From the IMG/VR virus record IMGVR_UViG_3300028833_000137: DNA of 64,000 bases; one strand, 5' to 3'. The notes beneath the pieces were generated by a model. That model saw only the letters and a program-made list of their open reading frames with translations, did no database searches and was not told the DNA's origin. Below, one piece after another: positions 1 to 64,000 of this stretch. The stretch's first letter is position 1, and every line of letters starts with the position of its first letter. Made by a program: the position numbers and the translations under genes. Source of the stretch: a virus (taxonomy: Duplodnaviria; Heunggongvirae; Uroviricota; Caudoviricetes).

Positions 1-1207
1 TATCATTTCGGCGACCAATCATAACTGGCTTATTATATTTATTTACAATAGCCATAGCAACAAGCCCAGTCAGTTCAGGCGGAATATTATCTTCTGGTTC
101 AATTTCTACAAGAATAATATTATTGCTTGCTAGGTCATTTTTTTGGATTTTAAAATCAATAAGGTCAATAGCCTTTTCCTTTAATTTATCTTGACGGGCC
201 TTTGCATTTTTACCTACACGCGCGGTTTGTTCTGCGGCAGTTTCTGTGTCTCCAACTTTTGCTCCGCGCTTTGTACTAGGAAGAACTAAATCAGGTTCTA
301 CAAAACAATAGAACATCGCTTCTTTTTCTTTCATAGAGCCAACGCGAGTAAGAGCGTTAATTAGTGGCGCAATATAAAAGGCAATATCAATTGGAGTTAA
401 ACCATACCAAGGAAATGTTGCTTTCTCTTTTAAGGAATAAGATTGAGAAGCTAATAGAGTTTGGAAACCTTTATTTTGAATATTTGATAAGCCTTCTAAC
501 ATCAAATAATTAGTCTCGGCTGTTGTCCTATCCATAACATCTGCAATTTCTCCAAGAGCTACTAAATCCATATATTCTTGTGCTTGATGAATACCAAGAA
601 CTTCATCTAATACTTCACAGAATTTATATACTACACCGGCACCGCAAAGCGATTTGTTTTCATAATGCGGTGAAAGCTGATTATTTACAATAATTGTATT
701 TGGAGCTGTTGAGATTACTGGATTGCCATCTGTATCATATAATTGCTCGTGATGGTCAAGCACAAGGCAATCAATTCCTAAATCAGCAAGCCGTTGATGT
801 TCTTCTACATCATAACTAGCAGAATCTGGACAAATGACTAAATCAATATCATTTAATGTTTCTAACCAATCAATTTTATCATCTAGTCCATGCTGTTTAT
901 GTTCATGTAAAGTAAAATTTAAATTAGCTTTTGGAAAAATATGTTTAATATAAAGCCATAGAATGGAGGAAGATGTAAATCCGTCACAATCTGAATCTAC
1001 TATAAACATAATTTTACTATTCTCGCGCAAATGCCTTAGTAGCATATCTGCGGCTAAATCTATATTTTCAAGTCCGTATGGGTCAAGTTCACATTTTGAA
1101 GTTGGATATAAAAAATTTTCAATATCTTTGACACCACGGTCTTTAAGAATTTCTTGTAGAGCGTATTCTGGATTTGTTGTATAATAATTTCTTAATCTAT
1201 ATTGCAT
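1..1207 (-). CDS. RecJ-like ssDNA exonuclease (DHH phosphoesterase), N-terminal part; gene runs off the window start
   Basis: Reverse-strand ATG at 1207 with no stop before position 1, so absent from the ORF track. Translation MQYRLRNYYTTNPEYALQEIL...FIVDSDCDGFTSSSILW...VLDHHE carries the DHH-family motifs DxD and DHH typical of RecJ. Confidence 0.5.
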   Translation of the reverse strand, partial: MQYRLRNYYTTNPEYALQEILKDRGVKDIENFLYPTSKCELDPYGLENIDLAADMLLRHLRENSKIMFIVDSDCDGFTSSSILWLYIKHIFPKANLNFTLHEHKQHGLDDKIDWLETLNDIDLVICPDSASYDVEEHQRLADLGIDCLVLDHHEQLYDTDGNPVISTAPNTIIVNNQLSPHYENKSLCGAGVVYKFCEVLDEVLGIHQAQEYMDLVALGEIADVMDRTTAETNYLMLEGLSNIQNKGFQTLLASQSYSLKEKATFPWYGLTPIDIAFYIAPLINALTRVGSMKEKEAMFYCFVEPDLVLPSTKRGAKVGDTETAAEQTARVGKNAKARQDKLKEKAIDLIDFKIQKNDLASNNIILVEIEPEDNIPPELTGLVAMAIVNKYNKPVMIGRRND

Positions 1208-1217
1208 AATATTACTC

Positions 1218-2342
1218 CTATTTTACTTTTACTCTTGTTTTATATAAATGTTCAAAAACTTCTTTGCCCTTATCAAACGGAGAATCTTTTTCCTCTAAAA
1301 CATTATCATAATCCCAAATATAAGAGAAAACAGCTTGATTAGTATATTTACGACACATAGATATTATTCGTTCTTTATACTTACGAGCCTTTTCAGTTCT
1401 CCAATCTGTATATTCTTTATCTAATGCTATGATAATTTCATTCGCACCTAAAATATCAGTTAATAAACTAATATGATATTTATTAAAAGTTGAGCCACAA
1501 CAAGCTACACAATTACTTAAATCTCCATAATAACCATCATCTAGTAATACTGATTTTTCAGCTTCTGCTATAATGGCTTGTTGCCGTCTTTTAATACCAT
1601 TTTGATGCTCATATATACCATACAAATTAAACTGTAATTGATGAGTATATAATACTTTTCCTATTTGTAGTGGACGATATTTACCATAAAGTTCTGCTTC
1701 TTCTTTATTAAAAGTTCGCCCACGAATACCTATTAATCTACCATTTATATCAAAATGAGGAATAACTACTTTATTTTGAGTTAATGAAAATCCTATATGA
1801 AATTTATCCATAGCCTCTTTTGTAATACCATCTTGTAGCCAAGAGGGATGATAATAATGGGTAAAGTATGATAATATTTCTTTTGGATATTCATCTAACA
1901 CTGGAATATTTGTTTTGAATTTATATCTTTCCGAATCTATTATTAAATCATTGGTGCGTTTTTGTGTAGAAACAATTATATGTTTTAAGCATTGTTTGAC
2001 ATAATCTTCTGCTTCTTCTAATGTCACAGGATAATGATTAATCGCCATATATTTTTGATATAATTTAAATATGGACATTGCTTCATTACATTCTGTATAA
2101 CATCTAAAAATTTTATTATTTTGATACCAATACAACTTCATAGATTCTGCTTCATTGATAGGATTATGACAAATTGTAGGACATACAAGATATTGCTTTT
2201 CTTTATTGACCATAATTTGTGTTACTCCAAGACTTTCAAGAAAATTCTTTACATCTTCTAATGTAATAGAATCTATAATATCCTTTTTGGAAGCAATAAT
2301 AAAATCTAAATCAGTGTCTTGATTTTTTAATGTTTGTATCAT
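1218..2342 (-). CDS. DNA primase (DnaG-like, CHC2 zinc finger)
   Basis: CPTICHNPINE...RCYTEC zinc-binding cluster like the primase CHC2 finger. Overlaps the upstream helicase gene by ATGA, the usual helicase-primase arrangement. Confidence 0.5.
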   Translation of the reverse strand: MIQTLKNQDTDLDFIIASKKDIIDSITLEDVKNFLESLGVTQIMVNKEKQYLVCPTICHNPINEAESMKLYWYQNNKIFRCYTECNEAMSIFKLYQKYMAINHYPVTLEEAEDYVKQCLKHIIVSTQKRTNDLIIDSERYKFKTNIPVLDEYPKEILSYFTHYYHPSWLQDGITKEAMDKFHIGFSLTQNKVVIPHFDINGRLIGIRGRTFNKEEAELYGKYRPLQIGKVLYTHQLQFNLYGIYEHQNGIKRRQQAIIAEAEKSVLLDDGYYGDLSNCVACCGSTFNKYHISLLTDILGANEIIIALDKEYTDWRTEKARKYKERIISMCRKYTNQAVFSYIWDYDNVLEEKDSPFDKGKEVFEHLYKTRVKVK

Positions 2343-3958
2343 GTTAGCACTCCAATTAAATCACGCCAATTACATATCATTTCTTCATTAGTTGTAGAAT
2401 AAGCTGTAGATTGCCAATCTATTATTTCACCATTAATTGTTGTCATAAATAAATCTAGTCTACGACCTGTACCTAAATGTATATGTGACCATATTCTTAC
2501 TCCACGATAACGTCCTCGTCGCATTTTATAAATATCTATAATATGAGTTGGTTTATAATCTTCATTTTCTAAATAGTTTGCATCTACTTTTCCTTCACGC
2601 GCTTTTTGCCTAAATTTGGGTAATAAATCATTCCAAATATCATCACTCATACGACTCATTACACAACCCATGTCGCATTTATCGGCAACCGCTTTTGAAC
2701 CACGAATACACGATTCATCTTTAAATTCTCCATCGCCTTCCATACCTTTCGCATTTACTTGTGTAGCAGAAAAAATAAAAACGCCATAATCTTTTGCGAT
2801 TTGTTTTAATTGATTCGCCATCATCATAAGAATAACATCTTCGCGCAAACCATTTTTCGCAAATTGATTCATCATGCTTGCGGTTGAATGGATGTAGTCA
2901 AAAAATACATATTTAACTTTATCTACTGTTGTATATTTTTTAATCGTAGTTTCCACATTGATAAGATTAGGGTCGCTAATTGCTTCAATTAAAAAATATC
3001 CTTGATACTTCTGCATAATGGTGCCCGCGTACTTAACCCGTTCTTCTTCGCCAATATCATATTTACCATTTAAAATATGCGCTTCATCTACACCAGATAA
3101 GTATGCCAACATAATTGTTTGAATTTCTTCTATATCCATTTCTGTCACGATGAATAATACTTTACGGGGTTGACGCGGTTCATCAAAGTTTAAATCACGA
3201 ATAAAGGTTCCTTTTTCATGCGACCATCTTTCGGGATATGCTAAACGACAAGCATCAAATACAGAAGTTCTTGATTTACCTGCATTTGTACTTGCAGATT
3301 TTAAAAATAAACATCCTTCACGCGCACCTCTACAAGCGTTTGTAAAAATTTCTCCTTCTAAATCTGGACCAGAATCTGGTCTTTCTTTTAATGACTCAAT
3401 AAGAGAAAAAATATTATTCGCAGGGTCAGTTTTTTCTTTTTTACCATTAATGAAATTATTTTTAATTTCATTAAATTTTCCTTCTACAGAATTAAGAATA
3501 TCATCTATTGAAGACTGTTCTAGTCGTTTTTTTATCTCATCTTCTTTTAATGGATCTACACTATCTTTATCTTCAATATAAAAATCGCTTATATCATAAT
3601 GCTGTTTTTGAAGATGATATAATAATGAATATTTTTTTACTCTTGTATAATATAGATCAAAATTTGATGGTTCAGCATATTCATAGGATACATTTAAAAA
3701 TTCTATGCCACCATTAGAAAAATATTCATTTGCCGCAGCAGTATCTCTATTACTATCAAATTCTTGGTCTATTGAATAAGGCGTCAATGTTTTCGCGCCC
3801 GCTTCATACATTTTTTTAATTATAAGAAAGCAGGCTTTCGCCATGGGAGTTTCAATAAAATCACTTACTTCTATATCTGGATATTCCAAAAATAATAAAG
3901 TATTATACATTAGGCTGCCAATGATTTGACGATAAGCTGGTCTATCAATCAAATTCAT
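2339..3958 (-). CDS. DnaB-like replicative DNA helicase
   Basis: P-loop variant SASTNAGKS and FSATQVNAKG, similar to DnaB motifs H1 and H4. Length 539 aa, adjacent to the primase. Confidence 0.5.
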   Translation of the reverse strand: MNLIDRPAYRQIIGSLMYNTLLFLEYPDIEVSDFIETPMAKACFLIIKKMYEAGAKTLTPYSIDQEFDSNRDTAAANEYFSNGGIEFLNVSYEYAEPSNFDLYYTRVKKYSLLYHLQKQHYDISDFYIEDKDSVDPLKEDEIKKRLEQSSIDDILNSVEGKFNEIKNNFINGKKEKTDPANNIFSLIESLKERPDSGPDLEGEIFTNACRGAREGCLFLKSASTNAGKSRTSVFDACRLAYPERWSHEKGTFIRDLNFDEPRQPRKVLFIVTEMDIEEIQTIMLAYLSGVDEAHILNGKYDIGEEERVKYAGTIMQKYQGYFLIEAISDPNLINVETTIKKYTTVDKVKYVFFDYIHSTASMMNQFAKNGLREDVILMMMANQLKQIAKDYGVFIFSATQVNAKGMEGDGEFKDESCIRGSKAVADKCDMGCVMSRMSDDIWNDLLPKFRQKAREGKVDANYLENEDYKPTHIIDIYKMRRGRYRGVRIWSHIHLGTGRRLDLFMTTINGEIIDWQSTAYSTTNEEMICNWRDLIGVLT

Positions 3959-3968
3959 TTAACCACTC

Positions 3969-4463
3969 CTATTCATTAAAAAAATAATCATCTATATTCC
4001 ATTCTTTTTGTTGTTTTATATTTTCTCTAATTTTTATTTGTGGGAGATCTTGTTTTTTAGTTCCTTCAATAATAGCATTAATTATTCTATTTTCTTTAAA
4101 TTCTTTAGCACGTTTATATTGTAGCATTTCTTCTACTAATGGAGGCTTGACTATGCCAAGCACTTTCTCTAATACAACATATCCTTTTACTTTATATGCG
4201 TATTCTAAACAATCAATAATTGTTTTATCAGTGTATCCATATGTTTTGTATAATTCTGCTTTTCTTTTATTTATTGTAGACCAAGATATATCTGTTTTAT
4301 AAAATTCTTTAACTTTAGTATAAAAATATTCTGATTCTTTTATAGCATTTAAACAAGCAGGACAATAACGATGCGGGTTTTTAGAACGCAACGTTACATA
4401 TTCAACTAAGTCATTTCTTGGAATTTGTTCTCCACATTTATAGCATTTTAATGTTGGCTTCAT
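3969..4463 (-). CDS. zinc-ribbon protein, function unknown
   Basis: CYKCGEQ...CPAC motif. Followed by a terminator. Confidence 0.3.
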   Translation of the reverse strand: MKPTLKCYKCGEQIPRNDLVEYVTLRSKNPHRYCPACLNAIKESEYFYTKVKEFYKTDISWSTINKRKAELYKTYGYTDKTIIDCLEYAYKVKGYVVLEKVLGIVKPPLVEEMLQYKRAKEFKENRIINAIIEGTKKQDLPQIKIRENIKQQKEWNIDDYFFNE

Positions 4464-4513
4464 TGCTTTTCCCTCCTACTATTTAGTATATCACAGATTT
4501 GAAAAAAAGTCAA

Positions 4514-4540
4514 TAAAAAAAGACCTATATAGGTCTTTTC
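4514..4540 (-). terminator. rho-independent terminator
   Basis: Minus-strand hairpin AAAGACCUAUAUAGGUCUUU followed by U7, directly after the stop of 4541..5545 and directly before the next TTGACT promoter. Confidence 0.6.
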
Positions 4541-5545
4541 TTATTCCATGATTTCTTTCATTTCATCTATGAATAATTCAACAAGGTCACTCTGTGAGGG
4601 AACTGCTTGACTAAGTTTAAAGGCTTCTGTGCCAAATACACGCTTGATAATATCTTTAGCGATATTAAAATGCTGTTCCTGTACTTCTTCTGATTCAGCT
4701 TCATTAATATAAGTTTGCCAAATCGCCTTAGCTTCTTCCATAATTTCATTAAATGGACGAGCTTTAATCTGCGCGATAACCGTGTGATCAGTTACTTCTG
4801 CTCCATCTTTTTCAACAGCTTGGTCAATTGCGTCACCAATCGCATCAACTAGCTCTTGATAACCAAACTTAATCTTTGGCGCCAAGTATTGATAGCGACT
4901 ACCGGCAAATACTGTTGGTGTAGAACGAGTATATAGATAGCGTTCAGACGTGCCATCGTTGTTCATCTGAACTTGTAAATATCCAATAATATCTACAATA
5001 CTATTTACAATCTGATAACACTGGTTTGGAAGGTCTGGGGCAACAGCGGTAATTTCATTGCCTTCTTCATCCCGCATCTCAGTTGACTTTTCCTTGCTGT
5101 GCGCGATAAATAGAATACCAAAACCAAGAAGTGTAATTTCGCGCCAGCATTCTGAGAACTCATTTCGTAGCATACCCCATCCTTGGCCCCAAGGGACTTC
5201 TCTAATAGAATCAACGCTCTCACGCTGACAAATATATTTCTCACAAAGCTGCCAGGCGATAGAGACAGTATCTACTACAATACTATCATACATTTCGCGC
5301 GCCTGTGGCTTACGTAACTGTGTTAATACCTTACGGAAATCACTCCAACGAAGAATAGGAACACTACGAATACCAGCCAGAGCATTAGTGCCTTGTTCAA
5401 AATTTAGGAACAATGAACGTGGTAGCTGAGAACCAAATGTAGACTTACCAGTCTTTGGCTGTCCATAAATTAAAAGGAACTTACCCTTTAGGTCTCTGGA
5501 AATTTTACTTGGCTCAAGAGAGAAAATATCAATATCATTTGCCAT
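4541..5545 (-). CDS. AAA-family ATPase (AAA_24 / Sak4-like recombination ATPase)
   Basis: Walker A LIYGQPKTGKST near the N-terminus, about 330 aa, adjacent to a putative ssDNA-binding gene. Confidence 0.45.
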   Translation of the reverse strand: MANDIDIFSLEPSKISRDLKGKFLLIYGQPKTGKSTFGSQLPRSLFLNFEQGTNALAGIRSVPILRWSDFRKVLTQLRKPQAREMYDSIVVDTVSIAWQLCEKYICQRESVDSIREVPWGQGWGMLRNEFSECWREITLLGFGILFIAHSKEKSTEMRDEEGNEITAVAPDLPNQCYQIVNSIVDIIGYLQVQMNNDGTSERYLYTRSTPTVFAGSRYQYLAPKIKFGYQELVDAIGDAIDQAVEKDGAEVTDHTVIAQIKARPFNEIMEEAKAIWQTYINEAESEEVQEQHFNIAKDIIKRVFGTEAFKLSQAVPSQSDLVELFIDEMKEIME

Positions 5546-5585
5546 ATGCTATTCCTCCTTAGAAAATGAGAATAAGGTTTTCACC

Positions 5586-6491
5586 TTATTCCCAATCATA
5601 GGACTTAGCGGCCTTAGCTGGCTCCTTAGCAGCCTTGGGAGCATTGCCTTTCTTGGCATCAATTTGTAGCTGCTCAATCATTGCCTTACGAACATTGAAA
5701 GCCTTCTTAATGTCAGTCTTATCGTAAGCGAACTCTTCTTCCTTGGGCTCATCGCTGCCCTTGGTGATAATTAGCTCACGTACTGTGCGAGTTGTTGCTT
5801 CAGGCACATCTTCGCCCCAAGAGCTTTCGGTAGCCTTTGGCTTATCCTCAATCGCGGTAACACGAATACGACCACGAACCTCTACAGTGTCATCAATATT
5901 CCAGTTACGCTCAATATAATCTGCGGTATCCTGATTCTCTACAATGAAATCAACTACATCAAGCTTACCCTGATACTGAACAATACCGCCCTTGATAATT
6001 AGACGACCAGTCTCTTCACCTTCACGGTCAGTTTCAGGCTTCATATCCATAATATAGACATCAATTACGAAAGAAGCAACATCCGCAGAACCACCAGCGT
6101 TAATGAAACTGGAATTAATCTGCCAGCCATGGATTAACTGCCCGCTATTACGAGAAACAAAGTTATTCTCACGTAGATTGGCACCAGATACACGCACGGT
6201 ATCTGCATTATCAATACCAACCATTTGGGCTGTCTTCATTTCAGCTAGATTCTCAATTTGAGTATAGCCAGGATTTAGCTTATCCTGCTTAGTATATTGA
6301 GCGGCGAACATACTTACGGGAATTTCACTTGTTTCCTCACGTCCACCGTAAGTCTGGGTTACACGAATTGTTAGATTCGCACGCTTATACTTGCGGCCAT
6401 CGCTTAGTTTATCATCAACAATAACTGCGTCTAGTAGCTTGCCAACAACATTAATTCTGTTATTTGCTTGTGTCATAATATCTTTACTCAT
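5586..6491 (-). CDS. hypothetical protein, possibly ssDNA-binding
   Basis: Position next to the Sak4-like ATPase, acidic and Lys/Ala-rich C-terminus. No strong motif, so the call rests on context only. Confidence 0.2.
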   Translation of the reverse strand: MSKDIMTQANNRINVVGKLLDAVIVDDKLSDGRKYKRANLTIRVTQTYGGREETSEIPVSMFAAQYTKQDKLNPGYTQIENLAEMKTAQMVGIDNADTVRVSGANLRENNFVSRNSGQLIHGWQINSSFINAGGSADVASFVIDVYIMDMKPETDREGEETGRLIIKGGIVQYQGKLDVVDFIVENQDTADYIERNWNIDDTVEVRGRIRVTAIEDKPKATESSWGEDVPEATTRTVRELIITKGSDEPKEEEFAYDKTDIKKAFNVRKAMIEQLQIDAKKGNAPKAAKEPAKAAKSYDWE

Positions 6492-6598
6492 ATTTATTTC
6501 TCCTTATCTTTTCTTTACATTTATTATATCATATTTTTTATATGTTGTCAAGATAAAACATGGGCGATTCCACGAGGGAATCGCCCTCATTTATTCTA

Positions 6599-6958
6599 TT
6601 AGGCGTTCTCCTTGGCAGCCTTAGCAGCAGCGCGCTCAGCAGCCTTACGCTCCTTCTCAGCAGCCTTAGCAGCCTGCTTAGCCTCTTCCTCAGCTACTGG
6701 GTCATAGGCTAGACCAGCTTCAGTTAGAGTCTCATGACGAATAGTCTTAACCTTTGCCTTACGAGTCTCGGTAGCGTCCTCAACAACCTTCTCTTCTAGA
6801 CGCTCAGTAACATAGCCCTTCTTAACTAGGCCATTAATAGAACCGGTAACGGCGGGAATGGAAATACCTAGGGTCTCTGCAATCTCATTCTTAGTAAACT
6901 CACGGCCAAAATTTTTCTTTAGAAAGTTTAGTACGAGTTCGGAATTAGGGGTAATCAT
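6599..6958 (-). CDS. winged-helix DNA-binding protein with KA-rich histone-like tail
   Basis: HTH-like segment FTKNEIAETLGISIPAVTGSINGLVKKGYV followed by an AKAAEKERKAAERAAAKAAK tail. Confidence 0.4.
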   Translation of the reverse strand: MITPNSELVLNFLKKNFGREFTKNEIAETLGISIPAVTGSINGLVKKGYVTERLEEKVVEDATETRKAKVKTIRHETLTEAGLAYDPVAEEEAKQAAKAAEKERKAAERAAAKAAKENA

Positions 6959-7166
6959 AATACATCATTCTCCTTTTGATTAAAAATTTAATTTGTTTGT
7001 AAGCGGCCAGGAGCTTTCTCCTTTTCCTCTTTACAATCTTATTATAACAGATTTTTCGGTGAAAGTCAAATATTAAATAATTTTTTCTTGCTACATTTTC
7101 AAGCTGGTTATTTTCCTTTCCCTTTTCTGTATTTATATTATATTATAAATTTAGAAAAAAGTCAAA

Positions 7167-7568
7167 TTATTCAGAATCTTTTTCATTTGATTTTGTATCT
7201 TCCTTAATTTCAAATAAGTGCTCTGCTAATTCTGTAGTTTTAGTAGCATCAGCATTATTAATTTGATCTAATTTGGGAATAATATCAATCTTATATTCTT
7301 GCAGGGCCTTCTGCTCATTCTTAATACGAGCATTTAATTGATTGGTAACAATAATCGTGCCTACAAGTAAACGAGCATAGTCAGCTTTATTCAATACTTC
7401 ATTAGTTCCAAGTTTATCGTGTAAGTCAAGAAAATCATTTCGCATTGTCTCTGCAGTTTGATAACCTTTTTCTTCGTTATTCTTCTTATGCTCTTCCATT
7501 ACTTGCTCTGCTATATTGGCAGTGCCTTGAGCAATCAAAGTAAATAATTCTACATATCTTTTATCCAT
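7167..7568 (-). CDS. hypothetical protein
   Basis: Compact minus-strand ORF with an upstream RBS. Confidence 0.3.
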   Translation of the reverse strand: MDKRYVELFTLIAQGTANIAEQVMEEHKKNNEEKGYQTAETMRNDFLDLHDKLGTNEVLNKADYARLLVGTIIVTNQLNARIKNEQKALQEYKIDIIPKLDQINNADATKTTELAEHLFEIKEDTKSNEKDSE

Positions 7569-7580
7569 ATTATTTCTCCA

Positions 7581-9968
7581 TTACATAATCTCTATTTCAC
7601 TCTCTACTCCTCGCGCGTCAATAATGCGAACTCCACTAGTTACACGATTTTGAACGGGAATAGAATCAACATTTAATAAAACCGCTTTATTATTAGTAGT
7701 AATAAATATCTTTTCTTGTGTTTCTGGTACAGCAAATACTGTTGCTAAAGTTTCTGTCTTTAAATCCATTACTTGCGAGCCTTTAATCGCACGACTAGTT
7801 GTATTGAAATCTTCTATTTTGGTAATCTTGCCTTTACCAGTAGTAGTAACAGTGAGAAGACCACGATAGCTTATATTTTTTTTGAATAGAGTCGCAGCGC
7901 AAATAGTTTCAGTTGCTCCTAATTTAATAGCTTTAACGCCCTTAGTCATTCTTCCAGTAGCAGAAACCTCACCAATTTCATAGAAGTTATAATTGCCAGC
8001 ACTACTAGTGATAAAAATCTTATCTTCATCACTCATAGAAAGATATACACCTACTAGTCTGTCATCAGTATCTAACTTCATAACAGCGGTGCCTTTCTTT
8101 GCTCTAACGTTATATTCACGAGTAGCTGTCTTTTTAATATAACCTTTCTTACTTATGGTTACTAAATTATGATATGCGTTGAAGGAAGTCGTATCTATTA
8201 GTAGCAGGACTTTTTCATTATCTTGTAGAACAATCAGTTCATAAACAGAATAGTCCTTCCCATAATCTAAATCAGCCAAAGAAAAATTATACATACGCCC
8301 AGCGTTAGTGAATGCGGCAACAACTCCAAGATTGGTTGTATATAAAGTATTAATCAAGTTCGCGTTCTTTGGAGGTTTAATATTTACACCTTTTCGACCG
8401 CGTTTTCCACCCTGTAAATCCTCTTTCTTAACAAGACGTAACATATTGTTATCAAATAACATTACGCCAACTTCTTCTTCTTGAATTTGCTGTTCCTCGT
8501 CATTTTCATTCTCTACAATATTTAAAATCTTGGTACGACGAGCGTCGCCATATTTATCAGCTACCAGTTGTAGTATTTTAATTAATTCATTATTCAAAGC
8601 GGTAGTATCAGATAATAAGTGACGATACTCCTCTATTTTTCTTTTAAGTTCTTCTAGTTCATCATTTAATTTGATAGCATCTATTTTTGTTAATGAGGAA
8701 AGTTTCATAGCAAGAATTGCCTTTGTCTGCTCCTCATTAAACTTAAAACGAGCAATAAGTTTTTCTGATGCTTCTGCTGGATTTTGAGAAGAGCGAATAA
8801 TTGCTACAACTTCATCAATAGAGGCTGCTGCAAGAATAAGTCCCTCCACTACATTTTCGCGCGCAAGTGCCTTATCCAAATCAAATTGAATCATATTTCG
8901 CTTACAATCACGAATATGAGTGATATAAGCATCGCACGCTTCGCGCCAACCAAACACCTTTGGAAAGCGCCCATTATCCAGTAGAATCATATTAATAGCA
9001 TACCAGTTCTCAAGACTCGTATCCTTATAAAGCTTGGCTATCATTCGCTTCGGATTTGCGCCCTTTGAAAGATAGATACGAATATCGGCTGTTTTCTTGG
9101 TATGGTCTACAACTCGTTCTATTCCATAACTTTCATTTTCATTTGTCAGTGCGGCTAATTGATCAATAACAGTGTTTGTAAAAACACCATAAGGCAATTC
9201 AGTAGCCTGAATCATATTCTGATCGGGGAAGTATTCAAGTTTTGCCTTTAGACGAATAGATTCACCCTTACCGTTTTTTAAGCTTTCACGCACTGCTTTG
9301 GCATTTGTAATTGTTCCACCGGTTGCGAAGTCAGGAGCACAATAAATTTCATTAAAGCTTACATTAGGATTTTGGATAATTTTAATTAATGCTTCATTTA
9401 CTTCGCGCAAATTAAATTGCGGAACTGAAGTCGCCATCGCAACAGCAATACCAGAACATCCATTCACAATATTCCAGAACCCAATTGAAGGAAATACAGA
9501 AGGAATCATTTCTGTATCATCATAATTGGAATACCATTGCTCTCCGATAGCATTTTTCTTTAAACCAGCAAAGAAGTAATCTGCCATTTCACCGGCGCGC
9601 ATCTCAACATAGCGTGCGGCCGCGTGACTATCAGGAGAAGATGGATTACCATAGTTACCTTGGACTTCTTCAATAGGATAACGATATGACCAAGGACGAG
9701 CAGTTCGTATGAAAGTATCATACATTGCTACATCGCCATGGACGTATGACTGAGCCATTGCCGCGGCGACTGATTTTTGTGCTTTTTGAAACTTGTCTTT
9801 ATGTGTTATCTTGTTAGAAAATTGAGCGTACAATCCTTGACGTAAGCCAATCTTTAAAAAATCCCTAGCATCCGGTATTGCACGTTCCTGTGCCACCGAA
9901 GCGGCGTAAGTCAAGAAAGCTCCTTCAATTTGTTTTTGAAAATCGGTTTCGTAAATCAAATTGTTCAC
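7581..9968 (-). CDS. DNA topoisomerase II large subunit (GyrA / T4 gp52-like)
   Basis: N-terminus YAASVAQERAIPDARDFLKIGLRQ matches the GyrA [24 protein letters not shown] region. Active-site region AAARYVEMR matches GyrA AAMRYTEIR. Confidence 0.8.
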   Translation of the reverse strand: MNNLIYETDFQKQIEGAFLTYAASVAQERAIPDARDFLKIGLRQGLYAQFSNKITHKDKFQKAQKSVAAAMAQSYVHGDVAMYDTFIRTARPWSYRYPIEEVQGNYGNPSSPDSHAAARYVEMRAGEMADYFFAGLKKNAIGEQWYSNYDDTEMIPSVFPSIGFWNIVNGCSGIAVAMATSVPQFNLREVNEALIKIIQNPNVSFNEIYCAPDFATGGTITNAKAVRESLKNGKGESIRLKAKLEYFPDQNMIQATELPYGVFTNTVIDQLAALTNENESYGIERVVDHTKKTADIRIYLSKGANPKRMIAKLYKDTSLENWYAINMILLDNGRFPKVFGWREACDAYITHIRDCKRNMIQFDLDKALARENVVEGLILAAASIDEVVAIIRSSQNPAEASEKLIARFKFNEEQTKAILAMKLSSLTKIDAIKLNDELEELKRKIEEYRHLLSDTTALNNELIKILQLVADKYGDARRTKILNIVENENDEEQQIQEEEVGVMLFDNNMLRLVKKEDLQGGKRGRKGVNIKPPKNANLINTLYTTNLGVVAAFTNAGRMYNFSLADLDYGKDYSVYELIVLQDNEKVLLLIDTTSFNAYHNLVTISKKGYIKKTATREYNVRAKKGTAVMKLDTDDRLVGVYLSMSDEDKIFITSSAGNYNFYEIGEVSATGRMTKGVKAIKLGATETICAATLFKKNISYRGLLTVTTTGKGKITKIEDFNTTSRAIKGSQVMDLKTETLATVFAVPETQEKIFITTNNKAVLLNVDSIPVQNRVTSGVRIIDARGVESEIEIM

Positions 9969-10013
9969 TTCCTTTTCTTATTTATTATATTATAACATAA
10001 ATTTTATAGAAAG

Positions 10014-10226
10014 TCAAATCTTTATAGACTTTCCACAATATGGACAATAATGATAATTAACGATACTAATTATATATTTGTTATTTGTAGATGGCCCTGT
10101 TGCTATAACAACCTGGTGGCATGCATTACATTCATATGGTAATAATAAAGTTCCATCTTCTAATCTTGGATATTTATTTGTAGGAGAACTTAAATTTATC
10201 CAATAATTCATAACATCCTCAACCAT
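10014..10226 (-). CDS. small zinc-ribbon protein
   Basis: CNACHQ...CPYCG pairs. Its start overlaps a degenerate copy of the 3' end of the GyrB-like gene. Confidence 0.3.
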   Translation of the reverse strand: MVEDVMNYWINLSSPTNKYPRLEDGTLLLPYECNACHQVVIATGPSTNNKYIISIVNYHYCPYCGKSIKI

Positions 10227-10468
10227 TCAAAAATACTAAAATCAACATTTTCAAAAACTATAATTATCTATAAACTTATGTATAGTTTTGAATAGAAGTC
10301 AATTATTTAAAAAGCTCTGGAGCATAGTGCTCTAATGCCTGATAAATACGAAAGACTGGAATTAGCCTTCCACCATTTGTATAAATTTGTTCTTTATCAA
10401 AGAAACTATAATCATCTATAAATTCATCAATAGTTTCAGGAAAACTCATTATATCTGCCATAAATACC

Positions 10469-12331
10469 TCAACTGTTCAGAATACTAAAATCAACATTCT
10501 CAAATAGAAATTCTCTTCTAGGCTCTACATCAATACCCATAAGCATCTTTAAACTTTCAGCCGCAGCTTCAACATCTTTCATAGAGAGAATTTCAAGACG
10601 ACGATTCTGTGGATGAAGCATAGACTGCTCCATATCTTCTGGATTGAGCTCACCTAACCCTTTCGCTCTTGTGATATCCCAACTTTCATGTCCTTTACGC
10701 ACCTGCGCTAACTCATTATCATCATAAGCGAATAGCTTATTATTACCTTTCTGTAGTTTATAAAGGGGCGCGCGCAACCAGCAAAGTCTATTCTCAAGAA
10801 TAAACTCTGGCATCAATACATAGAACATTGTTGCTACGAGACACATAATATTATAGCCATCAACATCAGCGTCAACTGCGATAGCAACCTTACCATAATT
10901 TAATTTCTTACTATTGTAGCGATTCTGAATGCCACATCCAAGCGCCATAATAATATCAGAAACCTCCTGATTTTCAAGGCACTCATCAAGTGGATGTTTT
11001 AACAGATTCTTTACTTTGCCGCGCACAGCATAAAGTGCTTCTGTATTAACATCGCGTGCGGGAAGAAGTCCACCGAGAGCAGAATTACCTTCACACACGA
11101 TTAACATTGAATCTTGTCCGTGCTTTTCACAATCCTTAAACTTGTCAGAAGAAGTAATCTTTTGTTTCTTATGCTCCGTCTCCTTCTTTTCCATATTAAG
11201 GACAGCATTACGAGCCTTTTCAGCCGCAGCTTCTGCCTTTTCAATTTTCTTTAACATTTCTACAATAGTGGTAAATTCACTATTATATTTAATGTTCATT
11301 TCTTTTAAGGCAGCGGTAAAAGCAGTTGTAGCCAAAGTCCGTAAAGAAGGGTTATTGATTTTGGTTTTTGTTTGGTTAGCAAATGAAGGATTTTCTACTT
11401 TACAATTAACTACATAAAATAGATTTTTACGAATATATTCTCCGTCAAAATTCTGGCCTGATAGATTGTTAAAAGTTTTAGTTATCGCAGCACGAGCACC
11501 AGTAACTGGAGTCCCTAATTCTGGGCAGCGAAGACCATTTACAAAAACATATGGAGTTTCGCGCTTAGTTCCCCATTGAAATGCGATTTCTACTGTATCT
11601 GTTCCATCAGTAGCAGAACCAGTAATGATATGTTTTTGTAGTGGCTTTTGAACCATTTCCTTTACGAAATTTACAATTCCTTCTTTGGCACAATAAGTTT
11701 TAGTTTCTTTTCCGCAAGAAACTATAAATTCAATACCAGGATATAGATATGAAATATCTTTGATGTCCGCGCAAATGCGCTCATAAGAATATCCAATTTC
11801 TCCATTAGAAAATACTTCTGGGTCAGGCTTAAAGCGCACATAAGTGCCATTAGGATCTTTTGTAGTTCCTTCTTTATAGGTAACTAGATTACCTTTTTCA
11901 AAAAAAGCACAGGCGCATTTACCATCACGATTACTTTGAACTTCAAATTTTTCAGAAGATAGGCAAACACAAGAACCGCCGACGCCATTTAACCCCGATG
12001 CGTTTTTATAAGCATCGTGATTAAATTTACCACCTGTATGGGATTGTGTGTAAATAGCAACTAGCACGTTCTCGCCATTCTCACGGATGCCAAAAGGAAC
12101 GCCGCGGCCATAATCGCGCACCATGACGGCGTTTTCTTTTTCATCTACATCAATTTCAATCTTCTTGCCAAAACCAGCAAGAGCCTCGTCAGTACTATTA
12201 TTTATAATTTCCTTTAAAGCCTGATAAGTTCCTTCTATGTCATCTGACCCCAAATACATTTGAATACGAGTGCGGACACCAGTGCGGAAATCCAAGCTTT
12301 CAATGGAGTTAATGTCATAATTTTGATTCAC
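10469..12331 (-). CDS. DNA topoisomerase II ATPase subunit (GyrB / T4 gp39-like)
   Basis: EIINNSTDEALAG matches the GyrB VVDNSIDEALAG N-box. LIVCEGNSALGG matches the Toprim EGDSAGG motif. Confidence 0.8.
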   Translation of the reverse strand: MNQNYDINSIESLDFRTGVRTRIQMYLGSDDIEGTYQALKEIINNSTDEALAGFGKKIEIDVDEKENAVMVRDYGRGVPFGIRENGENVLVAIYTQSHTGGKFNHDAYKNASGLNGVGGSCVCLSSEKFEVQSNRDGKCACAFFEKGNLVTYKEGTTKDPNGTYVRFKPDPEVFSNGEIGYSYERICADIKDISYLYPGIEFIVSCGKETKTYCAKEGIVNFVKEMVQKPLQKHIITGSATDGTDTVEIAFQWGTKRETPYVFVNGLRCPELGTPVTGARAAITKTFNNLSGQNFDGEYIRKNLFYVVNCKVENPSFANQTKTKINNPSLRTLATTAFTAALKEMNIKYNSEFTTIVEMLKKIEKAEAAAEKARNAVLNMEKKETEHKKQKITSSDKFKDCEKHGQDSMLIVCEGNSALGGLLPARDVNTEALYAVRGKVKNLLKHPLDECLENQEVSDIIMALGCGIQNRYNSKKLNYGKVAIAVDADVDGYNIMCLVATMFYVLMPEFILENRLCWLRAPLYKLQKGNNKLFAYDDNELAQVRKGHESWDITRAKGLGELNPEDMEQSMLHPQNRRLEILSMKDVEAAAESLKMLMGIDVEPRREFLFENVDFSILNS

Positions 12332-12402
12332 ATTATCCCTCCTTTTCTTTACATTTAATTATAGCATAAATTAAAAGAAAAGTCAAACCTTACCAGTTTG
12401 AC

Positions 12403-13233
12403 TTAAATTATAAAATACGGATCACAATCTATTCTTTGTAATTGTGCTTGTTCATGTAGTATTTCTAATGGTTTATTAAATTCATATTTAATATTAGAAA
12501 TTAAAAAATGTTCTCTATTAACTTGAAAAGTTTTATTACAAGTATATCCGTTGCCTTTTCGTGCGATATAATACCATCTATAATATATCCCTAAATTATT
12601 ATATTTATCTTCCCATTCTATTTTGTCTCTTTTAATTACACTTTCTAATTCAATATCATGTTGACGAGTAATATTATTTTCTAAATTTAAATAAATAGGT
12701 ACTTTGTCATCTCGTTTACAACAATTATTATTAATAGGCCAAGCATGAATTAAAAAATGATTTTCATCAAATTTCCAAGTTAAATCATATTTAATTTTTT
12801 CATAAGTAGTTTGTCTTTTTAACAAAATCTTTTCAATAGTATTTAAAAAAGTTTTTGTCTGAATTGCTCTTAAAATATGACGTTCATCTTCGTCTGTAAT
12901 GGTATATCCACGCCATTCAGTTATAAGAATGCTCGTATTTGTTTTTTCTTGCTGAGATTCTTCAGCATGATTGCCGCGAGTAGAATTAAAGCCTTGTTCA
13001 TAGCTATTATATAAATTGATATAATAAGCTTCACGAGAGTCAAGATCTTCTTCTTTACATTCTTCTAAAATTGTAAAAACAAAATCATTGGGATTTTTAA
13101 GGAGAAATTGATGCCAATCTGAATCAATACAAGTTCTATGTTCTTTTTCACGGCGCTCTATATCAATAGATTGTCCAACATACCATTTGCCACTAGAAAT
13201 TTGAAAAAAACCATAAATACCACATTTAGACAT
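12403..13233 (-). CDS. GIY-YIG homing endonuclease
   Basis: N-terminal GIYGFF...GKWYVGQS...RREKEH GIY-YIG motif. Free-standing, sits beside the topoisomerase genes. Confidence 0.6.
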   Translation of the reverse strand: MSKCGIYGFFQISSGKWYVGQSIDIERREKEHRTCIDSDWHQFLLKNPNDFVFTILEECKEEDLDSREAYYINLYNSYEQGFNSTRGNHAEESQQEKTNTSILITEWRGYTITDEDERHILRAIQTKTFLNTIEKILLKRQTTYEKIKYDLTWKFDENHFLIHAWPINNNCCKRDDKVPIYLNLENNITRQHDIELESVIKRDKIEWEDKYNNLGIYYRWYYIARKGNGYTCNKTFQVNREHFLISNIKYEFNKPLEILHEQAQLQRIDCDPYFII

Positions 13234-13965
13234 CCTTAATCTTCACCTATTTTCGTCTTTATTGGTTTGATCATACTTACACTCCATACATAAATCTAAC
13301 CATTGTCCTGATGAAGCATCATAAGTTTTATAGCCATCTGTATTGAATTGCTGCGCCATTATGCTAATATTTGCGTATACATTACTTGGCATAATATTTC
13401 CATACCAAAGTAATTCTTTTCCACATTTATCACAAAAATACTTAATCATTTTGTATTTTTAGTTCCTTTTCTCTTTGTTTTATTACTTCATTTGGATTAT
13501 CACCAATTACAAAATAAATATTTTGCAAGCGTTTAAGAGTTTTATTTATATTATTTTGTTCAAGTTCTAAACATTTTTTTATAGCCCATATTGGACAATG
13601 TGTTATTTCTTGTATTTGTTTTATAGTAACTAATTTATTTATTTCCATTTTTAATTATTAAAGACTCCGATACATCTTTTAAACTAACTTCACTCAAATC
13701 ATTTTATGAACCACGCTGAAAATATTCTGTTGCTTCTTTATTAATGCTAATTGGATCATAAGGGCTATATTCACTTACTTTAATCATTAAATTTATATTT
13801 CTCCTTAATATATTAACATTATAATAAAACTTAATATCGGATGTTCTTTTTCTAATGGTTTAATTCTATTTTTATAAATCCATTCTGCTTTTGGCCAAGG
13901 CCCCCAATTATAACAATAATTAAAGAATGACCAATAGTCTCGTAATTCTTTAAATATTTTCCACA

Positions 13966-14424
13966 TTATGTTAATACCGTTCTACATTGTGTTTTTTTAC
14001 TTCTTACTTCAAGCGTATCAGTAATAAATTGTAACATATTATAATAAGTATCTTTATTTTTATTACAGACAAAAAATTCATTTGCACTACAATAAGTCAT
14101 TAAAGATGCTGGTTCATCTGTAATTTGAAGAATGATAATTCTTTTATTTAAAGCATAAGCATATCCATTTTCCCAATTAGTACCCGCGGTTGATTTTCTT
14201 CCTTGAGAAATCATAAAGAAAACATCGCATTCTTGAATTGCTTTAATATCTGCTTCAAAAACAGCTTGCGCCCAATCTTCTTGTGGCATATCCCAAGCAT
14301 TTTCAATTTTAAGCTCCCAAGGACAATATACTTCATGTTTTCCGTATTCACGGAAAATTTTTGCTATTTGAACCATATCATAACGATTTTCTGTATCACA
14401 AGGGCCAGCAAGATAGATTTTCAT
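13966..14424 (-). CDS. nucleoside 2-deoxyribosyltransferase-like protein, copy 1
   Basis: MKIYLAGP N-terminus and overall pattern typical of the nucleoside 2-deoxyribosyltransferase / DNPH1 fold. Paralogue at 21209..21721. Confidence 0.45.
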   Translation of the reverse strand: MKIYLAGPCDTENRYDMVQIAKIFREYGKHEVYCPWELKIENAWDMPQEDWAQAVFEADIKAIQECDVFFMISQGRKSTAGTNWENGYAYALNKRIIILQITDEPASLMTYCSANEFFVCNKNKDTYYNMLQFITDTLEVRSKKTQCRTVLT

Positions 14425-14426
14425 TC

Positions 14427-15137
14427 TTACTCCTTTAATATTGCTTCAATTCTTTTTTTAGATTGTTCATAATATTCCGGATTGATTTCACATCCAATAA
14501 ATTGTCTGTTAGTTTGAATTGCAGCAACACCAGTAGTTCCACTTCCGCTAAAACAATCTAGTACTATATCTCCTTCATTAGAGTGCTTTATAATAAGTTC
14601 TTTAATAAGCTCTAATGGTTTTTGTGTTGGATGAAATCTTCCTTTATCGTGGCAAATAGGATATTGATATAAACCATTATCATAAGAACTATTAAAAGTA
14701 GGCTTAGATTTTTTAATACCTAATACTGCAATTTCACGAGCGTTGGATAAATAATTTATTTTACTATTAATTGGAACAGGATTTGTTTTTAGCCACTCAA
14801 TAAAACGGATTTGTTTAAATTTATTATTTTCATAATAACGTTTTATGGTTTCAATTTTCCATAAATCGTAAAAACAAATCATTGTGCCGCCATCTTTTAA
14901 AATTCTATATCCTTGTTTAAACACTTCTTCTAAATTAGTAAAATTTTTGTCCCAATCTCCAAAATCCATTGAAATACGAAATCTATCAGTATCAGTTCCA
15001 GTAAGTTCTCCATTTTGAAAATTGGTTTCGCGTGAAATTTCATAGGGCGGGTCAATTAATATTAAATCTATAGATTTTGAATCTATAGATGGTAAAAAAT
15101 CAAAACAAGATTTATTTTCATATTGCATATTTATCAC
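14427..15137 (-). CDS. DNA methyltransferase (N6-adenine or N4-cytosine, beta class)
   Basis: Motif IV DPPY precedes motif I FSGSGTTG, the beta-class order. Confidence 0.7.
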   Translation of the reverse strand: MINMQYENKSCFDFLPSIDSKSIDLILIDPPYEISRETNFQNGELTGTDTDRFRISMDFGDWDKNFTNLEEVFKQGYRILKDGGTMICFYDLWKIETIKRYYENNKFKQIRFIEWLKTNPVPINSKINYLSNAREIAVLGIKKSKPTFNSSYDNGLYQYPICHDKGRFHPTQKPLELIKELIIKHSNEGDIVLDCFSGSGTTGVAAIQTNRQFIGCEINPEYYEQSKKRIEAILKE

Positions 15138-15712
15138 ACCTTATTAAAATTAGTTGATATAATTTTATTAAATTGAATTGGATCATACCAATAACAACCT
15201 TCACAAACTTGACTATTAGCATCGCCTTTAATCCAACCAACACTATAACCTAAAACTGTTGCGTCAAAACGTTTGCATTTATTACGGCATTCTTTACAAT
15301 GTTGGCGTTTAGCATCATTTTCAGCTTTACTTAAACATTGAAAAGCATCAATAGTAGTGGCTTTTTCAGGATATCTCCCATCTTTATGGTCGCATTCATT
15401 TTGTGAATGAACATAAAGAATACTGCTGGGACGTGCTACTATTTCATTACGAATATTAGTTGGAATAGAATGGTCTCGCGTAATAGTAGTATTAAAACCA
15501 TTTAAACGAATGGCAGTAATACGCCGATGACCAGAAACACTATATTGTTTTTCAACTATAAACTTCTTAGCTAAAGTGCCATCACTACGATTCCAGTCAC
15601 CGCCATTAGTATGAGTTAAACCAATGGCCTCCCATTCTTCACGAGTAACCCAACGAGAAACACCATTATCGTCAGGATTTGCAAGTTTTACAAATTGTTC
15701 CCACTTAGCCAT
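15134..15712 (-). CDS. Cys-rich protein, possible HNH-type nuclease partner of the methyltransferase
   Basis: ATGA overlap with the methyltransferase. C-terminal ECDHKDG...N...H plus a CxxC...CxxC cluster resembles a His-Me finger. Weak. Confidence 0.25.
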   Translation of the reverse strand: MAKWEQFVKLANPDDNGVSRWVTREEWEAIGLTHTNGGDWNRSDGTLAKKFIVEKQYSVSGHRRITAIRLNGFNTTITRDHSIPTNIRNEIVARPSSILYVHSQNECDHKDGRYPEKATTIDAFQCLSKAENDAKRQHCKECRNKCKRFDATVLGYSVGWIKGDANSQVCEGCYWYDPIQFNKIISTNFNKV

Positions 15713-16139
15713 TTTATTAATTCCTTTCTTTTTTCTATAAATATTATATCAAAAGTTAAATAAGAAGTCAAATATTATTCTGACTTCCAAATTTCATTTA
15801 AAATATCATAAAGAACTTCTCCTAATAAATAACACCGTATAGCACAATCTAAATGTCTAGCTAAATCTCCATCATGATAATGCTGTAAAAGAATTTTCAT
15901 ATCTATACCAAATTCTTCACAAGCCTCCATCATTAAATCAAGATTATAAGCAAGACATGACTCACAATAGCTCTCTGTATCGTAGTATTTTCCGCCATTC
16001 CCAGTAATAGAGTCATTCGCCCATAGTTCACTATAAAGATCATCTTCTAGGTCAGTGCGAAATTCCCAATCTTCTAGTGTTATGTTAGATTCAATATAAT
16101 TTAATATATCTAATTTTATTGCTTTTCTATAATCATAGC

Positions 16140-16859
16140 TCATGCTACTATCTCCCATTTTTCATTAGGCATAATCTCTAATATATCCTGATAGAGAATA
16201 TTAAATTTTTGATTATCATATGAATGATCAACATGATAATGGCCCATATACCACTTATTGAAAGTAGTAGTCATTCTTACAAACTTTTCAAGAAAATTAG
16301 TAATATCGTCATGCGCTCGTTCATATGAAAAAAGTTTGTCTACAATATAATTTGGACCACAATGAGTGATGATATTGTCTACTTGGAAGTTATGTGCGCG
16401 AAGATTATTCGCGGCGTATTCCATTTCATCCCAGGTAGGTATTTCTTGTGGCCACCATGATACGCCTTCTTTACGATAAGCTTTATCAACAGAAGTTGCT
16501 CCACCCATACAGAAAAAGGTTTGATTATTAAGTGTAAAAATTTCACCATTTTCTATATACATAACATGCGGTCGTACTCTACGAACCTTGGTGCCGTGCC
16601 ATTCGGTGAGCGGAATTGCGCGAAGTGTATCATAATTTTCATGATTGCCTAGCACTGAAACTACAGTGTATGGTCTATCTTCAAGCCAATCGCACCAATA
16701 CTTTACTTCTTTAGAATTGTTCCAAGTGAATCCTGCATCACCACAAATAATAAGTGTATCTTCTTTATTTAATTCGCGCGAAGAAGGCCAATTTTTAAAA
16801 CTTAGTTTTTGAATATCTATTTCAAGATGAATATCGCCAGTAACGAATATTCTATTCAT
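16140..16859 (-). CDS. calcineurin-like metallophosphoesterase
   Basis: GDIH, GDAG and GNHE motifs. True start is probably MNRIFVTGDIH at 16859 with an AAAGGAAG RBS; the longer track ORF overlaps the upstream gene. Confidence 0.6.
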   Translation of the reverse strand: MNRIFVTGDIHLEIDIQKLSFKNWPSSRELNKEDTLIICGDAGFTWNNSKEVKYWCDWLEDRPYTVVSVLGNHENYDTLRAIPLTEWHGTKVRRVRPHVMYIENGEIFTLNNQTFFCMGGATSVDKAYRKEGVSWWPQEIPTWDEMEYAANNLRAHNFQVDNIITHCGPNYIVDKLFSYERAHDDITNFLEKFVRMTTTFNKWYMGHYHVDHSYDNQKFNILYQDILEIMPNEKWEIVA

Positions 16860-17371
16860 TTTAATCTTCCTTTCTTTGATTATAAATATCGGAACCATTA
16901 TAATACCGAGATTCCGAACATCCATCATTAGCAAAATTAAAAGAACAACCATAGAAATTAATAATTGGACGAATATCTGGTAGTTCAATTTCTTCTACAA
17001 TTTCAGCAAGTTCTTCAAGATTTTCTTTAACTTCTTTAATATGTTCATTAGCATTAGTACTATCTAAATCTAAGTTAGCAACAATATTAATATCGGGTTG
17101 CTTTTTTTCATTAACGTTTTGTTGTAGTTGTTCATAATATTCCATCATAAGTAATCACTCCCATGAGTATTTTTCTATTTTCTTTGGCTTTTCGCTATAC
17201 CATTTCTTGCGAGCACCGCAATGCGGGCAATATGGATAAATGTATTTTATTTTTGATTTCCAATAACCTTCTTCATCTTTTTCATATGAAGAACAGTTAT
17301 ATTGGAAGCCACATTTACAATGGGCATATAATGCGGCATCTGCGTAGTATCGCCGCACTTCCCACCAGTGG

Positions 17372-17677
17372 TCAGTTCCTCGTTTCATTTTCATTCGTTG
17401 TCGCATTAAATCCAATCATTTTAATACCATAATACTTTTCTAATAATCCTGCGAGAAAATATGGACATTCATCTACTAACGCAGGCTTATCTATTGAATA
17501 ATCATCATTGTTTAAATCCCCAAACCCATTAATTTCAAGGTCATTATAACCTAAATCTTTAGCTTTTGCGCGAAGAGCGCGTGAATTAATTGTTAAAATC
17601 ATTGCATTATTTTTACGTGCTTCTTCAAATAATTTTACAGTTTTTCCGCTGCCACGAAAGCCAATAATACTAATCAT
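17372..17677 (-). CDS. small P-loop protein
   Basis: Walker A-like GFRGSGKT. Confidence 0.3.
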   Translation of the reverse strand: MISIIGFRGSGKTVKLFEEARKNNAMILTINSRALRAKAKDLGYNDLEINGFGDLNNDDYSIDKPALVDECPYFLAGLLEKYYGIKMIGFNATTNENETRN

Positions 17678-18023
17678 TTTCTAACTCCTCCACCGTATAG
17701 ACATCAGTGTATTTTGTATGGTCTATGATTTTATAATGGTCATAGATATCATTTATTGATGTATCTTCATTTACTCTTATAATATATTGCTTACGACCGG
17801 TATCTACTTTAGGCTCGGTAATAGTAAGAATTAAGCTAACAAAAAAAATTAGCATTCCTACAGCAGAAAAACAAGTTAAGATCGCCGCGCCTATGTCATA
17901 ACCATCACTATATAGCATTCCTGCTAAAATTAAACATATAACTGTACCTATTAAACCACATAATACAAAGTTTACATAATTTCCTGGTGCTTCAATAATT
18001 GGAATAGTTTCAAGTATTGTCAT
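17670..18023 (-). CDS. small membrane protein
   Basis: Two predicted transmembrane segments. Confidence 0.3.
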   Translation of the reverse strand: MTILETIPIIEAPGNYVNFVLCGLIGTVICLILAGMLYSDGYDIGAAILTCFSAVGMLIFFVSLILTITEPKVDTGRKQYIIRVNEDTSINDIYDHYKIIDHTKYTDVYTVEELEND

Positions 18024-18381
18024 CTACATAATCTCCTTCAATTATATAAATTTCTTTTGTTTCATAAGGCTTTTCTTTTACAGTATAATTGGGGCCAAGT
18101 TCTTTCCATGCGTTATCATCAGTTATTTCAATTGTGTATTCAATTTTAGACGGATAGTTGAAAATAGTTTTGTTATCTTCAATAAAAGTTAAAGCGATAC
18201 AAATAATAAATAAAGCGAAGGAAATCCAACAGAGTGGACCAGCCCATGCTTCACATCCATCTAACCAAAGTAAACCAAAGAAAAAAGCACAAAACATCAT
18301 TATAACCCATGCCGTAACACCATACCACATTGGACTAAAAATTGTTTGTTGAGAAAGAATATATACTCCATGAATATTCAT
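18010..18381 (-). CDS. small membrane protein
   Basis: Hydrophobic segments. Confidence 0.3.
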   Translation of the reverse strand: MNIHGVYILSQQTIFSPMWYGVTAWVIMMFCAFFFGLLWLDGCEAWAGPLCWISFALFIICIALTFIEDNKTIFNYPSKIEYTIEITDDNAWKELGPNYTVKEKPYETKEIYIIEGDYVDDNT

Positions 18382-18845
18382 TTATTATTTCTCTTCCTTT
18401 CCCATGCTAGAATTTCTTTTGGAAATGTTCTTGATACATACATAATTTTGCCTTCATCATCTAATGCAATGTAATTCATCATAGGACATAACTCACAAGC
18501 ATCTAAAAATTTATTATTTTCTGGGTATTCTATTGGGTGCTTCTTTAACCATTCTTTACATTCATGTTGTTGTCTGCTTTTATCATTACTTAACATTTTA
18601 AAGGTGCAAAGATGATAATGTAATCCTCCTCCGCCTAGTTCTTCTGTGTCAATTGCTCTATAAATTAAATTAAGTTTTTCTGTTGCTTCTTCTTGATTTT
18701 TTAATACATTCATATCTAATGGAAAATTTGGATTTAACTCTTTGGCTTTATATTTTGAACGCCATCTTTCTTTTTGCATTTTCTTTCTCCTTTTTTCTTA
18801 TTATAGCACAATTTTTGAACTGAGTCAAATTATAAAAATTAATGT

Positions 18846-19043
18846 TTATTTTTCATAACAAAAATTTTCCATATCTTTGATTAATTTTAATGAAGGCGTT
18901 GTTCGTTTATTTATAACTTTATTTAAATGAGAACGAGTAATTTTTAATTCATTTGCCGCCTCTAGTTGACTCATTCCTATATTTTTTAATTTTTGTTTAA
19001 AATCAAAAAATAATTTATTTAATATATCTTCTGCTTGTGTCAT
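18846..19043 (-). CDS. XRE-family HTH transcriptional regulator
   Basis: GMSQLEAANELKITRSHLNKVINKRTTPS helix-turn-helix segment. Confidence 0.5.
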   Translation of the reverse strand: MTQAEDILNKLFFDFKQKLKNIGMSQLEAANELKITRSHLNKVINKRTTPSLKLIKDMENFCYEK

Positions 19044-19925
19044 TTAATCACACACCTCCGCTGCAAGAAATAATCCTACCATAGATAGGTATTATTTCTA
19101 TTTAATTATTTTTTTCAATTTCTTTAATTTCACATTCACTCATATATGGAAAATAAATAATATTATCTACACGACCTTCTATCCTATCTGCCATTTCATA
19201 TAATGAATTTTTTATATGACGTTCGGCTTCATCTGGCAAATATCCTTCTTCAATTAATGAATTGTAATATTCTTGTTCATCTGCGATAAAAGTAAAATGT
19301 ATTGATACTTTATATTTCATATTATCTTTCTGGAAAGTGTTTCTTCCATTCCTTTCTTGAAATTTGTAATAGTCCTCTTCTTAGCATATATTGCGCTCGC
19401 GCGTAATTTTTCTTTCTAACTCTCTTCTTTTTATGCCAGCAGGCGCGTTGGTAGGTTTTGTTAAACATAATAACTGTTTTCATGTGTGTTTCATCAAATT
19501 TCAATCTGGACACTTCCTGTTGGGATGTTTTAATTCATTAATTTTCCAATAAAGTTTTACAGCACACTTAGAACACACATCTGATTTTATTATATCAATT
19601 ATATTCTTTCCGTCTGATTGAGGTAAAGATAAATCATAAAATGGATCAAAATGTTCATGTAATTCTCTGCCACAAATATCACAATATCTAATTGTTTTAA
19701 TCATTTACTTTCATTCCTTTTCTTAATTAAAATTTTCATATTTTCATAATCTAATTGCCAAGGCCAATATAAACTAGCGTTTTTACAATCTTTTACATAA
19801 GGATGACGACAACCATCTATTTCAAAATATTTACAATGCGTATTGCCGCAAGTTTCAGCTAAATAAGAGTATTCATGCCATTGTATCATATTTTTTCCCT
19901 TCTAAAAAGAGGTCAAAGAAGGTAG

Positions 19926-21209
19926 TTATGCTACCTTCTCTTCCTTTAAAATCATATTTAGCGCAATTCCAACAATCATAGCTAATGCGGTAGTCCCGAA
20001 TGAAATGACACCAAAATTACAAACTACACCGGATACGCCAAGTGTTAGAATAGAAGCAAGAATAATTACATTCTTGTTATTATTTAAGTCAATTCCACTA
20101 TCCTTGATTGTACGAATACCAGATAGAGTAATATATCCATAAAGAATTGCCGCGCATCCGCCAAAGATACAACTTGGAATTGAAACTAGAAAAGCTTGAA
20201 GTGGTCCAAAGAAACCAGCTATTGCCATAATAATCGCGGCTAAACGAATTACATGTTTAGAACAAATCTTACTAAAACCGGTAGTTCCTACACTTTCACC
20301 ATAAGAAGTATTTGGTAGAGCACCAATAAAGCAGCCTACAGTAGAAGCAATACCATCACCGATAACTGTATTACCAAGACCCGGATACTCTGTTAAATCA
20401 GTGCCAATTACAGCACTTAAAGCCTTATGGTCGGAAATATGCTCTGAAAAAGTAACTAATGAAAGAGGTAAGAATAACAATAGAATTTGTGGTAGTAGCT
20501 TCCAATTAAATGTAGCAAAATCAATATGGAAGAAACTAAAATCTGGCATCGCGAACAAATGAACATTATTAAATGCGGAGAAGTCCACAAGAGGGATGTG
20601 ATGAATTGCGGTTGTAATGCTGGCGATTACATACACAATTAAAATAGCAAATAGGAAAGGTAAATTTTTAATAAATCCTTTGCCATAATGAGAAATCAGC
20701 GCGGTAATTGCCAAAGTAAGCATACCAAAGCCAAACCCAATTAAACTATATTGCCCCTCTACTTGAAAATAAGTTGGTAGAAAAGTAGCCAAATTTAAAC
20801 CAATTACAGCTACTACAGGGCCAATTACAACTGGCGGTAGCAGCTTATTAATCCAACCAGTTCCAAAATGGTTAATAATACCGCCAATAATACAGTAGAC
20901 AACACCCACAATAATACCACCAATTGCAACAGCAGTAAAATTAGGAGCTGTTCCTAATGCTAACGCGCCCATGACCGCGGCGACAAAAGCGCCAGAAGAA
21001 CTAATAAACATGGGGCTCTGTGAGCGCGTGAATAACTGATAAACAAGAGTGCCGATACCGGCGCCTACCATTGCTGGAGCAATAGGAACGCCGCAAATCT
21101 GCGGAATAAGAATTGTAGCTACAAAGCAGGCAATTACTTGCTGTAGAGCAGCAACAATTAGTCGCTTTGCGGGAAGACGGTCATTAATATTGTAAAGCAT
21201 ATCATTCAT
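19926..21209 (-). CDS. NCS2-family nucleobase:cation symporter (uracil/xanthine permease-like)
   Basis: LQQVIACFVATILIP matches the UraA LQHLFAMFGATVLVP segment. NTSYGESVGTTG matches UraA NTTYGENIGVMA. Twelve or more predicted transmembrane segments. Confidence 0.65.
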   Translation of the reverse strand: MNDMLYNINDRLPAKRLIVAALQQVIACFVATILIPQICGVPIAPAMVGAGIGTLVYQLFTRSQSPMFISSSGAFVAAVMGALALGTAPNFTAVAIGGIIVGVVYCIIGGIINHFGTGWINKLLPPVVIGPVVAVIGLNLATFLPTYFQVEGQYSLIGFGFGMLTLAITALISHYGKGFIKNLPFLFAILIVYVIASITTAIHHIPLVDFSAFNNVHLFAMPDFSFFHIDFATFNWKLLPQILLLFLPLSLVTFSEHISDHKALSAVIGTDLTEYPGLGNTVIGDGIASTVGCFIGALPNTSYGESVGTTGFSKICSKHVIRLAAIIMAIAGFFGPLQAFLVSIPSCIFGGCAAILYGYITLSGIRTIKDSGIDLNNNKNVIILASILTLGVSGVVCNFGVISFGTTALAMIVGIALNMILKEEKVA

Positions 21210-21721
21210 TAAAATTCATTCTCCTTTTCCTTAATAAAAGTAATAGCATCATCAATGTTAGATACAAGAATTCCACCTTGTTTGATTAAACCTGTGACAT
21301 ATAGATTTTGATAACTATATTGTTGTTCTCCAAGCGCGGCAGCACCGCCAGCATTTTTTGCTTCGCTGTGGGTAAGGTACATTTGACGATTATCTGTGCA
21401 AATGCCTACAATATATTTATGGTCGCCGCGTTCAATCTTCTCATGGAATTTACCGATTTCTGCACAAGTTCCAGCAGGAAGAATATCGCCGTCAATACAA
21501 GCAATGAGAATATCGGTATTATTTAATCTAATATTATCACCATTAGCAATTTCTTGTGAACCTGCGAATTTCTTTTTGCCTTCTGCTCCATTGATTTCTG
21601 TATTTTCAATTGGACTATATAAGTCTACATTAGGTATCGCTGCGCGAATTTTTGCGGCCCATTCTGTGTTTCGCAGAACATCACCGTGATAGAATATTGA
21701 ACCAGCTAAATAAATTTTCAT
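21209..21721 (-). CDS. nucleoside 2-deoxyribosyltransferase-like protein, copy 2
   Basis: MKIYLAGS N-terminus. Abuts the permease gene with stop and start codons overlapping. Confidence 0.45.
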   Translation of the reverse strand: MKIYLAGSIFYHGDVLRNTEWAAKIRAAIPNVDLYSPIENTEINGAEGKKKFAGSQEIANGDNIRLNNTDILIACIDGDILPAGTCAEIGKFHEKIERGDHKYIVGICTDNRQMYLTHSEAKNAGGAAALGEQQYSYQNLYVTGLIKQGGILVSNIDDAITFIKEKENEF

Positions 21722-22081
21722 ATTATTCCTCCGTTAATCTAGGGTCTCAAAATACCAATGTTTTTCTTCTTCAGTTCCATGTGCTTCTAGCCAATCCCAC
21801 TCTAATTCATTATACTTATAATAAAGGTCTGAATAGATTTTAGAAAGTTCTTCATTGCCCTCATCATACCAATACCAGCACTTGTGATTTAAAGCGGTTA
21901 CAAACGCGGCCATTGCTTGGACATCATCACAATAAGTCTCGTAGGTTTGAGTGACCCATTCTTCAAGATAATCCTCGTTTAGACCTGATAGAATCCAAAA
22001 CTTTAGTTTGAGTTCCTCAAAATAATTATTCATATTTTACTCCTTTTTTCTTTTATTATATCATAAATTTTGAAAAAAGTC

Positions 22082-22114
22082 AAAAAATAAAAGAGGGAGA
22101 TTTCTCTCCCTCTT
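22082..22114 (-). terminator. rho-independent terminator
   Basis: Minus-strand hairpin AAGAGGGAGAGAAAUCUCCCUCUU followed by UUUAUUUUUU, after the stop of 22119..22322. A TTGACT promoter lies just beyond it. Confidence 0.6.
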
Positions 22115-22326
22115 ACAATCAGCTCACGGGATCCAGCTCTGGTCCCTCTTCTTCATCGTCTTTTTCAACAAACTGGGCCATAAATTCTTCATCATCTACA
22201 CCAACAATATCGCAAAGAGCAGAAAATGCTTCTTGGCTTACATCTTTGCCATTTAGTAAAGCCATAACTAATTCTTTTTTGGCATCTCCATACCAAGGAT
22301 TTTTACGTAACATATCTATCATCTCC

Positions 22327-23595
22327 TTAATCTAATAAAGTGGCTAATTCAGCCATTTTTGACCTTTCGGTCTTTATTAAATCAACACAGCCAAACATTG
22401 GTTGTCCTACCAACTTTTTCTGCATTGCTTTAATTCCATTATCTTTCTCAAATATTTCTTTATCTACTTGTCCGTGATAATCACCATTAATAATAATTTC
22501 AGACCCCTCTCCTAAACGAGAAATTAATAATTTTATTTGAGAACTTGTAAGATTTTGTCCTTCAGTAACATAAATAATAGCATTCTCCCAGCTGCGGCCG
22601 CGGCAGAAACCTAAATTTACAGCTTCTATTTGATCTTGAGAAGTAAAAATTTCAAGGGCTTCATCGCCACCAAGAATATCCTTAATAGGTCCAAGACCCC
22701 AGCCAATTTTTTGCTCTATATCATTTGGTAGAAATCCAATTTGTGGAGTATCTTTTAAATCAATTAGATTACGAACAAAGACCAACTTATTTTTCTTTCC
22801 TTTTTCAATTAAATTGAGCGCGTGTATAAGAGCGCAATAATCTTTGCCGCTACCATAAACACCAGTAATAAGTTTTATTGGAATATTTGGATTTTGTAAT
22901 AAATCAAACATCATTTTTTGATTTAAATTGCGTGGTGAAACTTTTATACCTAGAGTTTTATTTTCAATATTTGTATAACGCAATCTTTGATATGATTTAC
23001 CATCCCATCGTAATATATCGGCTAAATTGCCTTCTTTGTCAAATATTTCGCAATATTCATTCACTTTTGCGTTTAATACATTTTGATTTAGTCCTTCTGA
23101 ATATAGAGTTATAAGTTCATCATCCGTTGGATAATACTTTCCATAACCACAGTAAAATGCTTCTTTAATTTGTTCTTGTTCTGGTTCATTTAAATATGTG
23201 ACTTCCTGTAACTCTAAATATTGCGCTATTTCGTATAATGCGCCATCACTCGTTACGAAATTCACATGTGCCTTCTTTCTATTAATAATTACTGCTTCGC
23301 ATAATAAATAGTGGTCATTAATATCCATTAAGAAGGGATATTCTTTAAAAATTTTATCTACCTGCTTCTGTGAAACAGGTAGAACTTTTATTTTTTTATT
23401 GGAAAGTATAGCACGAACAGCTCGTCGTGCCTTATATTTGAGATTATCATCTTTATGAATAGAGGTTTTTATATTCTCTAATTCTGCTATGGCTAATGGA
23501 CTAATATAAATATTGTCATATAAATCTAATGCTCCATTTAAAATAGCAGAAGTATCAAGAAAATTAATCACATTATCACGCCCCAATAATTTCAT
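22327..23595 (-). CDS. PIN-domain plus PhoH-like ATPase (YlaK-like)
   Basis: N-terminal PIN-like fold followed by a degenerate P-loop GVYGSGKD. Architecture of PhoH-like proteins common in phages. Confidence 0.45.
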   Translation of the reverse strand: MKLLGRDNVINFLDTSAILNGALDLYDNIYISPLAIAELENIKTSIHKDDNLKYKARRAVRAILSNKKIKVLPVSQKQVDKIFKEYPFLMDINDHYLLCEAVIINRKKAHVNFVTSDGALYEIAQYLELQEVTYLNEPEQEQIKEAFYCGYGKYYPTDDELITLYSEGLNQNVLNAKVNEYCEIFDKEGNLADILRWDGKSYQRLRYTNIENKTLGIKVSPRNLNQKMMFDLLQNPNIPIKLITGVYGSGKDYCALIHALNLIEKGKKNKLVFVRNLIDLKDTPQIGFLPNDIEQKIGWGLGPIKDILGGDEALEIFTSQDQIEAVNLGFCRGRSWENAIIYVTEGQNLTSSQIKLLISRLGEGSEIIINGDYHGQVDKEIFEKDNGIKAMQKKLVGQPMFGCVDLIKTERSKMAELATLLD

Positions 23596-24172
23596 CTATT
23601 AATCCATACTGTAGCATTTCTTCAGCGGTAAGATACCATTGCTTTCTATGATGAGCCGCATACAGTTCTTCAGAGATATTAGTATTTTTGACTACATAAT
23701 CGCGAATTTTATTATCAACTGCGCGATTAAAATCAATTACATCATCTACCGAAGTTGACTCGCCGCCAACATAAGTTTGGCCGCTATGGAATAAAGCAAA
23801 TGAAAATGGGTAAGCTTTTTTTGTAATGTTTGGATTTTTGTTTCCAGAGCATAATATAATTGTTCCCATACTACAAGAATATGAAGGAACAATAATTTCT
23901 AATGGGTGCTTATAGTTATCTATAACATTGCATAGCATAAGCCCATCTGCTACTGAACCGCCTGGAGTATTTAAAATTAATGTAATTGGAGTGTCATCTT
24001 TATCATTTTCAAAGTCTTTTAATGGAAGAACTACTGTTTCTAAAATACTTTCATCAATTTCTGAATTTAAAATAATAGTTCTTTTATTTAAGAGTTGATT
24101 AAAATACTGATACATAACTGGGTCTAAAGTGCTAACATCGTTAGCAAAACCCAAAAATTCTAGGTCGCTCAT
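23576..24172 (-). CDS. ClpP-like serine protease
   Basis: LNTPGGSVADGLMLCNVI...SYSCSMGTIIL aligns with ClpP GGSVTAGLAIYDTM...GQAASMGAFLL, including the catalytic Ser. Confidence 0.55.
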   Translation of the reverse strand: MSDLEFLGFANDVSTLDPVMYQYFNQLLNKRTIILNSEIDESILETVVLPLKDFENDKDDTPITLILNTPGGSVADGLMLCNVIDNYKHPLEIIVPSYSCSMGTIILCSGNKNPNITKKAYPFSFALFHSGQTYVGGESTSVDDVIDFNRAVDNKIRDYVVKNTNISEELYAAHHRKQWYLTAEEMLQYGLIDEIIGA

Positions 24173-24214
24173 TTAATCCTCCTCGTTGTCGGAGGGACAA
24201 CTTATTTATTTATA

Positions 24215-25342
24215 TTAAGAAAGAATTTTTGACAATGTACAATCTTTTGGATTGATGTCATTCTTTCTAATACTCTTTATATAAGGGTGGCGAATTGAAA
24301 TACCGGTTCCATCACTTTCTGCTTGAGCCGTTGAAACCATCATTCCACCAATAGTTAGCGGGCACATATACCATTCATCAAAATTATCACGAAGTTCAGT
24401 TTTGAAATCTTCTGTTAAACCAGCGACTTTACACAATGGAATGATATTGCCATTATCGTCGTATACACTAGTATAAATAGCGCCGGGCCATCCATAAAAG
24501 TATCCTTTAGATACTGGACGAATAGCTCTGCCATTACGATATTCGCCATACAACTCACCAGTTATTTTTTCGCCGCTGCGCTCATCTTCCCAAAGATTCC
24601 AAGAGCCAATATCTTTACCAGTATAATCCCGCACAGCAGGCTCAACACCAGTAATGAAACAATCTACATCTGCGGAAATTTCTTGCTTTACTTTACAAGT
24701 GTCCCAAGCAGAAGGACCCCGCTTTCCTGGAATATAAATAGAAGAACGCTTATAGCAAACAGCACCTTCGCCACCTTCAGAAAAAATATTATTTAAATCA
24801 TCAAAGAAATCTTCATCCATATAATGATAATCAATTCCAGTAACGAGTGGGCTGTTTATCATTTTTACTACTTCTGGAATAAATTTGACACGCTCTTCTA
24901 CAGCAGTATTCATCATATCTTTTCCGTTTAGAGCAAGTATATCAAAAATACGCCATTCAAGTTTCTTATCTTTTTGTCGGGCTTGGGCTTTAGGGTCTAA
25001 GCAGCGTAGAATAGAACCCACATCTTTATCAATGCCCCCAGGTAGATAAACTTCACCAAGTATCACTGTAGTGTCAGTGAACGCATTTACTACATCTTCC
25101 CAAAAGAAAACTTTGTTTTGAATTTCGCCATAAGTGCCAGTTTTCTTACTAATGCCGCGAGTTTGAAGAACATTGCGTTCTGGTGTAATAACAGCGCGAG
25201 ACCAGTTACCATCATACTTGCGGCTCCAGATATATTGACCGCTTGCAATCATTTGTTCAAGATGTTGGCGTTTAACAGCGGGAGACATAGAGCTCGCGGG
25301 CGCCCAATAGCGCATTGGTTCACTAGTGAAATAATCAATCAT
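24215..25342 (-). CDS. ATP-dependent DNA ligase
   Basis: Nucleotidyltransferase motif I KYDG in WSRKYDGNW. Length 375 aa. Confidence 0.5.
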   Translation of the reverse strand: MIDYFTSEPMRYWAPASSMSPAVKRQHLEQMIASGQYIWSRKYDGNWSRAVITPERNVLQTRGISKKTGTYGEIQNKVFFWEDVVNAFTDTTVILGEVYLPGGIDKDVGSILRCLDPKAQARQKDKKLEWRIFDILALNGKDMMNTAVEERVKFIPEVVKMINSPLVTGIDYHYMDEDFFDDLNNIFSEGGEGAVCYKRSSIYIPGKRGPSAWDTCKVKQEISADVDCFITGVEPAVRDYTGKDIGSWNLWEDERSGEKITGELYGEYRNGRAIRPVSKGYFYGWPGAIYTSVYDDNGNIIPLCKVAGLTEDFKTELRDNFDEWYMCPLTIGGMMVSTAQAESDGTGISIRHPYIKSIRKNDINPKDCTLSKILS

Positions 25343-25913
25343 AAAAATGCTCCTCTTTTAGAATTTCATCTACACTACCTTCTAGGTCTTCAAGTCCCTT
25401 ACAATTCTCTATAATCCAGTTAAATGCGAAATTATCAAGTTCACACTCACTGATGTGTTTTAATTGGTCAGTAGTCATGTTGGGATTTTCCCAATCTAGG
25501 CCATTTTCATCATATCTTATTACACGAATAGTAATTGTTTCATTATTTTGAATGGCAGCATAATCATAAACAATTTCATATTCGTTTATAAAACGCCAAT
25601 CAGGAATTAGAATATAATCAAAAAAACTATGCTCTGGAATAGTATAGGCGTCAATAAATTTTCCAATAATTTCAGCCCAATACTCTGGGTAGCGGCCGCG
25701 CATAACAGTTGTTCCAATTTCTTGTAATAGACTGCGGCCTGCTTCATCCTTTTCACCATTCCAATTAAAATATTGTGTCGCATAGTATTTAACTAAATCT
25801 GCAAAGTGCATAATTAATACACGCTTTCCAGCATTCTCTAGATTTCTTTTCATAATATTTGCTACGGTGTCTTTACCGGACATGCTCTTCCCACTAATCA
25901 TTATTACTTTCAT
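25335..25913 (-). CDS. deoxynucleoside monophosphate kinase (T4 gp1-like)
   Basis: MKVIMISGKSMSGKDTVANIM matches T4 gp1 MKLIFLSGVKRSGKDTTADFIM. LIPDWRFINEYE matches gp1 IVPDTRQDHEMD. Confidence 0.7.
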   Translation of the reverse strand: MKVIMISGKSMSGKDTVANIMKRNLENAGKRVLIMHFADLVKYYATQYFNWNGEKDEAGRSLLQEIGTTVMRGRYPEYWAEIIGKFIDAYTIPEHSFFDYILIPDWRFINEYEIVYDYAAIQNNETITIRVIRYDENGLDWENPNMTTDQLKHISECELDNFAFNWIIENCKGLEDLEGSVDEILKEEHFYD

Positions 25914-26441
25914 TCTTCAATTGCTCCAATCTTAATTTAAAATAAAAATCAACAAATTCTTTATCCTCTTCATTAATACAAGAATTAGCAAAATCGGATA
26001 CCATTTTTACGCCTTCAAAAATATTTTTTTGTTTTAGTGCTAAATCAACCCAATATTTTGCTAAATCTCTTATGTATTGAGGCACATTAGGAAATAATTC
26101 AACCATTGCTTTGTTCCTCTTGTAATTTTTTTACTGCATCAAAAAATGCTTGAACTTCTTCTTTTGATGTAAGTGTGATACGCTGTACTGGAATAGCGGC
26201 GCAGCGCTCGTCGTTATCGGGCATTTCAAAAATGTAGTATCGTTCTGGTTCTGGATCTCCATAATTAGCAGAATAAGCTACTCTACTACAAAGACATTTT
26301 CCAGTTTTTTTACTATAAATTTTAGCCGCGATATGAGTTTCACCGATTTCTTCAATCTTTACATCACGACATTCAGGTTTAATTTGGTTTACAAAACCTT
26401 TATAATCTTCTCGTGTTACTTCATAAATACTAGTATCCATA

Positions 26442-26942
26442 TTAACCTCGCCAATGTATTTTTAGCGTTTCTGCTTCTAATTGGGCAAGTTGGTCACAAC
26501 GCTCATTCCAGTAATTACCAGCATGCCCCTCAACTTTTCGGAAATCATACCAAAAATTATCAAAGAAAGGCACAATTTCTATCCATAAATCTTGGTTTGC
26601 TACTGGTTGCTTTTTAGAATTTTGCCATCCATTGGTTCGCCAATTATTATACCATTCTTGATTATAGCAATTAATGGCATAAGCAGAATCACTATAAATA
26701 ATTACTTTTTCACCTTTTTGGCGGATATTCTGTGCATACTTTAATGCTTCAAGAATAGCTTTTAATTCCATGCGCTGGTTAGTAGTCATTGGAACGCTTC
26801 CAGATTTATGATAAAAATCGTTTCCTTCTCTTAGCGCATAAAAAGCCCAACCGCCAAATGTAGATTGTTGTCCCATTTTCTTTAATGAACCGTCAGTATA
26901 AATTTCAAGCGGTATAATTTTTTCTTTACTACGCTTTTCCAC
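26442..26942 (-). CDS. ribonuclease H (RNase HI family)
   Basis: Motifs TDGS, NQRMELKA, IYSDSAY and VEGHAGNYWNERCDQLA match the RNase HI DEDD catalytic signature. Confidence 0.75.
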   Translation of the reverse strand: MEKRSKEKIIPLEIYTDGSLKKMGQQSTFGGWAFYALREGNDFYHKSGSVPMTTNQRMELKAILEALKYAQNIRQKGEKVIIYSDSAYAINCYNQEWYNNWRTNGWQNSKKQPVANQDLWIEIVPFFDNFWYDFRKVEGHAGNYWNERCDQLAQLEAETLKIHWRG

Positions 26943-27008
26943 AGAATATCCTCCTTTTCTTATAATAATATTATATAATAAAATATAAAAAAAGTCAAGG
27001 AAGAAGCA

Positions 27009-27218
27009 TTATGCTTCTTCCTCTTCTTTTAGTTCTGGTAGACCGGCAATACTAGTTAATAAACTTAATATGCCCGCAAGCACAGAAGCAGATGCTACCA
27101 TTACCCAATTAACTTCTGAAATAACAGCACTAGTGCCAATTGTTGCTACAGCCGTTTGAGCTACTGTTTTTAGCGCACGAACGCTTGCCGCCGCGATCCA
27201 TTTTTTGAAATTAGTCAT
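27009..27218 (-). CDS. holin-like small membrane protein
   Basis: 69 aa, two transmembrane helices, acidic C-terminal tail EEEEA. Confidence 0.35.
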   Translation of the reverse strand: MTNFKKWIAAASVRALKTVAQTAVATIGTSAVISEVNWVMVASASVLAGILSLLTSIAGLPELKEEEEA

Positions 27219-27726
27219 TTGATATTCCCTCCCTGTTTTCTAAGAAATCATTTTTACGAATACGCTCTGCATATAGTTCTTTAATATAATCATATTCAGC
27301 TTCAAACTCGCCATTGCTGTCATCGGTTTGTTCTAATAGTTGAATATACTTATGATTTAATTTATCTATATGCCGATATTCATCACGAGTATGTTTTCTG
27401 CCATTATGACATGAATTAGCAAAATCTAAAATTTCCCAGCGTATACGATCTTTTTCATTCGTCATTACTTCTTGATTAATATTATTTATGTCGGTTTTAA
27501 GATTATTTACTGATTGAACTAATCCATCAATTTTATTGACTTTTTCAATCAAGCCGTCAATTTTAGTGCACGCATCACCGGTGATTAATTTTCCAATCCA
27601 TTTAACTAAGGCAGACCAAGGATTTATTTTTATGGGAGCAATTTGAATAAATAAAGAGCCAAAAACAATTATTTGCCATAAGTTTTTACCTATCCACTCC
27701 CATATTTGTTGGGCTTGTATCCCCAT
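27211..27726 (-). CDS. membrane-anchored coiled-coil protein, possibly lysis-associated
   Basis: N-terminal transmembrane segment followed by a coiled coil. ATGA overlap with the holin-like gene. Confidence 0.2.
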   Translation of the reverse strand: MGIQAQQIWEWIGKNLWQIIVFGSLFIQIAPIKINPWSALVKWIGKLITGDACTKIDGLIEKVNKIDGLVQSVNNLKTDINNINQEVMTNEKDRIRWEILDFANSCHNGRKHTRDEYRHIDKLNHKYIQLLEQTDDSNGEFEAEYDYIKELYAERIRKNDFLENREGISND

Positions 27727-27818
27727 TGGCCTTCCCCTCCATAAAAAAGAATGAATGAGATTTTATTTCTCATGAGATATGTGGTAGATATAAAGAAGGG
27801 ATTGAATAAAATGTTCTA

Positions 27819-29945
27819 TTAAAAACTCATGGCTTCATTTATATTACTTAATATATCAAGTATGCCAGCGAGGAAATGCATATCTAGTTTTGTTGCTCCC
27901 ATGGCGGCTTCACTTGTAGCTTCCCAATCGGATATTTCTAAATGACCGTCTGAATTTATTGGCCCATTATTATATGTATATAATGTTGCTTTTATTCCAC
28001 CTTTTAAATTTGATTTAATGTCTGTGCTTGCTTTTATTAATGTATTGTAAGTTTGTTGCAATATAAAAGAATTTGGCATATATATTCCATTAATAGTATA
28101 TAAATGAATATCATTTGCGCCAGTATCATTATAGCCTATTTGTCTAATAGCATCTTCAAACATTAACTGAGCATCATTAAACATTAAAAAACCAATCATT
28201 GTTGAAAAATAATTTTCTAAAGAACTTTTATTATTTTGGCCTATTGCTCCACCGCCAGCATTTAACATAGCAAACAGTAACCAGTTAATATCAGCAGAAG
28301 TAAGAAAGCCATTCATTGTTTCTTGTATAATGGATAATTGTTCAAAAATGTTAGAACCGAATGATGCTCCCTGTAATCCTTGATATTCACGATTGTTTTC
28401 TCCAATACTAATATATCCTTTAATAGAGCCATGAATATTTACGCTATTTAAAAAATTATTAATGATTTCTTCTTCATCTTCTATGCTTTGCAATGTTTGT
28501 TGAATAATGATATTTTGTTTTGTTCGTAAATTGCGTAAAGTTGCAATATTTGCTTTGTAGTTTGTTAAATCAATAGTAGTTTGAACATTCTTAAAGGCTT
28601 CTTCTCTTTGAGAAGATATTAATTTTTGAGCTTTTTCAACTTTTTGATTCGCTTTTTCATTTTCTGTAATTGTAAAAAATAATCTTCCGGCTAAATAGTC
28701 ATTAGTAGGGTTTTTATTACCTCCTAAAGTTCCATCTAATCCAGCGGAAATCATTTCCATGAGAGTTATTTGTTCACTGGCATAGTAATATTGAATTGAT
28801 ACGTTTTGACTACTTAAATACATTTGTTTAAGTGTTTCATCATCAGCTCCTATTTTTTTTCTCCATTTATCGAAATTTTTTCCGCGTCTACCATGGGGCT
28901 TAATTTGTTTATAAGATTGAAGTAAACGATTTTTAATTATTTCTATTTGTTGTTCTATATCTTCTATTTCTTTAACATTTTTATCCATACCCATTTGTTT
29001 TGCCATAGAAGTCAAAGCTGGTTTTAAAGCAGAAGATTTTTCTAAAGATTCCATAAAATCAGTAAATTCTTTTCCTTCTATTATTTTTTCCATTTCTTCT
29101 TGATATTGTGGGGCATTATCTTGTGTTTTTATTTTGGTTGCTTCTATTCCTTTAGTTATAATAAATATTTCATTAGCTTTATCAATAAGGGTTTTTAATA
29201 AACTATTCATTTCACCCCCATTTAATTCTAATTGTTTTCTTATTGTAAATAACTTACTCCCATATTTTTTTATTATTATTTCTGTTAATATGCTTATATT
29301 ACTTTTATTAGAAAAAATACTATTAATGACAGTACTTGTTTTTCCTGTTTTGTCATCATTTTGAAAACTGCTTAATTGAGTACGATTAGAATAATAATGC
29401 TCTGCTTTTATCTGGCTGCGCTCTTTAGAGTTCGTTATATCTTTTACTAAATTTTCTGCTTCTGATATTAATTTTTTTCTTTCTTCTGCTCGTGCGAGTT
29501 CTTGTTCTAATTGTTTTTTAAATGGTTCAAAATTTTTTATTATACTATTTAATTTAATAATTAACCTCATATAATCATCTTTAACGCTTTCAATACCAGG
29601 AGGAATTTGCTTTTCAGGAAATTGCTTTAAAAAATTTTCTATAAATTTTTCTTCTTTAATTCTTTCATTAGATGCAGCTTTTTGTAAATATTGAAGAGCC
29701 ATGTCCATTTTTGTTTGTGGTTCTCCATTTTTAGAGGATGTTAATTGTCCCAATCCGCTATTTAAATAATTTACCGCATCGTTATAAGCCCTTACTCCTT
29801 GAGGAGTTTTTACATTAGCTAATGATGAATAATAAACGTATCTTGCTCCGACCGTAAATGGATATCCATTTTCAGCCATAAAATATTTTGAATAGTCTAT
29901 TTTTGTTTTTTTCGTGCTAGTTTTTTTCATTCTTTCACCTCCCAT
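27819..29945 (-). CDS. large hypothetical protein (708 aa)
   Basis: Long ORF with coiled-coil segments and no recognised motif. Confidence 0.3.
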   Translation of the reverse strand: MGGERMKKTSTKKTKIDYSKYFMAENGYPFTVGARYVYYSSLANVKTPQGVRAYNDAVNYLNSGLGQLTSSKNGEPQTKMDMALQYLQKAASNERIKEEKFIENFLKQFPEKQIPPGIESVKDDYMRLIIKLNSIIKNFEPFKKQLEQELARAEERKKLISEAENLVKDITNSKERSQIKAEHYYSNRTQLSSFQNDDKTGKTSTVINSIFSNKSNISILTEIIIKKYGSKLFTIRKQLELNGGEMNSLLKTLIDKANEIFIITKGIEATKIKTQDNAPQYQEEMEKIIEGKEFTDFMESLEKSSALKPALTSMAKQMGMDKNVKEIEDIEQQIEIIKNRLLQSYKQIKPHGRRGKNFDKWRKKIGADDETLKQMYLSSQNVSIQYYYASEQITLMEMISAGLDGTLGGNKNPTNDYLAGRLFFTITENEKANQKVEKAQKLISSQREEAFKNVQTTIDLTNYKANIATLRNLRTKQNIIIQQTLQSIEDEEEIINNFLNSVNIHGSIKGYISIGENNREYQGLQGASFGSNIFEQLSIIQETMNGFLTSADINWLLFAMLNAGGGAIGQNNKSSLENYFSTMIGFLMFNDAQLMFEDAIRQIGYNDTGANDIHLYTINGIYMPNSFILQQTYNTLIKASTDIKSNLKGGIKATLYTYNNGPINSDGHLEISDWEATSEAAMGATKLDMHFLAGILDILSNINEAMSF

Positions 29946-29947
29946 AT

Positions 29948-29975
29948 AAAAAAATCGCCCGCATTAGCGGGCGTC
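29948..29975 (-). terminator. rho-independent terminator
   Basis: Minus-strand hairpin CGCCCGCUAAUGCGGGCG followed by AUUUUUUUAU, overlapping the stop of 29964..30212. Confidence 0.6.
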
Positions 29976-30531
29976 ACGTTCATAAAAAAACTTTAAAAGT
30001 TTTGATTCATCCGCGGCTGAATTACAAAAGATTTCATATTCATCTCCATGTTCATCCGCAAGCCTTCCCAAAGCAATGTAGGCAGATAATGAACTTTTTA
30101 GATTAAATTGTTCGCTACCATCATTCTTGAGAAGTAACACATCATTCTTACATTCCTTAATTGCTTCAATAAAAGCATTTAAATCTTTAATATTGGATAG
30201 AAACTTACTCATTCTATTACATCCCTCACAATCCTGTCGTAATGTATTGGGTCGATTTTTCTATATTCAGACCATTTAACTAGATTATCAACTGATGCTG
30301 GTTCACTTAAATCATATTCTTCACGCCAACCTGACCAATCATAAAACTTGTCAAAATAACGAAAAAGGAAATGCCCGTCTACAAGATCGTACCAAATTTC
30401 ACCTTTGAAACGCATCTTGAGAATGCGCGCGAAATAATAGCAATTTTGTTCCATCCAATTGTCTTTTTGTGAAAAGCGTCGTTTAATAAATTCTTCAATT
30501 TTATCCATTCCGAATACCTCCTTGGATATAT

Positions 30532-31158
30532 TTAAGATTCATTCCATTTAGAATTATAATAATAAGAAGGAATAACTTCTTTCCATCCGGTAGTTGCTCC
30601 TGTATAATAATATACTGTACAATCACGCCATTGATTATTATAATAGTATTTTGCCGGATTTATGCCTTCAAAAGTAATAGTTAAACTGGCATATCCGCTG
30701 CCTAAATTAACTTGTTGACCGTGCGCGGAACAAGCGACAACAAAACCATATATACCATTATTTAAAAAGCTCCCACTTAAAGCAAGGCCGCTTTTTGTTT
30801 TGGTATACCGTGTTTTTTTGACCCATGTATCTTGATCACCTGTACTAACAATTGTGACTGAATCATTACCATTATTACCAACGACATAATAACCTATCCA
30901 GCTACCTGCATCATTAGCATTATCAAAATAGCAACTACATGAAAGAGCAGTAACTTTAGTAGCATAATGTGTGGTATCTCCGCTTACTTGGCAATAACTT
31001 CCCCAATATTCGCCAATTCCTGTTCTAGTCGCCAATCCGGCTTGACTTGCACTAAATGTTTTTGTTCCCCAAGTCCAACTACTTTGGTGAGCAGAATATG
31101 GGGTTAATATTGTGCCACTTCTTTGCGGCCAAGTGTATGTGCGTGTATATGTTGCCAT
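30532..31158 (-). CDS. hypothetical Trp/Tyr-rich protein
   Basis: ORF with upstream GGAGGAAUAAUAUG. Its 5'UTR contains one of the stem-CAGCAAU elements. Confidence 0.3.
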   Translation of the reverse strand: MATYTRTYTWPQRSGTILTPYSAHQSSWTWGTKTFSASQAGLATRTGIGEYWGSYCQVSGDTTHYATKVTALSCSCYFDNANDAGSWIGYYVVGNNGNDSVTIVSTGDQDTWVKKTRYTKTKSGLALSGSFLNNGIYGFVVACSAHGQQVNLGSGYASLTITFEGINPAKYYYNNQWRDCTVYYYTGATTGWKEVIPSYYYNSKWNES

Positions 31159-31174
31159 ATTATTCCTCCAAAAC

Positions 31175-31245
31175 TAGACGCCTTATAAATAAAAATAAAA
31201 TGGAGCTGAAAAATAATTGCTGTTGTTTCGGCACAATGGCGTCTA
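31175..31245 (-). ncRNA. stem-CAGCAAU element (family member, short form)
   Basis: 9-bp terminal helix UAGACGCC/GGCGUCUA with AACAGCAAUU immediately 3' of the 5' strand. Sits in the 5'UTR of 30532..31158. Confidence 0.4.
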
Positions 31246-31252
31246 AAATGAG

Positions 31253-31325
31253 CAGGCGTGGCTGGATTTGAACCAGCGAATGCATGGGTCAAAGCCATGT
31301 GCCTTAACCGCTTGGCTACACGCCT
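31253..31325 (-). tRNA. tRNA-Gln(UUG)
   Basis: Cloverleaf with D-arm GCCAAGCGGUUAAGGC (E. coli Gln-like), anticodon loop CUUUGAC, T-arm GCUGG-UUCAAAU-CCAGC. No encoded CCA. Confidence 0.65.
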
Positions 31326-31329
31326 ATAT

Positions 31330-31403
31330 TGGAGCGCCATATGGGACTCGAACCCACAACAGATGCTTGGAAGGCACCTATGTTACCGTTACACTAATGG
31401 CGC
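31330..31403 (-). tRNA. tRNA-Gly(UCC)
   Basis: Acceptor GCGCCAU/AUGGCGC, anticodon loop CUUCCAA, T-loop UUCGAGU, encoded CCA. Confidence 0.75.
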
Positions 31404-31510
31404 ATATTAAAGGATGATATGGGTCCTTACAACAGCTTGGAGTATTAACTTTGACTTTATTAATCGTATTGCGCATATACCTATTATAAAGACTGTTGTC
31501 ATATCATATT

Positions 31511-31531
31511 TAGTGTAGGGAATCGAACCCT
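31511..31531 (-). other. orphan T-arm-like motif (UAGGG-UUCGAUU-CCCUA) with no resolvable cloverleaf
   Basis: Reverse-complement GGAATCGAACC-type motif lacking complementary acceptor or anticodon arms. Lies at the edge of a 390-nt ORF-free region. Confidence 0.3.
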
Positions 31532-31923
31532 AATATTTTTAATTCATATACTCAAGAATTTAAAAATATAACCATTCACTCCATAGAATAATGCGGGTAA
31601 GGATTTGCACCTTACATGATATTGTTTCCAAAATGCCAGCACTTTTTCAGCGACGATTCCAATATCTTACGTGTAGCGTCTACCTGTTCCGCCACCGCAT
31701 TATGTAGTAACCCCGTGTTTATTCTCTTGAGCTTTCTGCACGCTACTCTGGCCAGCTCAATATTTGTGGTGTGCTTTTACGCTAAACTTCATATTTCTAT
31801 TATCCATCTACACATCATACTTATAGGACATTATAACAAACGTAGCCTATAATACATTTCGCACAAATGGAGAAATTAAAGACTCATTATCAGGTGGCTG
31901 CTTCCAAGCCTACTGTCCACATT

Positions 31924-64000: not shown

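Follow-up and report, generated by a model that had tools for sequence, protein, structure and literature searches.

Genes and features of the locus

We report that the window, i.e. the whole 64-kb stretch of DNA analysed here, comes from a large Firmicutes-type gut or rumen phage with relatives of up to ~186 kb, and corresponds to about one third of the phage genome. Specifically, 80 of the 89 ORFs are on one strand, and the gene content includes GyrA/GyrB, DnaB, primase, ligase, RNase H, PhoH, ClpP and tail-fibre-like proteins together with 27 tRNA genes; these features bear out the phage context given in a preliminary description of this DNA. The permease, the two nucleoside 2-deoxyribosyltransferase (NDT)-like genes and the dNMP kinase named there are ORFs at the positions in Table 1, all on the minus strand, and their family assignments were upheld.

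Table 1. Features of the permease locus and its surroundings
Feature	Position	Strand	Details
NDT-A, second NDT-fold enzyme, type II NDT-like fold	13966..14424	-	152 aa; PF05014, structures
DNA methyltransferase	14427-15137	-	PF01555, 4.2e-40
Terminator-like hairpin across permease stop codon	19915..19941	-	11 pairs; predicted unit end
NCS2/NAT-family permease, phage-specific non-canonical subfamily	19926..21209	-	427 aa; Pfam, UraA alignment
NDT-B, EfPDT-like nucleoside 2-deoxyribosyltransferase-fold enzyme	21209..21721	-	170 aa; Pfam, PHROG, structure matches
99-aa ORF	21734..22033	-	First gene of predicted unit
Promoter-like site	22055..22083	-	TTGACT-17-TATAAT, extended -10 TG, 11/12; predicted unit start
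Terminator-like hairpin 5' of promoter-like site	22091-22114		
T4 gp1-type dNMP kinase	25335..25913	-	phrog_139, 7.7e-28; Pfam DNMK 33.2 bits, cut-off 27.1

The 99-aa ORF, NDT-B and the permease form a predicted three-gene transcription unit. The permease had been described as abutting NDT-B, which is literally the case: the NDT-B stop codon and the permease start codon overlap by 1 nt (TAATG) in a translationally coupled arrangement, and a Shine-Dalgarno sequence (AAGGAGA) lies 11 nt upstream of the permease start. Terminator-like sites outnumber those in shuffled sequence (15 vs 5.9 +/- 2.7). The class of promoter-like sites shows no such enrichment (76 vs 67 +/- 9), so that the site in front of the 99-aa ORF, which ranks among the top three matches over 13 kb, is suggestive only as the start of the unit. 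The 99-aa ORF has no match in Pfam or PHROG; homologues were found in 25 of 85 NDT-B/permease loci, and loci such as L019 and L005 have small ORFs resembling it directly 5' of their NDT-like gene.

The NDT-fold enzymes

NDT-B scores above the Pfam cut-off for PF05014 (42.0 bits, cut-off 28.8), matches phrog_1817 'nucleoside 2-deoxyribosyltransferase' (1.9e-20) and has Enterococcus faecalis EfPDT (7M5H) as its nearest solved structure (phmmer, full length, E=2.8e-19). Foldseek using the predicted model (moderate confidence, pLDDT 74) also ranked EfPDT best (1.1e-10, TM 0.71-0.77) and DNPH1 only at rank 40, and the structure-sequence search gave no match between NDT-B and DNPH1/MilB. The catalytic residues Tyr4, Asp62, Glu88 (the nucleophile), Asn139 and Tyr141 are invariant, as is Pro82, which stands in for the 5'-OH-binding Asp.

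NDT-A likewise matches PF05014 (61.9 bits), in addition to PF15891 and DUF4406; its closest structures are BpNDT (6EVS, 9.4e-10) and CtNDT, its fold is nearest to the type II nucleoside transferases, and DNPH1/MilB are distant (E=0.43 by sequence, rank 30 by fold). As to the distinction between transferases and DNPH1-type hydrolases, for which the preliminary description had suggested HHpred or structure prediction, both proteins are nearest to transferases. The view of NDT-A as a second copy of NDT-B was abandoned (27% identity over only 92 residues, E=0.015). Its position next to the methyltransferase gene was given correctly, but the adjacency is incidental because the methyltransferase and an IceA-like endonuclease constitute a mobile cassette that is missing from the closest relative, and NDT-A has no link to the permease or any other transporter.

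The phage NDT-like proteins invariably keep the catalytic Tyr, Asp and Glu, and an N-terminal catalytic Tyr (not Phe) correlates with deoxyribose preference. The residue at position -6 varies: it is Asp in EfPDT, BpNDT, CtNDT, LlNDT and phages 949, GR1 and Thrax1; in DNPH1 and MilB it is Ser and contacts the 5'-phosphate; and it is Pro, Ala or Thr in the proteins of the window and all permease-linked lineages (Pro or Ala in the latter). Among 50%-identity representatives 74 have Asp and 22 Pro, and those with Pro among the representatives listed bear the query clade's own motif. A non-Asp residue does not always go with a base importer, since NDT-B with Pro at -6 is also paired with a PnuC-type (nucleoside-type) importer.

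In NDT-A, Thr79 occupies position -6, Ser107-Leu-Met replaces Asn-Leu-Met, and Arg14, Arg25 and Arg76 are conserved; judged from these residues, the 5' pocket is DNPH1-like or designed-phosphodeoxyribosyltransferase-like. A phage-encoded precedent is DmtZ of Gordonia phage Ghobes and other Z-genome phages, which is described (NAR 2026, PMC12884076) as moving the deoxyribose 5-phosphate of a dNMP to a free base, as loading 2-aminoadenine onto dR5P, and as having both hydrolase and transferase activity. We propose DmtZ as a possible mechanistic model, especially for NDT-A.

The NDT-A pocket and the dual activity described for DmtZ (PMC12884076) could also suggest that the NDT-fold enzymes are mainly DNPH1/MilB-like dNMP N-glycosidases which sanitise or degrade the pool, the permease taking the base up again or exporting it. 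This we consider very improbable: the Pro of the Y-x-P motif, which reportedly keeps water off the active site of transferases and is lacking in DNPH1 (PMC12884076), is retained in all phage proteins compared here; DNPH1/MilB are the distant relatives noted above; those bacterial NATs that have been characterised take up their substrates by proton symport; and a tightly coupled importer is of no obvious use to a hydrolase.

The permease

The permease matches Pfam Xan_ur_permease (209 bits, cut-off 27, E=8.9e-62) and aligns end to end with Escherichia coli UraA (3QE7; E=6e-56, residues 7-422 vs 7-407). Uracil permease is its best family match in NCBIfam, at 264 bits and below the cut-off of 477. 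The description UraA/xanthine permease-like consequently holds at the family level and not as a uracil permease, given this score and an altered binding site: both substrate-binding glutamates, whose loss would have counted against the earlier reading, are kept, but six positions conserved in uracil permeases are changed (UraA H24, G70, F73, H245, N291 and T298). On this sequence basis the permease is a member of a phage-specific, non-canonical NAT subfamily. The clues to the cargo base conflict, the nearest characterised relatives of the permease carrying uracil and that of NDT-B being purine-specific. A membrane transporter had been called unusual for a phage; it is uncommon, but there are precedents, as the family is already in PHROGs (phrog_20031, function not annotated there) and PnuC-type importers are a common sight among phage genes.

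No characterised uracil, xanthine or urate NAT has a binding site like that of the permease, which might instead import a modified or rare base, to be attached to deoxyribose 5-phosphate by the NDT-fold enzyme and converted to a modified dNTP; DmtZ is described as placing a non-canonical base on dR5P in this manner (PMC12884076), and NDT-A, with its dNMP-type pocket, could remove the canonical dNMP. This route is improbable, as the 64-kb window, which covers about a third of the genome, yielded no gene in its support, neither PurZ-, DatZ- or MazZ-like genes nor any for a dNTP pyrophosphatase, hydroxymethylase, DpdA or glycosyl/aminoacyl transfer; moreover, the phage bears an ordinary N6/N4 methyltransferase and endonuclease cassette, and in relatives the permease cassette is located beside RNR and dUTPase genes, typical of canonical dNTP supply.

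Linkage, exchange and selection among related phages

A permease homologue adjoins NDT-B in 77 of 85 loci, and an NCS2 permease is present within 2.5 kb of 135 of 139 non-Asp NDT-like genes (loci de-duplicated by unique NDT protein and with enough flank present). The genes are on the same strand in all 136 pairs scored, with the permease downstream in 130. This linkage spans the NDT lineages B, L106, L107-type and 'alt', the last being genuinely related to the NDT fold (hhalign 94%, E=1e-7); for the association between the -6 residue and a base importer, Fisher p 6e-21 overstates independence, as there are ~2-3 independent non-Asp lineages. Well over a hundred related phages share the pairing of an importer with a base-swapping enzyme.

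In one locus (L001) the flanks are the same and the permease is 95% identical, but an alt-NDT replaces NDT-B. Moreover, in sister genomes the NDT + NCS2 pair as a whole is exchanged for an NDT gene with a PnuC-type importer: L188/L196 and L064/L077 have a common backbone, NrdD-NrdG-dUTPase-[slot]-GK-like kinase, in which the slot holds either alt-NDT+NCS2 or NDT-B+PnuC, and in L188 the dUTPase/NDT/permease/kinase junctions all overlap. NDT-B and the permease are under strong purifying selection (dN/dS 0.05-0.10). Among cultured phages, Lactococcus phage 949 has the order NDT-PnuC-like-NrdD-NrdG, Geobacillus GR1 has NDT-SemiSWEET-like followed by RNR, and in Bacillus Thrax1 the NDT gene is within an RNR/thioredoxin/dUTPase cluster.

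In sister phages, the PnuC-like proteins found in place of the permease exceed the NCBIfam cut-off for PnuC, the nicotinamide riboside transporter (53 and 51 bits vs 42), and pnuC together with NAD genes is frequent in gut jumbo phages. It is nevertheless extremely improbable that nicotinamide or nicotinamide riboside is imported and that the NDT-fold enzyme and a kinase rebuild NMN/NAD+ against an NAD-depleting defence: NadR, Nampt, Nmnat or NadM is beside the cassette in no locus examined, the neighbours being NrdD, NrdG, NrdJ, dUTPase and the GK-like kinase; the catalytic Tyr, rather than Phe, points to 2'-deoxyribose substrates; and nicotinamide transport is not known for NAT permeases.

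Proposed mechanism

The earlier view of the permease and NDT-B as a functional pair in phage deoxynucleotide metabolism is strengthened by the conserved linkage, predicted co-transcription and swapping as a unit, and the two genes likely form a functional importer and N-deoxyribosyl-transfer cassette in dNTP supply. For the more specific reading, an operon of the 99-aa ORF, NDT-B and the permease for nucleobase salvage and base swap in phage DNA synthesis, the dNMP-level version included, we see just under an even chance. The NAT-type proton symporter would supply the infected cell with a free nucleobase-like heterocycle from outside, Glu88 of NDT-B, helped by Tyr4 and Asp62, would attack C1' of a 2'-deoxyribosyl donor to give a covalent deoxyribosyl-enzyme intermediate, and the sugar would be handed on to the imported base. 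Donor and product may most likely be dNMPs, with transfer of deoxyribose-5-phosphate as for DmtZ and engineered phosphodeoxyribosyltransferases, because the 5'-OH Asp is replaced in every permease-linked lineage and an NMP (not nucleoside) kinase of the guanylate-kinase family directly follows the cassette in sister phages. The dNMPs would come from host DNA or via ribonucleotide reductase and be turned into a dNMP that is scarce for an AT-rich phage, whose own dNMP kinase would then phosphorylate the product.

The preliminary description had proposed imported bases and exchange on deoxynucleosides or dNMPs; this remains the best fit to the comparative evidence, and the active-site residues favour dNMPs, but NDT-A is unlinked. 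The kinase, said to be nearby, is at the expected place but 3.6 kb from the cassette, behind PhoH, ClpP and ligase, so that its linkage is presumed and its role as the next step (dNMP -> dNDP) plausible. Judged from the residues, the dNMP-level version is itself at or just short of evenly balanced; against it count the retention in NDT-B of the trans-subunit Asn139, a 5'-OH contact in NDTs, and the global closeness of NDT-B to the nucleoside-specific EfPDT and of NDT-A to type II nucleoside transferases.

These last features fit classical salvage at the nucleoside level, in which the acceptor base, uracil or thymine in the simplest case, enters through the permease, NDT-B acts as an ordinary nucleoside 2-deoxyribosyltransferase that shifts deoxyribose to it from a deoxynucleoside, host deoxynucleoside kinases make the dNMP, and the PnuC-type importers of sisters bring the deoxynucleoside donor. 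EfPDT is a proven deoxynucleoside transferase whose active-site Tyr, Asp, Glu, Asn and Tyr are kept; the NDT reaction takes a base and a deoxynucleoside, and therefore a base importer or a PnuN-like importer (the PnuC-family 'PnuN' proteins are proposed deoxynucleoside importers) both fit the slot; and the best family match of the permease, with Glu at the NAT-motif specificity position, is a uracil permease. We regard this alternative as rather unlikely, since the replaced 5'-OH Asp is conserved in each characterised nucleoside transferase examined, the 64-kb window revealed no deoxynucleoside kinase, the cassette-attached kinase of relatives is an NMP kinase, and the permease departs from true uracil permeases at the six positions listed above. 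As for base exchange on dNMPs, it yields no net deoxyribose gain and its benefit, re-balancing of the pool, is therefore conjecture; the cassette probably lets the phage re-tool the DNA building blocks of the cell.

Comparison with known systems

The permease has the same 14-TM fold as the UraA/PyrP uracil:H+ symporters by full-length alignment, and substrate-binding E241 and E290, Y288/Y342 and the NAT-motif Glu are shared. Identity to UraA is only 27-37%, the phage clade branches apart from bacterial PyrP/UraA in a neighbour-joining tree, and it carries a variable non-His residue at H24, G70S, F73G, H245D, a variable N291 and T298S.

NDT-B is 33-35% identical to EfPDT over the full length and has in common with it the catalytic Tyr, Asp and Glu and an unusual Asn-Leu-Tyr trans-subunit motif. 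In contrast, Asp80 (-6, the 5'-OH ligand) and Pro77 of EfPDT correspond to Pro82 and the invariant Asp79 in NDT-B, which also differs by two insertions, a Lys-rich one of 3 residues in a loop (EGKKKF) and one of 5 residues following the catalytic helix.

The designed phosphodeoxyribosyltransferase 4HX9 (Kaminski & Labesse 2013) is the Lactobacillus leichmannii NDT with F13R, E91Q, D92G (-6), V93T and N123S. In NDT-A, Thr is naturally present at the D92 position and an identical Ser-Leu-Met at the N123 position, and the D92 position of NDT-B and alt is Pro or Ala; 4HX9 is however artificial, the phage proteins are just 14-20% identical to it, and NDT-B retains the Asn.

DNPH1/Rcl and MilB/BcmB belong to the same superfamily with the catalytic Tyr/Asp/Glu, and their -6 Ser and trans Ser bind the 5'-phosphate where NDT-A has Thr/Ser and Ser; they are far from NDT-A and NDT-B in sequence and fold and lack the transferase Pro kept in both. 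DmtZ is, as described, a phage-encoded member of the NDT superfamily whose 5'-OH pocket lacks the Asp and Asn but which has the transferase Pro (PMC12884076). It represents another lineage, for which a hand-made HMM was needed in place of a Pfam HMM, and its nearest structures are given as DNPH1/MilB, whereas the proteins of the window match PF05014 and are nearest to transferases; the part of that account drawn on here ties dmtZ to dutZ and makes no mention of a transporter (PMC12884076). Searching the phage collection with NDT-A and NDT-B (tblastn) returned no Gordonia or Arthrobacter phages.

Finally, the NDTs of phages 949 and GR1 have the canonical Asp at -6 and their importers are PnuC-type (949) or SemiSWEET-type (GR1), not NCS2; nonetheless, in both of these large Firmicutes phages (ORF99-ORF100 in 949) an EfPDT-like NDT is followed directly by an overlapping small-molecule importer, and the pair lies beside RNR genes and downstream of gyrase, an architecture like that of the window.

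Gene content of the window

The preliminary description had listed an NCS2 permease, two nucleoside 2-deoxyribosyltransferase (NDT)-like genes, a DNA methyltransferase and a dNMP kinase, and ORF calls together with profile matches located all five where it had placed them, all on the minus strand (see the table; NDT-B is the NDT-like gene next to the permease and NDT-A the second one). Assignment of both MKIYLAG proteins to the NDT family held, with PF05014 scores above the curated threshold and NDT-fold proteins as top Foldseek matches of the AF2 models. NDT-A is not a second copy of NDT-B, as had been assumed, since the two share only 27% identity over 92 residues (E=0.015). The dNMP kinase also matched the Pfam DNMK profile (33.2 bits vs 27.1), with the P-loop only as the best stretch.

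Features of the window considered here
Feature	Position	Strand	Details
GIY-YIG homing endonuclease	12403-13233		adjoins gyrB
NDT-A	13966-14424	-	152 aa; PF05014, 61.9 bits (cut-off 28.8)
DNA methyltransferase (N6/N4)	14427-15137	-	PF01555
Methyltransferase plus IceA-family (NlaIII-like) endonuclease	14427-15712	-	PF01555; PF05315, 8.9e-35
Hairpin	19941-19915		spans permease stop codon
NCS2 permease	19926-21209	-	427 aa; PF00860, 209 bits (cut-off 27), E=8.9e-62
NDT-B	21209-21721	-	170 aa; PF05014, 42.0 bits (cut-off 28.8)
Lys-rich loop of NDT-B	21568-21585		residues 47-52, E-G-K-K-K-F
99-aa ORF	21734-22033	-	no Pfam or PHROG match
Promoter-like site	22083-22055		strong match
dNMP kinase, T4 gp1-type	25335-25913	-	phrog_139, 7.7e-28, residues 1-187
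tRNA gene bank	31252-53069	-	27 genes
HNH endonuclease	36519-37280		within tRNA bank
PAPS-reductase-like protein	39107-40051	-	PF01507; phrog_424, 7.6e-48
RNA ligase	41632-42282		within tRNA bank
DUF2828/DUF7788 protein	43966-45498		within tRNA bank
DUF5662 protein	48372-48851	-	1.5e-35
SPFH/Band-7 prohibitin-like protein	49112-50086	-	

The window is part of a large phage: one strand holds 80 of its 89 ORFs, there are 27 tRNA genes, and GyrA/GyrB, DnaB, primase, ligase, RNase H, PhoH, ClpP and tail-fibre-like proteins are also encoded. The region with the tRNA bank and the RNA ligase may serve to supply or repair tRNAs. No close DNA relative emerged when 13 kb were compared by megablast with 50,697 phage records. 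The phage is a member of an uncultured clade that is very abundant, and its proteins recur in near-identical form on metagenomic contigs as long as ~186 kb which, where the source is named, come from ruminant or other gut samples. Host DNA or misassembly was rejected as an origin of the genes, which lie mid-operon in a co-directional phage replication module, occur in >130 distinct phage loci and are under purifying selection.

Conserved pairing of NDT-like and permease genes

Our main finding is that the pairing of an NDT-like gene with a permease gene is conserved. We retrieved 85 viral loci with one gene or the other; 77 contain a permease homologue, which in almost every case lies immediately downstream of the NDT-like gene. 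After de-duplication of 217 loci by unique NDT protein, an NCS2 permease was found within 2.5 kb of 135 of the 139 NDT-like genes that have enough flank and a residue other than Asp six positions before the Glu nucleophile (the -6 position); it was always on the same strand as the NDT-like gene and downstream of it in 130 of 136 cases.

Across the 85 loci NDT-B is at least 75% identical, while among the permeases at least 14 lineages can be distinguished, with a mutual identity of only 32-48%, i.e. they are about as distant from one another as each is from the Escherichia coli uracil permease UraA (27-37% identity). Within lineages dN/dS is ~0.05-0.10 for both genes (dS is near saturation), which argues for replacement or recombination rather than decay as the source of the permease divergence; host range and membrane compatibility are possible reasons for frequent importer replacement. 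The enzyme can also differ: locus L001 has the same flanking genes and a 95%-identical permease, and carries a 218-aa protein (referred to as alt) where NDT-B would be. This protein represents a divergent NDT-fold family (hhalign against the NDT-B family 94%, E=1e-7, with the catalytic Tyr/Asp/Glu aligned; PHROG 1817, 2.5e-36). Other NDT lineages are positioned directly upstream of the permease on phage contigs assigned to MAGs of Clostridia and Bacilli, and on one such contig the pair adjoins a class II ribonucleotide reductase (RNR) gene. A profile scan of genome contigs with a 5-sequence permease alignment matched only phage contigs binned into MAGs, and among the best 120 matches listed, searches of large protein databases with the permease and NDT-B returned the phage clade only.

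A 556-aa NDT "fusion" in locus L104 (1385-3055) was considered as a clue to a partner enzyme and discarded, the insert being an in-frame GIY-YIG/NUMOD homing endonuclease. In several loci gaps of 300-1300 bp between the NDT and permease genes contain small ORFs, some of them GIY-YIG-like, and in locus L085 the N-terminus of the protein encoded directly upstream of the permease (5239-6228) resembles the PAPS-reductase-like protein of the window.

NDT-B and the permease are predicted to be transcribed and translated as one unit. The NDT-B stop and permease start codons have one base in common (TAATG), and a Shine-Dalgarno sequence sits within the 3' end of NDT-B. The promoter-like site lies 5' of the 99-aa ORF, NDT-B and the permease and is preceded by a terminator-like hairpin; among the sites of the region, terminator-like ones are enriched over shuffles but promoter-like ones are not, which makes the promoter call suggestive at most. 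The 99-aa ORF is the first gene of the predicted unit, has homologues in about 25 loci (motif VLNHKCWYWYD), with similar ORFs upstream of the NDT-like gene in loci L019 and L005, and may be a third cassette component.

NDT-A occurs in the same phage clade without any nearby transporter. In L086, the closest relative, it directly follows a 127-aa ORF, with neither the methyltransferase nor the IceA-family endonuclease in between; locus L095 has both genes. The restriction-modification-like pair is thus an inserted, mobile cassette in the window, and on the basis of L086 we dismissed a functional pairing of NDT-A with the methyltransferase.

Exchange of enzyme and importer as a unit

Two sets of close genomes share a backbone with the order NrdD, NrdG, 100-aa ORF, dUTPase, a variable slot, guanylate-kinase-family kinase and integrase-like gene. 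The slot holds the alt NDT and an NCS2 permease in L188/L196 (and in related loci to L207), and NDT-B with a PnuC-family transporter in L064/L077/L078; in L188 the dUTPase, NDT, permease and kinase genes overlap at every junction. Since the backbone is constant while the slot content varies, the enzyme and importer pair is swapped as a whole inside an operon for deoxynucleotide metabolism.

Active sites of the NDT-like proteins

The catalytic triads Tyr4, Asp62 and Glu88 of NDT-B and Tyr4, Asp59 and Glu85 of NDT-A are invariant in 65 and 36 sequences, respectively. By far the closest characterised protein to NDT-B is the purine-specific 2'-deoxyribosyltransferase of Enterococcus faecalis V583, EfPDT (7M5H; phmmer 2.8e-19, Foldseek 1e-10). 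Five of its six active-site residues are invariant among the 65 NDT-B clade members (Tyr4, Asp62, Glu88, Asn139 and Tyr141), while the sixth, Asp80 at -6, is replaced by an invariant Pro82. In nucleoside transferases the -6 Asp (D92 in LlNDT, D80 in EfPDT) and the trans-subunit Asn of an N-L-M or N-L-Y motif hold the sugar 5'-OH, and the residues at these positions in nucleotide-specific relatives bind the 5'-phosphate (S98 and S128' in human DNPH1, S97 in MilB).

According to our alignments, Asp is present at -6 in EfPDT, BpNDT, CtNDT, LlNDT and the NDTs of the cultured phages 949, GR1 and Thrax1. The position is Ser in DNPH1, Pro in NDT-B and in the L106/L107/L109 lineages, Ala in alt, and Thr79 in NDT-A (Thr or Ser across its family), and hence neither window protein has the -6 Asp that marks nucleoside-specific NDTs (EC 2.4.2.6, type I/II). 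A set of 1.84 billion proteins supplied 50%-identity representatives of the EfPDT-like subfamily, of which 74 have Asp and 22 Pro; the Pro cases listed bear the motif of the query clade itself, and Pro at -6 therefore looks derived. The trans-subunit Asn is kept in NDT-B (Asn139-Leu-Tyr141) and absent from NDT-A, which has an invariant Ser107-Leu-Met and three invariant arginines. Thr79 and Ser107 of NDT-A fit the hydroxyls that bind the 5'-phosphate in DNPH1-type enzymes, whereas Pro82 and Asn139 of NDT-B do not. The NDT-A pocket is the most similar of all to those of DNPH1 and the designed phosphodeoxyribosyltransferase 4HX9, and we predict from these residues that NDT-A acts on dNMPs. The invariant E-G-K-K-K-F loop of NDT-B, a 3-residue insertion relative to EfPDT with low pLDDT, is a candidate phosphate-binding or lid element.

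DNPH1-type hydrolysis of dNMPs would agree with the Thr and Ser of NDT-A, and is less likely for both proteins, as are readings involving NAD or a non-canonical base. The Y-x-P transferase Pro is kept in all the phage proteins, and the nearest relatives are not DNPH1 or MilB: DNPH1 gave E=0.43 with NDT-A and no match at E<1 with NDT-B, and ranked 30 and 40 in the Foldseek lists of the NDT-A and NDT-B models. The N-terminal catalytic residue of all the phage proteins is Tyr and not Phe, a state associated with a preference for 2'-deoxyribose. The preliminary description had looked to structure prediction to separate NDTs from DNPH1-type hydrolases; the models (pLDDT 84.6 for NDT-A and 74.1 for NDT-B) confirmed the NDT fold and ranked transferases ahead of DNPH1 and MilB, and nucleoside and nucleotide users were inseparable by this approach.

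A phage-specific permease subfamily

Residues 7-422 of the permease align to residues 7-407 of UraA (E=6e-56) in a full-length 14-TM alignment. The NCS2 assignment, which had been made dependent on the substrate-binding residues, was borne out: both UraA glutamates (E241 and E290) and Y288/Y342 are kept in 45 of 45 phage sequences. With respect to the published motifs of canonical NATs, the TMS8 motif (E-x-x-G-[D/H/G]) was judged present as E256-H-I-S-D260, with Glu and Asp invariant in the 45 sequences and the Gly position mostly Ser. The TMS10 motif, [T/S]-[F/Y]-[A/S]-[Q/E/P]-N-x-G-x4-T-[G/R/K], reads S302-Y-G-E305-S-V-G-x4-S313-K, where Tyr and Glu are invariant, Thr is changed to Ser and Asn is replaced (Ser/Gly/Asn/Tyr across lineages). 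The Gln-His of TMS1 is not matched; the window has Gln23-Gln24, a listed minor variant, and in other phage lineages the His is exchanged for Leu, Met, Val, Asn, Tyr or Ile.

Two residues of the UraA uracil site, F73 and H245, are Phe and His in bacterial PyrP/UraA and invariantly Gly and Asp in the phage proteins. Four further UraA positions set the phage proteins apart from the uracil permeases of bacteria, namely H24 (variable, non-His), G70 (Ser), N291 (variable) and T298 (Ser). The uracil permease equivalog NCBIfam NF007995 was not reached (263.9 bits vs a cut-off of 477), and a neighbour-joining tree places the phage permeases in a clade of their own, away from bacterial PyrP and UraA. 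Judged by these sequence features, the permease is not a standard uracil permease. The Glu at the NAT specificity position would point to a pyrimidine cargo, a hint with which the other base clues, the purine-specific nearest NDT homologue and the guanylate-kinase-family kinase in relatives, appear to disagree.

Searching the phage collection with the permease (tblastn) gave identities of at most 36%, the best-scoring matches being unverified, unannotated contigs. Those retrieved under Listeria, Staphylococcus and Enterococcus "phage" names were rejected as phage permeases; they have the bacterial PyrP signature, look like host contamination and served solely as bacterial outgroup. The permease of a human faecal contig (MT837936) is intermediate between the bacterial proteins and the phage subfamily (Q24, G70, F73, D245, S291 and T298) and may be a transitional form. 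A paper on queuosine-precursor transporters was set aside because it concerns other transporter families.

Discussion

We propose that the operon constitutes an importer plus N-deoxyribosyl-transfer cassette feeding phage DNA synthesis, in which the permease would take in a free base and NDT-B would move it onto a deoxyribosyl donor via a Glu88-linked intermediate. The favoured donors and products would be dNMPs, i.e. deoxyribose-5-phosphate would be transferred, because none of the permease-linked lineages retains the Asp that binds the 5'-OH, because DmtZ (an enzyme of Z-genome phages) and 4HX9 are precedents, and because the kinase encoded after the cassette in relatives acts on NMPs rather than nucleosides and the 64-kb window yielded no deoxynucleoside kinase. 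The benefit may be that dNMPs from host DNA or RNR are re-balanced toward the needs of a genome with ~35% GC.

The main rival, and a parsimonious one, is ordinary nucleoside-level NDT chemistry, where a base importer and a PnuN-like importer supply one NDT substrate each; the PnuC-family "PnuN" proteins of lactobacilli have long been proposed as deoxynucleoside importers, NDT-B with its Pro at -6 lies beside PnuC in three loci, and it retains the trans-subunit Asn. The importer type follows the -6 residue, with an NCS2 neighbour in 0 of 19 cases from Asp lineages (10 of which have a PnuC or SemiSWEET-type neighbour) vs the 135 of 139 non-Asp cases (naive Fisher p 6e-21, though there are only about 2-3 independent non-Asp lineages and the three loci with NDT-B beside PnuC depart from the pattern). 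We also entertain, as a long shot, that the permease imports a non-canonical base which the Asp-less NDTs load on deoxyribose 5-phosphate from host-derived dNMPs, giving a non-canonical nucleotide in DNA. If so, an abundant clade of rumen/gut phages would use, as full or partial replacement in replication, a non-canonical nucleotide derived from the environment rather than made de novo, and a DmtZ-like route would be coupled to uptake for the first time.

Annotations of phage NDT and PnuC genes already exist in published genomes, and PHROGs includes the permease family as "unknown function". In the literature, with incomplete coverage of subscription journals, we found no discussion of the cassette of enzyme and importer, of the NAT subfamily specific to phages or of the NDT lineages without the Asp; likewise, nothing was found on a phage uracil permease as auxiliary metabolic gene or on phage NDT with PnuC, which is weak evidence of novelty. 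Phage NDT genes, routinely annotated and then ignored, are here half of a conserved, exchangeable enzyme and importer cassette that sits in the RNR/dUTPase module of large Firmicutes phages, with an importer of NCS2, PnuC or SemiSWEET type. This would add environmental uptake of DNA precursors to the auxiliary metabolism of phages, in a clade abundant in ruminant/gut metagenomes, and the permeases constitute a NAT subfamily whose binding-site signature is new.

Cultured phages show the same enzyme and importer logic as the loci with exchanged slots. Lactococcus phage 949 has gyrase and MTase genes followed further on by NDT, a PnuC-like gene, NrdD and NrdG, in Geobacillus phage GR1 the NDT is followed by a SemiSWEET-like protein and then RNR, and in Bacillus phage Thrax1 the NDT lies inside an RNR/thioredoxin/dUTPase cluster. 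Thrax1 also has a prohibitin-family gene beside its gyrase and NDT, a family to which the SPFH/Band-7 prohibitin-like protein of the window is similar.

With respect to the enzymes, DmtZ is described as the first natural deoxyribose-5-phosphate transferase; it is without the 5'-pocket Asp and Asn and retains the transferase-typical Pro, and its authors used a hand-made HMM since no Pfam HMM existed for it (PMC12884076). No Z-phages were among the NDT-A and NDT-B search results, DNPH1 as bait had no match in the phage collection, and the window NDTs are likely a lineage separate from DmtZ. If the Asp-less enzymes use dNMPs, natural phosphodeoxyribosyltransferases, hitherto represented only by DmtZ (2026) and protein engineering, would be widespread, and these proteins would be ready biocatalysts for nucleotide-analogue synthesis. 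NDT-A has all three elements of the DmtZ pattern (triad, transferase Pro, neither Asp nor Asn), whereas NDT-B lacks the Asp but has the Asn. In 4HX9 the changes D92G (the -6 position), N123S, F13R, E91Q and V93T relative to the parent were sufficient for the specificity switch, and its engineered Ser-Leu-Met is the natural motif of NDT-A.
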